A stretch of DNA of 64,000 bases from Cyanobacteriota bacterium (GTDB taxonomy: Bacteria; Cyanobacteriota; Cyanobacteriia; Thermostichales; Thermostichaceae). The stretch spans positions 64,001 through 128,000 of the forward strand of contig JANRIL010000005.1 of assembly GCA_033764955.1 (NCBI GenBank), given 5' to 3'. The first letter of the stretch is position 1, and the number at the start of each line of letters is the position of its first letter. This document shows, one piece after another, positions 1-64,000 of this stretch. The position numbers were made by a program, and so were the translations under genes. The notes under the pieces are model-generated. The model saw nothing but the letters and a program-made list of their open reading frames with translations. It had not been told where the DNA came from and ran no database searches.

Positions 1-1
1 G

Positions 2-532
2 CGTGTCAAAGATATAGACTTTGCCCAGCACCAGATTATCGTACGAGATGCCAAGGGGATGGAAAGTCACACTACAATGTTACCCTCAAGTATTGTTCAA
101 AAATTAGCTGAGCATTTGCAGGCTGTAAAGGGCTTACATCAGCAAGATTTGGAACGAGGTTACGGGGTAGTTCATTTGCCGTTTGCTCTAGCCCGACAGT
201 ATCCCAATGCGGCTAAAGAATGGATTTGGCAGTATGTTTTTCCATCAGATCGGATCTCTCAGGATCCTCGTGGTGAGGCAATGCTCCGTTATCATCTCCA
301 TGAAAGTGGCTTGCAAAAGGCGATCAAACAAGCCGTGAAGGTCGCAGGTATTCAAAAAAGGGTAGGGTGCCATACTTTTCGGCATAGTTTTGCCACCCAT
401 TTGCTGCAAAACGGGTATGACATTCGCACGGTACAAGAGCTTCTGGGACACAAAGATGTCAAGACAACCATGATCTACACTCATGTATTGAATAAAGGCG
501 GTCGTGGAGTGAGAAGTCCACTGGATGATTGA
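2..532 (+). CDS. intI: Integron integrase (tyrosine recombinase), C-terminal part; 5' end lies outside the window
   Basis: Frame is open from base 2 ([19 protein letters not shown]...). It has the integron-specific insertion [30 protein letters not shown], the [12 protein letters not shown] motif, [16 protein letters not shown] (catalytic H/Y) and the typical C-terminus GVRSPLD. Confidence 0.93.
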
Positions 533-696
533 AGCGTTGGGATCCCCTGCGGATGAGGGATGACTTCCAGGCACGGAAGCAAGATAAAGGTGTGGGATCC
601 GGAGTTAGGTTATTCGATGCAGGTATCTAGATTGAAACGGGGCGATATTACAAGGGTGTTGAATCAGTACTACTATGGATGACGGCCTTACACACG

Positions 697-787
697 GTCT
701 AACAGTCCCGTTTGCCCACCGATCGGATCCCGTTGGCTAAGTGAGTCCGCAAGGTTATTAGCGACGGGTGAATGGGGGCGGTATTGA
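697..787 (+). mobile_element. Degenerate attC-like integron cassette recombination site
   Basis: R'' box GTCTAAC (RYYYAAC) at 697-703. Imperfect inverted arms CCCGTT(TGCC)CACCGATCG / CGACGGGTGAATGGG. R' is decayed (GGTATTG instead of GTTRRRY). A short reading frame ends with the TAA inside R''. Confidence 0.55.
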
Positions 788-801
788 ATTGATGACAGAC
801 C

Positions 802-2499
802 TTAGGCAAACAGATTCAGATCCGTCACCGCCCCCAAACTGCTGCTAGAGACCAAGCGAGCATACTTGGCTAGCACCCCTTTTTGATAGCGGGGAGCCGG
901 AGGTTGCCACTGAGCGCGCCGTTCGGCCAGCTCTTGATCGCTGATGTTGAGTTGCAACAATCGAGCAGGGGCATCAATCGTAATCGAATCTCCCTCCCTA
1001 ACCAGGGCAATCGTACCTCCCACGGCGGCCTCAGGAGCCACATGCCCCACCACCATGCCATAGGTTCCCCCAGAGAAGCGTCCATCCGTAATTAAGCCCA
1101 CGCTATCCCCTAGTCCAGCTCCGATAATCGCCGAAGTGGGTGAGAGCATCTCCCGCATACCAGGGCCACCCTTCGGACCTTCGTAGCGCACAATGATCAC
1201 ATCCCCCGCTTGGATATTGCCCGCCAAGATCGCTTGCAGACAGTCTTCTTCCGACTCAAAAACACGGGCTGGTCCGGTAATCTGGGGATTTTTCACCCCC
1301 GTAATCTTAGCCACCGCTCCTTCTTCCGCCAGGTTGCCCCGCAAAATCGCCAAATGTCCCTGCGGATAAATGGGGTTGTGCCAAGGGCGGATCACGTCTT
1401 GATCGGCGGCTGGCTCGGCAGGAATGGGATCCAACAATTCGGCTATGGTTTGTCCGGTGATGGTGAGCGCCTCAGGGTGCAACAAGTCATGCACCAGCAG
1501 CATTTTCATCACCTGCGGGATCCCGCCTGCTCTGTGCAAATCGGTGGCAACATAGCGACCCGAGGGCTTGAGATCGCAAAGCACTGGGGTACGGGCGCGG
1601 ATCGCCTCAAAATCATCCAGCTTCAGATCCACACCCGCTGCATGAGCAATCGCCAGAAAGTGCAGCACCGCATTGGTGGATCCCCCCACCGCCATAATGA
1701 CCGCCAGAGCATTTTCTATCGACTGACGGGTGATAATGTGGCGAGGCAAGAGTTGTTTCTGAATGGCTTGGGCTAGCACTTGGGCGGATTGAGCCGTGCT
1801 CTCAGCTTTTTCAGGATCCTCCGCTGCCATTGTCGAGGAATACATCAAACTCATGCCCATCGCTTCAAAGGCTGACGACATCGTATTGGCGGTATACATC
1901 CCCCCACAGGATCCCGCCCCTGGGCAGGCGTGGCGCTCTACAGCCAACAGCTCGCTCTCCCCCATTTTGCCCGCGCTGTATCGTCCGACGGCTTCAAAGG
2001 CACTGACAATCGTCAGATCTTGACCTGCATAGTGTCCCGGCTTAATCGTGCCCCCATAGACAAAGATGGCTGGGATGTTGAGACGAGCCATCGCAATCAT
2101 CGCTCCCGGCATATTTTTGTCACAGCCACCAATTGCCAACAACCCATCCATACTTTGGGCATTCACCGCTGTTTCAATCGAGTCGGCGATCACCTCCCGC
2201 GATACCAAGGAATATTTCATCCCCTCCGTGCCCATGGAAATGCCATCACTGACGGTAATGGTGCCAAACATTTGGGGCATGGTGCCCGCCGCCTGTAAAG
2301 CCGCTTCCGCTCGTACCGCCAGGGTTTGAATCCCCATATTGCAGGGAGTAATCGTACTGTAGCCATTGGCTAACCCGACAATCGGTTTGTCAAAATCCTC
2401 ATCCTGAAAGCCCACCGCCCGCAGCATGGCGCGATTGGGAGAACGCTGCACCCCCTGGGTGACAGTGCGACTTCTCAAGTTGGCAGGATGGCTGGACAT
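802..2499 (-). CDS. ilvD: Dihydroxy-acid dehydratase
   Basis: Motifs [52 protein letters not shown]. Confidence 0.97.
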
Positions 2500-2650
2500 A
2501 ACCGATAACCCTCAGACAAAACGTGGCCGATAACAACCGATTATTAGGCTACCGCACCGATGTGGCTAGCCGGCTGCCTTTTTGGGGATTCTTCATCTCA
2601 GATGGTGAGGATGTCGGGATCCCTTTGTTGGTAGCTATGGGAGTGAAAAA

Positions 2651-3481
2651 TTAGCCCAAGAGGGTTTTGCTGGTGGAGTCCTGCATATCCCCAAAGCGGC
2701 TCAAGAAAAATTCTAGGGTTTGTTCCCGAATAAACCCTTGCTCAACCAGGGCACGGCCAAAATAGATCTTTTGCCGTTTTTGCAGGCGGAGGGCTTCCAC
2801 AATCTGGGTTTCGGTCACCAATCCTGCCGCCCGCATATATTCACCAATCGGGTGTTTCACCCCCATCGGCAGATCTGGCTTGTTTTGATCTTGTAGCAAA
2901 AATTCGATGGTCTCCAGCCTGACCCATCCCTGAGCAATCACTGCCTCTCCTAGCAACATACCGGTGCGTTGTTGCAAACTACAGGCTTGCTCCATTTGCT
3001 CCGGCGAGACCAACCCCATCTCTACTAACAACGTCTTGAGGATCTGATGACGCTGGTGATCAACAGGGGTGGGAATACGAATTTCATGAAAATTGGCATA
3101 GACCCTCGTGCCAAAGCGGATCGGATCCCCATCCTGCAAAAAGTGGGATCCCTTGAGCCGTTGTCCACGCACAAAGACCCCATTGGCGCTGGGCTTATCG
3201 TGACCATCCCCATCCCGCAGTTCATAACTTTCCCCCGGCTGATCCTCGGCCACCGTCAAAATCCCGTGAAACCGAGAAACATAGCGATCCGCCAGATGCA
3301 AGGTGCAGGTGGGATCCCGGCCAATCACAAACATCGGTTGATTCAAATAAATAATCTGGCGAGGGGAATTTTCCTCTCCGGGCAGACCGATATTTTCTCG
3401 AATGATCAGTAGGCAAGGCCGTGATCGCTGCGCCAGATCCGCCTCAGATAGGAGTGTTTTGGCATACTCCAGACTATACAT
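2651..3481 (-). CDS. FHA domain protein with C-terminal MshEN-like (GspE/PilB N-terminal) repeats
   Basis: FHA motifs IGRD, VSRFHG, SANGVFV. C-terminal repeats LLVEMGLVSPEQM..LQ, LLGEAVIAQGWV, IGEYMRAAGLVTETQIVEALRLQ, FGRALVEQGFI. Confidence 0.75.
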   Translation of the reverse strand: MYSLEYAKTLLSEADLAQRSRPCLLIIRENIGLPGEENSPRQIIYLNQPMFVIGRDPTCTLHLADRYVSRFHGILTVAEDQPGESYELRDGDGHDKPSANGVFVRGQRLKGSHFLQDGDPIRFGTRVYANFHEIRIPTPVDHQRHQILKTLLVEMGLVSPEQMEQACSLQQRTGMLLGEAVIAQGWVRLETIEFLLQDQNKPDLPMGVKHPIGEYMRAAGLVTETQIVEALRLQKRQKIYFGRALVEQGFIREQTLEFFLSRFGDMQDSTSKTLLG

Positions 3482-3764
3482 TTAGAAGTTCACTCGTTGA
3501 CAGCTAGGGTTAACCAGAGAGTTGACCAGCCAGAGGGGAGACTGGTTGCTTGAGCAGTTGTCTTCGCCAATACAAAAATTCAGTGAGATATCCCCCCAAG
3601 GACTCATGACAAATGGACTAAACCTGGCTTATTTTAACGCTTGCAAACATTGTTCTCACTCTCCTCAACAAATCTATTTTCAAAAGTCATAAGGTGGCAC
3701 TAAGATATTTCTGGCGATCAAGTTCGGGTCAGCAGGTAGACGTGTTTACTGTCCAAATGGGTTT

Positions 3765-3795
3765 TCCGAACTGGAAGCTACTCACACAGTTCGGA
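3765..3795 (+). promoter_or_regulatory. 5' leader hairpin of the rbp gene covering the GGAG Shine-Dalgarno-like sequence
   Basis: TCCGAACTG (3765-3773) is the perfect reverse complement of CAGTTCGGA (3787-3795). TCCGAA/TTCGGAG boxes are known from cyanobacterial rbp leaders. Confidence 0.65.
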
Positions 3796-3806
3796 GTTTT
3801 TAGGCC

Positions 3807-4121
3807 ATGACTATTTTTGTGGGAAACCTCTCCTTTAAGGCAAGTGAAGAAGATTTGCGGGATGTCTTTGCCGAGTATGGCGGTGTCAAGCAGATCAAGT
3901 TACCGGTAGACCGTGAGACGGGTCGCAAGCGGGGCTTTGCCTTCGTTGAGTTAGAAAACGAAGCCGACGAGCAAAAGGCCATCGATGAATTGGATGGAGC
4001 CAATTGGATGGGGCGAGATCTGCGGGTCAACAAAGCCCAACCTCGCCAAATGGATGGCGGTGGTGGTGGACGGGAAAGCCGTGGTGGCGGCGGTGGCTAT
4101 CGTCCCCGCAACAATTTCTAG
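3807..4121 (+). CDS. rbp: RRM RNA-binding protein with Gly-rich tail (cyanobacterial Rbp)
   Basis: RNP2 IFVGNL, RNP1 RGFAFVEL, glycine-rich C-terminus. Confidence 0.95.
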   Translation: MTIFVGNLSFKASEEDLRDVFAEYGGVKQIKLPVDRETGRKRGFAFVELENEADEQKAIDELDGANWMGRDLRVNKAQPRQMDGGGGGRESRGGGGGYRPRNNF

Positions 4122-4276
4122 GCAACTCTATTCAGCTAGTCATATCAGCTAGTCATAATAGTTGATGGATAGGGATCCCCACCACTGTCCCTTTAATGGG
4201 CTGAGGAGAAAAGGGATCCCTTTTGTCGATCCTCTACTATGGGGAATCCCATCCATAGGGGGCTTCTCTGACTTTC

Positions 4277-5455
4277 TTAGGTGTTACCCTCGGAAGGTTG
4301 CGGTGAGGCTAAATCAGCAGGGGTAGAGGGGGGCAGAGGATCCCCTCCTAAGTAGCCAAAGAGTTGCTCCATTAGCTCTTGACGTTGAGCGGGGGAGAGG
4401 GGCGACGAAATCGGGAAGTTAGGGAGAGCCAGGGTGACGCGCTCAATCAACTCGCTCCCCCCTTGCTTTTGTTGGATCCCCCAGGCTCGCTTGACCATAT
4501 TTTCGGCGGCGCTCAATTCTAACCCTGACTGGTTGACCAGCCAATGGGTCAGCGCTTCCAGATCGGGATCAAACCGGAAGCGATACATATAAACCAACAT
4601 ACCCACCCCTAAGATGATGCCGATAGCGCTAGCTAGATAAGCCACCTTGATGGGAGTGTTGCCCAGATAAGCAACGGCAGAAACCCGCAAGACTTCATAA
4701 GGGATCCGAATCAGGCTGTAGCCAATCAGATAGCTCCACAACCAGGTGCCATCCTTGAGCTTGGGCTTTTTCCAAAACATGCCCATCAACAATGCAAACA
4801 GGAGCAGGTTAAGCAGGCTCTCGTAGAGAAAGATGGGATGGAAAAGTTCCATATCCCGAAAATCAATATCACGGGAGCGATCCACCACCCGCATCTCCGG
4901 TGGAATAAACTGGGCAATCGGCCAGGCACTGTCTGCGGCGATGGGGGATCCATAGGCCTCAGAGTTAAAGAAGTTGCCCCACCGTCCGATGGCTTGTCCC
5001 AAAATCAAACTGGGCATCAAAATATCGGCATATTTCCAGCCGTTGATGCCGGTGAAGCGGGCATAGAAATAGAGAGCCAGACCCGCGGCCAAAATGCCAC
5101 CGTGGATGATGATCCCCCCCTGCCAGATAGCCAAAGCTGACCACGGACTCGCTCGAAAATCATCCCAATGGGTAGCGACATAATAGGCTCTTGCTCCCGC
5201 AAAGCCCGTCACAATCAGCAGCAGCGCCAACTGCTCCACCCGCTCTCCCGCCTGTCCGGGATCCCGTTCCAGACGCCGCTGTTCTGCCAGAAATTTAGCC
5301 AGCAATAGGCCAACCAAGACGGCAGTCGCCATCAAGAGACCATACCAACGCAGCCCCAGCCCCCCCACCAGAGGGGTATCGGCAGGAAACTGAAAGACAA
5401 ACTCGCCGGGTGAGCGCAAAACCAATCCGCCGACAGACACAAAATTGGAGAGCAT
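4277..5455 (-). CDS. lgt: Prolipoprotein diacylglyceryl transferase with a C-terminal extension
   Basis: LRWYGLL, GARAYYV, IWQGG..IHGG, GQAIGRWGNFFNSEAYG, HPIFLYES. Confidence 0.93.
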   Translation of the reverse strand: MLSNFVSVGGLVLRSPGEFVFQFPADTPLVGGLGLRWYGLLMATAVLVGLLLAKFLAEQRRLERDPGQAGERVEQLALLLIVTGFAGARAYYVATHWDDFRASPWSALAIWQGGIIIHGGILAAGLALYFYARFTGINGWKYADILMPSLILGQAIGRWGNFFNSEAYGSPIAADSAWPIAQFIPPEMRVVDRSRDIDFRDMELFHPIFLYESLLNLLLFALLMGMFWKKPKLKDGTWLWSYLIGYSLIRIPYEVLRVSAVAYLGNTPIKVAYLASAIGIILGVGMLVYMYRFRFDPDLEALTHWLVNQSGLELSAAENMVKRAWGIQQKQGGSELIERVTLALPNFPISSPLSPAQRQELMEQLFGYLGGDPLPPSTPADLASPQPSEGNT

Positions 5456-5782
5456 CCCTCACCATCACCTTACGAAACAACAACAGAATACCCCCCATTC
5501 TTCTGTCGGATCCCATCCTCAAGACAGAGCTAAGGAGTGCTTACCCACCTTATCCTGCCAGTCCGATGCCCCATTGCACAAATTCTTCCAGCCGCCACCC
5601 AGATGAATTCAGCCAGCTTCCGCCATCGCTACTCCTCCAGATTCTCGCGGTTCTCAAAGGGATCCACAAACCAATCTGTGACCAAGACCTGCTATCGTAT
5701 TGCAGGTGTTTAGGTGGAAGGGGAATCTGGCAGTACGGGTTCACCCCCTCCCCCTCTCAGGCCAGCGGGCAAGCCACAACCT

Positions 5783-6511
5783 ATGAAATATCAACGCATC
5801 TTATTAAAGCTCAGTGGGGAAGCCCTGATGGGGGAGCAAGCCTTCGGGATTGACTCGGAAGTCCTCCAGTCGATTGCCAATGAGGTCGCCTCCGTGGTGC
5901 GGGCAGGGGTGCAGGTGGCGATTGTGGTAGGGGGAGGAAACATCTGGCGAGGCCGCAAAGAAGGAGCCGCCCAGGGCATGGATCAAGCCTCCGCCGATTA
6001 TGTGGGGATGTTAGCCACGGTGATCAATGCCCTCACCCTACAAGATGCCCTGGAACGGAACGGTATTCCCACCCGCGTGCAAACAGCAATTGCCATGCAA
6101 GAAGTCGCCGAACCCTATATCCGCCGTCGCGCCATCCGCCACCTGGAAAAAGGACGGGTGGTGATCTTTGGGGCCGGATCCGGCAATCCGTTCTTTACTA
6201 CCGATACGACCGCCGCCCTACGAGCTGCCGAGATTGATGCTCAGGTGATTTTTAAGGCCACCAAAGTGGATGGGGTGTATGACGCAGATCCAAAACTGCA
6301 TCCCCAAGCCAAACGCTACGAAACCCTTAGCTATCAAGATGTCTTAACCCAAGACCTGCGGGTGATGGACACCACGGCCATTGCTCTGTGCAAAGAAAAC
6401 AACATTCCCATTGTCGTGTTTGATCTGACCACCGCCGGCAATATCTATCGTGTGATTTGCGGAGAACCGATTGGCACCACCGTCGGATCCCTGCCGGTCA
6501 CGATGGCCTAA
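5783..6511 (+). CDS. pyrH: UMP kinase
   Basis: [49 protein letters not shown] at 5783 chosen as start. Confidence 0.97.
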
Positions 6512-6618
6512 AAGATGGATTTTTAAGCCAGTGAACCGGATCCCCTGCCCAGAGATTGCGCTTGTCAAAGCAGGATAGCGATGGATAGGATCAGGGTTAC
6601 GGTTTGGAGACGAGTACC

Positions 6619-7137
6619 ATGATTGAGATGCAGGTTGCGGGGATTGCCGTCGATGCTTCCAACCAAAGTCCAATCGTGATCTTGCGGGATCCGAGTGAAC
6701 GGCGTGCCCTGCCGATTTGGGTGGGTCGAGCTGAAGCCAACGCGATTTTGCAGGCGCTCGACGATCAAAAGCCCCCCCGCCCCATGACCCATGATCTGCT
6801 GCTCAATTCTTGGCAAACCTGGGGGATCACCGTCGAGCGGATTGTCATCCATGCCCTGCTCGACAACACCTTTTATGCCGTGCTCACTACCGTAAATGGC
6901 GATAAAAAGCAAGAGATTGATTGTCGTCCCAGCGATGCAATTGCGATCGCTCTGCGCGCCAATGTGCCGATCTGGACGGTGGAAGAAGTGATTGCTGAAG
7001 CGTCTATTCCCATGAACCAGGACGCCGATGATGCCGAGCGGGAAGCCTTTCGCAGCTTTCTAGCCGATGTCAGTCCCAAAGATTTTATCCATCGCGCTCA
7101 GCCCCTATCGGATCCCTCCGCGGATCCCCAAACTTGA
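6619..7137 (+). CDS. Bifunctional nuclease family protein (DUF151)
   Basis: PIVILRD, LPIWVG..EA, RPMTHDL, IDCRPSDAIAIALR. Confidence 0.9.
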   Translation: MIEMQVAGIAVDASNQSPIVILRDPSERRALPIWVGRAEANAILQALDDQKPPRPMTHDLLLNSWQTWGITVERIVIHALLDNTFYAVLTTVNGDKKQEIDCRPSDAIAIALRANVPIWTVEEVIAEASIPMNQDADDAEREAFRSFLADVSPKDFIHRAQPLSDPSADPQT

Positions 7138-7358
7138 GGTTTGAGAGCCTGTCTGCCTAGCTCCCTATGGTCGGATGTAGGTACGGGATCCGCCGCTTCA
7201 GCTCCTTCGCTAGGGGTGGGATCCCGTATTTCGCCGGCAAAAGAGGGGTGTTAACATTTAGTTAATGAACCTGTTCATTGCCTCGACTCACTTATCGTTC
7301 ATTAATGTTTCATTGATGTTCATGCCGCATTTTGGCTCTCGTTACTGGAGTATCACTC

Positions 7359-7721
7359 ATGGCGAACCCAATCAACTTTTTGCCAGGTTTTGAAGGACTA
7401 CAGGCTCCCAGTACAGAAAATACTCTCTGGGAATATCTGCAAGCCCAGGATCCACAAGTATTTCAAGATATTGCTCAATCCTCTTCTCCCGAAGTATTAG
7501 AAATTCTCGGTCACAACATTCGTAGTCTGGTGGGTGCTTTACCCCCTGAACAGTTTGGGGTGCAAATCGTCACCAATCGAGAAAGCTTAGCCAAGATGCT
7601 GTCGGGAGCGATGATGGGTGGCTACTTTTTGCGAGTGATGGAGCAACGCCTGCATCTGGAGCAAGCGATGGGGCAAGCTCCGGCTCATCCTGAGTTACCG
7701 GACAATCGTCCCCAAGATTAA
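7359..7721 (+). CDS. DUF760 family protein (cyanobacterial/plastid)
   Basis: NTLWEYLQ, LVGALPPEQFGVQIVTNRESLAKML..AMMGGYFLR..EQRLHLE. Confidence 0.8.
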   Translation: MANPINFLPGFEGLQAPSTENTLWEYLQAQDPQVFQDIAQSSSPEVLEILGHNIRSLVGALPPEQFGVQIVTNRESLAKMLSGAMMGGYFLRVMEQRLHLEQAMGQAPAHPELPDNRPQD

Positions 7722-7743
7722 TGGCTGAAGGCTTTGTCTATCT

Positions 7744-7775
7744 CCCCCCTCCCAAAAGTGGAGAGGGGGTTTTTC
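7744..7775 (+). terminator. Possible intrinsic terminator
   Basis: Imperfect C-rich/G-rich hairpin (CCCCCCTCCC aaaa GTGGAGAGGGGG) followed by a T-run, between convergent genes. Confidence 0.4.
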
Positions 7776-7832
7776 ATCTCAATCAAACTCAATCGAACTC
7801 AATTGAAATGGCCTTATTTCCAAGTGGATTGG

Positions 7833-9236
7833 CTATGCCGGTAAACCCATCACGGAGCGGTAACGGGCTTCTACCTCCCCAACCATCTGTGAGTGACGAT
7901 GGGGATCCCATTGGCTCTGTTCAAAGAATTGCTGCCGCAGATCCTCCACATTCAGCGTGGTCACCTGCCCCTGCTCCACCCGCAGCCGCCCCCCCACCCA
8001 AACGTGACTGACCGCCTGTACCGGACGCCCCCAGATCAGTAGCCCAATCGGATCGGTGCGGGGCAAGAGCGAAAGCTGCCGCAAATCATAAAGCACCAGA
8101 TCCGCCAGTTTGCCCACCGTCAAGGATCCCAGTTGATCCGCCATATTCAAGCCTTTGGCTCCCCCCAGAGCCGCCATCTCCACACTTTGGCGGGGGGTGA
8201 TCCAGTGGCGATAGTCAAAGTCAGTGATGTTGTGCAGCATCGAGCCAATTTTGATGGCTTCTAACAAATCCTGACCATCGTTGCTCGCCGATCCATCACA
8301 GCCAAAGGTGACATTCACCCCCGCCTGCCGATATTTCAGCAAGGGGGCAATGCCACTGCCCAGGCGCAGGTTACTGAGGGGGTTATGCACCACCGTCGAT
8401 TGGGTTTCCGCCAAGATGGCGATATCAGCATCCGTCAGCCAGACACAGTGAGCCAAGGAAGTACGGGATCCCAGATAGCCCAGATGCTTGAGGTGCTCCA
8501 CGCCACTATGGCCATACTTTTCCTCCGCCAGCATTTTTTGGGCTTTGGTTTCCAGCAGATGAGCATGGCGGCACAACTGATGCTGATCACTCAGGGCAAC
8601 ACACCCCTCAAACAAGGCATCACTGCACAACTGCAAGCCCGTGGGAGCCGTCATGATCTGGATCCCTTGCTCCGGTTGATGAAAGCGCTGCACCGCTTCT
8701 TGGAGCATCTGCAATACGGCTGGGGTAGAGAGATAGTAGGGATCCCCTGTCACCGCTGCTCCCCCCGTCGGAATACTGCTGGGCACAGCTTGATCCTGAA
8801 TCAAGGGGCCAATAAAGGCACGGATCCCCACTTCCCGATAGGCACGGGCAGCAGCAGCAATCGTTTCCAGTTCCTGTCCAGGGATCAGCACTAAATGATC
8901 CACAACGGTGGTTCCACCGGAGAGCAGGGTTTCTACGGCGGTGCCCAGAGCACTCAAATAAATTTTTTCGGGATCCAGGGGGCTAAATTCGTGCAGTTGA
9001 GCAATCCACAGCTCTAGCGGATAGGGAGGCACCAAACCCCGTTGCCACATTTCTGAAGAATGGGTGTGAGCATTAACAAACCCCGGCAGTAAAAGATGGT
9101 CGTGGGCAGGAATCGCTTGCCCAACCACCGCTAGGTCGGAGCCAATCGCGGCGATCCGCTCATCCACAATTTGCACATCCACCGTCTGATAGCCTGCTTC
9201 CACAGGGATCAGCACATTCTGAAGGGTATAGCTCAT
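7833..9236 (-). CDS. Metal-dependent amidohydrolase (AtzA/TrzN/guanine deaminase-like subfamily)
   Basis: LLPGFVNAHTH, HAHLLET, AHCVW, HNPLSNLRLGSG, GCDGSASND, GSLTVGKLADLV. Confidence 0.88.
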   Translation of the reverse strand: MSYTLQNVLIPVEAGYQTVDVQIVDERIAAIGSDLAVVGQAIPAHDHLLLPGFVNAHTHSSEMWQRGLVPPYPLELWIAQLHEFSPLDPEKIYLSALGTAVETLLSGGTTVVDHLVLIPGQELETIAAAARAYREVGIRAFIGPLIQDQAVPSSIPTGGAAVTGDPYYLSTPAVLQMLQEAVQRFHQPEQGIQIMTAPTGLQLCSDALFEGCVALSDQHQLCRHAHLLETKAQKMLAEEKYGHSGVEHLKHLGYLGSRTSLAHCVWLTDADIAILAETQSTVVHNPLSNLRLGSGIAPLLKYRQAGVNVTFGCDGSASNDGQDLLEAIKIGSMLHNITDFDYRHWITPRQSVEMAALGGAKGLNMADQLGSLTVGKLADLVLYDLRQLSLLPRTDPIGLLIWGRPVQAVSHVWVGGRLRVEQGQVTTLNVEDLRQQFFEQSQWDPHRHSQMVGEVEARYRSVMGLPA

Positions 9237-9415
9237 AAGCTCCAAAAAAGGGGTAGCGTCTCACAGACAGGGTCGCCGCCAGTCGGGGATCCCAAGCTGG
9301 GCAAACCCATATAGTCTAGACGATCCGCCCACTTAAAAAAGGACTCCTCTGTAACCGAGCCCATCGGCAAAACTATTGATCTGGGAAGCTGACCCGAATG
9401 AGCCGGGGGATCCCC

Positions 9416-9844
9416 TTAGGGAGCGGAGCGTTGCGCCGCAATTGCCAACTCCACATCAGGAATTTGTTGCAGCGTATCCATCACCCGCACCACATCCCCA
9501 TAAAGTTTTTCGGAGTCAGCGTTGATCACCACTAGGCGAGATTTTTTAGCCGGATTTTCCGGCTTGGTTTCGGCTAACACTTTTTCTACGGCTGCTTTTA
9601 GCCCATCAATAGAGACCTCCTGACGATTGACCGCGATCACCCCGTCTTTGGTCACACTAATGGTGGCATCCGGTTGCAACTTGCTCTGGGCTGTCGAAGC
9701 ATCCGGCAGATTGACATCAAGCGCTTCGGAGCGGGTTAAGACCAAACTGGCAATGATAAAAAACACCAGAATGGAAAAAATCACATCGATCAGGGGAACG
9801 ATGTTGATCTCGGCAGGTCTAGAATTCTCTTCCGGGATTCGCAT
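9416..9844 (-). CDS. exbD: Biopolymer transport protein ExbD/TolR
   Basis: EINIVPLIDVIFSILVFFII, VNLP, VINAD...YGDVVRVMD. Confidence 0.92.
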   Translation of the reverse strand: MRIPEENSRPAEINIVPLIDVIFSILVFFIIASLVLTRSEALDVNLPDASTAQSKLQPDATISVTKDGVIAVNRQEVSIDGLKAAVEKVLAETKPENPAKKSRLVVINADSEKLYGDVVRVMDTLQQIPDVELAIAAQRSAP

Positions 9845-10547
9845 AGGGTTCCTTCTTGGGGGATTCTAGGGAGGATGGGTAGGGTTGGGATCCGGTGGGG
9901 GGAGGCACATAGCCCTGGGAACGCCGCTCAAAGTATTGACGATGGAACAGTTCCAGTTGTCCGCCATATTCTTGAATCTTGGACAGTTGCCGCACATAAA
10001 GCGAGCGAAAAATATTGGCAATAAACACCGTGGGCAAGGCCACGATCAGCCCTCCCGCTGTGGAGTAGAGCGCTTCTGCAATCCCACTCCCCACCCCTTG
10101 GGTGTCGGTACTGCCGATGTCCCCCAATTCAATGGATCCTAACGTGGTGATAATACCCGTCACGGTGCCAAACAAACCCAGTAGCGGGGCCAGGGTGATC
10201 ACCGTATCAAATACGGTATTGAAACGCTTGAGCAAAGGAATTTCTGCGGCTAGGGCTGTTTCGAGGGACAGGCGAAAATCTTCGGGAGGGGCATCGTTAA
10301 TTTCCAAACCCGCCATAAAAATTCGTGCAATCGGCAGATCAGCGTTTTGCTCCAACTTAAACAAAGCCGCCCGTGGATTGCGGTGATAGATCGCCAAACA
10401 CTCCCGCACCACCTGCTCCTGCCGCCGAGTGATTTTTTGCCAAAATAGGGCACGTTCAATACTACAGGCCACTGAAAAGATGGACAGTAGCAGGAGGGGC
10501 ACTGCGTAGTACCAGCCTGTTATAAATTGCTCACGGAGTACATCCAT
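9819..10547 (-). CDS. exbB: MotA/TolQ/ExbB proton channel protein
   Basis: APLLGLFGTVTGII, GIAEALYSTAGGLIVA. Overlaps the start of exbD. Confidence 0.92.
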   Translation of the reverse strand: MDVLREQFITGWYYAVPLLLLSIFSVACSIERALFWQKITRRQEQVVRECLAIYHRNPRAALFKLEQNADLPIARIFMAGLEINDAPPEDFRLSLETALAAEIPLLKRFNTVFDTVITLAPLLGLFGTVTGIITTLGSIELGDIGSTDTQGVGSGIAEALYSTAGGLIVALPTVFIANIFRSLYVRQLSKIQEYGGQLELFHRQYFERRSQGYVPPPTGSQPYPSSLESPKKEPYANPGREF

Positions 10548-10828
10548 TGGTTTTCTTCACCCTCCAACCACAATGGTTCAGCTATTTGACTTTAACTCTC
10601 AATAAACACTCGATCAATCAAAAGATCTTGGCTGCTTGGCCTCATCTGGCTCATCCTGTCATAACACTTTCTCTGGATTCCAGGAACAGGCGGATGCGCC
10701 AGCTTTGCTTCCTCCCTTCGCACAGGGAGGGCTGGATCGTTGCCTCCCTTCATGGGCAGAGCGGTAGGAATTTCCCCCAATCAGGTTTATCGTGGAGTGG
10801 CATGGCTAGGCACTAGGTTAGGGGAATT

Positions 10829-12160
10829 GTGGTTTATAACATTGGACTGCTGGGATTGGGAACCGTGGGATCCGGGGTGGTGCAGATCCTCCAGACACCT
10901 CAGCAGCGTCACCGCTTGATTGCCTCCATGCAGATCAGTCGGGTGGCGGTACGCTCGTTAGATAAACCCAGAGACGTCGGGATCCCAGCCTCCCTGTTGA
11001 CGATCCATCCCGAAAAAGTGGTCACGGATCCGGAGATCGATATCGTTGTGGAGTTGATGGGGGGTCTGGAACCCGCCCGCAGTCTGATTTTGCAAGCGAT
11101 CCAGGCAGGCAAGCATGTGGTGACTGCCAATAAAGCTGTGATCGCTCGCTACGGAGCCGAGATTTTTCGAGCGGCGGAAGCGAGGGGGGTTTATGTGTTG
11201 CTAGAGGGAGCAGTCGGGGGAGGGATCCCGATTATTCAATCCTTGAGCCAGTCTTTAGCCGCCAATCGCCTGCAATCGATTCAAGGCATCATCAACGGCA
11301 CCACCAATTTTATCTTGAGCCAGATGAGCCAGTCTCAGACCTCCTACGAGGAGGCATTGCAGATAGCCCAGCAACGCGGCTATGCGGAAGCGGATCCCAC
11401 GGCGGATGTGGACGGCTGGGATGCCGTGGATAAAATTGCCATTTTGGCGAGTTTGGGATTCAGTGCCCAGATTGACCGCGACGCCATTCTATGTGAGGGG
11501 ATCCGGTCGGTGACGGATGCCGATATTCGCTATGCCCGTGAGTGGGGGTTTGTCATTAAGTTGTTAGGGATAGCCCAACGGTATCAGCCGACAGCCGGAG
11601 CGGGGGGAGACTCCTCCGCCATTCTGGATGTGCGAGTTCATCCGGCGCTGTTGCCCCTCTCTCATCCCTTAGCCAGCGTGCATCAAGTGGATAACGCCAT
11701 TTTGGTGCAGGGGGATCCGCTTGGGCAGGTGATGCTGGTGGGGCCAGGAGCGGGGCGGGGAGCAACGGCGAGTGCGGTTGTCTCGGATCTGCTGCTGCTG
11801 CTAGCTCAGCTACCAACCACCCCATCCCTTTCCAACCCTCTCTTGCGTTTTCCTGTCCCACAAGCGGTGGTCTTGCAGAAACGGGAGGACTGGCGTTCTG
11901 AGTTTTATGTGCGCTTGATTGCCCAGGATCAGCCGGGGGTGATTGGGGTGATTGGCAGTGCCTTTGGCCGCTGGGGGGTCAGCCTGGAGTGCATCATGCA
12001 AAAGGCATCCCATGAGGCGACCGCTGAGATTGTCATCCTCACCCACACCGTTTCGGAAGCTAACTTTCAGCAGGCAATTGAGCAAATTCGTCAGCAGGAG
12101 TTGATCCTGTCGATTGCTTCCGTGTTGCGGGTGCAACGGGAAGTGGTGGCCGATTACTAG
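10829..12160 (+). CDS. hom: Homoserine dehydrogenase with ACT domain
   Basis: GLLGLGTVGSG, VVTANKA, GGGIPII, GIINGTTNFIL, GYAEADPTADVDG, GPGAG..ATASAV. Confidence 0.95.
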   Translation: MVYNIGLLGLGTVGSGVVQILQTPQQRHRLIASMQISRVAVRSLDKPRDVGIPASLLTIHPEKVVTDPEIDIVVELMGGLEPARSLILQAIQAGKHVVTANKAVIARYGAEIFRAAEARGVYVLLEGAVGGGIPIIQSLSQSLAANRLQSIQGIINGTTNFILSQMSQSQTSYEEALQIAQQRGYAEADPTADVDGWDAVDKIAILASLGFSAQIDRDAILCEGIRSVTDADIRYAREWGFVIKLLGIAQRYQPTAGAGGDSSAILDVRVHPALLPLSHPLASVHQVDNAILVQGDPLGQVMLVGPGAGRGATASAVVSDLLLLLAQLPTTPSLSNPLLRFPVPQAVVLQKREDWRSEFYVRLIAQDQPGVIGVIGSAFGRWGVSLECIMQKASHEATAEIVILTHTVSEANFQQAIEQIRQQELILSIASVLRVQREVVADY

Positions 12161-12181
12161 CGGAGGTGAAGGGTTGCTCGA

Positions 12182-14092
12182 TCACGACCCAGGCTGGCAA
12201 GCGGAGGGGGGGACATCCAAGCTGGGATTAGCATCGAAAAAGCCGACGGGCTTGAGCATAAAGCCGAGGCTGGCCACGGGCATGATCGGCCAGTCTTCGG
12301 GGCGGGGAATATGATGATGCCCAAAGCTATACCAAAGGACAAGATTGGTTGATTCCAGAGAGCGGTTGGCTGCGCTCCATTCGGGGATCCCGGCACCACC
12401 AGGGTGCTGATTGGGATAATCGCCGGATGGGTAGCGCTGATCGGGATGATAGGGGGTAGCCCAGAGGTGGCGGGTCATGAAGGCAGCCCGCTTCAGGATG
12501 GGGGCATCCGGTTGGGCAAAGGGTAGGGCATTTTCGCCGGGAACCAGTTTGTAGGCCACTGCTTGCCCCAAGCGGTTGTGAACATGGGGGTTGACCACCT
12601 TCCAATAGCGGCAACTCAAGGGATCCACCAAGCGTTGGGCAGACTGTTCGCTGGGCAGCAGGGTTGATTGAGCCAGGAAGGCATTGCCATAGGGATTGGC
12701 CGCCCCGGCGGGGGCAGCAACGGTGTTCACTTCGTAGAGGGAATTTTCGTTGCCATCCACCTGCATATCCAGGCGGGCACAAAAGAAATGTTGATGAACA
12801 AGGGCATTCAGTTGGGGTGCCACCAAGCTGCCGTAGAGAGGATCCTCTGCGGGCAAAGCGGCGGCGGGCAGCAAAATTCCCGTCAGCTTCACCTCCAGTT
12901 GCAGGCTGCCATCCTGATAAAAATACCAGTAGAAACCATATTCATAGTTATCGACTGTGGTGATGAAAGAAATGACTAGCCGCCGCGAACGGCGAACTTC
13001 CGTGTGGTGATTCCGCCAGTCGGTGTGTTTCCAGAGTAGTCCGGCGTCTTCTTCGTGCAGGCAGATAGCCTGGGGAATGATGGATAGGTCGCCGCGGCTA
13101 TCGGTCATCACGGCATCAAAATAAGTAATGTCCCCCAGACAATCGCAGCCCAATTTCAGACTATTGGCTAAGGCTCCAATGCCATGCTCCCCCACATCAA
13201 AGGCATTTTTGCGGAAATGTTGGGGTCGGGGATCCCCGTAGGGCACAACCATTTCAGCAATGGAGGCGCGATAGATAATCGGACGTTGCCGCCCCTGATC
13301 TTGATAGCTGATGGTGTGTAGGACTAAGCCCTCCCGTGGGGTAAAGCCGACGCGAAACTGCCAGCGCTGCCAGGAAACCTGATAGCCCTCCACCCGAAAA
13401 CTGGGGCCTTGCGGCTGCACAATGTGTAAGGGTTTGAGATCCTCCCGAAACTGAGGCATAAAAGCCGCCGCATAGTTGCCCGCTTCGGGGGGAATCGGTA
13501 CGACCCCATAGTCCTCAATGCGAATCACCTGCATTCGATTCAAATCGACAACGGGAATCAGACCCTCAATCGGACGGGCATAGCCATTGCTGCCGGGACT
13601 ATGGCGTAGCCAGCACAGGGCACGCGCCAGCCGGATCCCCACCTCCTCAGCCAACCCAAAGTTCCCCACCGCCCAGGGATCCACCATCACCAGATCAAGG
13701 TCGTGGATGCCCCGCTCCTGCAATTTCTCCCGAAAGTGGGCGTCTGCCTTGACTGCCTGTTCACATTCCGCCAATTCATCGGCCATGATGTTGGGCTGTA
13801 CCCCAGGAATGTTCTGCCAGGAAGTGACCGCCTGTTGGGTGAGGGAAACCACAGCTTCATAGGTTGAGCCAGTGGCGTTATCCAAAAGGATCAGAAAAGC
13901 CTGCCGCTCGCTGGCCTGCCCCGCTTGAAAGGCTTGCACCAGGGATTTGGGGGGTTCCTGCAGCACCACCGTGGCAAAGCGGAACTGGGATCCAACGGCG
14001 CGTTGTTCTCTTAGAATCTGAACTGCCAAAGCTACTTCAGCGGGGGAGAGGGGATCGAGGGGATGGGCAAAGGGAGGGAGGGGATGGGGCAT
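12182..14092 (-). CDS. tynA: Copper-containing primary amine oxidase
   Basis: HPLDPLS, FDVGE (catalytic Asp), GCDCLG, TVDNYEY (TPQ site), HQHFF, HIPRPEDWPIMP. Confidence 0.93.
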   Translation of the reverse strand: MPHPLPPFAHPLDPLSPAEVALAVQILREQRAVGSQFRFATVVLQEPPKSLVQAFQAGQASERQAFLILLDNATGSTYEAVVSLTQQAVTSWQNIPGVQPNIMADELAECEQAVKADAHFREKLQERGIHDLDLVMVDPWAVGNFGLAEEVGIRLARALCWLRHSPGSNGYARPIEGLIPVVDLNRMQVIRIEDYGVVPIPPEAGNYAAAFMPQFREDLKPLHIVQPQGPSFRVEGYQVSWQRWQFRVGFTPREGLVLHTISYQDQGRQRPIIYRASIAEMVVPYGDPRPQHFRKNAFDVGEHGIGALANSLKLGCDCLGDITYFDAVMTDSRGDLSIIPQAICLHEEDAGLLWKHTDWRNHHTEVRRSRRLVISFITTVDNYEYGFYWYFYQDGSLQLEVKLTGILLPAAALPAEDPLYGSLVAPQLNALVHQHFFCARLDMQVDGNENSLYEVNTVAAPAGAANPYGNAFLAQSTLLPSEQSAQRLVDPLSCRYWKVVNPHVHNRLGQAVAYKLVPGENALPFAQPDAPILKRAAFMTRHLWATPYHPDQRYPSGDYPNQHPGGAGIPEWSAANRSLESTNLVLWYSFGHHHIPRPEDWPIMPVASLGFMLKPVGFFDANPSLDVPPSACQPGS

Positions 14093-14162
14093 AGCAAGCA
14101 ATGACCAGTGGACAAAAATTACCCCCAAATCTTAGCGTTAGGGGGCTGGGAGCGGATGGCCG

Positions 14163-15101
14163 ATGACAGGATTAATTGTGGTGTGTGGCCCGACGGCTAC
14201 GGGCAAATCGGATCAGGCGCTGCGGCTTGCCCAAAAATTGGCATCCCCGATCATCGGAGCCGACTCCCGACAAATTTATCGAGACTTTAATATTGGCACT
14301 GCCAAACCTTCTCCCCAGCAGTTGGCCGCTTGGCCTCATTATTTGATTGATTGGGTGGATCCGCGAGAGACGGTTACGCTGGCGGAGTATCAACGGGAGG
14401 CTAGTCGGATCATCCAAGCCACCCAAGCCCAAGGAAGGATCCCGATTGTGGTGGGGGGGACGGGGTTGTATATCCAATCGATTACCGCCGGCCTACAAAT
14501 TCCCGCCGTCCCTCCCCAGCCGGATCTGCGGGCGCAGTTACAAAGCCTGCCCCAGTCTCTTTGTTATGCCTATCTACAACAGGTGGATCCACAGGCCGCC
14601 AACAGGATTCACCCCCACGATGGCGTGCGTACCCTGCGCTCCCTAGAGGTGTATTACACAACTGGGCAACCCCTCTCCCGTCTGCAAGGTTGGCAACCAC
14701 CGGACTATCCGATCCTCTGGCTGGGGTTGACCTCTGCCAAGCCGGATCTGGACAAGCGCATTCGGCAACGGGTGGCTGCGATGATGGAGCAGGGCTGGAT
14801 CGAAGAGGTGATGGAGTTGCAAGCACGCTACGGTCGGGATCTGCCGTTGCTGCAAACCCTGGGCTATGGGGAAATTGGGCAGTATTTAGCAGGCGGGATC
14901 CCCCAGCGGGATCTGGAGCCTCTGATTGGGCAGCACACCCGTCAATTGGCTAAACGGCAACTCACCTGGTTTCGGCGAGTGCCAGCGATCCACTGGTTCG
15001 ACTGCCAAGATCCCCATCTGGAGGAGCAGATGACGGCACGAGTTGAGCAGTTTTTCGATCAGCAGGGCTGGTCGATGTCGAACGATCCAAATAAAGGTTA
15101 A
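14163..15101 (+). CDS. miaA: tRNA dimethylallyltransferase
   Basis: GPTATGKS, ADSRQIYRDFNIGTAKP, VGGTGLY, AKRQLTWFR. Confidence 0.96.
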   Translation: MTGLIVVCGPTATGKSDQALRLAQKLASPIIGADSRQIYRDFNIGTAKPSPQQLAAWPHYLIDWVDPRETVTLAEYQREASRIIQATQAQGRIPIVVGGTGLYIQSITAGLQIPAVPPQPDLRAQLQSLPQSLCYAYLQQVDPQAANRIHPHDGVRTLRSLEVYYTTGQPLSRLQGWQPPDYPILWLGLTSAKPDLDKRIRQRVAAMMEQGWIEEVMELQARYGRDLPLLQTLGYGEIGQYLAGGIPQRDLEPLIGQHTRQLAKRQLTWFRRVPAIHWFDCQDPHLEEQMTARVEQFFDQQGWSMSNDPNKG

Positions 15102-15689
15102 ATGGTGGGGTGGAACGGCTCATCATTCTCAGGAGTGTCATCGGTGGAGCGGCAACCCCTCGATCTGAAAACCCGTATTGGTCGGATCCCCGATTTTCCC
15201 AAACCGGGGATTGTCTTTCGGGATATCACCCCCCTGCTAGGGGATCCCGTCAGCCTGCGGGTAACGGTGGAACAGTTGGCTGATTCCTATGCCGATGTGA
15301 CTTTGGACGCGGTGGTAGGTATCGAATCGCGGGGATTTATTTTGGGAGCTAGCTTGGCCTACCACCTGGGGGTGGGGTTTATTCCGGTACGCAAGCCGGG
15401 GAAGCTGCCCCCACCCGTCTTCAGTCAACGCTATAGCCTGGAATATGGAACCGATCAGTTGGAGTTACGTACCGACAGCCTAGCCCCTGGTCAGCAGGTG
15501 ATCATTGTGGATGATCTGATGGCTACGGGAGGAACCGCCGCCGCCACCGCGCTACTGGTGGAACAAGCCGGAGCACATCTGCGGGGGTTTGGCTTTGTGA
15601 TTGAATTAAGCTTTTTGCAAGGTCGCCAACAGTTGCCGGCAGGGATCCCTATCACCAGCTTGATTGACTATGCCACCCCTGACGAGTAA
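15102..15689 (+). CDS. apt: Adenine phosphoribosyltransferase (true start may be GTG at 15144)
   Basis: [47 protein letters not shown]. Confidence 0.95.
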
Positions 15690-15760
15690 AAATACACTAC
15701 CTCACTGGACTCCGTGAAGGTAGATTAACCAGGGAGATGGACTGGCTTAGACAGGGAAGA

Positions 15761-15843
15761 TGCGGAACCGGGGACTTGAACCCCGAAGGCATTGCTGCCA
15801 CTAGAACCTGAATCTAGCGCGTCTACCATTCCGCCAGTTCCGC
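15761..15843 (-). tRNA. tRNA-Leu (anticodon CAG)
   Basis: Minus strand reads GCGGAACTGGCGGAATGGTAGACGCGCTAGATTCAGGTTCTAG...GGGGTTCAAGTCCCCGGTTCCGCA. Long variable arm; CCA not encoded. Confidence 0.96.
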
Positions 15844-15941
15844 GTTCTTTAGCGATCTATGAGCATGACTGATGCTAGGCTTCCCTGTCAAGCGCATAGC
15901 TGACCAATCGCTAGCGAACCCCTCCCCTACCATCCCATGAT

Positions 15942-16718
15942 TTAGGGATTGGCAAAGCCGCCTAATGGAGATCCCTGGCTGAGATGGCTAGCCGATTGAG
16001 AAAACATCTGAAAGGCGCGGCGAATTTCCTGCTCACTGTGTCCTGGGGTCAAAATCCACTCATCGCGGATCCCCATCTCTCGAAAAACCTGGCGAAAATC
16101 AGTAGCGCCGTCGTCAATACCCATCGCGGCAATGATGTGGTTTTCCGCCCGCAGCATATCCTGTACAATAGCGGCCACATCCTGAGCGGTAGAGTGGTAG
16201 GATCCGGCATCCCCGCCATCCGTAATAATTAGGGTCACGGTTCGCACCGGCACGCCATTATCGCTAAATTCTTGAGATTTGGCGAGAACTGTGCCCAACA
16301 AAATGACGGTTTGATCGTAGAGCGGTGTGCCCAAATTGGGATCATAGTTTTGCGTATTCATGCGAACCGCTTGACCCAAAGGACAATAAGGAAAGAGGAC
16401 AAAACCATTCAGATAGCGGGTATGAACCAGCATGTGATCCTGTTGTTTGGAGGCTGTCAGGGCATCCAAAACGGAATTATGGCCACCTCGCACGGCTTGG
16501 ACATTGCCGCTAAACCGAATGGATCCCGAATCATCCGGCATCATCGTGACCAAAACCACATCACTAGCCGTTACCTGATCAACAGAAATACCCAAACCCG
16601 CTTGAATTTGAGCACCAATATCGATCACATTCAAAGCTTGCAGAGAAGCCGATGAGAGGATCCCTTCATTCTGGGCATTTTGAAAAAGATCCTGAATATT
16701 GGGGGTCGATAAACTCAT
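15942..16718 (-). CDS. vWA (MIDAS) domain protein, TerY/YegL-like
   Basis: DDSGS (DxSxS), GTPLYD and IITDG MIDAS elements; AAGGAG RBS; last gene of the PP2C-kinase operon. Confidence 0.8.
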   Translation of the reverse strand: MSLSTPNIQDLFQNAQNEGILSSASLQALNVIDIGAQIQAGLGISVDQVTASDVVLVTMMPDDSGSIRFSGNVQAVRGGHNSVLDALTASKQQDHMLVHTRYLNGFVLFPYCPLGQAVRMNTQNYDPNLGTPLYDQTVILLGTVLAKSQEFSDNGVPVRTVTLIITDGGDAGSYHSTAQDVAAIVQDMLRAENHIIAAMGIDDGATDFRQVFREMGIRDEWILTPGHSEQEIRRAFQMFSQSASHLSQGSPLGGFANP

Positions 16719-16877
16719 GAGTTAGCTCCTTAAGGGTAGAGAGAAATAATTGGTGAAAAGGGATCCCTAGAGGCTGCCGTGGGTAAGGGATCCCATAGAC
16801 AGAATCCTTCATGATCCAGTCTAAAAAAGGGCAAGCAGCAGCCTTAAGTTATATTTTTGACAAACTTTGTTGATGGT

Positions 16878-17927
16878 TTAGCCAGGAAAACCAGGCCAAC
16901 TAGCGATGGGATCCGTCGATTTCACGATATACATACCCGCATCGGCAAATCGTTGGAAAGCAGCATCCGCTTGATCGGTAAAATCAATCACTCCAGGTAC
17001 TACAACCGGAGAGGTACAATCCTCCAAAAGATAAACTTTACGAGCTAACTGGGGATCTTGTGCCAAAATCTCTGTCAATAGATCATCAATCGTCCAAGCT
17101 ACACAGTGACTTTTGGCCTGTCCAGCAATAATCACCGCATCAAACTCCAATAATCGCTGAATGAAACGGGTATTTTTTTGAGCAATTGGACGACCATCCG
17201 ATCCATCCAAGACTTCGGGGCGTAGAACCGAATAGTTTTCGGTTAACGGATTTCCTCCCTTGATCTCAAAGTTGGTCTGGCTATGGCGGGCAATGGCATG
17301 AAAGAAGATAGCTTCTTCCACAGCAGAAACAAGAGCATGACCAATACCACCTAACATAGAGTGATAAGGCCAAACTGTCAGGGGATATTTTCCTTCATCA
17401 CTCAGTTTTTTGGCATAGTGGATAGCATGATTTTGTAAGGCCATATAGTTTCCTCTTGCCAAACTATAGGCAACAGCTGGATTGACTTTCCATACGCCCT
17501 TTTGCACATCCTCTAGGGTGATCATAGTGGCTGCCGGAATAGGATGTTCACCCGCATCATTCACCCAAAAAATAGGGTGAAAAATCTGCATGGTTGTATG
17601 GGTATCCATCGTCGGGGCAATTTCGCTAATAGAGGCCAGATTCTTGTAGATAAACTCGCACAAACGGCGGTTATCGTCGATAGCTCCGGTGCCAGAACGC
17701 CCCCCCACGTACAATTCAAAATCGGGGAGACAGAAGGTGTTTTGAGCATCAATCACCATCAGGCAAATGCGGGTTTTATCTTTCGCTGCTGGCGAGATCC
17801 CCATGCGTTTTGCCCAAGCTTCCGCTTCGCTGGCCCGCTGCTGATAGGGTACTCGCCACACCTGATTAACCAGATTAGGTTGAAAATGGCTGGGAATGGG
17901 AAGTGGTTGGAGAAGTGTTGTATTCAT
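16878..17927 (-). CDS. Nicotinamidase-like cysteine hydrolase (isochorismatase family, long form)
   Basis: VIDAQNTFC, TMDTH, WPYH, EIKG, AGQAKSHCV (catalytic Cys); clustered with pncB. Confidence 0.82.
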   Translation of the reverse strand: MNTTLLQPLPIPSHFQPNLVNQVWRVPYQQRASEAEAWAKRMGISPAAKDKTRICLMVIDAQNTFCLPDFELYVGGRSGTGAIDDNRRLCEFIYKNLASISEIAPTMDTHTTMQIFHPIFWVNDAGEHPIPAATMITLEDVQKGVWKVNPAVAYSLARGNYMALQNHAIHYAKKLSDEGKYPLTVWPYHSMLGGIGHALVSAVEEAIFFHAIARHSQTNFEIKGGNPLTENYSVLRPEVLDGSDGRPIAQKNTRFIQRLLEFDAVIIAGQAKSHCVAWTIDDLLTEILAQDPQLARKVYLLEDCTSPVVVPGVIDFTDQADAAFQRFADAGMYIVKSTDPIASWPGFPG

Positions 17928-18001
17928 GGTTAAAAGTGGGGTAAAGAAAAGATCGGTGAATTGTTGATGGGCAATCAAAACTGAAGTGTGGATAGATGAA
18001 A

Positions 18002-19924
18002 TTAGGAGCTATCCATTTTTAGCAACTGAATATGTTGGGCTTGCACAACGTATAATCCCTGAGAACAGGCCAATAGTGAGCAGTCCTGCTGAACAAATGG
18101 CTCCGTATCAGAAAATGTCTGGGTCACTCGTAAGTAAGTTTGATCCGGTTCGACACGAACAATTCCTTCGTCAATGGCAACGAAAAGCATAGCACCATTG
18201 GCCACTTTGCCTCCCAACGATCCCAGCCAACTGCCATCTCCTTTTTCCGCTTCAGCCATCGCCAGAAGGGATCCTTTCTGATTGATCAGAAAAGCTTGAT
18301 GAAGCACTTTTCCTTGCGTGGCATGGGCTACTAAAAACCAACAATGAGTGGGGCTAAAATAACAACCCATTTCTAGCAGTTTCCCCACTATTCGTGGAAT
18401 TTTTATCTGATCATTAATTCCACGCCGCTCCACATCAAATAGGAATGCACACTGTAAATCAGCCGCCTGATAAAATCCAAAACCAAAATGGGATCCCACC
18501 CAAATCTGGGTTTGTTGAGCCAAGACATCACCGATGTAAAAGGATCCAAACTGCCCATGCAATAATGGCTCATCCCGCCATAATTTTCCTTGATCGATCC
18601 AATAATGGTGATGGGTATTGACTGCCAATCCTGGCTGAAAAGTCGCGCTATCAATGGAGAGCCGTAAGGGATCCCGTTGCAGAGATAATCCAATGGCGAG
18701 CTGATCTTGAACAATCCAGGTTTGTTTGGGTTGCAGGTAAAAGTGGGCAGGAATGCGTTGCTCAGATAACAAGACCACCGATCCATCTTCCCGTTGAAAT
18801 TTTCCCGATTGGTAACTGAGCCATTGCAGTTGATCCTGATGAACGGCTGCTGCCACAATCAATCCTGTTGTTTGGGTAACTTGCGTGGCAATCACTCGAC
18901 CTTTTACCCGAATGACTTGAGCGATCGATCCTGGTAAAACACAGTGAGGACAACAATGGCGAGCATGTTCTGTCTGACAAGTTGGGCAGGTTTGCCACTT
19001 CAGGTTTTGCAGTAATGCTAGTGGAAAGAGACCGCGATAATCTTTCTGAAAAACCTGATGAAAATAGTTCAGTAACTCATCCGGCAGGCGCTCATAGGGG
19101 AGCGCAGGTTTGGGATATTTCACCTGTGGATGAAATATGGTGATGCGATGTAAAGGTCGCTGTTGGTGTGGAATAGCAGGACTACCGGTTGCGGGTTTAT
19201 AGACGCCTCCATAGGGATCCACATACAACAAGCTTTGCATGACCATAATGGTGAAAGCATACCAGTCAGATAACTGAGAATGTTGCTGTTGTAAAATCAG
19301 ACTTGTAGCTTGCGGATCACACAACAAAGGATCCACAAATTTATGGGTATAGAGGCCACAAACAAATGAATCAAACTGAAAGGAGTCGGCATCGATCAAA
19401 TAGGCTTGTTTGCCCTTAACCAAAACATTCATATCATTAAAATCACCAATCACTACATGGGCAGCGTGCAATTGATGAACGGTTTGATGTAAGTCTTGGA
19501 GAATTTCCAACATCAGGGAATGAGGGATCCCCATTTGATGGCGAAAGCTCCGTTCGGCATAACGAAATAGTCCTTCCGTGGGGTGGAGAAGGGGCATGAC
19601 ATAGCCCAAGATGGTTTGTCCGGAGGAATCAGTTACGAATGCGTTGGGAGTAATGACCTGAGTCGGCAAATGAGTAGGAAATCGTCGTAGTTTTTGCTGA
19701 TGCTCTTGCAGGCGATACTCAGCACTCTTTTGCTCAATGACAGAAGCTTGATAATCAGGATGATCCGGTTGTTTAAATAATTTGAGGACTTGTCCTTGCC
19801 CCAACCGATAAACCTCGGCTTCCCCTCCCTGTCCAATTAACTGGCTGGGTTTTAAGGAAATTTTTTTGCCATTTAGATAAAGCGGTTGCCCTATAGTTGA
19901 GAGATTCTTTTGTTTCGTGTTCAT
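18002..19924 (-). CDS. YegI-like Ser/Thr protein kinase with Zn-ribbon and C-terminal beta-rich domain
   Basis: IGQGGEAEVY, VLKLF, VVIGDFNDMNVLV, LIDADSF, SDWYAF, CPTC..H...CCPHC. GGGAG RBS before the ATG at 19924. Confidence 0.85.
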   Translation of the reverse strand: MNTKQKNLSTIGQPLYLNGKKISLKPSQLIGQGGEAEVYRLGQGQVLKLFKQPDHPDYQASVIEQKSAEYRLQEHQQKLRRFPTHLPTQVITPNAFVTDSSGQTILGYVMPLLHPTEGLFRYAERSFRHQMGIPHSLMLEILQDLHQTVHQLHAAHVVIGDFNDMNVLVKGKQAYLIDADSFQFDSFVCGLYTHKFVDPLLCDPQATSLILQQQHSQLSDWYAFTIMVMQSLLYVDPYGGVYKPATGSPAIPHQQRPLHRITIFHPQVKYPKPALPYERLPDELLNYFHQVFQKDYRGLFPLALLQNLKWQTCPTCQTEHARHCCPHCVLPGSIAQVIRVKGRVIATQVTQTTGLIVAAAVHQDQLQWLSYQSGKFQREDGSVVLLSEQRIPAHFYLQPKQTWIVQDQLAIGLSLQRDPLRLSIDSATFQPGLAVNTHHHYWIDQGKLWRDEPLLHGQFGSFYIGDVLAQQTQIWVGSHFGFGFYQAADLQCAFLFDVERRGINDQIKIPRIVGKLLEMGCYFSPTHCWFLVAHATQGKVLHQAFLINQKGSLLAMAEAEKGDGSWLGSLGGKVANGAMLFVAIDEGIVRVEPDQTYLRVTQTFSDTEPFVQQDCSLLACSQGLYVVQAQHIQLLKMDSS

Positions 19925-19937
19925 GGTTTGCTCCCGT

Positions 19938-20813
19938 TTATCCAGGTTTCTTTTGTCGCAAAACAATCAACGTTGTATCGTCGGGAAGTAATCCTGAGTG
20001 CCTGATTAACTGGCGAGCTGCCCAGTCAGGAACCGTCACATCACGGTTAATCAGATTGAGGTGACGTTGCAGCATTTGGGGGTTTTGAAAATAGCGATCT
20101 TCCTGCCAAAACTGGCTGATGAATCCGACCCGATCATGACGACCTGGCAAAGGATGATCAGCTTTGCTGAGGAGATCATTGACACCATCTGTGCCAATTA
20201 ACAATGAGTGCAGAGCTTGGGTAGGGATCACCCTCACCACTTGTATCGGATAGTGCAACCCCAATAATCCATAGCCTAAATAGGGAGGGCTATTATCTGC
20301 CTCTAAGGTCAGCACTTCATGATTTAGGATAAACACCCCATCACCTAAAGCAAATAACACACTGTGACTGGGGGTAATCACACAACCCACGAGGGTAAAT
20401 AAGAAATAATCCTGTACCATTTGTCCGCGATTTTGACCCATTAAATCAGCCAAACTAGCGATTTGTCTCAAGACTTCGCTTTGCACCCATTCCCAATCCA
20501 GCTCCCCCCATTGCAGTGCCATTGCAATCGTTTGCAGCAACAGCCGGGATCCCACTTTGGCTCCGATTTCGCTATGTTTGCTGCTGCCACATCCGTCACA
20601 AACCAGAGCAATCAAAAAATCCTCGGTTTTGAGCACCTGATAGCTGTCTTGGTTGTTGCGCCCCAGACGACGATGCTCAGTTCCTACCACCGAACCACAA
20701 GCCCATTCCAGAGGATCCCAGATCGGACGACCCTCCGCCACCGCTTTAGAATCAAAAGAACTTGCGGCTGAATCGTGCGGGTTGGGCAGGGGGGAACAGT
20801 CAAATCCAGTCAT
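19938..20813 (-). CDS. PP2C-family protein phosphatase (YegK/PphC-like)
   Basis: GSVVGTEH...NNQDS, VCDGCGS, LGDG, GTDG, DDTTL. Confidence 0.87.
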   Translation of the reverse strand: MTGFDCSPLPNPHDSAASSFDSKAVAEGRPIWDPLEWACGSVVGTEHRRLGRNNQDSYQVLKTEDFLIALVCDGCGSSKHSEIGAKVGSRLLLQTIAMALQWGELDWEWVQSEVLRQIASLADLMGQNRGQMVQDYFLFTLVGCVITPSHSVLFALGDGVFILNHEVLTLEADNSPPYLGYGLLGLHYPIQVVRVIPTQALHSLLIGTDGVNDLLSKADHPLPGRHDRVGFISQFWQEDRYFQNPQMLQRHLNLINRDVTVPDWAARQLIRHSGLLPDDTTLIVLRQKKPG

Positions 20814-20838
20814 AGTATGGGGAAGGGAGAGGATTTAT

Positions 20839-20859
20839 TTTTGGTTAAATTTACCATAA
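20839..20859 (-). promoter_or_regulatory. NrtR-type operator upstream of the PP2C-kinase-nicotinamidase-vWA operon
   Basis: Minus strand TTATGGT-AAATTTA-ACCAAAA, a 21-bp imperfect palindrome with a GT-N7-AC core, 25 bp before the ATG. Confidence 0.65.
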
Positions 20860-21026
20860 CATGCCGAATGAAGGCTGTCTAGGAGGGGAGGCAAAATCTT
20901 CCCGAGCTTTTTCCAGAAAGGCGGAATTATGGGATCTCTAGCTGCAAGCGGAGGAGATGTCTGACTGTCGCACCGATGAGGCTGAGATGCTAATTCCGTC
21001 TCATTTTTTTGAGAAATGCCTTTACT

Positions 21027-21047
21027 TTATAGTAGTTTTAACTATAA
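21027..21047 (+). promoter_or_regulatory. NrtR-type operator upstream of pncB
   Basis: Palindrome TTATAGT-AGTTTTA-ACTATAA with perfect 7-bp arms, matching the cyanobacterial NrtR box pattern as I recall it. Confidence 0.78.
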
Positions 21048-21081
21048 GCTGGGATTACCTTCTGGATAAGGATGTGGTTGT

Positions 21082-22428
21082 ATGTTGACGCCCGAATTAT
21101 CGTTAGCCCCTCAAGACTATGGATTGCTAACGGATCTCTATCAGTTGACGATGGCGGCTTGTTATGTCGGGGAGCAAGTGGAGCAACAGCCCGCTGCCTT
21201 TGAGCTGTTTGTCCGGCGATTGCCTGCTGATTACGGCTATCTGATGGCGATGGGATTGACTCAGGCGGTGGAATACCTGCAAAATCTCTCCTTTACTGCT
21301 GAGCAGGTGAAGGCGCTGCAAGCCAGTGGTGTGTTTGTGGATGCTCCCGAACGGTTTTGGTCACTCTTGGAAAACTGCCGTTTCACGGGAGATCTCTGGG
21401 CGGTGGCGGAGGGGACAGCCATATTTGCCAACGAGCCACTGTTGCGGATCGAAGCCCCGCTCTGGCAGGCACAACTGGTAGAAACCTACCTGCTCTCTAC
21501 CCTCAACTACCAAACCCTGATCGCCACTAAGTCGGCTCGGATGCGTGATGCTGCTGGCGAATCAGCCGTTTTACTGGAATTTGGCACACGGCGAGCCTTT
21601 GGCCCACATGCCGGCATGTGGGCGGCGCGTGCCGCTCTGGCAGCGGGGTTTGATGCCACCTCCAATGTCTTAGCAGCCTTAAAGTTGGGGCGCAAACCTG
21701 CCGGGACGATGGCTCATTCTTTGGTAATGGCACTAGCGGCTCTTTCCGGCGATGAAGAAAGCGCCTTTCAATCCTTCCGACGTTATTTCCCTCAGTCCGC
21801 CCTCCTGATCGACACCTATGATCCCATTCAAGGGGCACGCACCGCAGCCCAACTGATGCACCGCGATCTGCATGAGTCCAGCAGCGATGGGGAAATGGGG
21901 GGGGTACGGATTGATTCCGGCAATCTGGAACAACTTTCACGACAGGTTCAGGAAATTTTGCCCCAGGGATCCCCGATTTTTGTGAGTGGCGATCTGGATG
22001 AATACGAAATTCAACGATTGCAGCAATCGCAAGCCCCGATTGCCGGATATGGCGTGGGCACACGACTGGTCACCGGTGGCTGCATTAACGGTGTCTATAA
22101 ATTGGTGGAAATTAACGGCATTCCCGTGGCCAAGGGTTCGATTGCCAAAGCTACTATTCCTGGACGCAAACAGATTTTTCGCGGATCCGATCACGACTAT
22201 CTGGGCAGCGCCAACGAGGATCCCCCCCCGCACACCAGCCCCCTCCTGCAACCGATCTTGCAACAGGGAGTCTTGCTCAATCCCCTACCCTCCCTGGAAG
22301 CGATCGCTCAGCAGACTCGCACCTCCCTGCACCAACTGCCCCTCTCAATCCGCCAATTACGGGATCCCAACCCCTGGCCTGTTCACCTCACCCCCACCCT
22401 ACAATCCCTCAAGCCCAAAAATGCTTAG
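21082..22428 (+). CDS. pncB: Nicotinate phosphoribosyltransferase
   Basis: LLTDLYQLTM, EFGTRRA, ATSNV, GTMAHS, LIDTYD, GVRIDSG, SGDLDE, YGVGT, GVYKLV. Confidence 0.95.
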   Translation: MLTPELSLAPQDYGLLTDLYQLTMAACYVGEQVEQQPAAFELFVRRLPADYGYLMAMGLTQAVEYLQNLSFTAEQVKALQASGVFVDAPERFWSLLENCRFTGDLWAVAEGTAIFANEPLLRIEAPLWQAQLVETYLLSTLNYQTLIATKSARMRDAAGESAVLLEFGTRRAFGPHAGMWAARAALAAGFDATSNVLAALKLGRKPAGTMAHSLVMALAALSGDEESAFQSFRRYFPQSALLIDTYDPIQGARTAAQLMHRDLHESSSDGEMGGVRIDSGNLEQLSRQVQEILPQGSPIFVSGDLDEYEIQRLQQSQAPIAGYGVGTRLVTGGCINGVYKLVEINGIPVAKGSIAKATIPGRKQIFRGSDHDYLGSANEDPPPHTSPLLQPILQQGVLLNPLPSLEAIAQQTRTSLHQLPLSIRQLRDPNPWPVHLTPTLQSLKPKNA

Positions 22429-22481
22429 GGGGGATCCCAGCGGCACTCATCCCTGCCAGCCCTCCGACTAGAGGGGACTTT

Positions 22482-23036
22482 TCACGGATGACTTTTTGTG
22501 AAGACAAAGGTTTGCTCCCTACACACTTCTCCTCGAAACAGGACGGTTTCTTCCCTGAGGAGGGTCATACCCACGGCCTCCAGTAGACGAATCGATCGAT
22601 GATGGCGGCTGTCGGTGATCCCTAGGATGGTTTGAACCCCGCCGGAAGCAAACAGATGGGTCATTAAGCTTCCTAGAGCTTCTCTGGCATAACCGTGACC
22701 CTGAGCTTGTCTAGCTAAAGTAAAGCCTACCTCTACTCGGTTGGGTTGTTCTGCCCAGAAGTGAATACCGATATCCCCCAGCAATAGGTTGGAGAATCGG
22801 TCAGCTATAGCGATTTGAAACCATTCCCCTAACTTAGCGATGCTGCCGGTCTGCATTTCACGAATGAATGCCTGTCCTTCTTCCCTAGCAAGCGGAAACC
22901 AACTTTGGTAACGTCCTATTTCGGGATCCTGACGATAAGCCAAGAATACTTCTAGATCAGAATCAGCAAATCGCCGTAAAGTGAGCCGTTGAGTAGAGAA
23001 AGGCAGAAAATCATCAGATAGTACAAGGTTTTTCAT
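22482..23036 (-). CDS. GNAT acetyltransferase (RimJ/RimL family)
   Basis: TQRLTLRRF, EVGFTLARQAQGHGYAREA, SIRLLEAVGM. Confidence 0.88.
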   Translation of the reverse strand: MKNLVLSDDFLPFSTQRLTLRRFADSDLEVFLAYRQDPEIGRYQSWFPLAREEGQAFIREMQTGSIAKLGEWFQIAIADRFSNLLLGDIGIHFWAEQPNRVEVGFTLARQAQGHGYAREALGSLMTHLFASGGVQTILGITDSRHHRSIRLLEAVGMTLLREETVLFRGEVCREQTFVFTKSHP

Positions 23037-23066
23037 TCCTGGAATGTTGAGCTATACCATACAGGT

Positions 23067-23663
23067 ATGCTAATCACGGTTGCCGGTTTTAAGGGAGGAG
23101 TGGCGAAAACCACCACCGCCATCCATCTGGCTTGTTATCTCAGCCAGAGGGGTTCTACGCTGTTGATTGATGCGGATCCCAATCGTTCCGCCCTCAGTTG
23201 GAGTCAACGGGGAGAAGGATTGCCCTTTCTGGTTTTGGATGAAGAAGCGGCGGTTGGCAAGATTGCTACCCATCGTCATACGGTGATTGATACGCAAGCC
23301 CGCCCCAGCCCGGATGAGTTAGAAGATTTATCCACCCACTGTGATCTTTTAGTTTTGCCCTGCACCCCCGATGCCCTCGCTTTGGATGCGCTCCTGCTCA
23401 CGGTCGAGGCTCTTAAGCCTTGGGGATCCGGTCGCTATCGGGTGTTGTTGTCGATTGTTCCCCCTTGGCCGAGTGGCGATGGAGCGGAAGCCCGTACCTT
23501 TCTCAAGCAAGCCGGGATCCCGACCTTTCGGGGGATGGTTCGACGGTTTTCGGTCTATCAAAAGGCGGCTCTGCTAGGCTTGCCTGTGTATGCAGTGCCG
23601 GATCCGAAAGCCAAAGTCGCTTGGAGTGACTACCTCTCGATTGGTCAGGAGTTAGGGCTATGA
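23067..23663 (+). CDS. parA: Small ParA/ParF-type (type Ib) Walker ATPase
   Basis: FKGGVAKTTTA, LIDADPNRSA, VIDTQARP; 198 aa with no N-terminal HTH. Confidence 0.88.
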   Translation: MLITVAGFKGGVAKTTTAIHLACYLSQRGSTLLIDADPNRSALSWSQRGEGLPFLVLDEEAAVGKIATHRHTVIDTQARPSPDELEDLSTHCDLLVLPCTPDALALDALLLTVEALKPWGSGRYRVLLSIVPPWPSGDGAEARTFLKQAGIPTFRGMVRRFSVYQKAALLGLPVYAVPDPKAKVAWSDYLSIGQELGL

Positions 23664-24085
23664 GCAAATTTGCCAAACTGTTTCGCGCCTCTGCCGATCC
23701 TCCAGATGCAGAGCCTCCACCACTGCCTAACCCTATCCAACAACCTCCGCCCCCCCTCCCTCCTGTCAGAAAAGCCAAGGATCCCGTCCCCCCCAACCCC
23801 AAAGGGATCCCTCCCAAAAAAGTCAGCGCCCAAGCTTACAAAGTTACCAAGAAAATCGGCGGCGAAGCGGATCGGGATCCGGTTGAGTCCCTCGTCACCA
23901 GCCTGCACCGCACCGCTTATCCAGAAGATCAAGTTTGGGATGGCGACATGGATGAGCGAGTCACCACCTCAGTCCGCCGCGTTACCTATCAACTGGTGAA
24001 GATAAAACTGTTGCAGGAAGGCTCTGACCTGGAATTTGCTGAGCTAATTGAATATTTATTGCGAGCATGGCTGACTCAACCTTGA
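23660..24085 (+). CDS. Putative ParA partner (Pro-rich disordered N-terminus, possible ribbon-helix-helix C-terminus)
   Basis: ATGA overlap with parA; MSKF start; C-terminal TTSVRRVTYQLVKIKLLQEG..EFAELIEYLLRAWL resembles cyanobacterial ParA-adjacent proteins. Confidence 0.65.
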   Translation: MSKFAKLFRASADPPDAEPPPLPNPIQQPPPPLPPVRKAKDPVPPNPKGIPPKKVSAQAYKVTKKIGGEADRDPVESLVTSLHRTAYPEDQVWDGDMDERVTTSVRRVTYQLVKIKLLQEGSDLEFAELIEYLLRAWLTQP

Positions 24086-24432
24086 AAACAGAAGGAGCCA
24101 AGCCCCATGATCACCCTCCTGACCCATTGGGGGCGGTCTTTTGGACTATTCTGGCTGCCCTGTGCTGTCAGTAATGCAGTGAATCTGATGCATGCCATCC
24201 AACGCCAGGGATCCACTTCCCTGATCCTGTTGTTGGGATAGCTGGCGTGCTGTTGTTGCTGATTTGTCTGATTCCAGGAATTTGGGGATGGTGTTGGCTG
24301 CCGCCGCTACTGGATGTGGACAGGATCCCAACGCTGCTCGCTCTGGTTGACGATAGGCTGCTTCAGGATCCCAAACAAAACAACACCGATGGCGTTAGAT
24401 TTTGGGTATTTAGCTGTGTAAAATTTATACGG

Positions 24433-26019
24433 TTATCGCTGGTGGATTTGCTTTGTCAAATCCCTCACAGTAGTCCAAAATTTATATAGATTTTCTAGCT
24501 CGGGTTCCTGGGGAGCTAATTGCCTCACTTGATGTAACAGGTCGCAGGCTTCAGCTCTACGCCCTTCCAACCACAGTTTGCTTGCAACATTCAGGATCCT
24601 GCATGCACGGATCACATTCCCCCCTTCTTCAACCTGTTCTTTCAATTGCTCGTCATAAAGACCCACTATCTGTAATCGTTCAATACTGGTGTTCAGAATC
24701 TCCGCCTTCGCTTCAATATCAGTTACGTGCTTCTTTGGGTTTGGTTCACCAAAAGAGAAGCGGGGCCATAGGTGATCCGCAGTGATGTTTGCATGGTACC
24801 TAAGGACAAACTTAACAACTTTACTAGAGGCTTCAACTAGCAACTCTCTGTCCTGATGAATGCATTCTTCACCGCACATTTGATAAAAAGCCTTAGCTAG
24901 GTGGTGCACACGAATAACACTTTCGAGGGAGGTCATATCCCCATCTAGTGTGTTTCTGAGGCGTGCTTTAATCCTTTCTTTCACAAAATCTCGTTGACTA
25001 GGTATTTCTGCAAGTTTCAGATACCTGTCGATTTCAGTTGGCAGCTCACAGTAATTAGAGATGTAGTCAAAGTAATCAAAAAGAAGCTCGAGTTGTTTAA
25101 GGCTGTTGGAACTCAAAACATTAAGAATACTCGCGAGTCGGTCGTAGCATTGCTGGAATGAGGGTCGCTTATCTGGGTCAGCAGCAAGCATTGCTTTCGC
25201 CAGTAGCACCAGTTCTTGAGCTTGAGGATTCTGCGAGGGAGAAAAATGCCGTTCCCCGTCAATCGACCATTTCTTCAGCTTGGATCCCCTCCACTTCCAC
25301 ACTTTCGTTGCCGAGTTTTTTGTTGCGGGATGGTAGCCCTGAAATAGCTCTGCAATCACAACACCTACTGCAAACACATCAGGTGCGAATGTTTTATAGG
25401 GGCTGGGATCATACTGTTCAGGAGCCTTGTAAGCATTAGTGCCACCCAGATGGTTATCGCTCCATGCATTTGCCACTCCAAAGTCTGCGATCCGAACTGA
25501 ATACCTCAACGAAAGATCAACGTGAGAAGGTGGAAAATCGCAGAATTTCTTACTCAAATCTATGTACAGTAGGTTCTCGGGTTTTATATCCTGATGGTGA
25601 ACCATACCGCGCCTGTTCGCAACTATCATTCCCTTCACTATCTGCAACGATAGGCAGACTACACTTGTCAGGCTTAGCTTCTTACTTTCCAACTCACTGC
25701 TTATTAACTTCCTGAGATCACCATCACAATATGGCATGCAGATAAGTGGAATACCATCCCAAGTTTCGGTGAAGTATGGATTGATAACAAGTGGGTGCCC
25801 TGCAAAGCTAAACCAGTTTCTAGCCTCACGGTCAATCCGTTCAGTGTCAATGGAAAGGTTGCTTTCGAGTTCCTGGATCGTCTTGTATGCAATATACTTG
25901 GGGTGAGCGTCCTGTTCGATGATGTAGACCAATCCGCCTCTTCCTTTTCGACGGTCAACGATCTTACCTTTGAAGACTCTTGTCTCTAGCAACTCCCGAG
26001 TATGTTCATTCCAGGACAT
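24433..26019 (-). CDS. Hanks-type Ser/Thr protein kinase with helical (TPR-like) C-terminus
   Basis: GRGGLVY, IAYKT, HQDIKPENLL, IADFG, GTNAYKAPE, DVFAVG; GAGGA RBS. Confidence 0.88.
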   Translation of the reverse strand: MSWNEHTRELLETRVFKGKIVDRRKGRGGLVYIIEQDAHPKYIAYKTIQELESNLSIDTERIDREARNWFSFAGHPLVINPYFTETWDGIPLICMPYCDGDLRKLISSELESKKLSLTSVVCLSLQIVKGMIVANRRGMVHHQDIKPENLLYIDLSKKFCDFPPSHVDLSLRYSVRIADFGVANAWSDNHLGGTNAYKAPEQYDPSPYKTFAPDVFAVGVVIAELFQGYHPATKNSATKVWKWRGSKLKKWSIDGERHFSPSQNPQAQELVLLAKAMLAADPDKRPSFQQCYDRLASILNVLSSNSLKQLELLFDYFDYISNYCELPTEIDRYLKLAEIPSQRDFVKERIKARLRNTLDGDMTSLESVIRVHHLAKAFYQMCGEECIHQDRELLVEASSKVVKFVLRYHANITADHLWPRFSFGEPNPKKHVTDIEAKAEILNTSIERLQIVGLYDEQLKEQVEEGGNVIRACRILNVASKLWLEGRRAEACDLLHQVRQLAPQEPELENLYKFWTTVRDLTKQIHQR

Positions 26020-26126
26020 GCACTAATTCCTCTTGATTTCACATGAATGTAGATCGACGGTTTGAGTGGAGAGATTTGGTCTGTAATAAATACATAGCTA
26101 GGCATTATACAGAAAGCATGAAGATA

Positions 26127-26251
26127 TATAGCAATCTTATGAAAGTCGTGAGAGAAAAGATCTTCCAGGAATCCCCCTGGCCTATCAGCACCCCCCTTGG
26201 TAAGGGGGGCTTGGGGGGATCGGTTTTCACAAATTACCTAAGCTTGCTATA
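26127..26251. mobile_element. MITE-like 125-bp element with imperfect 27-bp terminal inverted repeats
   Basis: Left TATAGCAATCTTATGAAAGTCGTGAGA versus reverse complement of right TATAGCAAGCTTAGGTAATTTGTGAAA (21/27 match). TA ends. Internal CCCCCCTTGGTAAGGGGGG hairpin. Confidence 0.7.
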
Positions 26252-26566
26252 GTTGACTTACTTAACGATAAGAATAGCAAAGGCTCTACAAAGCTCTTCA
26301 AACATGGGGTTTTACTAGATTTAGACGTCTCATTCTTACCTGAATCAACCATAACTACAGTAACATTATATTGATTATCGAACCTTCCTAGATATAACCC
26401 TTGAGAGCCAAACTATCAAGCAGTTATCTGGGTATTCCCTGCTAAGAAGACTTTATGGAGAAAGCCAGCCATATCCTCAATCCATCTCTCAAAAATAGAG
26501 TAGGTTGATGTGGGTGTTGCTTTAGACACCCAACTTCTGGCTCAGGCGGCAAGCTAAGGGATCCCC

Positions 26567-26971
26567 TCAAATGGACTGGCGCTTACGGAGATTACTTTCC
26601 CATTCCTGCAACTGTTCTTGACGGGCTTCTACCTCGGCTTCACGGCGGCTTAATTCTTGGCTTTGGCGGGTTAGGGACTGCCGCCATCGCTCGATCTCCG
26701 ACATATCCAACATTCGTTCGCTGGCTTGGGAGAGGGTATGCAGGATTTCCACCAATTTTTGCGAGGCTTCTTCGATATGCAGGATATGGCGATCATCACT
26801 CAGCTCCAGCAGCAATAAAACCCCTACGTTATAGCCACTGGCTTCACTGGAACTGACGGACTCCTGGGTTTTGGACGGGATCCATACTTGATCATGGGTG
26901 CGATGAGCCAAAAGTTGTAACTCAGCCTGACCAAACAGACCTTTTCTTTGCACTTTGGCGAGATACAGCAT
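26567..26971 (-). CDS. Short protein similar to the N-terminal domain of the pilus motility protein HmpF
   Basis: MLYLAKVQ..G..G..ELQLLA, GVLLLLEL, EIERWRQSLTRQSQELSRRE.E.EARQEQLQ. Confidence 0.7.
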   Translation of the reverse strand: MLYLAKVQRKGLFGQAELQLLAHRTHDQVWIPSKTQESVSSSEASGYNVGVLLLLELSDDRHILHIEEASQKLVEILHTLSQASERMLDMSEIERWRQSLTRQSQELSRREAEVEARQEQLQEWESNLRKRQSI

Positions 26972-27070
26972 GGATCCCACAGGGGGCGAAATAATGTTTG
27001 GCTGCTTCTCATCTTAAGGGTTTTTGTCTGACCTACAGAAATTAGCCGCAAAAATCCTCAGCAGTTGCCC

Positions 27071-28180
27071 TTAGCGATAGCCAGCAGCCCGTTGGTAGCG
27101 CATCCCTGCTAATTGCTCAATCCAACCCTCTAATTCCATCATCAACAACTCGCTAGCGAGGGTGCTGATATCCAGTTGGGTTGTCTGAGCCAGAGTATCT
27201 AGGGGAATCGGATCTCTGGTGAGGGCTTGCCAGATCATCGCTTGGTGAGGGCTAAAGGAGGGCATGGTGGTTGGGGAGGAAACCTGGAGAGGGGATCCCA
27301 GTTGGTGGAGGAGTTCTTCAATACCGAGAATCATACTGGCTCCTGTTTGAATTAAATTCAAGCAGCCACGGGCTTCGGGAACATCAATATTGCCGGGTAG
27401 CACCATGACATCTCGGCCATAATCATTGGCAAGGTAAGCCGTAATCAAAGCACCCGATTTAGCGGGAGCCTCCATCACCAGGGTGGTTTGGCAAAGTCCG
27501 GCAATAATGCGATTACGGCGAGGAAAGTTTTCTTTGGCGGGCTGGGTGCCGGGAGGAAATTCACTGAGGATCGCCCCTTGCTTTTGAATCTGCTGATAAA
27601 GTTGGCGATGCTGAGCAGGGTAGACAACATCCACGCCTGTGCCTACGACAGCTAAAGTGGTTCCCCCCGCCTGTAGACAGGCTTGGTGGGCAATACCATC
27701 GATACCAGCGGCTAATCCTGACACCACCACAAAACCCGCTTCCCCCAATACCGAAGCAATTTTTTCCGTCCAGCGACGGCCATAAGGGGTCGGGGAACGG
27801 GTACCGACAATCGCCACCGATGGTTGCCAACGGGGGGTTTCTCCCCAGACATAAATAATTGGAGGGGGATCCGGAAGCTCCCACAACAGATCGGGATAGT
27901 CCGCATCCGCAGGGGTCAAAAATGGGATCCCTGGACGCATCACTTGCCCCAAAATTTGATCTGGGTCTAGCTGTTGTCGCTCCTCTTGAATGGTAATGCT
28001 TAACTGCAATCCAATTCCTTCTACGGTCATTAAGGCAGCACCATCAGCAAGCCATGCCCGCTCCAAAGAACCAAACTCCTGAAACAAGCGTTTTAAGCGA
28101 TGGGGGCCAATACCTTTAATCTGGTGCCAAGCCAGCCAGTAGGGGCGATCCGAGGTTGGGCGGACAAGTTCTTTCACCAC
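27071..28180 (-). CDS. dprA: DNA-processing protein DprA
   Basis: VAIVGTR, VVSGLAAGIDGIAH, FPRRNRIIAGL, EAPAKSGALITA, C-terminal winged helix. Confidence 0.96.
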   Translation of the reverse strand: MVKELVRPTSDRPYWLAWHQIKGIGPHRLKRLFQEFGSLERAWLADGAALMTVEGIGLQLSITIQEERQQLDPDQILGQVMRPGIPFLTPADADYPDLLWELPDPPPIIYVWGETPRWQPSVAIVGTRSPTPYGRRWTEKIASVLGEAGFVVVSGLAAGIDGIAHQACLQAGGTTLAVVGTGVDVVYPAQHRQLYQQIQKQGAILSEFPPGTQPAKENFPRRNRIIAGLCQTTLVMEAPAKSGALITAYLANDYGRDVMVLPGNIDVPEARGCLNLIQTGASMILGIEELLHQLGSPLQVSSPTTMPSFSPHQAMIWQALTRDPIPLDTLAQTTQLDISTLASELLMMELEGWIEQLAGMRYQRAAGYR

Positions 28181-29079
28181 AGATCCCTGCCAGAGAGGGT
28201 GATTTTAGTGTGGCGGAGATTCGTCAAACAAGCAACCTAAACCGAATAGAACCATCAGAAAATGGGATCCCGTCATAAAGTTTGTGGTTGGCTAAAAGCA
28301 GAAGCCATAGAGTTCTTCAATATAAGAATAAATCAGTTAGTTATCTACAATCTATAGCTTTCTCTGGTCAACAATAATATTATTTGATTAGACTTTCAGT
28401 CTTTATCTAGATTAAGTGCTTTGACCTAATTTAACAATTAACCAGAAAGATACTTACTCATTGCTTATAGAATTAAATGGCTTCATAATTTATATTACTG
28501 ATTTGTTTATTTTTATTTATCCATTCAAGAAATAAATATGAAGATTAACCAATGAAAACTAGACTAATTTTGGATAGTACAAATTCAGAATTATAGAAGA
28601 TCTAAAAACAAAAAATACTCAGTCTACTCGGCCTGAAGTCTTTTTGGGAAAAGATTTTAGAGTATTTCTTACATTAGATTAATTAATAAAAACAAACTTC
28701 TTAAAATTATTTATTTCTAAAGTTTTGATTTGCTTTGCCTGCAAAATAAATGGATAAGATAATTTCGGGTTCATTTTTTTGAAAACAAAAATGAAAATCT
28801 ACTCTGAGGACTCTTGAATACCTTTGTTTGAGATCAGCTTGAGACCAGAAGCATTGAAAACAAATCATTAATAATCTTGATATCTTATTGGCGATCTGCC
28901 AGATCTAAGCCTAGACTGGGGTCAGAGGCTTTCTTCCCAAAAATGTATCCAGAAGCTCCATTTGTTGAAACCAGATTATGCATTCCCAAATGGGCAAAAA
29001 CTTGATTGACGGATAAACATAGGTGGTGTTTGATAGAGTCCATAGTTGTACTAGTCCACCACTTGTAGGCCATCGTTCC

Positions 29080-29601
29080 ATGTCTCCTCAGCTTGAAGTT
29101 CCCGTCGCACCCAGAACCCAGAGCTTAGTCATTCAGGGGGTTTTGCAGCTTTATACCAACCCCAGCCGAGGGTCATTCACCTCGGTTATGGCTCAGGCTT
29201 TTCGGGTAGCCGGACAAGGTACACCCGTGCTGATCGTGCAGATCCTCAAAGGGGGCATCGAGCAGGGACCCCAACAGGGATTGCAACTGGGTAATGATCT
29301 GCGCTGGGTTCGTTGTGGGTTGCAGCGCTGTGTAGACACGCCCCACCTTGCTCCAGAAGAGGCTCAGGCGCTCGCAGAACTTTGGCAGTTTACCCGTGAT
29401 GCGGTTGCCTCCGGTCATTATGGGTTGGTGGTGTTAGACGAGCTGAGTTTAGCCCTTAAACTGGGGCTGATCCCAGAAAATGAAGTCCTCGATTTAGTCG
29501 ATAATCGGCCCATCTCGATGGATATGGTGATCACAGGTCCAGAGATGCCCGTCTCGTTGTTAGAACGAGCCGATTTGATTACCCAACTTAAGCAACGCTA
29601 G
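29080..29601 (+). CDS. CobO/BtuR-like corrinoid adenosyltransferase family protein (degenerate P-loop)
   Basis: GVLQLYT, VLIVQILKGG, YGLVVLDEL, MVITG, ADLIT. Confidence 0.75.
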   Translation: MSPQLEVPVAPRTQSLVIQGVLQLYTNPSRGSFTSVMAQAFRVAGQGTPVLIVQILKGGIEQGPQQGLQLGNDLRWVRCGLQRCVDTPHLAPEEAQALAELWQFTRDAVASGHYGLVVLDELSLALKLGLIPENEVLDLVDNRPISMDMVITGPEMPVSLLERADLITQLKQR

Positions 29602-29663
29602 CCCTTTCTCCAAGCTTGTCTCTCTAGGCTGTTAATCGCTGTTTCTCACTCATCTCGTCAATC

Positions 29664-30263
29664 ATGCTGAAAAACGACCGATGGATTATCGAGCAAGCTC
29701 GCCAGGGTATGATTGACCCCTTTGAGCCTCGTTTGATCCGCGCCGTCACGCCTCTGGAGGGGGGATCCCAGCGACCTGTTTTGAGCTTCGGTCTATCCTC
29801 CTACGGCTACGATATTCGGCTAGCCCCCACTGAGTTCAAAATTTTTCGTCATATCCCCGGCACGATTGTCAATCCCAAACGGTTTAACCCTAATAATTTA
29901 GAGGCGGTGGCACTGCACCACGATGAGGATGGAGATTATTTTATTATTCCGGCTCATTCCTATGGATTAGGCGTCGCCCTAGAACGGCTACAAATTCCTG
30001 CCAACATCACAGTAATTTGTATTGGCAAAAGTTCCTATGCACGGGTAGGTTTGATTGCTAATCTAACGCCTGCTGAAGCTGGCTGGCGAGGCTATTTGAC
30101 CCTAGAATTTTCCAATGCTTCCAGTGCCGATTGTCGGGTCTATGCGGGAGAGGGAGTCGTGCAACTGTTGTTTTTGGAAGGGGAGCCCTGCGATGTCACC
30201 TATGCCGATCGAGTAGGTAAATATCAAGATCAGCCTCAGCAGGTTGTGGTAGCAAGAGTGTAA
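29664..30263 (+). CDS. dcd: dCTP deaminase
   Basis: SFGLSSYGYDIRL, IGKSSYARVG, TPAEAGWRGYLTLE, YADRVGKYQ. Confidence 0.95.
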   Translation: MLKNDRWIIEQARQGMIDPFEPRLIRAVTPLEGGSQRPVLSFGLSSYGYDIRLAPTEFKIFRHIPGTIVNPKRFNPNNLEAVALHHDEDGDYFIIPAHSYGLGVALERLQIPANITVICIGKSSYARVGLIANLTPAEAGWRGYLTLEFSNASSADCRVYAGEGVVQLLFLEGEPCDVTYADRVGKYQDQPQQVVVARV

Positions 30264-30517
30264 ATGTCGGTGAGATGGGGGAATCAAGCAGAGAAAAAAA
30301 GATGGGATCCTATCCTTATTTTTACTTCACACCCTATCAAGCGGATATTCCTCAGGCATGACAGCAACTTCGTCAACAGGAATTTTGGTCAGGTCGCTAC
30401 GATCCGCCTGCCAATTTCTCGGATCCTCTGGCTTGGATGGTAAGTTTTGCCTTTCCTCCCGTCTCAACATCTCCGGCTCCAGGATCCCATCATTACTCGA
30501 TGGCTGAGGCCATTCAA

Positions 30518-31216
30518 TTAAGAAGTGGGCAAAAGAATTTCAATGCCATCGGAGGTGGCAATAATAGCTTGGTGCGCCATGCCAATAAACAGGCCATGTT
30601 CAATTACCCCCACCGTACCTTTGAGGGCATCAGCAATCTGGGCAGGATGAGCCATCGCCCCAAACTGACAATCTAAGATGTAGTGCTGTTCATCAGTAAT
30701 GAAGGGATCCCCTGCGGCGGTGAGGCGTAAGGTGGGCTGACATCCCAAAGCCGCCACTCGGTTGTAGGTACTTTTCCAACCAAAGCGAACGATCTCGACA
30801 GGCAGGGCAAAGCGGGTGCCCAATTGCTCCACTTTTTTGGAGGCATCGGCAATAATGATCAGGCGGTCGGCGCTGGCTTCCACCAATTTTTCCCGCAGCA
30901 ACGCCCCCCCTGCCCCCTTGATCAGGTTCAGGGATCCCAATTCAATTTCGTCGGCTCCATCAATCGCCAGATCCAGGTGGGGTTGTTCCTCTAGGGTGGC
31001 TAAGGGGATCCCTAGCGACTGGGCTTGCTCGGCGGTGCGGATGGAGGTGGGCACGCCCATCACGGTTATCCCCTCCTGCTGTATTCGTTCGGCAATCGCG
31101 CTGACCGCAAAAGCAGCCGTCGATCCGGTTCCTAGCCCCACTACCATACCCGACTGAACTTGATCGGCGGCGGCACGGGCGGCCATTTGTTTCAACTGAT
31201 CTTGAGAAAAGGACAT
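30518..31216 (-). CDS. rpiA: Ribose-5-phosphate isomerase A
   Basis: GLGTGST, DGADE, IKGAGGALLREK, GVIEHGLF. Confidence 0.96.
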   Translation of the reverse strand: MSFSQDQLKQMAARAAADQVQSGMVVGLGTGSTAAFAVSAIAERIQQEGITVMGVPTSIRTAEQAQSLGIPLATLEEQPHLDLAIDGADEIELGSLNLIKGAGGALLREKLVEASADRLIIIADASKKVEQLGTRFALPVEIVRFGWKSTYNRVAALGCQPTLRLTAAGDPFITDEQHYILDCQFGAMAHPAQIADALKGTVGVIEHGLFIGMAHQAIIATSDGIEILLPTS

Positions 31217-31394
31217 AGGCGGCTAGGGCATCCTCAGCGACAACACAACCAGTGGGAGCCAGAAACTTTGCCAATCCGCTTGGCTCGATCCGATTTCTCC
31301 TCCAACCATCTCTTATTCTAGGGGGGAGGGATCCCCTCGTCTCACTTCCCTGCCCAGCGATTTTTCCCAACCTGATTGTTGCGAGGAACGACTC

Positions 31395-31835
31395 ATGGCT
31401 GAATCATTCAATGTCGATACGGTGATGGAGGCCGTCTTGAGCAAGCTGCGTGCCTTGACCGAGACGGGACAAACCTTCGGGCAACCCATCACCATCGGCG
31501 ACACGATTATTGTTCCCTACATGTCCCTCTATTTTGGGTTGGGGGGTGGGGGCGGGGGGAACCTGGCGGAGAGCCGCGAGGCCAAACGACCTAGCCATAC
31601 CCTCTGGGGCGGAGCAGGGGGGGGGGTCAGAATCGAACCGATGGGTTTTTTGGTGGTGCGAGGGGAGAAAGTGGAGTTGCTCACCCTCCAGCCGCATCCC
31701 CAAAAGGAGAGCAAAACCGGACAGTGGAGCCAATTGGCTGACAGTGTATTGCCCCTTTTGCAACAATGGTTGGCCAGCCGCAGCGAGGCCAATGCAGGGT
31801 GGCAGGAGACCAACGGCAACCCTCCCTCTTCCTAA
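31395..31835 (+). CDS. GerW/YtfJ family protein
   Basis: GQPITIGDTIIVP, FGLGGGGG, GGAGGGVRIEPMGFLVV. Confidence 0.85.
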   Translation: MAESFNVDTVMEAVLSKLRALTETGQTFGQPITIGDTIIVPYMSLYFGLGGGGGGNLAESREAKRPSHTLWGGAGGGVRIEPMGFLVVRGEKVELLTLQPHPQKESKTGQWSQLADSVLPLLQQWLASRSEANAGWQETNGNPPSS

Positions 31836-31857
31836 CGGGTTGGGGAAACAGTCCCTT

Positions 31858-32373
31858 TCACAGTTGGCTCAGGGATCCCTTGTCCACCCGCTTCTCAAAG
31901 AGCATCTCATAGGGTTGATATCCTACTTTTTGATAGAGCTGATTGGCTACCTGGTTATTGCAGAGGGATCCCACTCGAATTAGGGCTAGACCCCGATCCA
32001 GGAAATGCTGCTCCGCTCTAGCGAGCAAGGCGACTCCCACTCCCTGCTGGCGCATTTCTGGCACAACATACAGCTCGGAAATATAGCCATAGGTTTGTTC
32101 GGATTTGATCACATACAGACTGCGCTCATCCAGCCGGTCAATATATCCCAAGACAAATCCCACCAGGGATCCCGCCACCTCGGCCACATAAATTCCGCCC
32201 TGCTGTTCCTGCACCAGGGTTTCTAGATAGCGAAAGTGGGCATCAGCTATTTCGGCTCCAGCGGGTCGGTTGGGGTGGAGCTGTCGCTCGGCATCCTGCA
32301 ATCCCGCCATAAATTGCACGAGAGTGGGGCGGTCAGCGGGTTGAGCGGGGCGAATCGTCCAGGAGGTTGCCAT
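31858..32373 (-). CDS. GNAT acetyltransferase
   Basis: ISELYVVPEMRQQGVGVALL, N..A.QLYQKVGY. Confidence 0.88.
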   Translation of the reverse strand: MATSWTIRPAQPADRPTLVQFMAGLQDAERQLHPNRPAGAEIADAHFRYLETLVQEQQGGIYVAEVAGSLVGFVLGYIDRLDERSLYVIKSEQTYGYISELYVVPEMRQQGVGVALLARAEQHFLDRGLALIRVGSLCNNQVANQLYQKVGYQPYEMLFEKRVDKGSLSQL

Positions 32374-32484
32374 AAAAGGATTGGTTTAGCTGTTTTCTAA
32401 AAATTCTCGGCGTGTTTTCTGGGAGTTTGTTAGATATTGTGGCTATTATCCATCCCCCACTCCCCCTTCCTCTCCACCTGCTTT

Positions 32485-34176
32485 ATGGATAGCGCTTCCA
32501 CCACCTCCTCCGCCACCATTTCTGCCTGGAGGCAACTCAAAAACCGTGAAATTACCCCCGAAGAGGCTCTGGATCTCCTGGTGGATGGGGAAGGGCGGCT
32601 CCGGCTAGATCTTTTGGATCAGGGATTGGTGGCGCGCTTCTTTCAAGAATTTCCGGATGCCTCATTGCTTCCCCCCGTAATTCCGCTGTTGTTGTGGCGA
32701 GCCAGCTATTATCTGGCCTGTGCCCGTGAATTGACAGCTGACGAGTTGAAGTTTTTGGCGGAGCGCACCCATACCGCCATTCGCATCGTACCCATCGATC
32801 CCCAAAGCTACCGCAGTTGGTTCCGCCTGCAAAATATGCCGGGGCACGAAGCGATTCATGCCACCGGTCAATACCTCAATCCCCTGACCGGGGTGGTGGA
32901 AGAACAGAATATTGGAGATGTAGCCGATTATTTGGCACAGGCTGCCAGCCAGTCCCACCGGATCAACGCCCTCATTTCCGGAGCGCTGCAAAGCCGAGCC
33001 AGTGACATTCACCTGGAACCCACCCTCAACGGTTTGCGGGTGCGCTATCGCATTGATGGCATCTTGCGGGAGATTGCCGTCTTGCCCCAGGAGATCAGTC
33101 GCTCTGTGGTGGTGGCCATCAAAGTCATGTCGGATATGAACATTGCCGAAAGCCGTGCCCCACAGGACGGACGGATTGGGCGCAACTATGTCTCTGGGCA
33201 AGATGTGTTGATGGATCTGGACTTGCGGGTGAGCACCTTGCCCTGCGTCGGCGGAGAAAAAGTGGTGATCCGACTGTTGCACCGCCAGGAAAACGCCTTT
33301 TCGGATCTGTCTACCCTAGGATTTACCGCCAACACCCTCAGGCTTTATCAAACCTGGTTAGAGCAACCCCAGGGACTGATCATCATCACCGGTCCCACGG
33401 GATCCGGCAAAACCAGCACCCTTTACACCAGTCTGCATAAGGTGGCAACCGAGTTTGTCAATGTGGTCACCGTCGAAGATCCGGTGGAGTATGTGTTAAC
33501 CAACATCACCCAAACACAGGTGCATGAGCGGGCGGGCATGACCTTTGCCTCTGGATTGCGCTCCATCCTCCGCCAGGATCCCGACATCATCATGGTGGGG
33601 GAGATTCGGGATCAAGAGACCGCCGAAACCGTGATTCGAGCCGCCTTAACCGGCCACCTGGTCTTGACCACCATGCACACCAACGACACGATCACCGCCA
33701 TTCCTCGTCTTAAAGACTTAGGGCCTGATCCGGGGCTATTGAGTGATGCCTTGCTAGGAATTACCGCCCAACGGCTGGTTCGCCGCGTTTGTCCCTACTG
33801 TGCCGAACCCTATACCCCCTCCGACCAAGATTGGCAGCTTTTGGGGCTGGAAACAGCGGCAACTCAACCGGGAAATTGGCGAAAAGGGCGGGGGTGCAGC
33901 AAGTGTTTTCAGTCTGGCTATCTGGGACGGGAGGCGATTGTGGAACTGCTGAATGTGGACGAGACGGTTCGACAAATTATTTACGAAGGGAGTATCACGC
34001 AACTGCAACGCTATCTGGATCAGATTCAATTTGACTCCTTCCGTGTCTCCGCCATCGGCAAGGTTGTAACCGGTATCACCACCCTAGAAGAGGTGCGCCG
34101 AGTCTTGCCGCAAAGTGCGCTGATCCGCCGTTCCTCAGATAGAACTGGTGTGCTTCCGGCTTGGCGCGTCAGCTAA
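32485..34176 (+). CDS. GspE/PilB-family secretion/pilus assembly ATPase (PilB2-like)
   Basis: ASDIHLEP, PQDGRI, GPTGSGKTSTLY, VEDPVEY, LRQDPDIIMVGEIRD, TGHLVLTTMH, CPYC/CSKC Zn motif. Confidence 0.92.
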   Translation: MDSASTTSSATISAWRQLKNREITPEEALDLLVDGEGRLRLDLLDQGLVARFFQEFPDASLLPPVIPLLLWRASYYLACARELTADELKFLAERTHTAIRIVPIDPQSYRSWFRLQNMPGHEAIHATGQYLNPLTGVVEEQNIGDVADYLAQAASQSHRINALISGALQSRASDIHLEPTLNGLRVRYRIDGILREIAVLPQEISRSVVVAIKVMSDMNIAESRAPQDGRIGRNYVSGQDVLMDLDLRVSTLPCVGGEKVVIRLLHRQENAFSDLSTLGFTANTLRLYQTWLEQPQGLIIITGPTGSGKTSTLYTSLHKVATEFVNVVTVEDPVEYVLTNITQTQVHERAGMTFASGLRSILRQDPDIIMVGEIRDQETAETVIRAALTGHLVLTTMHTNDTITAIPRLKDLGPDPGLLSDALLGITAQRLVRRVCPYCAEPYTPSDQDWQLLGLETAATQPGNWRKGRGCSKCFQSGYLGREAIVELLNVDETVRQIIYEGSITQLQRYLDQIQFDSFRVSAIGKVVTGITTLEEVRRVLPQSALIRRSSDRTGVLPAWRVS

Positions 34177-34367
34177 GAGGTTTTGTTGCCAGAGGCAGAG
34201 GATCCCGCAAATCCTGATACACTAATCCATACGCAATTTCTTAAGGATGACTTCATCTTTAAGCAAGCAAGATGGGAAAGGGGAGAGAAACAGCTACCTC
34301 CTATCGAAAATATATGGAAATATAAGTTGCTGACCTATTGGCCTGTGAACTGGCAGAGGAGATTCTC

Positions 34368-35114
34368 TTGCGCCCCACTGTGATCGCCGGAAACTGGAAG
34401 ATGTACAAAACTCAAGCTCAGGCTCAGGAGTTTTTGGCTAACTTGACCCCCCATTTGCCAAATCGGGATCCCTTACGCCCTCGCCAGGTTATCTTGTGCG
34501 TCCCCTTTACGGATTTGGGGGTGGTGGGTAACTGGGTTGTGTCTAGGGATGTGGGGCTGGGAGCGCAAAACATCCACTGGGAGGATCAAGGGGCGTTTAC
34601 GGGAGAGATTTCGCCGCCGATGTTGGTGGAACTGGGGGTCAGCTACGTGGTTGTTGGTCACAGTGAGCGTCGCCAGCATTTTGGTGAAACCGATGCTACC
34701 GTCAATCAGCGGTTATTGGCGGCACAGCGGCATGGGCTGACCCCGATTTTGTGTGTGGGAGAAACGAAGCAGCTCCGCCAGCAGGGGCAAACCGAGTCTT
34801 GGATTTTACAACAACTGCAACAGGGGCTAGTGGGGGTGGATCAGCAACGCCTAATCATTGCCTATGAGCCGATTTGGGCGATTGGCACGGGGGATACTTG
34901 TGAGGCCAGCGAAGCCAACCGCGTGATCGGCTTGATTCGCCAACAACTGGACAATCCCCACCTAGTGATCCAATATGGCGGATCTGTGAAGGGCAACAAC
35001 ATTGATGAGATTATGGCGCAACCTCAAATCGATGGGGTGTTGGTGGGGGGAGCCAGCCTAGACGCCGAGGAGTTTGGGCGAATCATCAACTTTCGCGCCC
35101 TGACGGTTGCTTAG
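34368..35114 (+). CDS. tpiA: Triosephosphate isomerase
   Basis: [46 protein letters not shown] start follows a GAGGAG RBS. Confidence 0.97.
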
Positions 35115-36388
35115 AGGGATGGGAGTTGCCCCTCCGCCTCGCGGATTGGATCCGGCTGTCGTTGCAAAGCCAAGACGGGAGAAAAATAGGGCCAGAGGAA
35201 AGTGGTAACCATGCCGATTCCGCCCACCCAGAGGGTTGAGCGCAGGCCAATTGTTTCCCCTAGCCAGCCCCCCAAGGCAAAGCCAATCGGCATCGTTCCC
35301 CAAATCAAGAACCGAACCGTGGCATTCATCCGCCCCTGCAAGCGATCGGGGATCAAGGTTTGCCGCAGGCTGAGTTGATTCATGTCATAAACCGTTCCTG
35401 CAAACCCGCTGATCCCCCAACCCAGCATCAGCACAGGGATCCCGTACCATCCGTGGGCCAGCGGTAGCACCAGATAACCCAAGCCCGACACGAAAGCACT
35501 GATTGTGATGGTTTTGCCCAGCCCCACGCGCCGCGTGATCCTTGCCGTCAGGAAGGAACCCAGCAGGGATCCCAAGGCCGCCATCGCCATAACTAACCCC
35601 AACCAAGCGGAGTTCATCTGCAAATCGCGGGTGGCAAAAAGCACAAAAACGCTCAAAATAATTTTGTCAAAAAGATTCATGGATCCCGTACATCCCGCCA
35701 GAGAACGCAGAAAAGGATTACTCAAAACCACGGTCAACCCCTCTTGAATAGCTTGGGTTATCGACTGGGATAGTGATTGGGAGTTGCCCGTTTCACGAAC
35801 CTGAATAGTTAGCAACAACACCGCAGAGATCAAAAAAGAAAGTGCATCCAAGGCAATGACATAAGGAGCTGAAAATAGGGTTGCTAGCCAACCCGCTACG
35901 CTTGGGCCTAAAATCTCTGCCAATGACCAACTCATGTGTAACTTGGTGTTTCCTTCCAAAATTTGATCGCGTTCCACCAAGGCGGGTAAAAGAGCTTGGT
36001 AAGCAACATCAAAAAAAACCGTCAGGCTCCCCACACCAAAAGCAATGGCATAGAGGATTGGCATCGTTAGGTGATCCCGCCACGCCAACCAAGGGATCCC
36101 CATAAGCAGCACTGCCCGTCCCACGTTACAGCCCACCATGATCCAACGGCGGGAGCCGCGATCCACCCACACCCCAGCCAATAAACCCAATAATAAAAAG
36201 GGGCTAAATTCAGCCGTGCCCAGCCAACCCATCTGCATAGGGGTAGCTTCAAGTAACAAAGCTGCCGTCAGCGGTAGAGCAAAATGGGTAACGGCGGATC
36301 CCAGCAACGAAATGGACTCACCCACCCACAAGCGCAGGAAATTAGGATGGTGCCACAATCCAAAGGTTGGATGATTCACTCCGTGCAT
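35111..36388 (-). CDS. MFS transporter (drug:H+ antiporter-3-like)
   Basis: About 12 hydrophobic segments; [11 protein letters not shown] motif A; P..LQGRMNA. Confidence 0.88.
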
Positions 36389-36594
36389 TAGTAACTTGGT
36401 TGAGATAAGGATAATAGGATGGCCAATTATTCTCTACCGAATTCTTCGAGTATTTGCCTTCTGCTCAATTTCCCTAGATATGGAGCTTCTAGATCTTCAA
36501 GATGTTTTGAGGATTGTCATTTTTCAAAAGGGGAGAGAACCGGAAATAGGAAATCTTTGACTTTATTAGATCATTACTTTTTGCCTGATGACCA

Positions 36595-37560
36595 TCAATC
36601 CCTTTGGGCAATGACTGTCCGGTGGCGGGGGCTGTTGGCGGTTACCACCGGAGTTTGAAACCCCGCTTGGATGAGTGTTGCCTCAAGATCAAGGGTGAAG
36701 TAGTGATCCAAGTAAGGCTCGGTGCTTTTCAACAAAGTCAGTAGATAAGGAGGCATCCTAGCATAGACGGCTGAGGAGGGATCCATATCCATCAAAGCCA
36801 GGGATCCCGCCGGTTTGAGGATACGGCGAGCCTCTTGCAGAATCGCTAGGGTGGCGGACTGGGGCAACTCATGAAAGATCAGGAAAGCCGACACCAAATC
36901 CACCGATTGATCCGGTAGCCCCGTCGTCTCGGCAGCAGCATGAATCCATCTCACGGCTCGCCCTTGTTGCTGAGCACGGTACTGAGCGACTGCCAAGAAA
37001 TAGGGAGAGAGATCAAGGCCGATCAGCTCGGCTCTGGGATAACAATCTTGGAGAGCGAAGGTGCTCATGCCTACACTGCACCCTATATCTAGGATCCGTT
37101 CCGGCGGGGTTGGCAGGGATCCGCATAAGAGCTGGTGATAACTGTGCCGCAAGCGAGCATCCCCCTGAGGATCCGCCTGCTGCCCCCAAACTCGGGAGTG
37201 AACCGCCAGCGCCGCTACTTCCACCTCCATCGCCGGATCCCAGCCTAAATTTCCCTGTTCATAGGCATGGAAGGGCTGCACATAATAGGCCGGATAGACC
37301 AGATTCGGATTTTGAATATGAGCCAAAGCTTGCTCCCAGAGCGGGGAAAACACCTCCGCCTCCCCCCGAGAGCGCAACGCTACCGCCTCTTGCTGCCAAT
37401 CCACACCGATGAGAGCCGCCCGTTCAATCATCATGGCGCGGGCTTTGTTTTTGGCAAATTGAAACAACGGCTTTACCCCCAGAAGACTACTCACCAAACG
37501 AGAGGTGAAATGGGGGGCAGGTATGACCGAGGTGAGAGAGGCAGCGGAAATGGTAGACAT
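36595..37560 (-). CDS. Class I SAM-dependent methyltransferase
   Basis: ILDIGCSVG, GLDLSPYFL, FHELP, EARRILKP. Confidence 0.88.
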   Translation of the reverse strand: MSTISAASLTSVIPAPHFTSRLVSSLLGVKPLFQFAKNKARAMMIERAALIGVDWQQEAVALRSRGEAEVFSPLWEQALAHIQNPNLVYPAYYVQPFHAYEQGNLGWDPAMEVEVAALAVHSRVWGQQADPQGDARLRHSYHQLLCGSLPTPPERILDIGCSVGMSTFALQDCYPRAELIGLDLSPYFLAVAQYRAQQQGRAVRWIHAAAETTGLPDQSVDLVSAFLIFHELPQSATLAILQEARRILKPAGSLALMDMDPSSAVYARMPPYLLTLLKSTEPYLDHYFTLDLEATLIQAGFQTPVVTANSPRHRTVIAQRD

Positions 37561-37773
37561 GGTGCTACTTCGCTTCGGCAAGGATGGAGAAAAACACACT
37601 TAGCCTAGCAGATTGAGGTTCGATAACTGGAGGGTTGGGCGAGAAATCGGCATAGCTGCCAGGGGTAGGAAATGGAATACGGGAAGCCTAGCATCAATAA
37701 ACCCCAAAAACCCCCCTTATCGTCAGAGATTTGGGGGGATCCACTCGGTAAATCGGAAGTTGGGTTTCTGGAT

Positions 37774-38343
37774 CTATTTATTCAAGACACTCGGCCAGTT
37801 TACGTTGGCTTTAGCAATGAACCCAGGAATATCTTTTTGCCAGGTTTCCTGAACTTTCTGGTCATAGTTGAGATAGAGTTTGCCATCAACAATTTTCCAG
37901 GCATCGGGACTAACCGGAGCAATTTTGTTTTGGCTAACCGCCCAGGCACAATAGCCACCGTATTGAGGGGCATATTGCTCAGGGTTAGCAGCAAATAAAT
38001 CACGATTAGCGGCACTGGAGAACTGCCACACGGCTCCTTTGTACTCGTAAGTAAATTCTGTACTGCCTGGAACGGGCTTGCCTGCGGTGAAGTAAGCAAC
38101 AACATCGGTTCCTCTGACCGCAGCACCCTTATCCGAGAAGATCGGCGCATTCTTGGTTTGTCCGGCACAGGGATTGGCTCCAGCACAGGGATTAGCTCCG
38201 GCGCAAGGGTTAGCAGCCTTACCCGCGCAAGGATTCCCAGCACAAGGGTTGGCAAACACGACCGTAGGGGAAGTTGGGACGATACCTGCACTCAGACTGA
38301 GGATCGACAGAAATCCAATCAGAGCTAGATGTTGAACTTTCAC
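37774..38343 (-). CDS. Secreted YHS-domain protein with N-terminal NPCAG repeats
   Basis: Signal peptide, then 5x NPCAG, then GTDVVAYF, WQFSSAANRDLFAANPEQYAPQYGGYCAWAV, IVDGKLYLN. Confidence 0.85.
   Translation of the reverse strand: MKVQHLALIGFLSILSLSAGIVPTSPTVVFANPCAGNPCAGKAANPCAGANPCAGANPCAGQTKNAPIFSDKGAAVRGTDVVAYFTAGKPVPGSTEFTYEYKGAVWQFSSAANRDLFAANPEQYAPQYGGYCAWAVSQNKIAPVSPDAWKIVDGKLYLNYDQKVQETWQKDIPGFIAKANVNWPSVLNK
38161..38253 (-). repeat. Coding tandem repeat, five (A)NPCAG units
   Basis: Protein reads ANPCAG NPCAG KA ANPCAG ANPCAG ANPCAG; codons differ between units. Confidence 0.9.
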
Positions 38344-38586
38344 AATACATCTCCTGGAAGAATAGGAAGGTAGCCAGCAGCCACAAGCAAAGTTATCTGA
38401 GCTGCCCCACGTCTATATCCTGAGAGATACAACTGAATCTAGTTGAAGGGAGGGGTGAGAGTTTTCTCAGGGGATTCTCAGATCAAAAAGTTATCAGAAT
38501 TTGTAGGCTAATCTTCTCTGGTGGATGGGATGACCTTTCGCCCATAAATCCTTCCCCATAAATCCTTATAGCAATGCACTCCTTTT

Positions 38587-39285
38587 ATGGTTCAGACTGC
38601 TCCGACGACGCCAGCCTCTCCTGCCCGCTCCGGCAAAAATTATGAGGTGGGTGCAGATGGACAATGGCGCACTCTAGCTGCCCCAGCAAGCAGTTTGTTA
38701 CGGCGCTTCCCCCAGCGGCGCTCCTACCGCCTCTATCGCTTTCTCTCCGATCTGGAGGATTTGGTAGACAACATTTCTCATGACCGAGATCGCCTACGGA
38801 TCGGGGCGGTTCTGTTGCGTCGGCTGGTAGAAGCCTGTGACTGGCTCACGGATGCCTGCCCCACTCCGGATCCCAGCTTGGGCTGGGCGGTGCATTTTCT
38901 CTACGATGAACCGGGCTATCCTTTCACTGTTCAACTGGTTTCCTGGTTACCTCAGCAACGTTCTCCCATTCACAATCACGCCGCCTGGGGACTGGTCATG
39001 CTGCTGGGGGATCCCGCTACGGCCGGACGGGAGGAAAACCACTTTTGGCAACGAACCGACGATGACACGATGGATGGAAAAGCCACCCTGCAAGAGGTTT
39101 CCCAGGTGACGCTTCATCCTGGGGATCTGATTGGCTTTACTCCCACCGCTATTCATCAGGTACGGGCTATCGAGGCCAATCGCCTAGATCCGCAACCCAC
39201 GTTTACTGTCAATGTCTATGGCAAAACGGACTTTAACCAGCGGTTTACTTTTGATCCGCTCCAACAGTCCTGTCAGTTATTTTGA
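38587..39285 (+). CDS. Cupin / cysteine-dioxygenase-like metalloprotein
   Basis: SPIHNHAAWGLV, E.N.FW, AIHQV, TFTVNVYG. Confidence 0.8.
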   Translation: MVQTAPTTPASPARSGKNYEVGADGQWRTLAAPASSLLRRFPQRRSYRLYRFLSDLEDLVDNISHDRDRLRIGAVLLRRLVEACDWLTDACPTPDPSLGWAVHFLYDEPGYPFTVQLVSWLPQQRSPIHNHAAWGLVMLLGDPATAGREENHFWQRTDDDTMDGKATLQEVSQVTLHPGDLIGFTPTAIHQVRAIEANRLDPQPTFTVNVYGKTDFNQRFTFDPLQQSCQLF

Positions 39286-39503
39286 AGAGTCCATCTTTGG
39301 ATCGCTAAAGCTTCTCAGCCAGTACGGCCTGTCATTTGAGCAAGATCAAAGGGAGATCCCGTAAAGCCACGGAGAGAAGTTACCCGAAATTTACCCGATA
39401 TCTGCCTGAGATATACACAGGGATCTCCCGAAATATTTTCGGGGGGATGTTAGAGTCATTCGCCATAGCGATCATAACCGCAACCAGGGAAAAGGAGTAG
39501 CAA

Positions 39504-40514
39504 ATGATACGATTTGGCGAGATGAATCGGCGGCGTTTTCTGCAATGGGGAGCTTTAACCGTAGGCGGCTCGGCGATTTTATCAAGACAGGCTTCTCATG
39601 CCCAATCGGATGCGAATCCCACAATTAAAATTGGCTTTTGGCCGATTGCGGCTGGCTTGCCCCTCTACATGGGGGTAGAAAAAGGCATTTTTAAGGATGC
39701 TGGGCTGAACGTAGAAGCGGTGAAATTCGCCTCTGCCCAGCAGGTTGCTGAAGGAATTATTGCTGGACGATTGCAGGGATCCGCCAACGGCACAGCCTCT
39801 GGAGCTTTGGGACTAGCGGAGATTGCCTCGCCAGGGTTGTTTAAGATTATTGCTACGAATCCCAGCAATGTTGATCATGTGTTGGATCAGTTTTTGGTGG
39901 CTAAAGATAGCCCCATCCAAAGCATTGCTGAGCTGAAAGACAAAAAAGTGGCCTGTGGTCCCGGCGCTCAAAATATTGCAATTGCTAAAGGAATTCTTAA
40001 AGCCAATGGTATTGTGGATCCGAATGTGCAAGCCCTTGATATCAAACAGCATGTGCCCGCTATTCAATCCGGTCAAATTGATGCTGTCTACACCCTAGAA
40101 CCAACGGGTACCGTGGGGGGATTGGCTGGCATTACCCGCATTTTGGAAGCTGGGGTAGTGGCGAAATATATTCTGGGAGATCCAAAAGCCCCTTGGTCAG
40201 GCGGATCAGCAACCCTTACCAATGAGTTTTTGAAACAATATCCTGAAGTCTCTAAGACTTATATTGCCGCTTATCGCCAGTCTATCGAAGAAATTCGCAA
40301 GGATCCCGATGCCGCTCGCCCCTTTTTAGAAGGCTATACCGCGATCACAGGAGATCTAACGAAAACGGTGCCTCTACCTGCTTACCTGATCTACGACGAA
40401 TTCACCGATCGAGATAAGCAATACTTCCAAAAATTCTTTGACTTTATGACCTCAGAGGGAATTTTCTCCAAAAACGTTCCCATTGAACCGTTGCTCTATC
40501 AAGAAGCTGGATAA
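39504..40514 (+). CDS. NitT/TauT-family ABC substrate-binding protein, Tat signal
   Basis: NRRRFLQ twin-arginine signal; GIFKDAGLNVE, SIAELKDKKVA, GQIDA...EP. Confidence 0.88.
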   Translation: MIRFGEMNRRRFLQWGALTVGGSAILSRQASHAQSDANPTIKIGFWPIAAGLPLYMGVEKGIFKDAGLNVEAVKFASAQQVAEGIIAGRLQGSANGTASGALGLAEIASPGLFKIIATNPSNVDHVLDQFLVAKDSPIQSIAELKDKKVACGPGAQNIAIAKGILKANGIVDPNVQALDIKQHVPAIQSGQIDAVYTLEPTGTVGGLAGITRILEAGVVAKYILGDPKAPWSGGSATLTNEFLKQYPEVSKTYIAAYRQSIEEIRKDPDAARPFLEGYTAITGDLTKTVPLPAYLIYDEFTDRDKQYFQKFFDFMTSEGIFSKNVPIEPLLYQEAG

Positions 40515-40584
40515 ATACAGGATAAGCAAATTATAAATTCTCAGATCATTAGCCTTTTTTATCTCACCAAGGGGGAGATCCCTG

Positions 40585-41376
40585 ATGATGAACAGTACCT
40601 CTGTTTTGGTTAATTCACAAACTGAACCTCTGATTCGGGTTGAGGGATTATGCAAGTCATTTGCTGGACAACCTCTCTATGACAATTTCAACCTGGATTT
40701 ACCCAAAGGAGAATTTATCTCGATCTTTGGTCCAAATGGTTGTGGAAAATCTACGCTGATCAATATGATGAGCGGCTTGATCCCAATTGACTATGGGCGG
40801 ATCTTAATTGGTGGAAAACCTATCAAACAAGCTCGGATCGGTTATGTTTTTCAAAACTACCGCGATTCTCTATTTCCGTGGCAAAGTGCGTTAGATAACA
40901 TTGCCTATCCTCTCAAGGTAAAGGGAGTTTCTCAGCAAGAATGTACGGAACGAGTCGAACGGTTAATTCAAGCCTTTGATATCAAGTTAGATCTGAAGCG
41001 ATATCCCTATACATTTTCAGGAGGACAACAGCAGTTAGTATCGATACTGCGAGCTTTAGTTGCGGATCCCGAAGTTCTATTCTTGGATGAACCCTTCTCA
41101 GCTCTCGACTTTGAGACAACTCTCTATGTGCGGGAAAAACTACAACAAATCTTCCAAGAATCTGCCCTGACTATGGTGATGGTGGTGCATAACTTAGAAG
41201 AAGCTGTTTATCTGGCTGATCGCATTTTATTGCTGAGCAAACGACCTACCCATCTGGTGGAGGCTGTTCCTTTTACGGTTGCCCGCCCCCGTACCCCTGA
41301 CACCTTATCTTCTTCCGAATTTATTCGCGTGAGTAGTCATTGTTTAGATGTTTTTCGCCAGGAGATGCGTAAATGA
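40585..41376 (+). CDS. NitT/TauT-family ABC ATP-binding protein
   Basis: GPNGCGKST, FSGGQQQ, LFLDEPFSALD, H-loop. Confidence 0.93.
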   Translation: MMNSTSVLVNSQTEPLIRVEGLCKSFAGQPLYDNFNLDLPKGEFISIFGPNGCGKSTLINMMSGLIPIDYGRILIGGKPIKQARIGYVFQNYRDSLFPWQSALDNIAYPLKVKGVSQQECTERVERLIQAFDIKLDLKRYPYTFSGGQQQLVSILRALVADPEVLFLDEPFSALDFETTLYVREKLQQIFQESALTMVMVVHNLEEAVYLADRILLLSKRPTHLVEAVPFTVARPRTPDTLSSSEFIRVSSHCLDVFRQEMRK

Positions 41377-42182
41377 TCAGCCCTTCGTTGCCGATGCAAA
41401 GTCGCGCCCTGCGTATTGCTAAACTAAACCAATGGATTGATCGGTTGTTACCACTGATTGGAGTGGCACTCCTATTTATTTTGTGGTGGATAGCTTCACA
41501 GTCTGGCTGGGTAAATCCGGTCTTATTGCCCACCCCTTTGGCCACTATTCAAGAATTGATCAAAATAGCCGTACAGGGATCCCTTTTTTCTGACTTTTCT
41601 GCTACTGTGATGAGAACCTTTCAAGCGTTCTTGATTGCGGCTATTATTGGAGTCCCCCTGGGGGTGGCCATGGGTAGCTCGGAGCGAGTTTATCGCAGCT
41701 TTGAGTTTCTGATTGATTTTTTTCGATCTACTCCCGCTAGTGCGCTGATCCCAATGTTCATTTTGTTCTTTGGAATCAGTGATCTCAACAAGATTGCTAT
41801 TGCGGCATTTAGTGCCTTACTGTTGATCCTGTTTAATAGTGCTTATGGAGTGATCAATGCCAAGCGATCACGAATTTTAGCAGCAAAAGTGATGGGAGCT
41901 AACAAGTTTCAGGTTTTCAAAGATGTCCTTCTGTGGGAAAGTTTGCCACAAACCTTTATTGGTTTGAGAAGTGGTATTAGTATAGCCTTGGTGATTGTGA
42001 TTGTGGCGGAAATGTTTATTGGCACTGAGTACGGCCTAGGAAAGCGTATCATTGATGCTCAGCAAGTTTTGAATGTCAAAGATATGTATGCCTCAATACT
42101 AATCACAGGTATTTTAGGCTATGTCCTTAATGTTGTCTTTTTGGTGGCCGAAAAGCGATTTGTTCATTGGAGCGGTAAGTAG
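41373..42182 (+). CDS. NitT/TauT-family ABC permease
   Basis: LLPTP, AAKVMGA (EAA-like loop), IVAEM, GLG. Confidence 0.92.
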   Translation: MISPSLPMQSRALRIAKLNQWIDRLLPLIGVALLFILWWIASQSGWVNPVLLPTPLATIQELIKIAVQGSLFSDFSATVMRTFQAFLIAAIIGVPLGVAMGSSERVYRSFEFLIDFFRSTPASALIPMFILFFGISDLNKIAIAAFSALLLILFNSAYGVINAKRSRILAAKVMGANKFQVFKDVLLWESLPQTFIGLRSGISIALVIVIVAEMFIGTEYGLGKRIIDAQQVLNVKDMYASILITGILGYVLNVVFLVAEKRFVHWSGK

Positions 42183-42192
42183 GTTTATCCCT

Positions 42193-42588
42193 ATGGAATC
42201 TGTACAGTTTGCGGTTAATGGTACACTGATGCGGGGATTGGCTCTCAACGAAAATTTGCATTCTGTTGGAGCAACTTTTTTGCATGAGTCGGTAACAGCA
42301 TCAATGTATCGAATTTGGTCAATTGATGATGTTCATCCTGCTATGCTGCGTGTTAAGCAAGGGGGGGCAGCGATTGCAGTAGAAGTATGGGATGTCCCTC
42401 TGATTGGTTTAGGAAAAATTCTGCTAAAAGAGCCACCTGGTCTCTGTATTGGCAAAGTTTTTCTATCTGATGGGAAGCAGGTTTTGGGTGTTTTGGGTGA
42501 GCCTATTTTGTGTGATGGCCAGCAGGACATCACAGAATGGGGAGGATGGCGAGCCTATACGGAATCTCACTCTCTGCAAATGGCCTAA
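42193..42588 (+). CDS. Allophanate hydrolase C-terminal-like (gamma-glutamylcyclotransferase fold) protein
   Basis: AVNGTLMRGLALN, HPAMLR, IAVEVWDVP, EPPGLCIGKV.LSDG..VLG, DIT.WGGWRAY. Confidence 0.8.
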   Translation: MESVQFAVNGTLMRGLALNENLHSVGATFLHESVTASMYRIWSIDDVHPAMLRVKQGGAAIAVEVWDVPLIGLGKILLKEPPGLCIGKVFLSDGKQVLGVLGEPILCDGQQDITEWGGWRAYTESHSLQMA

Positions 42589-42797
42589 GGTTATGTAAAA
42601 TCTAGGCAAAAATCATCTGTTGAGAGCTTCCGCCGAGGGAGAAATGCCTACGAAAAGACTTTGAGATTATGATCAGATTCCGGCAACAAACTTCTGAGGA
42701 AATCGTCAATTCTTACTAAGGTTAGTGTTTCTACCTTCCCCCCTTTGTATCTGTCTTAATCCACTTGTTTCTTTTTTCATAAGGATGGTTACCCACT

Positions 42798-43952
42798 ATG
42801 TCTCAACGTCCTTTTCTGAAGTTAACTCGCCGTCAATGGATCCAAAGCGCTGCCGCTGCTACTACCTTGACCCTAACTTCTCAGGTTTGGAAATTTAATA
42901 CGGCTCAAGCTCAAGATAAGTTGGTGATTGGATTTATCTATGTCGGTCCTAAAGATGACTTTGGCTACAATCAGGCTCATTTTGAGGGGAAAGAAGGTAT
43001 TTCTAAACTCGAAGGGGTAGAGACGGTTGATGAAGCCAATGTGCCAGAAACTACGGCGGTTGAAGAATCCATGCGAGCCATGATTGAGCAGGATGGAGCA
43101 ACGGTTTTATTCCCAACTTCCTTCGGATATTTTGACCCCCACATCCTCAAACTGGCGGAAGAATATCCCGAAGTTCAATTCTTTCACTGTGGTGGACTCT
43201 ATCAAGAAGGAACGCATCCCAAAAATGTAGGCAGTTATTATGGTTATATTGACGAGGCTCAGTATATTGCTGGAATCGTAGCTGCTTCCACCAGCAAAAC
43301 AGGCAAATTAGGCTTTATTGGAGCCAAACCGATTCCACAGGTTGTTCGCAATATCAATAGCTTTACTTTGGGCGCTCAAAGTGTAAAGCCAGATATTACC
43401 ACTCAACTCATTTTTACGGGAGATTGGGCACTACCTGTCAAAGAAGCAGAAGCTGCCAATAGTATGGCGGATCAAGGGATTGATGTGATCACCTGCCATG
43501 TGGATAGTCCAAAAATTGTTATGGAAACCGCCGAAAAACGCGGGATTTTCTGTAGTGGCTACCACGCAGATCAGGTGAAATTGGCTCCTAAGGGCTACTT
43601 AACCGGAGCCGAATGGGACTGGACAAGTGTTTATACCAACTACACCAAAGAGATCCAAGCAGGCAAAACCCTGATGAATGGTGGGATCCCCCATTTGGTG
43701 CGGGGTGGATTAAAGGATGGCTTCTGTAAACTTTCTGCCTATGGGCCGGCTGTAGGAGAAGAGGGCAAGAAAGCTGCCGATGCGGCTAAGGCCAAATTTA
43801 TGGATGACACCATGATCATTTATAAAGGTGAATTGAAGGATAACACTGGAAAAGTGGTGATTCCGGCGGGAACAGAATTGCCTCAAAAAGCTCCTGAATT
43901 GGAGTCGATGGGTTGGTTGGTGGCCGGCGTTTTGGGCAGTACCCAAAGCTAG
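42798..43952 (+). CDS. BMP-family ABC substrate-binding protein, Tat signal
   Basis: TRRQWI; GFIYVGPKDDFGYNQAH, TSFGY, SKTGKLGFIGA. Confidence 0.9.
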   Translation: MSQRPFLKLTRRQWIQSAAAATTLTLTSQVWKFNTAQAQDKLVIGFIYVGPKDDFGYNQAHFEGKEGISKLEGVETVDEANVPETTAVEESMRAMIEQDGATVLFPTSFGYFDPHILKLAEEYPEVQFFHCGGLYQEGTHPKNVGSYYGYIDEAQYIAGIVAASTSKTGKLGFIGAKPIPQVVRNINSFTLGAQSVKPDITTQLIFTGDWALPVKEAEAANSMADQGIDVITCHVDSPKIVMETAEKRGIFCSGYHADQVKLAPKGYLTGAEWDWTSVYTNYTKEIQAGKTLMNGGIPHLVRGGLKDGFCKLSAYGPAVGEEGKKAADAAKAKFMDDTMIIYKGELKDNTGKVVIPAGTELPQKAPELESMGWLVAGVLGSTQS

Positions 43953-44073
43953 GGATCCCCTACCCAATTTGACCATTCATCTATAGGGGCAGCCTGCTCT
44001 AGATAGGCAACCATAGGGAAACCAGGTTCGCCCCTTCCTCTCTCCTTCTCAGTAGTCTTTTATAGGGAAATTC

Positions 44074-45162
44074 ATGACGCTATCCGCCACCTTTAGCCCG
44101 CCTGGAATCCGATGGCGTTCTACCCTGGAACCCATTCTTCTGCCTCTGGGATCCCTGATTATTTCCCTGATTATTTTTGGGGTTTTTTGTGGGGCAGCAG
44201 GAGCTAATCCTTTTGAGGTTTATGGGTCGATTTATCAAGCTGCCTTTGGTAGTTGGAGTTCTCTACAAAATACTCTAGTTCGGGCAGCTCCCCTCATGTT
44301 GGCCTCCCTTTGTACGATCTTGCCTGCTCGTTTGGGCTTGATTGTTATTGGGAATGAAGGTGCCATTGTGATTGGTGGATTAGCTGCTATTGCGATCGGG
44401 TTGGCCTTTGATTCTGCTCCCCCTCCGGTTGTGGTCTTGTTGATGGCCTTGGCTGGCATGATAGGCGGGGGAGTCTGGATTATGATTGTGGGCGCTCTGC
44501 GTCATTATCGAGGCGTGAATGAAACGATCAGTAGTCTGCTGATGAACTACATTGCCATTGCCTTGCTTAATCATTTGGTGGGTGGTCCCATGCGGGATCC
44601 CTCCAGCCTCAATAAGCCTTCTACCTTCCCGATTGCGGAAGCCAATATGCTAGGGACACTGCCAGATACCCGTGTGCATTTTGGTCTGCTCTACGGAATT
44701 ATTGCTTGCCTAATTGGCTATTTCTTGATTCAACGCACAACCTTTGGGTTCTCTGTCCGCACGATTGGTGGCAATCCACGGGTGGCCAGAATTGCCGGAA
44801 TCGCTGTTGCCAAATTGAGCTTAATCATTTGTTTTTTGGCCGGTTCCTGTGCTGGTTTAGCCGGCATGGTGGAGGTAGCGGCTGTTCACGGACGAGCCAA
44901 TGAATCCTTAAACGCCAACTATGGCTACAGCAGTATTTTGGTAGCTTTTATTGCTCGACAAAATCCAGCCGCTGCTATTCTCATGTCAATTCTCTTAGGC
45001 GGTATTTTAGCCAGTGGAGGTATTCTGCAACGACGGCACGATTTACCGGATGCTACTGTCTTAGTCTTTCAGGGTATTGTCTTTTTGGTGATTCTATTTA
45101 GTGAGTCCCTATATGGACGTTTTGAGTTCTTTCGAGATCGAGATGGAGCCAGTGCTAGTTGA
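44074..45162 (+). CDS. ABC permease (nucleoside/sugar-type) 1
   Basis: IGNEG, GVNETISSLLMNY, GGNP..A..AGI, LAGMVEV. Confidence 0.9.
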   Translation: MTLSATFSPPGIRWRSTLEPILLPLGSLIISLIIFGVFCGAAGANPFEVYGSIYQAAFGSWSSLQNTLVRAAPLMLASLCTILPARLGLIVIGNEGAIVIGGLAAIAIGLAFDSAPPPVVVLLMALAGMIGGGVWIMIVGALRHYRGVNETISSLLMNYIAIALLNHLVGGPMRDPSSLNKPSTFPIAEANMLGTLPDTRVHFGLLYGIIACLIGYFLIQRTTFGFSVRTIGGNPRVARIAGIAVAKLSLIICFLAGSCAGLAGMVEVAAVHGRANESLNANYGYSSILVAFIARQNPAAAILMSILLGGILASGGILQRRHDLPDATVLVFQGIVFLVILFSESLYGRFEFFRDRDGASAS

Positions 45163-45307
45163 TTGATAAATTCTGGTTGATCGGTACGCACGATGGGCAA
45201 AAAACATCCAGGATATATCCATTCTTCACTGACTTGGCTGTTTTAGTTTTCATACATCTAAGCATTGTTAGTTTTTGTCTATTTTGTAGAGATTAAAAGG
45301 GGTTGAT

Positions 45308-46255
45308 ATGGCTACAGAAGGATTGGGTTGGTGGGGAGTTCCCTTGGCAGTTGTGGCGGGGACTTTGCGCGGCAGCGCCCCCTTTTTGTTTGTCAGTCTA
45401 GGGGAATGTCTAACGGAAAAAAGCGGCAAGATCAACCTGGGATTGGAGGGCACGCTTCTGCTGGGAGCCATGACAGCCTATGCCACTTCCTATCTGACCC
45501 AAGACACGGTGGGATCCTTGATTGCCCCCTGGCTGGGTGTGGTGGCGGCGGGGGTGGCGGGCATGATTTTGGGGGCGATCCATGCTTTTCTCTCCCAACA
45601 ACCCAAAGTCAATGATGTGGCGGTGGGGATCGCCATGATCATTTTTGGGAGTGGTCTGGCTTTTTATTTTGGCAAACCCTTCATTCAACCTGTGGCCGCT
45701 CAATTGCCTGCTTTTGAGTTTGGCAACTGGAGTGATAACCCTGTTTTGCAGGCAGCACTCAAGGTCAGCCCGCTTTTTGTTTTGGGGATCCTTCTGGCCT
45801 TTGCCATGAATCGGTTTTTCAAAAGCTTTCGCTGGGGGCTTTATGTACGAGCGGTGGGAGATAGTCCAGAAGCCGCCCGTGCGATGGGGATCTCTGTGCC
45901 CTGGGTGAGAACCTGTGCCATTATGGCGGGCAGTTTTTTGGCGGGCATTGGTGGCGCTTACCTTTCCCTCTACTATCCCGGCAGTTGGACGGAGCGCATC
46001 TCCAGTGGACAGGGATTGATGGCGGTAGCCCTAGTGATTTTTGCCAAATGGGATCCCATTCAATGTCTGTATGCCGCCCTCTTGTTTGGGGGCGCTCAGG
46101 CAATTGGCCCTGCTTTGCAATCGGTGGGGGTACAGTCCAACTACTATCTCTGGAACGCGGCTCCCTATGTCTTGACGCTGGCGATCATGATCATCACCAG
46201 TTCCCCTGTCCGCACCTTGGCGGGGATGCCGGGAGCCTTGGGCACAGGCAAATAA
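45308..46255 (+). CDS. ABC permease (nucleoside/sugar-type) 2
   Basis: GECLTEKSGKINLGLEG, VGDSPEAARAMG, GQGLMAVALVIFAKW. Confidence 0.9.
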   Translation: MATEGLGWWGVPLAVVAGTLRGSAPFLFVSLGECLTEKSGKINLGLEGTLLLGAMTAYATSYLTQDTVGSLIAPWLGVVAAGVAGMILGAIHAFLSQQPKVNDVAVGIAMIIFGSGLAFYFGKPFIQPVAAQLPAFEFGNWSDNPVLQAALKVSPLFVLGILLAFAMNRFFKSFRWGLYVRAVGDSPEAARAMGISVPWVRTCAIMAGSFLAGIGGAYLSLYYPGSWTERISSGQGLMAVALVIFAKWDPIQCLYAALLFGGAQAIGPALQSVGVQSNYYLWNAAPYVLTLAIMIITSSPVRTLAGMPGALGTGK

Positions 46256-46388
46256 ATTCCCTCGTAGCATGGCAGATTCTCTATGTTTTTTTGATTTTGT
46301 ACAAAGTTTTTTGACAATCGTCTGCTACGGAACAGTCATGCAAGCACGGAAAGGACTAAAAGCAGGCAATAGCGATGGAGGCTGACTG

Positions 46389-47411
46389 ATGAGTGGACTG
46401 GGTGGACTGAATAAATCTCCCAACGGTGTCGTTCTCGGCATGGTGCAGTTGCAACTACCCCAAGTGGCAACCCCCGACGAGTTGAACCAACAAACCGAGC
46501 GGATCTGTCAGATGGTGGGGAAAGCACGCCGCAACATGCCCTCCCTAGATTTAGTGGTGTTTCCCGAATACGCTTTGCATGGGCTATCGATGGATACCAA
46601 CCCTGAGATAATGTGTCGCCTGGATGGACCAGAGGTGGCAGCCTTTAGCCAAGCCTGTCGAGAACACCAGATTTGGGGATGCTTTAGCCTGATGGAGTTT
46701 AACCCCCACGGTAATCCCTACAACAGTGGCATTATCTTGGATGAGCAGGGAGAACTCAAACTTTATTACCGCAAGCTACACCCCTGGGTTCCGGTTGAAC
46801 CGTGGGAACCCGGCAACATCGGGATCCCTGTCTGTGAGGGTCCCAATGGATCCACGCTGGCTCTGATTATTTGTCACGATGGCATGTTTCCCGAAATGGC
46901 TAGGGAATGCGCCTACAAAGGGGCAGAAATTATGATTCGCACAGCCGGCTATACGGCTCCCATTCGCCATGCCTGGCGGATTACCAACCAAGCCAATGCG
47001 TTTTGTAATCTCATGGTGACAGCTTCCGTCTGTATGTGTGGCAGCGATGGCACGTTTGACTCAATGGGCGAGGCCATGATCTGCCATTTTGACGGCACTC
47101 CCCTGGTAATGGGATCCCATCGCCCGGATGAAATCATTACGGGGGAAGTGCGACCCGATTTGGTACGGGAGGCTCGCATTCACTGGGGAGTAGAAAATAA
47201 CATTTATCAACTGGGACATCGGGGCTATGTTGCCGTTCAGGGAGGGGCACAGGATTGCCCCTATACCTATATGCAGGATCTCGTGAATGGCACCTACCAT
47301 CTGCCCTGGGATGAGCAAGTGATTCACAAAGATGGCACGGCTTGCGGGTTTCCCGCTCCTACCCGTACCTATAGTCCAGCCATGCCCGAAAGAGTTTCTC
47401 TCTCCTCCTAG
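46389..47411 (+). CDS. Formamidase-like nitrilase-superfamily amidase (AmiF-type)
   Basis: [10 protein letters not shown] start; E-K-C triad in [17 protein letters not shown] and ICHDGMFPE. Confidence 0.88.
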
Positions 47412-47449
47412 CCCCCATCTCCCTATTAGCCCTTCATCACTCAGCCATT

Positions 47450-48139
47450 ATGGGATCCCGAACCGTTGACTCTACCCCTTATCCCTATCCCTACAATGGG
47501 GATCTGCGGCCTGATAATTCGGCCCTGGTGATTATTGATATGCAGACAGATTTTTGTGGGGAGGGTGGGTATGTAGACAAAATGGGTTACGACCTATCCT
47601 TAACTCGTGCTCCCATCCAACCCATTCAAAAAGTTCTATCTGTCTTTCGCTCCAAAGGATTTTGGATCATTCATACCCGTGAAGGGCATCGGCCTGATCT
47701 ATCGGATTTACCTGCCAATAAACGCTGGCGCAGTCAACAAATTGGGGCGGGCATCGGAGATCCTGGCCCCTGTGGCAAGATCCTAGTGCGCGGAGAACCC
47801 GGTTGGGAAATTATTCCTGAACTGGCTCCTTTGCCAGGAGAAATTATTATTGATAAGCCTGGTAAGGGATCCTTTTATGCCACCGATTTAGACTTGATTT
47901 TGCTCCGCAATCGCATCCAGAACCTAATTTTGACAGGTATTACTACCGATGTTTGTGTGCATACGACTATGCGAGAAGCCAATGATCGGGGTTATGAATG
48001 TCTATTGCTCTCCGATTGTACGGGGGCAACCGATTACAACAATTATCTAGCCGCTCTCAGTATGATCAAAATGCAGGGGGGAGTTTTTGGTACTGTGGGA
48101 TCATCGGATGCTTTACTAGAAGTAATTGATTCAATGTGA
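47450..48139 (+). CDS. biuH: Biuret hydrolase-like cysteine hydrolase
   Basis: [48 protein letters not shown] (BiuH-type residue pattern). Confidence 0.85.
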
Positions 48140-48304
48140 ATAATAATCGAAACGTTTCATTCACATCATTGTTTCGCATAGTTTCACATAACTGTATTGA
48201 CATAGATTATCCCCCCATTTCATCACAGTACATTCTATACTCTCGCAATTTTCTCAACATCAAATCTCGATCCACCAGAAACTACTTTTTAGGGAGCCTC
48301 CATC

Positions 48305-49852
48305 ATGACATCCGTAATTGCAGAGCGCCAAACTGAACTGGTTAAGCCACCCGAACTACAGGTGGTCAATATGACGAAGCAGTTTGGCTCACTAGTCGCA
48401 CTCGATCATGTCTCCCTCCACCTCAAACCTGGCAGTTTTCATGCTCTTTTGGGAGAAAATGGAGCCGGCAAAAGTACCCTTGTTAAGTGCGTGATGGGTT
48501 TTTATACGCCAACATCGGGAGAGGTTTTGATCAACCACGAACCAAGTACTATTCACAGCCCACGAGATGCCCATAAGTTTGGTATTGGCATGGTCTATCA
48601 GCACTTTACCTCAGTGCCAGCCATGACGGTTGCCGAAAACTTAATCCTCTCTAGTTTTGAAAGTCCTAGCATCATTAACTGGAAGAAAGAACTGGAGTCG
48701 TTGGATGCTTTTATGCAAACTGCCCCTTTCCAACTTCCCCTTAATACCCCCATTGCTCAATTAGCGGCGGGACAAAAGCAGAAACTAGAAATTCTCAAGC
48801 AGCTTTATCTCAAAAATCGCATTTTGATCTTGGATGAACCAACTTCTGTTCTAACTCCGGGGGAAGCTGATGAAATTTTGGGGTTGCTGCGAGCAGAAGT
48901 TAATGCAGAACGACTGAGTGTGTTGATGATCAGTCATAAATTTCGAGAAATTACAGCCTTTGTGGATGAAGTAACTGTTTTACGCAAAGGGAAATTTGCT
49001 GGGCATGGATTGGTGAAAGATTTAACGGTAGCGGATATGGCCGCCATGATGTTAGGAGAGCAGCGAGAGGCCAAATCAGTTCAAAAAACTCAGACCGCAG
49101 AGAAGAAACCTATTCTAGAAATCAAGAATATTCATGCCAACAAAGATAACGGATTAGAGGCCGTGGGGGGAGTAAATCTGGCTATCAACAGCGGAGAAAT
49201 TGTTGGTATCGCTGGAGTCAGTGGCAACGGTCAGCGTGAATTAGTGGAAGTCTTAGCTGGACAGCGCCCCGCCACACAGGGTGAAATTCTTGTCAACGGA
49301 AAACCGTATACAGCAACTCGGGCAGAAATGTATGAACATCAAATCTTTGTTCTGCCGGAAGAACCCCTACGAAATGCCTGTGTTCCCTACATGAGTGTGG
49401 CAGAAAATATGGCCTTGCGAACCTTTGATCGTCCCCCGCAAGCACAGGCAGGAATCCTCCTCATTTTGTCAGCTATCCGGCAAATGGCTCAAGGGTTAAT
49501 TACCCAATTTAAGGTAAAAACTCCCTCAGCGGAGACCCCGATTGGCAACTTATCAGGTGGAAATGTCCAGCGTGCCGTCTTAGCCAGAGAGTTATCCTCC
49601 GAAAATATTAAACTGCTCATTGCCGCCAACCCTTGTTTTGGTCTCGATTTTGCAGCCGTGGACTATATTCATGGACAAATTGTTGAAGCTAGAAATCGAG
49701 GTGTTGCGGTTCTTTTGGTCAGCGAAGACTTAGACGAACTGCTGGCTTTAGTAGATAGAATTGTTGTCATTAGTGAAGGTCACTTTGTTTATGAAAGCCC
49801 CATTGAAAGGGTAGAGTTTGCCACAATCGGTCAAAAGATGGCTGGTCACTAA
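48305..49852 (+). CDS. ABC ATP-binding protein, two nucleotide-binding domains (nucleoside/sugar-type)
   Basis: GENGAGKST, ILDEPTSVLT, LSGGNVQR, SEDLDEL. Confidence 0.93.
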   Translation: MTSVIAERQTELVKPPELQVVNMTKQFGSLVALDHVSLHLKPGSFHALLGENGAGKSTLVKCVMGFYTPTSGEVLINHEPSTIHSPRDAHKFGIGMVYQHFTSVPAMTVAENLILSSFESPSIINWKKELESLDAFMQTAPFQLPLNTPIAQLAAGQKQKLEILKQLYLKNRILILDEPTSVLTPGEADEILGLLRAEVNAERLSVLMISHKFREITAFVDEVTVLRKGKFAGHGLVKDLTVADMAAMMLGEQREAKSVQKTQTAEKKPILEIKNIHANKDNGLEAVGGVNLAINSGEIVGIAGVSGNGQRELVEVLAGQRPATQGEILVNGKPYTATRAEMYEHQIFVLPEEPLRNACVPYMSVAENMALRTFDRPPQAQAGILLILSAIRQMAQGLITQFKVKTPSAETPIGNLSGGNVQRAVLARELSSENIKLLIAANPCFGLDFAAVDYIHGQIVEARNRGVAVLLVSEDLDELLALVDRIVVISEGHFVYESPIERVEFATIGQKMAGH

Positions 49853-49984
49853 TCTATCGTTTGTGAGCTTATCGGCTTAGCTTTTAGCTATCACTCAACC
49901 CATCCATCCTTTTGTCAGTTTTCTTATTCCTGTTGGTAGTCAGACTAGCCTTATCCATCCCTTATATTGTTGTCGGAACTCCCT

Positions 49985-50671
49985 ATGATCACCATTTCTG
50001 CTCAACCCTACGACTATGTTGTTCCCCACCCCAGTCAAGTAGCCTTGGTCATTATTGACATGCAACGGGATTTTTTGGAGCCAGGGGGGTTTGGGGAGAG
50101 CCTGGGAAATGATATTAGTCAGGTTCGCTCGATTGTTCCTACTTTACAAACCCTATTAGAAACATTTCGTGCTTTGAAACTGACGGTTGTACACACATTG
50201 GAATGTCATCAACCCGATCTTGCCGACTGTCCTCCCGCCAAGCTTTCTAGGGGCAAGGGATCCCTCAAGATTGGCGATGTTGGTCCGATGGGTCGCATTT
50301 TAATTATGGGGGAACCCGGTAATGGGATTATTCCTGAACTATCTCCGATCTCTGGTGAAATCGTCATTCCTAAGCCAGGTAAGGGAGCTTTTTATCACAC
50401 TGAATTGGGATCCCTGTTGGCGGAGCGAGGCATCACCCATCTCTTATTTACTGGAGTCACGACGGAGGTGTGTGTCCAGACTTCTATGCGGGAAGCTAAT
50501 GATCGGGGGTATGAATGTTTACTGATCGAAGATGCCACAGCCAGCTATTTTCCTGCTTTCAAACAAGCCACCTTAGAAATGGTTTCCTCCCAGGGGGGAG
50601 TGGTGGGTTGGGTTAGTTCTGCCTCGTCTGTCATCACAGGCTTACAAGCTGCTTTACAACCAGCTGGCTGA
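49985..50671 (+). CDS. trtA: Triuret hydrolase-like cysteine hydrolase
   Basis: [43 protein letters not shown] (F/L/E/Y pattern versus Y/M/D/T in the BiuH-like paralog). Confidence 0.72.
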
Positions 50672-50737
50672 GAGAAAAGGCCGTAAAATTCTACCTAAAA
50701 TCTTAATTATGTGGACATCCATCCAGGCTTAACAGGG

Positions 50738-52288
50738 CTAACTGCCTGGACGAAAAAGTCCGATAGCTTTGACTTGATTGGATCCCACTTCAAAAGCAAA
50801 CGCTAAACCAATCGCATCATAATTCACATAATATCGATCATCCCGCGCATATTCACGGCTGCCTTCCGGATAGGGCATCACTTCGTTATACCCATTTTCT
50901 CCTAACTGACCGTAGACTTTTACCACCTCATTGTAGGTAGACCCCATACGGATCCCTTCCGCCGTTTGAGCACTGGGATCCGTTGTATAGATGCGGTTAG
51001 CAAAAAAACTATCCACTACACCCAAATGGCGATAGGTAAAGAGAATATAATCTTGCAGATAAAAGATTTTTAGATCGCTGTTGGGCTGAAATACATTTTT
51101 GCCCGATTCCCCCGATACAGCATCGATATTGCCTAAAAGGGAAGAGTCAATATTGCGAGTATCTAACCCCACTTGAAAGCGGCCAATCCGTCCTTCTTGA
51201 GCAAAAACGTTAGGACGGGCATCGGTAGCCATCGGGCGAGGGGGCAGGCTTAACGCCGCTATCCCTGCGCTTAACCAGGTATTGCTATCTCCCGTAATCG
51301 GCTGCAAGGGCACCAACCCCGCCGCAAGAGAACGCTGATCTCCGGTTTGCCATGTTGAAACCGCCAATTCTACCGCCGCTCCTGAGGGAAGGGCGAAAAA
51401 CTTGGTTTGCCGATCGGTGCCCTGGGTGGGTTGCCCCAGAATAACGGTGTTGCCACTCACCCCCAATTGTGCCGCCAATAAGACGGATCCCTGCTGAGTA
51501 TTGCCATCCACCAACACCGCCAACGGGAACCCAGCCGCAATCGGGACTTGCTGACTATCCCATTCGGTAGGCTCGCCAAAGCGATCTTGGGTGACCAACA
51601 GCGGACGAATCGAGCGGGGCAAAAACAGGCGAGCCACATCCGCAATCACCTGCGGGTCATAACCAACGGAGCCGCGCAGATCCAAAACAACCCCACGGGA
51701 ATAGTTCTGGGTAAATAGGGTCTGGCGAATTTGCTGAGCGGTAGCAGGGGTCAGATCAGGAACCGCTAGATAAACCACATTCGGGGCAATGGTTTGGGCT
51801 TGCAGGGGCGGACGCTGGCGATTGAGGAGCGCCTTAAACTGAGTGGGATCCAAAAACCGATCCGCCGCATCCCCATACTGCTGAAGGGTGGCTTGCAACA
51901 CCTCATATTCAATCTGCTGCGGATCCTGTTGGTTGCCGTATCCTTTAGCCAGCAGTTGGGTATAGAGATCTTGATAGTTAACCGCCCCCGCCTCATTGCC
52001 CGCTTTCAAAGAATCATTGATAAATAGTTTGACAAGATGTTGCAGATCCGCTCCCGGCTTATAGTTGGGATCCCGGCTGGTCAGAGGGGGTAGGGCAGGA
52101 GATTCCGTCGGAGGTGAACCCGTTTGAGGCAAGGTCGGATCGGTGGGCAGTACCGGAGATGCTAGCGGAGCCTCAATAGCAGGGACAACCGGGACAGGCG
52201 GTAACGTTTGAGCTGATACCTCAACACTCCAACCAAGCGAAAGACTCAGCCACAGCACGAGCATCTGACTGGACCAGAGAAATTTCAT
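50738..52288 (-). CDS. Secreted S41 (CtpA-like) peptidase-fold protein, catalytic residues apparently missing
   Basis: Signal peptide and Pro-rich linker; GVVLDLRG, PLAVLVD..T, GQPTQG, LPSGAAVEL. Confidence 0.72.
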   Translation of the reverse strand: MKFLWSSQMLVLWLSLSLGWSVEVSAQTLPPVPVVPAIEAPLASPVLPTDPTLPQTGSPPTESPALPPLTSRDPNYKPGADLQHLVKLFINDSLKAGNEAGAVNYQDLYTQLLAKGYGNQQDPQQIEYEVLQATLQQYGDAADRFLDPTQFKALLNRQRPPLQAQTIAPNVVYLAVPDLTPATAQQIRQTLFTQNYSRGVVLDLRGSVGYDPQVIADVARLFLPRSIRPLLVTQDRFGEPTEWDSQQVPIAAGFPLAVLVDGNTQQGSVLLAAQLGVSGNTVILGQPTQGTDRQTKFFALPSGAAVELAVSTWQTGDQRSLAAGLVPLQPITGDSNTWLSAGIAALSLPPRPMATDARPNVFAQEGRIGRFQVGLDTRNIDSSLLGNIDAVSGESGKNVFQPNSDLKIFYLQDYILFTYRHLGVVDSFFANRIYTTDPSAQTAEGIRMGSTYNEVVKVYGQLGENGYNEVMPYPEGSREYARDDRYYVNYDAIGLAFAFEVGSNQVKAIGLFRPGS

Positions 52289-52512
52289 ATTCTGCCCCTG
52301 CCCCTTAATGGATTTTTGTGGATAGAATTTACCGTAAACGATTTGGGCATCCACTGTCAGCAGTGTTTGAGAATAATCTCGACACTAAACCTGGAGTTTT
52401 TTCTTCATCACCTCTGGGATCCCGGCCTGTTTTTGACAGAAAGTTAAGATATCCTTGAGACAAGCCGTAAGGTTTTGTAATTAGCAGTAACCTTCTTCAG
52501 GGGTCAGCGTTA

Positions 52513-53463
52513 TTGTTTGAGCATCTGCCAGTTTTGTGTGAGGACGTGGTGGCAGGATTAGCGATTAAAACTCACGGATCCTATCTCGACGCCACCGTTG
52601 GGGGAGGAGGGCATAGCCTAGCTCTTTTGAGGGCGGGCATTGGTCGGTTGATTGCCCTTGATCACGATCGGGAGGCACTAGCGGCGGCTCAAGCATCGAT
52701 CCAAGGGTGGCTAACAACTCAGCCCCCTCCCCACCCGCAGGTGCGCTTTCACCACCTTAACTTCAGTCAGTTTTGCCTTGCTCAGCACGGTTGGATAGAG
52801 AGGGAGGGAGATTCGCCCCTATTGGACGGGATCCTAGCGGATTTAGGGGTCAGCTCTCCCCAGCTCGATCGAGGGGAACGGGGGTTTAGCTTTCGGCAGA
52901 CGGGTCCCCTGGACATGCGGATGAACCCTGAGGGTCAACCACTGACGGCGGCTGATCTGCTGAATCATGCCGATGAAGCCACCCTTGTTGATTGGTTCTC
53001 CCGCTACGGAGAAGAACGCTACTCGAAGCGGATTGCCCGCCAACTAGTGGCCAAACGACCCTGGCAAACCACCACCCAGCTAGCCGATGCGATTGTGCAG
53101 GCTATCCCGCCGGCGGCTCGTCACGGACGCATTCATCCCGCCACCCGCGTCTTTCAGGCTCTGCGTATGGTTGTCAACCAAGAGCTTGAGGTGTTGCAGA
53201 GTTTTTTGGCAGAAGCGGTGGATTGGCTCAAGCCAGGGGGCAGGATAGCGGTCATTAGTTTTCACAGCCTGGAAGATCGCTTGGTTAAGTGGCAGTTTCG
53301 CCGGGATCCCCGTTGGCAGATTATCACCGCCAAACCCATTCAAGCTAGCCCCGGCGAGCTGGCAAACAATCCCCGTGCTCGTTCAGCCAAGCTGCGGATT
53401 GCCCAGCGTCGGGATCCCTCAGATCTGCTCGATTCGCCAGCAATTTCACCTCAGGAGGTTTAG
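52513..53463 (+). CDS. rsmH: 16S rRNA m4C1402 methyltransferase
   Basis: HLPVL, DATVGGGGHS, DLGVSSPQLD..ERGFSF, HPATRVFQALR, ISFHSLEDRLVK, NPRARSAKLR. Confidence 0.96.
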   Translation: MFEHLPVLCEDVVAGLAIKTHGSYLDATVGGGGHSLALLRAGIGRLIALDHDREALAAAQASIQGWLTTQPPPHPQVRFHHLNFSQFCLAQHGWIEREGDSPLLDGILADLGVSSPQLDRGERGFSFRQTGPLDMRMNPEGQPLTAADLLNHADEATLVDWFSRYGEERYSKRIARQLVAKRPWQTTTQLADAIVQAIPPAARHGRIHPATRVFQALRMVVNQELEVLQSFLAEAVDWLKPGGRIAVISFHSLEDRLVKWQFRRDPRWQIITAKPIQASPGELANNPRARSAKLRIAQRRDPSDLLDSPAISPQEV

Positions 53464-53467
53464 GTCA

Positions 53468-53962
53468 ATGCCACTCCCCAAGCCGTCTCTGGCACGTCAT
53501 CGTCGTCCTGCTTCACCCATGCTGGCGGCTCAAAAGCTGCCCTCTGCGGCACTACATCAACAATGGCGGACGGCAGATCCTCTAGGGGGGGATAGAGCGT
53601 TGACCGAACTGCCCGCCTGGTTACAGCGTTTACTTTGGCTCAAACAAATAACAACCGTATCAGCGATTCTTGCTTGCTTGACTGTTCTCGGTCTCTATAG
53701 TTGGACGGTTTATACTCAACAGCGCTGGAGCAAGCAATATCAAACCCTCGAGCAAATGCGGGTTAATGAACGGCAGTTTTTACTTACGCAAGAATCCATC
53801 TCTAACTCGCTGCGAGATGCTGCTAGCCGGAGCAACATGGTGCCACTGGTTCCAGAACGAATGCTGGAAGTCCCAATTGCATCACCCTTGCCCGTTGAAC
53901 CAAAAGTTGCTACAGCCAATCAGCCGACTATTGAAAATACATTTTATCCGGTGGGTTACTAG
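53468..53962 (+). CDS. Bitopic membrane coiled-coil protein, FtsL-like
   Basis: One TM helix (ITTVSAILACLTVLGLYSWTVY) followed by a coiled coil; starts 4 bp after rsmH. Confidence 0.6.
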   Translation: MPLPKPSLARHRRPASPMLAAQKLPSAALHQQWRTADPLGGDRALTELPAWLQRLLWLKQITTVSAILACLTVLGLYSWTVYTQQRWSKQYQTLEQMRVNERQFLLTQESISNSLRDAASRSNMVPLVPERMLEVPIASPLPVEPKVATANQPTIENTFYPVGY

Positions 53963-54004
53963 GGATAATAGCAATTATTCCCATCACTCAACACCAATGG
54001 CCAT

Positions 54005-55180
54005 ATGTACGATCCCGGTCATATTCTTCAATGCGAAAATTCAGAGGCAGAGCCTCAATCTTCCCTCAGTTCTGGTCATCATCTTTCTATTCAATCTCAC
54101 CGCCGCGGCAAACACAAAATCTTTATTGGTATGGCTCCCGGTGTGGGCAAAACCTACCGCATGTTGAGTGAAGCCCAGCAACTCAAGGCGGATGGAATTG
54201 ATGTGGTGATTGGTCTTTTAGAAACCCACGGACGAGCCGAAACCGCTGCCCAAGCGGAAGGGCTAGAAATAGTTCCTCGTCAGCAGGTAATTTGGCATGG
54301 GGTCAGCCTCAGTGAGATGGATACGGATGCGATTATTGCCCGTCAACCTCAATTGGTTTTAGTGGATGAGCTAGCTCATACGAATGCCCCTGGATCCTTT
54401 CATGAAAAACGCTATCAAGATGTCGAAAAAATTCTGGACGCGGGAATTGATGTTCACTCCACCGTTAATGTTCAGCACCTAGAAAGTCTCAATGATTTAG
54501 TGGCTCGGATTACGGGAGTTGTGGTGCGGGAACGCATCCCCGATAAGGTCTTTGAAGATGCTGATGATGTGGTAGTAGTGGATGTTACCCCTGAGACATT
54601 GGAGGAGCGGTTACAAGATGGCAAAATTTATGCCCTTAATAAAGTAGATCAGGCTCTCAATAACTTTTTTCAACGGCGGAATTTGATCGCCCTGCGAGAA
54701 CTAGCCCTGCGAGAAGTAGCGGATAGTATCGAGGAAGATGAAACTTCTGATCAATCGATTTCCCAAGGGATCCAAGAACGACTGTTGGTTTGTATTTCTA
54801 CTTATCCCAATTCTTTACACTTGCTGCGGCGAGGAGCCAGAATAGCCAGCTATCTCAACGCAAAACTTTATGGCCTTTTTGTCTCGGATCCCGAACGATT
54901 TTTGACCAAAGAAGAAAGCCTTCATGTGGAAACTTGTGAACGGCTATGCCGCGAATTTGGGGGAGAATTTTTGCGGATCTCTAGCTTGAATATCGCTCAA
55001 TCCATAGCCGACACAGCCAAACAACTCAAGATTACGCAGGTGGTGATTGGGGAGAGTCCTAAAAAGAAGTCTTGGTACTCTTTCTTCAAACCCTCCATGA
55101 TCCGGCAACTCACCCAATGCCTACAGGGAATTGATATTCATATTATTTCTCAATCACGAGAGAATGGAGAGTCTGTTTAG
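54005..55180 (+). CDS. kdpD: Stand-alone KdpD N-terminal sensor plus USP domain protein
   Basis: KIFIGMAPGVGKTYRML, ETHGR, LVDELAHTN, STVNVQHLESLND; no TM or histidine kinase domain. Confidence 0.9.
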   Translation: MYDPGHILQCENSEAEPQSSLSSGHHLSIQSHRRGKHKIFIGMAPGVGKTYRMLSEAQQLKADGIDVVIGLLETHGRAETAAQAEGLEIVPRQQVIWHGVSLSEMDTDAIIARQPQLVLVDELAHTNAPGSFHEKRYQDVEKILDAGIDVHSTVNVQHLESLNDLVARITGVVVRERIPDKVFEDADDVVVVDVTPETLEERLQDGKIYALNKVDQALNNFFQRRNLIALRELALREVADSIEEDETSDQSISQGIQERLLVCISTYPNSLHLLRRGARIASYLNAKLYGLFVSDPERFLTKEESLHVETCERLCREFGGEFLRISSLNIAQSIADTAKQLKITQVVIGESPKKKSWYSFFKPSMIRQLTQCLQGIDIHIISQSRENGESV

Positions 55181-55264
55181 CCAGTTTGACAAAACCGATT
55201 GACCAACGGATTATCCAAAATTCTTTTGTGGGTGGGGCTGTTGGCAGATGCTGAGACATCAAAC

Positions 55265-56137
55265 TTAGGTCAGGAAGAGATCCACCCACTCAGCCACCTC
55301 CTCCGCATAGTGGAGAGGCAGACGGTGATCCGCTTCCGGCAAAATGACCAGTCGTGCCTGCGGGATCCGCTGGGCGTAGGTTTGGCAATGCCAGAGGGGA
55401 ATGGTTTCATCCTGGGCGGCGGCGATCACCAGGGTCGGTAGCCGCAGGGTATGGATATCGGCTTCTACCGTATCAACAGCATCCTGGGGGCGGCGGCGAC
55501 TGCTCAAAAATTGCCGAGCTACGGGTTGAGCCAAGAGGGAGCGGCGCAGCCAGCGGATCTGTTGCCAATCCGCTCCTTTACCCAGCAGGGTTGCTAGTGG
55601 TTGTAGGGCGCTGAGGCTACGATCCACCCAAGGAGATGACCATAGCAACGGTTGCAGATAGCGATAGCGTCCGGCAAAGCTATCATCGCGGATGCCGGCT
55701 GGAGCCAGCAGGATCAACCCCGCTAGATCTTGAGGAAAGCGCAGGGCATAGGCTGCTGCCACCCATCCCCCAAAGGAATGACCCAGTAAATAAAAAGAGG
55801 ATAAGCCCAACCCCTCCACAAAATGCCGGATAAACTCCACCTGCACAGCAATACTGTAGGGGATATTCGGTTGACTGGAGCGACCAAATCCCAATAAATC
55901 AGGGGCAAGACAGCGATAGTGATCCGCCAGTTGCTCAACCAGATACCACCAGTGGGCATGAGTAGCCATAAAGCCATGTAGCATGACAATCGGGATCCCA
56001 TCCCCCCAATCGCGGTAGGCTACTTTTCCCTCCGGCACCGACAAATAGCAAACAGGCTGATCGGGGTGAGCCTGCTCCAGTTGCTCAATATGCTCCAGGG
56101 TTTGCTCTAGGGTGAAAGCTTTCGAGGGCGACGGCAT
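55265..56137 (-). CDS. Alpha/beta fold hydrolase
   Basis: MLHGF, PDLLGFGRS, GHSFGG, QDETIP, ADH. Confidence 0.9.
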   Translation of the reverse strand: MPSPSKAFTLEQTLEHIEQLEQAHPDQPVCYLSVPEGKVAYRDWGDGIPIVMLHGFMATHAHWWYLVEQLADHYRCLAPDLLGFGRSSQPNIPYSIAVQVEFIRHFVEGLGLSSFYLLGHSFGGWVAAAYALRFPQDLAGLILLAPAGIRDDSFAGRYRYLQPLLWSSPWVDRSLSALQPLATLLGKGADWQQIRWLRRSLLAQPVARQFLSSRRRPQDAVDTVEADIHTLRLPTLVIAAAQDETIPLWHCQTYAQRIPQARLVILPEADHRLPLHYAEEVAEWVDLFLT

Positions 56138-56141
56138 ACAC

Positions 56142-57581
56142 TTAGGCGTGGATCAACGATTGCAGGGCGGTTTGCAAATCACGGGTTAGGAGGGCGACCG
56201 CCTCTTTAGCAGCGCGGCGATTAGTGGAGTAGCTTTCCCATCGCTCCGTCACCGATAAGGGATCCCCGACGCGGAACTCTACCCGCCGCGCCCCCAGATA
56301 GGGACGACGCACCGAAGGGGATCCTTGAATGCGTTGCATGAGATCCCCAATCAGCAGTAGGGTATCCGCAAACCGTTCGGCGGAGGGCTTTTCTTGCACA
56401 TACACACCGGTAACCGCCACAAAGGATTCTACTAAGCGCATATGCCACATGCGGAGTTGGGCTTCTTGAGCAATGCGATCCGCTAGACTGCGTTCCAGGG
56501 GGGATAACGCCTCCAAATCCGCAATATCCTCACGATAGATACGCTCCCATCCGGCTTGTTCAATGCGACGGCAGCGATCGATCACCGTCCCATTGGCTTG
56601 CAAGTCAAAATAGTCTTCTGCCACCTTCAGCACCATATCCAATAACCGCTGCAAGCGATGGCTTAAGTGCAGGTTGGGGGTGGTTGACTCTTGCATAGGT
56701 AGGTCGGGCAGGGTCAGATGATAAAACTGCTGGTAAAAATTCTCCAGCATTTGTAATAAATGACCGCCCAGGCGGGTTAATCGTTGATAGAGCTGACTAA
56801 TGGAGGCGTTGGCGGTCTGAGCGGTCGCGGGATGAGGTGGGGGTGCTGATGGGGAGGGAGCGGGTAAGGGTTGTGCAGGATCCAGCAAACCACAATCCTG
56901 CTCATAGTGGGTCAGCCATTGTTCCAAGGCCAGCCAGGGATCCGTCTGAAAATGATACTGAATACCCAAGGGCAAAATCATCACCTCTTCATGGCGTCCG
57001 ACCTTGAGCAGATCCTCCTGACACCAAAAGCCCATCTGCGCTACCCCTGGTTCGAGGGGACTGATCAGCTCATTATGTCCGTTGGTTCCCCCTTCGGGAG
57101 CGACCGCCATGGGAAACTCACCATTCATAAACAAGTCACGAGCCGAGCGTAGACCTACGCGGTCTAATTTGCCTCGTTGAATGGGTGTCCCCCCCAGTTG
57201 AGAAAACAACCAACCCACCTTAGCTCCCGCCCAAATCGGGATCCCCCGGTCGTAGAGAACATGGGCATGAGTCGGCCATCGCAGGGGCACCGATAGCTGA
57301 GTGGCCGCTCGTGGCAGATAGTGCCCTAACAAATGAGCCAGACAGAGGGGATCATCAGTGCTGGGATGGCGAAAGGCAATCAAAAAGCGAACCTGTTTGG
57401 CCTGAAAACGGCGATACAGCTCCACCAACTGCTCGCCTCCCTCGACACTAACGGCGGTAATGCCCATGCGCCAGCGCAGCCACCAGGGTAATAACCACTG
57501 CACAGAGGTCAACACCCAGGGATTAAGGGCAGGGGGAATAAACTTGAGGGGGGGCTGCGCCTGTTGGGAAGCATAGGTCAT
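56142..57581 (-). CDS. Phospholipid/glycerol acyltransferase family protein (cyanobacterial PlsC-like)
   Basis: FRHPSTDD (HxxxxD), APEGGTNG, PLGIQY. Confidence 0.82.
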   Translation of the reverse strand: MTYASQQAQPPLKFIPPALNPWVLTSVQWLLPWWLRWRMGITAVSVEGGEQLVELYRRFQAKQVRFLIAFRHPSTDDPLCLAHLLGHYLPRAATQLSVPLRWPTHAHVLYDRGIPIWAGAKVGWLFSQLGGTPIQRGKLDRVGLRSARDLFMNGEFPMAVAPEGGTNGHNELISPLEPGVAQMGFWCQEDLLKVGRHEEVMILPLGIQYHFQTDPWLALEQWLTHYEQDCGLLDPAQPLPAPSPSAPPPHPATAQTANASISQLYQRLTRLGGHLLQMLENFYQQFYHLTLPDLPMQESTTPNLHLSHRLQRLLDMVLKVAEDYFDLQANGTVIDRCRRIEQAGWERIYREDIADLEALSPLERSLADRIAQEAQLRMWHMRLVESFVAVTGVYVQEKPSAERFADTLLLIGDLMQRIQGSPSVRRPYLGARRVEFRVGDPLSVTERWESYSTNRRAAKEAVALLTRDLQTALQSLIHA

Positions 57582-57647
57582 CGATTATTCTCCTTCCTGC
57601 TGCCCAGCCAGGAGTTAGTCAACCACACTGAATCAACAACCCCAAAC

Positions 57648-58172
57648 CTAGACCACAGCCGCCGCCGGATGTTGTTTGAGAAACTCCGTATTCACCCCTG
57701 ATTCTCGCACCAAAGCCACCAACCCAGTACGAGCAATTTCACGAATGCCAAATCCTGAGAGCATCTTGATAATAGCCACCATTTTTCCCGGATCCCCTGT
57801 TACCTCCAGGGTTAGTGATTCCTCCGCCACATCCACAATCCGGGCTCGAAACATCTGAGCAACATCCATAATGTCAGAACGGGTTTCTGGGCTAGCGTTG
57901 ATTTTGATCAGCATCAGCTCCCGCTCTACACAGGGGGTATGGGTAATATCGGTCACCTTCAAAACATCGATCAGTTTGTAAAGCTGTTTGATGATTTGCT
58001 CTACATCATACTCATTGCCCGCCATAACCATCGTGATGCGGGAAATACCGGGACGCTCTGTTTCTCCAACTGTCAAACTATCGATGTTAAAGCCTCGGCG
58101 AGCAAACATGCCCGCAATTCGGGTCAATACTCCCGGTTGATCTTGGACAAGGGCGGTAAGCGTATGTTTCAT
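57648..58172 (-). CDS. ilvN: Acetolactate synthase small (regulatory) subunit
   Basis: [45 protein letters not shown]. Confidence 0.95.
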
Positions 58173-58360
58173 AAAAGTCGAGGCAATCAGCAATGGCGGA
58201 ATGAATACGAAGGGTAAAGGATCCCAGCTTAAAATAGCTAGGGAGCTTTCTATTGTTACACTACTATTTTTACATTGGCGGGGATCCCTGCCAATCTCTC
58301 CCTATGAACCTTGATAACGTTCTGCTTCAGCGGGAGCCAGCAGCCTCTACATCACCTCAA

Positions 58361-59191
58361 TCATGCGCGGCGCCGCAGACGAAACCACAACATCGCCATC
58401 ACAAACAAAGCAAACTGAGCCACAACAATACTTGGTCCTGCCGCCAGATTGGCTACCGCTGATAGCAACATTCCCAGTAGCGCACTCAGGGATCCCAACC
58501 CGGTCGCCAAGAGCAAAAATCTGTGAAACTCTTGGCTGAGCAGCTTGGCCGTGGCCGCTGGAATCACCAAAAAGGCATTGACTAGCAACACCCCTACCGC
58601 TTTGATTGCCACCGCCACCGCCAAAGAGAGCAGCACAACAAACCCCAATCGATGGGAATCCACCGCCACCCCCCGCGTGTGAGCCAAATCGGGGTGCAAT
58701 GTCAGGATCATTTGGGAACGCAAGGTTAAGCCCATTCCCAGGAGCGCCGCCACCAACACCAGGCCAATCAGACCCACATCCCGCCACCCTATGGCCAAAA
58801 TATCCCCAAACAACAAATTCATCAGGTTGCCCCGATAGCCTGGCAGCAAGCTCAAGGTCAACACCGCCATCGCTAGCGAAGCCGAAAAGACGATGTTAAG
58901 AACGGTTTCACTCCACAAGTTGGTTTGCCCAATTAGATAAATTACCCCCAAACCAAACAGCACCGTAAAAGGCAAGAGGGTCAGGGTTGGCTCCAAATTC
59001 AGCACAATCCCCAAAACAATCCCTAGCAGCGCAGCATGTCCAACTGTGTGACTGAAAAAGGAAAGCTGACGGAGAATGGCAAAACTTCCCAGCCATCCCC
59101 CCAATAGACCCAGCAATAGTCCCCCCAACAAAGCTCGTTGCATGAAGGGATAGCTCACTAAATCCAGCAGATGCACCAGCGATGCTTCCAT
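58361..59191 (-). CDS. Metal (Zn/Mn) ABC transporter permease
   Basis: FMQRAL, FFSHTVGHAALLG, LFGDIL, IKAVGVLLVNAFLVIPAATA. Confidence 0.9.
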   Translation of the reverse strand: MEASLVHLLDLVSYPFMQRALLGGLLLGLLGGWLGSFAILRQLSFFSHTVGHAALLGIVLGIVLNLEPTLTLLPFTVLFGLGVIYLIGQTNLWSETVLNIVFSASLAMAVLTLSLLPGYRGNLMNLLFGDILAIGWRDVGLIGLVLVAALLGMGLTLRSQMILTLHPDLAHTRGVAVDSHRLGFVVLLSLAVAVAIKAVGVLLVNAFLVIPAATAKLLSQEFHRFLLLATGLGSLSALLGMLLSAVANLAAGPSIVVAQFALFVMAMLWFRLRRRA

Positions 59192-59573
59192 AGCTTGCTC
59201 CCTCTCCTCCTGATCGCGGCTAGCTTCCTACCACCACATAACCTCAGGTTACGCGAGAACCCTCAAGTGAATATCTAAAGGATTTAAGTCAAGATTTATG
59301 AGTTTTACTGAGAAACAGCATCCCCTTGTGGATTAAGAGGGATCGGATAACGGCGATTATCGTTCAAGCAATCGGTAGATAATGTGCGTCAAAATGTATC
59401 AGAGGAGACTAAGAGTTGTGAACAAACGTAGAAAGTTCGTTAGGTTTGCTTTTTAATAATTTCTATAGAAATCAATTATTGCTTGAGTGCATACCTGTTC
59501 AGGTTCTTCTGTCAGGCTTTCCGTTTAGGCCATTGTGATCGTTGCGTCTGCTTGGGCAGAGGTGAGTGAAATC

Positions 59574-59882
59574 ATGAACAAAGTTTACGTTGCCTATCTC
59601 ACTCGCACCCTCCATCAGTGTCACTCCACTTTTTGTGCAGTGGCCCTGGGAGCCAGTGAAGATTTATCCCGCTTGCTAGAAAAATTACAAAATCGTGATG
59701 TGGCTGTTTCCATCTATTCCTACGATAAAGTTCCGGTTGAATCGGTGGAGCCAGTTCGGGTTTCGTCAACCAATTTTTCTCTGAATAATGAAACCTGTGT
59801 GGGTCACTATTTATTTCCCCAGTTTCAAAAACTAGAAACCAGTCTGTCTGCCTGTCATTCCGGGATCCCTCGCCTTGCCTAA
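59574..59882 (+). CDS. Hypothetical protein
   Basis: 102-aa ORF after a GAGGTG RBS-like sequence in an otherwise empty intergenic region; no recognised motif. Confidence 0.4.
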   Translation: MNKVYVAYLTRTLHQCHSTFCAVALGASEDLSRLLEKLQNRDVAVSIYSYDKVPVESVEPVRVSSTNFSLNNETCVGHYLFPQFQKLETSLSACHSGIPRLA

Positions 59883-60035
59883 GCAAACTTGCTTCAATAG
59901 TTGACCTCTCAATCAACAACTCGCAAACAAAATTGTGGAGCGGAGGGGGGATCCCCTCTCATGATTGATGTTGTCAGCGGATTTTTAGGTGACTACATTC
60001 TGAAACGTATACTCAGATACCAAAAACCAGCAAAC

Positions 60036-60400
60036 TGTGGAAAACCCACAGGAATCCACAAAAAAGGATCCTGAGAGCCTGCGGATGAAGAGCTAGGTTT
60101 GGGGGGTGGACTTACCAAGATAGGGGATCCCACACTGGGAGTGTGTTAAGAATCGTATCTTTGTCAATATTTAGTGACATTTAACCTGTGGAAAACCTGT
60201 GGAAAACGCCATTTTTCTGTGGAAAACCTGTGGAAAAACCCCCTAAGTTATTAACAGGTATTTATACCCTGTGGAAAAACCCTTGAGTTATCCACAGTTT
60301 TTCCACAACCCCCTAACCGGATCAACCACTGTCAGGGAGGGGATTTCCGATCTTTTTCCACAGTTTCCACAGCCCCTACTACTACTAATTAGAAATTGAC
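60036..60400. other. oriC: Replication origin oriC (DnaA-box cluster plus DnaA-trio unwinding element)
   Basis: TGTGGAAAA at 60036, 60187, 60198, 60218, 60229, 60270; TTATCCACA at 60288; TTTTCCACA at 60299 and 60354; GTTTCCACA at 60363; then GCCC and (CTA)4 at 60376-60387; directly upstream of dnaN. Confidence 0.88.
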
Positions 60401-60592
60401 TTAGTAGTAACAGCCGTAAAAAACAAGCGCGTGGGAAAACGAAAAATTTTTTTGGGGATCCCGGCTCAAGGGGGATCGATTCTCGAACAGCCGATGTAGG
60501 ATCTGCTTGTTCGAGGGGGTGGAAAGGGGAAGCACGTGGTGATTAGTTCATTGCCCAGTCCGTTGACAGGTTTGCCAGACAGGTCGGATGAC

Positions 60593-61771
60593 ATGGCCGA
60601 GGGTTCTCTCAAGTTGGTGTGTAGCCAAAGCAATTTGCATCAGCACTTGGCTTCGGTCAGTCGAGCAGTAGCAAGCCGACCCGCCATGCCGGTGCTAGGC
60701 AATGTTTTGCTAGAAGCCGATGCTGAGCGCGGTATGGTGGCTCTGACGGCCTTTGATCTCAGCCTGGGAATCCGCAGTGAGTTTGCGGCGGCGGTGGAAG
60801 AGGGGGGGCGTACTACCCTACCCGCTCGTCTGCTTAACGATATTGTCAGCCGTTTGCCCAATGGCGATCTCACCCTAGAGCAAGGGGATCCCGATAGTCC
60901 CATGCTGATCACGTCGGGGATGGGGCAATATCAGGTGCGGGGCTTGAATGCGGAAGATTATCCCAGCCTGCCAGAAATTGCGGCGGCTGAAACCTTGCTG
61001 CTCCAGATTGAGAGCCTCTTGCAGGGAATCAGTCAAACCCTGTTTGCGGCCTCCGGTGACGACACCAAGCAGGTTTTAACGGGAGTGCATGTCAAGGTCA
61101 AAATGGAAGATGTCCCCATGTTGGAGTTTGCTGCTACCGATGGGCATCGGCTGGCTACCATGAAGACCCCGCTTCTCACGGATCCGGAGGCGGCTACAAG
61201 CCCATCCCTCCCCTCCCAAAATGTGGCCTTTACCATTCCCGCCCGAACCCTGCGAGAAGTTGAGCGGATTCTCAATCAACAATCGGCTACCACCCTTACC
61301 CTGCAATTTGACCGCAGCCAAGTGCAGTTTGGTCTGGATCACCACCTGATCACCAGCCGCCTGTTGGATGGACAATATCCCGACTATGATCGCCTGATTC
61401 CTACCACCTTTGAACGCTCGGTGACAGCAGAACGCAAGCGCTTGATCGAGTGCCTGGAACGGATTGCTGTGTTTGCTGCTCAAAAGAACGACATTGTAAA
61501 ATTTAGCCTAGCGGTGGATAGTCAGGCTCTCACCATTAGCACCGAAGCTCCTGATGTCGGCAGTGGAGAAGAATCTTTATCCATCCAGTTTTCCGGCACT
61601 GACCTTGAGATTGCTTTTAATGTCAAGTATTTGCTCGATGCCCTAAAAGTGATTCAGACCCAAGAGGTAAAGTTGCTCTTAAATGGAGCCACTCAACCTG
61701 CCATTTGGCAACCGGTGGGAGCCATGCAACTGCGTTATCTAGTCATGCCTGTGCAGATCCGTTCTGCCTAG
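60593..61771 (+). CDS. dnaN: DNA polymerase III beta clamp
   Basis: PVLGNVLL, AFDLSLGI, AATDGHRLA, SRLLDGQYPDY, IAFNVKYLLD, YLVMPVQ. Confidence 0.97.
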   Translation: MAEGSLKLVCSQSNLHQHLASVSRAVASRPAMPVLGNVLLEADAERGMVALTAFDLSLGIRSEFAAAVEEGGRTTLPARLLNDIVSRLPNGDLTLEQGDPDSPMLITSGMGQYQVRGLNAEDYPSLPEIAAAETLLLQIESLLQGISQTLFAASGDDTKQVLTGVHVKVKMEDVPMLEFAATDGHRLATMKTPLLTDPEAATSPSLPSQNVAFTIPARTLREVERILNQQSATTLTLQFDRSQVQFGLDHHLITSRLLDGQYPDYDRLIPTTFERSVTAERKRLIECLERIAVFAAQKNDIVKFSLAVDSQALTISTEAPDVGSGEESLSIQFSGTDLEIAFNVKYLLDALKVIQTQEVKLLLNGATQPAIWQPVGAMQLRYLVMPVQIRSA

Positions 61772-61836
61772 AGAATTGACGCTGAGATGGTCAGTGCGGG
61801 TAGGATGTTTCCCTAGACCTTTTCCTCCTCCGTATT

Positions 61837-63072
61837 ATGGCTAGCATTAACGACCACTATCGCAAGTTAAAAGCAGGCTATTTGTTTCCTGAGATTGCCC
61901 GCCGCGTCAAGGCATTTGCTGCTGATCATCCGCAGGCTACGATCATTCGCATGGGCATTGGGGATGTGACGGAACCCCTACCGGAGGCTTGCCGCCATGC
62001 CATGATCGCCGCCGTAGAAGAAATGGGGGAAGCAGCCACCTTTCGCGGCTACGGACCGGAACAGGGATATGAGTGGCTCAGAGAGGCGATTGCTCAGCAT
62101 GATTTTCAAGCCCGCGGTTGTGAAATTGATGCTTCTGAAATTTTTATTTCCGATGGATCGAAGTGTGATTGTGGCAATATCTTAGATATTTTTGGACATG
62201 ACAATCGCATTGCCGTCACCGATCCGGTCTATCCCGTTTATGTAGATACCAATGTTATGGCAGGTCATACGGGAGAGGCTAATGATCAAGGAGAATTTGC
62301 CGGCTTGACCTATTTGCCGATTACTGCCGCCAATCACTTTACGGCTGAAATTCCTCAGCACAAGGTTGATTTGATTTATCTTTGCTTTCCCAACAACCCG
62401 ACGGGAGCCGTCGCCAGTCGAGATCATCTGCAAGCTTGGGTAGATTATGCGAGAGCCAATCAATCCATTATTTTCTTTGATGCCGCCTACGAAGCCTATA
62501 TTACGGATCCCGATATTCCCCATTCCATTTATGAAATCGAGGGATCCCGTGCCTGTGCCATCGAGTTTCGTTCCTTTTCTAAAACGGCTGGATTTACGGG
62601 AACTCGCTGTGCCTTTACGGTTGTACCGAAGGAGTTGAAGGGATCCGCCGCCGATGGATCGTTAGTAGATATTTGGTCATTATGGAACCGTCGCCAATCC
62701 ACCAAATTTAATGGGGTTTCCTACATCGTGCAACGGGGGGCTGCTGCCGTCTATTCAGAAGCAGGACAAGCCCAGGTGCGTTCTCTAATCTCCTTTTATT
62801 TAGCCAATGCCCAACTGATTCGGGAGAGCCTAACCCAGGCTGGTATCGACGTTTATGGAGGGATCAATGCTCCCTATGTTTGGGTCAAAACCCCGGATCA
62901 CTGGTCGAGTTGGGAGTTTTTTGACAAGTTGCTGCACAGTTGCCATGTGGTAGGAACGCCAGGGGCAGGCTTTGGCAAAGCAGGAGAAGGCTATTTCCGT
63001 TTGTCGGCTTTCAATAGCCGTGCCAATGTAGAGGAAGCCATGCAACGGATCACGAAGACCTTTGCTCGTTGA
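61837..63072 (+). CDS. dapL: LL-diaminopimelate aminotransferase
   Basis: [49 protein letters not shown]. Confidence 0.96.
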
Positions 63073-63103
63073 GATCGTTAACTATCAGCAAAAGTCCCCG
63101 ATT

Positions 63104-63658
63104 ATGACTCCAGAACAAGAAGCGTTACTTGTCCAGGCTGTGTTAAGGCTAGAGACTAAGCAGGATCGTTTGGAAGACAGCCACACCCATCTGGAAAGAG
63201 TGGTGGCCGAGACTCGGGCTGGGATGCAACAACATCAAGCTGAGTTTCAAAGAGCGATGGCAAATAGCCATGCAGAGTTTGCTCAGATAACGGCACGCCT
63301 GGATGCTCGACAAAGTCGTTTGGAAGAAAGTCAAGCTGAGTTTCAAAGAGCGATGGCAAATAGCCATGCAGAGTTTGCTCAGATAACGGCACGCCTGGAT
63401 GCTCGACAAGGTCGTTTGGAAGAAAGTCAAGCCGAGTTTCAAAGGGTATTATCGGAAACTCGTAGTGATGTTGCTCACTTTACGGAGTGGGCAGAAACCC
63501 TGACTTCGACTCAGGTGACTTTAATGGAAATCCAACAACGACAACAGGAAACAATAGAACGGATCGAGCGACGGCAGGCGGAATCGGATCAACGCTTTGA
63601 GGTGCTATTGCAAGAAATCCGTTATCTGATCCGCCGTCTTGACGGATTGCAATCGTGA
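63104..63658 (+). CDS. Coiled-coil hypothetical protein with internal 32-aa duplication
   Basis: Heptad-rich sequence; C-terminal SDQRFEVLLQEIRYL resembles cyanobacterial coiled-coil families. Confidence 0.7.
   Translation: MTPEQEALLVQAVLRLETKQDRLEDSHTHLERVVAETRAGMQQHQAEFQRAMANSHAEFAQITARLDARQSRLEESQAEFQRAMANSHAEFAQITARLDARQGRLEESQAEFQRVLSETRSDVAHFTEWAETLTSTQVTLMEIQQRQQETIERIERRQAESDQRFEVLLQEIRYLIRRLDGLQS
63235..63444 (+). repeat. 96-bp tandem duplication (about 2.2 copies)
   Basis: Units start at 63235, 63331 and 63427 (TCAAGC.GAGTTTCAAAG); the two full copies differ at one base. Confidence 0.92.
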
Positions 63659-63709
63659 TTCGTTTCTAAACGTCGCCCTATGTCGGTGCATCCATTGTCA
63701 ACATTTTCC

Positions 63710-64000
63710 ATGAGTAGCACCTTACACTTCCTGCTGGCTTCTCCGCAGGCTACCCAAGCTCTGGGACGGCTAGTGGGGAGCTGGGCACAACCGGGATCTC
63801 TTTTCCTGCTAGAGGGAAATTTGGGTTCCGGCAAAACTACATTGGTACAAGGCATAGCGGCGGGCTTAGGCATTCCGGGGGTGATCAACAGTCCAACGTT
63901 TGTCCTGATTCAAGAATACTGGGAGGGACGGATCCCCTTATTTCACTGTGATCTCTATCGTTTATCGCAGGTGGTGGCTGAGGATTTGGGTTTGCCTGAG
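63710..64000 (+). CDS. tsaE: tRNA threonylcarbamoyladenosine biosynthesis ATPase (partial; runs off the window)
   Basis: Manual translation: LLEGNLGSGKTTLVQGIA.GLG, INSPTFVLIQEY.EGRIPLFHCDLYRL. Confidence 0.93.
   Translation, partial: MSSTLHFLLASPQATQALGRLVGSWAQPGSLFLLEGNLGSGKTTLVQGIAAGLGIPGVINSPTFVLIQEYWEGRIPLFHCDLYRLSQVVAEDLGLPE

Follow-up and report, generated by a model that had tools for sequence, protein, structure and literature searches.

The locus divergent from pncB is best explained as a nicotinamide-salvage operon that is controlled by NrtR and carries its own TerY-P-like phospho-switch, a reading to which we give a probability of roughly 0.6. According to this explanation, a hydrolase of nicotinamidase fold (ISO) would be co-expressed with a dedicated set of a YegI-like kinase, a PP2C phosphatase and a MIDAS-containing vWA protein, and NrtR would serve as the ADP-ribose-sensing repressor.

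Organization of the locus

In the window, which is the whole stretch of 64,000 nucleotides that was analyzed, gene 1 of the predicted operon encodes a PP2C-type Ser/Thr phosphatase (PP2C, 19938-20813, 291 aa), followed on the same minus strand by the genes of a YegI-like Ser/Thr kinase (KIN, 18002-19924, 640 aa), a divergent nicotinamidase-fold cysteine hydrolase (ISO, 16878-17927, 349 aa), and a vWA protein (15942-16718, 258 aa). On the other side of a 268-bp intergenic spacer, pncB (21082-22428, plus strand), encoding nicotinate phosphoribosyltransferase, is oriented divergently. The original prediction of four co-oriented genes placed head-to-head with pncB was borne out, with all five open reading frames found at the coordinates and on the strands it had given. 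The PP2C gene stops 14 bases upstream of the kinase start codon (ATG 19924) and overlaps the alternative start of the kinase gene (TTG 19966). For ISO, the longest open reading frame opens at TTG 17978, and homologues of 344-352 aa favor ATG 17927. In single-sequence profile searches, the pncB product matched NF006696 (2.8e-174, 580 bits against a cut-off of 503) as well as the Pfam families NAPRTase_N, NAPRTase and NAPRTase_C.

The iterated palindrome GGGATCCC is present 76 times in the window (2.7 expected) and 4915 times in the genome. The genes of the locus had been described as containing many of these sites, which is only partly right: the kinase gene has three, PP2C one, and ISO and vWA none; the ISO-vWA spacer holds two. 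The related suggestion that the locus is long-resident stands in part: the palindrome density is normal and the ISO tree tracks the lineages, but the GC content of the block is rather low (46.8%, compared with a genome value of 51.5%, which puts it at the 9th percentile among equal-size windows).

The nicotinamidase-like hydrolase

As a single sequence, ISO had no match in Pfam, NCBIfam or PADLOC and no PDB match by phmmer, and comparison with PF00857 and the NCBIfam PncA model NF008623 yielded nothing even at an E-value of 10. PF00857 matches two distant members of the ISO family, at 8.7e-11 (above the cut-off) and 9.5e-6 (just below it). When the family profile was searched against the PDB, nicotinamidases came out on top, including yeast Pnc1 (2h0r, 6.6e-9), Acinetobacter baumannii PncA (2wt9, 1.8e-6) and Mycobacterium tuberculosis PncA (3pl1, 3.9e-6), and the DxH, WPxHC, KG and HCV motifs align between the ISO profile and these enzymes. 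The DxH and WPxH metal-site motifs distinguish nicotinamidases within their family. Across 44 sequences, ISO residues D60, K223 and C275 as well as D108, H110 and H189 are invariant or at least 90% conserved; among the metal-site residues, which align with DWH and WPvHC of Pnc1, H189 is invariant and D108 and H110 are conserved in at least 90%. The AlphaFold model of ISO (pLDDT 96.5) has an isochorismatase-like fold with an Asp-Lys-Cys triad. The top 14 Foldseek matches listed for this model are nicotinamidases throughout, with TM-scores by query of 0.43-0.49, ISO being ~140 residues longer than the solved nicotinamidases, and whether searched by profile or by fold, nicotinamidases come ahead of all other enzymes with an isochorismatase fold.

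Among 201 sampled genomes, pncB was present in 61 of the 62 that carry ISO and in 17 of the 139 that lack it, 15 of these 17 belonging to other classes. Searches with PF00857 and the PncA model found no canonical PncA in the present genome, whose five PF00857 proteins scored 29-47 bits against the PncA model (cut-off 174). Without ISO, the 61 genomes would be missing the enzyme that opens salvage pathway I, which favors a nicotinamidase function of ISO. ISO is also unusually conserved, with ~70-85% identity across cyanobacterial orders. The nicotinamidase-like identity originally proposed for the embedded hydrolase agrees with profile, fold, active-site residues and pncB co-occurrence alike, and on these grounds ISO is probably the cyanobacterial equivalent of PncA, which would deamidate nicotinamide.

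It is rather unlikely that ISO instead attacks another amide of NAD turnover (e.g., NMN, nicotinamide riboside or a modified nucleotide) or a protein-linked group, with the triad and ISO forming a pathway that is merely co-regulated with NAD salvage. Such a role would be in keeping with the failure to match PF00857 or the PncA model, with the large insertions of ISO (349 residues against ~180-235 in solved nicotinamidases), and with its relatives in other phyla, which are fused to an uncharacterised N-terminal domain of ~250 residues. However, ISO retains the full signature of catalytic triad and three metal ligands, nicotinamidases rank first by both approaches, and nearly all ISO genomes possess the pncB that needs such a first step.

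Kinase, phosphatase and vWA protein

The identities of the genes were established by profile and fold comparison. KIN gave only sub-threshold matches in Pfam and NCBIfam (weak Pkinase, Kdo, Bud32 and LanL), and by BLASTP its alignment with Escherichia coli YegI spans 285 residues (E 2e-10) and includes the unusual DxDS loop region. A Cys4 zinc-ribbon motif (CPTC...CCPHC) directly follows the kinase domain; PMC11090510 defines the TerY-P kinase as a Ser/Thr kinase with a C-terminal zinc ribbon. The C-terminal ~300 aa of KIN matched BamB/PQQ-like propeller models at TM-scores of 0.5-0.6, so this part may be a beta-propeller-like domain, which we take as a lead only. PP2C matched PF13672 (PP2C_2) at 2e-19, above the cut-off, in a single-sequence profile search, and E. 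coli PphC at 1e-5 by BLASTP.

The vWA protein possesses a complete MIDAS (D62-x-S64-x-S66, T131, D167) that is invariant across 25 homologues, and a conserved helical segment of ~50 residues precedes its vWA domain. It had no single-sequence match in Pfam, NCBIfam or PADLOC, nor in the PDB by phmmer; its orthologue in a distant genome (G088) matched PF00092 at 1.3e-4, below the cut-off, and its similarity to E. coli YegL is marginal (1e-3). Among the PDB matches listed by Foldseek for its AlphaFold model (pLDDT 80.3), all are vWA or integrin I domains (best 2.5e-6). The proposed make-up of the triad holds, with a complete MIDAS in the vWA protein, a phosphatase of the PP2C type, and a Cys4 zinc-ribbon motif behind the YegI-like kinase domain.

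Distribution and genomic context

The kinase and vWA genes were detected in an identical set of five of the 201 genomes, in the order KIN-ISO-vWA in all five (referred to here as the module), and PP2C adjoins the module in four of them. No kinase and vWA pair was found away from ISO in the 201 genomes. At the level of loci, module genes occur at 20 of 80 ISO loci, in the same order in 20/20, with the reservation that these loci include many close relatives (13 are Pseudanabaena-like) and their counts overstate independence. The linkage persists into another class at 34-45% identity. ISO itself is present in 62 genomes, 57 of which are without the triad, indicating that ISO does not need the triad to function.

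The expectation that the four genes plus pncB form a conserved arrangement did not hold: pncB adjacency was seen at 0/80 loci, and among the 201 genomes this adjacency is limited to the present genome (G000) and the distant G088. The recurrent fifth element is a paralog of the NrtR-family repressor, not pncB. The module has NAD genes beside it in four distinct arrangements. In G088, the module is followed by nrtR-pncB-prs-nadE; on L112, a 318-kb contig with a viral classification, a NadE-like gene and an AAA gene are followed by the module and then by a cytidylyltransferase-like (adenylyltransferase-like) gene. In every context seen, the neighboring NAD genes are biosynthetic.

NrtR-type operators and regulators

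As described by Rodionov et al. 2008 (PMC2330246), the NrtR operator is a 21-bp palindrome with a GT-N7-AC core located in promoter regions, and the effector is ADP-ribose. Two candidate operators were identified in the PP2C-pncB spacer. Operator A (20839-20859, TTTTGGT-N7-ACCATAA) lies 25 nt upstream of the PP2C start, has one arm mismatch to the canonical form, and is one of only two such sites in 3.8 Mb. Operator B (21027-21047, TTATAGT-N7-ACTATAA), 34 nt upstream of the pncB start, is a perfect 21-bp palindrome; it is one of five perfect GT-N7-AC palindromes genome-wide and alone among them has AT-rich arms. The spacer contains two of the six best canonical NrtR-type sites of this genome, one on each promoter side, and the remaining four are within open reading frames or distant from any start. 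A canonical site was found upstream of pncB in 20/20 other cyanobacterial genomes tested, and operator B is of the same type and placement. A promoter-like site with TG (TAGACA-17-TATGGT) on the minus strand (20881-20853) has the right arm of operator A as its -10 hexamer, such matches being at shuffle frequency (9 found, 8.2 expected).

NrtR combines a Nudix with a winged-helix domain. This genome has one NrtR_WHD match above the cut-off, and its NrtR matched NF050029 at 5.9e-36, below the equivalog cut-off; the NrtR paralog was not found in the assembly, which is 89% complete, so that one may have been missed. Elsewhere, wherever the upstream sequence extends far enough, PP2C-bearing loci have the paralog divergently upstream (14/14), as does G023. 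It is 63-71% identical among module loci and ~40-43% identical to the NrtR of the present genome. Most module genomes possess this second NrtR together with an operator variant (ATAGTGT-N7-ACACTAT), which in complete genomes is nearly restricted to the module. Tandem 21-bp GT-N7-AC palindromes occur upstream of the first module gene at 0.87 per kb, compared with 0.055 per kb elsewhere, and they precede whichever gene leads, be it PP2C, KIN or ISO. No operator was seen within 260 bp at ~58 of 60 solo ISO loci, and ISO does not generally belong to the NrtR regulon. At the present locus, NrtR would bind the predicted spacer sites and the operon genes would be co-transcribed.

Alternative explanations and proposed mechanism

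The triad might act like the TerY-P-like modules that PMC11090510, citing Gao et al. 2020, reports as stand-alone anti-phage systems, with ISO as effector or helper. In such a conflict, ISO could strip nicotinamide to block the rebuilding of NAD+ by phages, or lift the inhibition that nicotinamide exerts on NAD-consuming defence enzymes; in reverse, a phage-borne cassette could restore NAD+ against NAD-depleting host defences. The presence of the cassette on the viral-classed contig, its patchiness in cyanobacteria (5/201), and induction by an NAD-breakdown product, which would fit a response to NADases, are compatible with this idea. However, the locus lies among housekeeping genes (miaA, apt, pncB) and not in a defence island, ISO is a single orthologous copy whose tree follows the phylogeny of the lineages, the module keeps biosynthetic NAD genes as neighbors, and carriage by a phage points to NAD supply instead of anti-phage action; we consider a conflict system improbable. 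PADLOC gave no match at the locus, and the E. coli triad used as a control was likewise without a TerY-P match, so that this negative carries no weight.

That chance or local genome organization brought the kinase, PP2C and vWA genes together, with no functional tie to ISO or NAD, can practically be set aside, for although ISO functions without them in most genomes and pncB stands beside the locus only in this genome and G088, the kinase and vWA genes were never found away from ISO (5/5 genomes, order kept at 20/20 loci), their linkage spans classes and the viral-classed contig, and operators precede any leading gene. The confinement of kinase and vWA genes to the surroundings of ISO, with NrtR-family regulators and operators upstream and NAD genes alongside, supports the original view of one system tied to NAD status; the role suggested with it, a response to NADase or ADP-ribosylating attack, is conjecture.

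In the NrtR-controlled salvage operon favored here, cleavage of NAD+ would release ADP-ribose and nicotinamide, and ADP-ribose would free NrtR from both spacer operators, derepressing pncB and PP2C-KIN-ISO-vWA. ISO would then convert nicotinamide to nicotinate, and PncB would convert the latter to NaMN for NAD+ resynthesis. The kinase/phosphatase pair, biochemically coupled to ISO in this model, would set the phosphorylation of ISO or its vWA partner, which would gate or localise the first salvage step. No Ser/Thr position of ISO correlates with module presence. The targets of the pair, and the signal that the propeller-like domain or the vWA MIDAS site might read, are matters of speculation. 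A fuller version, which we put forward only tentatively, holds that the phospho-switch gates the nicotinamidase step on NAD+ breakdown, so that a TerY-P-type triad would for the first time have a defined target, namely ISO or an ISO-vWA complex. In this version the cassette would be of ancient origin, retained by early-branching cyanobacteria, by a sister class and by large phages while crown cyanobacteria have lost it, and it would serve phages in regenerating NAD+ in the course of infection.

Triads of the TerY-P type, among them E. coli YegL-PphC-YegI, are widespread, but neither a substrate nor a signal is known for them, and a preprint on YegI gives its substrates as unknown. Here the triad is tied to one simply assayed enzyme and to a known regulator whose effector is also known, which opens its function to direct tests. 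If the proposal is true, a post-translational layer would be added to the control of bacterial NAD+ salvage, in the form of an undescribed phosphorylation control of vitamin B3 recycling, and ISO would supply the pncA step that has gone unnamed in salvage pathway I of cyanobacteria. The locus also bears on the struggle between phage and host over NAD+, because the cassette is found on a contig classed as large phage.

Comparison with known systems

The original prediction had stated that no characterised system with a nicotinamidase inside the triad is known, and our literature search likewise found none in print. Compared with canonical PncA (yeast Pnc1, M. tuberculosis, A. baumannii), ISO shares the fold, the Asp-Lys-Cys triad and the Asp/His/His metal site, but it is far longer and falls outside PF00857 and the NCBIfam PncA model, and its nicotinamidase activity is predicted.

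The NrtR regulons described by Rodionov et al. 2008 (PMC2330246), such as nrtR-pncA-pncB and the cyanobacterial #pncB-nadD-nrtR-nadE, have in common with the module the operator form, an adjacent or divergent nrtR, and genes of salvage pathway I. The sections consulted name no cyanobacterial pncA and no kinase, phosphatase or vWA members, and most module genomes differ from the regulons described there in using a second NrtR paralog, which has a variant operator to itself.

The same three protein types as in the TerY-P triad (E. coli yegL-pphC-yegI) are encoded here, namely a MIDAS vWA protein, a PP2C_2-type phosphatase like PphC, and a kinase that is homologous to YegI, aligns at the DxDS loop and bears the Cys4 motif after its kinase domain. 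The likeness of the vWA protein to TerY is weak (YegL at 1e-3, no Pfam match). Unlike in that triad, the three genes are not contiguous, the kinase and vWA genes always being separated by ISO; a propeller-like domain of ~300 residues, which the definition in PMC11090510 does not mention, is added to the kinase; and the locus stands behind NrtR-type operators and beside NAD genes, not restriction, CoCoNuT or Ter genes. The locus is a variant of the TerY-P triad architecture.

Identification of the genes in the locus

All five open reading frames of the original prediction are present at the places proposed. For the phosphatase gene PP2C (19938-20813, minus strand), the match to PF13672 has an E-value of 2e-19; pncB (21082-22428, plus strand) hits NF006696, the equivalog model of nicotinate phosphoribosyltransferase, with 2.8e-174. 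The kinase (KIN, 18002-19924) gave sub-threshold kinase matches alone in Pfam and NCBIfam; it aligns with YegI of E. coli along 285 residues (E 2e-10), including YegI's unusual DSD loop region, which reads DADS in the window kinase. A CPTC...CCPHC motif lies directly after its kinase domain, and a beta-propeller-like resemblance of the C-terminal 300 residues is a lead only; this modeled part could possibly read a signal. In the preprint 10.1101/819920, YegI is described as an active autophosphorylating kinase with unknown substrates.

Single-sequence searches of Pfam, NCBIfam, PADLOC, PHROGs and PDB returned nothing useful for the hydrolase (ISO, 16878-17927, minus strand) or the vWA protein (15942-16718, minus strand), so the labels "nicotinamidase-like" and "vWA" needed testing, and both proteins were identified through family profiles and structure models. 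The negative PADLOC result was dropped as evidence, because the E. coli triad (kinase, PP2C and vWA), used as a control, likewise had no match. The vWA protein is 70-80% identical among cyanobacterial homologues, in whose alignment D62-x-S64-x-S66, T131 and D167 are invariant, and a conserved segment of about 50 residues stands N-terminal to the domain. This complete MIDAS motif and the AlphaFold model (pLDDT 80.3), whose listed fold matches are vWA or integrin I domains throughout, bear out the vWA label.

Several other genes of the window were also noted. A second, canonical Ser/Thr kinase (24433-26019, minus strand; Pkinase 2.5e-28) matches the PADLOC models mad6 (3.5e-31) and PD-T4-6 and, like the studied block, has low GC; next to it, at 23067-23663 and 23660-24085 (both plus strand), are a ParA-like ATPase gene and a 141-aa ORF without family assignment. 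A copper primary-amine oxidase gene (12182-14128, minus strand; NF008559, 970 bits) adjoins miaA and apt.

ISO as a member of the nicotinamidase branch

Homologues of ISO are abundant in cyanobacteria, very conserved (70-88% identity across orders) and annotated at source as "isochorismatase" or "nicotinamidase-related amidase"; the exhaustive search gave 2427 representatives with E up to 0.001. In an alignment of 44 diverse members, the candidate triad residues D60, K223 and C275 and the candidate metal ligands D108, H110 and H189 are invariant or at least 90% conserved. When the ISO profile was compared with PDB sequences, nicotinamidases ranked first (yeast Pnc1 6.6e-9, A. baumannii 1.8e-6, M. 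tuberculosis PncA 3.9e-6), with the DxH, WPxHC, KG and HCV motifs aligned. The AlphaFold model is confident (pLDDT 96.5), and the first 14 Foldseek rows listed are all nicotinamidases (best 7.1e-12), with other isochorismatase-fold amidases ranking lower; TM by target is 0.72-0.80, except for a 327-residue Drosophila entry (0.50), and TM by query is 0.43-0.49. The conserved triad and ligands, together with the profile and fold matches, place ISO in the nicotinamidase branch as a predicted long (349 aa), divergent member, in agreement with the label first given to it.

The five ordinary PF00857 proteins of the genome were ruled out as PncA, since their scores of 29-47 bits fall short of the 174-bit cut-off; one of them is a biuret amidohydrolase. 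Two isochorismatase-family genes lie 2 kb apart in the window (47375-48139 and 49949-50671, both plus strand); the former encodes the biuret amidohydrolase BiuH (414 bits, above the NCBIfam cut-off), which hints at a cluster for cyanuric acid or biuret degradation.

Seven ISO relatives of 525-614 aa from beyond the close cyanobacterial group (P0121, P0123, P0127, P0128, P0129, P0138 and P0156) carry a mutually similar N-terminal extra domain of about 190-290 residues, which has no Pfam match. The hypothesis that they are fusions with module partners was rejected, because this domain is neither a vWA nor a kinase nor a PP2C; it may represent a further partner for the ISO family. ISO is apparently broken in G123 (G123:C1:545214-545916), where an in-frame stop leaves two fragments, and is incomplete in G065 and G097; pncB is kept in all three genomes, where the ISO copies may be decaying or may reflect gaps in the assemblies.

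No Ser/Thr position of ISO was found to track the presence of the module; K49 is the sole position that does, and G088, a genome of another class, has T there. The complex prediction for ISO and vWA scored 0.00, which counts neither for nor against pairing.

Conservation of the gene order

Gene order was surveyed at 80 ISO loci from species-representative genomes. PP2C-KIN-ISO-vWA occurs in this order at 12 loci, PP2C-KIN-ISO at a contig end at three, KIN-ISO-vWA at a contig start at one, ISO-vWA only at four, and ISO alone at 60. In this neighbourhood check pncB adjoins the ISO locus at none of the 80, and its adjacency was ruled out as the conserved feature. At Pseudanabaena loci, gaps of 0.8-1.6 kb separate the module genes.

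A second survey drew on 201 genomes sampled evenly across the phylum, including the window genome. ISO is present in 62 of these and pncB in 78. The vWA and kinase genes occur in the same five genomes (the window genome G000 and G023, G047, G080 and G088), in all of which they directly flank ISO as KIN-ISO-vWA. In four of the five a PP2C gene stands ahead of the kinase gene; the search of module genomes found none in G023. The G088 proteins show 34-45% identity, yet the gene order is the same. Among the ISO-positive genomes, which include related and hence non-independent ones, 61 of 62 have pncB; 17 genomes, 15 of them in other classes, have pncB without ISO.

The ISO tree was built by a quick method with a midpoint root, and all 85 rows were kept. 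It contains one supported clade of 53 solo ISOs, that is, ISOs without the triad (Nostocales, Oscillatoriales and Chroococcidiopsidaceae types); all 25 module ISOs fall outside it together with seven solo ISOs, and at least five changes between module and solo labels are required. ISO at module loci and ISO standing alone represent one orthologous gene, to which the triad adds an accessory layer, probably one that is old and has been lost more than once.

A 318-kb contig from IMG/VR, classed as viral, also carries the cassette as PP2C-KIN-ISO-(181-aa ORF)-vWA, with 39-64% identity. Upstream lie an NAD-synthase-like gene and an AAA ATPase gene, downstream a cytidylyltransferase-like gene, and many ORFs near the cassette have no Pfam family.

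Residence of the block

The window genome's iterated palindrome is GGGATCCC, which differs from GCGATCGC, the palindrome usual in cyanobacteria. It occurs 76 times in the 64-kb window against 2.7 expected (e.g., at 16760-16767 and 16787-16794) and 4915 times genome-wide (1.29 per kb), and is denser in GC-richer windows. The block holds six sites in 4.9 kb, compared with a mean of 4.3 per 5 kb in windows of the same GC class, and its GC content of 46.8% is at the 9th percentile. With palindrome density normal, GC at this percentile and an ISO tree that follows lineages, recent horizontal acquisition is unsupported; the lack of any sign of it agrees with the long residence originally proposed.

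NrtR paralog and candidate operators at the module

Downstream of the module in G088, and co-oriented with it, come nrtR (NUDIX + NrtR_WHD), pncB, prs and a gene for a glutamine-dependent NAD synthetase; in G023, nrtR is divergent from the kinase gene, 77 bp apart. A tblastn search with this NrtR revealed a paralog that shares 63-71% identity between module loci and about 40-43% with the single NrtR of the window genome. At L001, L009-L017, L019, L022, L089 and L090, which are all 14 of the PP2C-bearing loci with enough upstream sequence, the paralog gene is upstream of the module and divergent from it; at L003, it lies 6 kb downstream of the module. According to Rodionov et al. 2008 (PMC2330246), NrtR operators are 21-bp palindromes with a GT-N7-AC core, binding is weakened by ADP-ribose, and the cyanobacterial entry reads "#pncB-nadD-nrtR-nadE; #nadA", without pncA.

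Module-type palindromes (ATAGTGT-N7-ACACTAT), usually two in tandem, stand directly upstream of the first module gene, which is PP2C, KIN or ISO depending on the locus. The upstream windows, 20.6 kb in total, hold 18 sites with at least 6/7 matching arm pairs, versus 56 in 1022 kb elsewhere, two of the latter being L001 operators displaced by the start estimate. Module-type sites were not found at solo ISO loci, with the exceptions of L018 and L037. Allowing at most one mismatch, the 3.7-Mb G023 genome has three sites, two perfect ones of which are at the module, the 4.7-Mb G047 genome has one, at the module, and the G080 genome has none, its sites being more degenerate. A canonical-type site (TTATGGT-N7-ACCATAA, up to three arm mismatches allowed) lies at a consistent distance upstream of pncB in all 20 other cyanobacterial genomes. 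Judged from these sequences, the link between the module and NAD appears regulatory as well as metabolic.

At L009 (729-1898, Pseudanabaena) and L090 (4252-6728, G080), extra DNA of 1.1-2.4 kb lies between the operators and the NrtR paralog. In G088 (L087, 2657-5273), the module is directly preceded on its own strand by two tandem genes of CNNM/CorC type (CBS domain) with a putative role in Mg2+/Co2+ efflux; they could be related to the metal-binding vWA, or be a coincidence.

Putative promoter region and transcription unit in the window

The window genome has one NrtR gene, on another contig, and the paralog was not found in its assembly, which is 89% complete. Two of the six canonical-type sites with at most two mismatches in the whole genome fall in the 268-bp PP2C-pncB spacer; the remaining four lie within long ORFs or at a distance of 454 bp from the start of an ORF. 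Candidate site A (20839-20859, TTTTGGT-N7-ACCATAA) precedes the start of PP2C by 25 nt, and its right arm is the -10 hexamer of the sole promoter-like match on the PP2C strand in the spacer. Candidate site B (21027-21047, TTATAGT-N7-ACTATAA), whose palindrome is perfect, stands 34 nt ahead of pncB. With no paralog found and two of six canonical sites in this spacer, the module of the window lineage seems to have come under the housekeeping NrtR, jointly with pncB. The nearest relative in the set, L001, keeps the NrtR paralog and variant operators.

Terminator and promoter scans of the locus gave matches at shuffle frequency. Between the PP2C stop and the ATG of the kinase gene the distance is 14 bases, and the KIN-ISO and ISO-vWA gaps are 74 bp and 159 bp, the latter showing no terminator-like site on the gene strand; this spacing fits a single transcript.

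Possible mechanism and comparison with known systems

From sequence and context, we infer NrtR regulation and an enzymatic role of ISO. Cleavage of NAD+ would yield ADP-ribose and nicotinamide; ADP-ribose would relieve NrtR repression, and nicotinamide would be converted to NaMN through ISO and then PncB. The fixed gene order prompts the speculation that the kinase/PP2C pair might set the phosphorylation state of ISO or its vWA partner.

No description of the cassette was found in the literature searched (TerY-P, nicotinamidase, NrtR, PP2C and vWA topics), in which older work is incompletely covered. New here are the cyanobacterial setting, with ISO as the lineage's general PncA candidate, the contrast of 57 solo-ISO genomes with five module genomes, two NrtR paralogs with distinct operators, and the predicted rewiring of the module to the canonical NrtR beside pncB. 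The module resembles the TerY-P triad in its parts and the NrtR salvage regulon in its control; however, it differs from the former in that an enzyme is inserted between kinase and vWA, and from the latter in that signalling proteins sit inside an NAD regulon.
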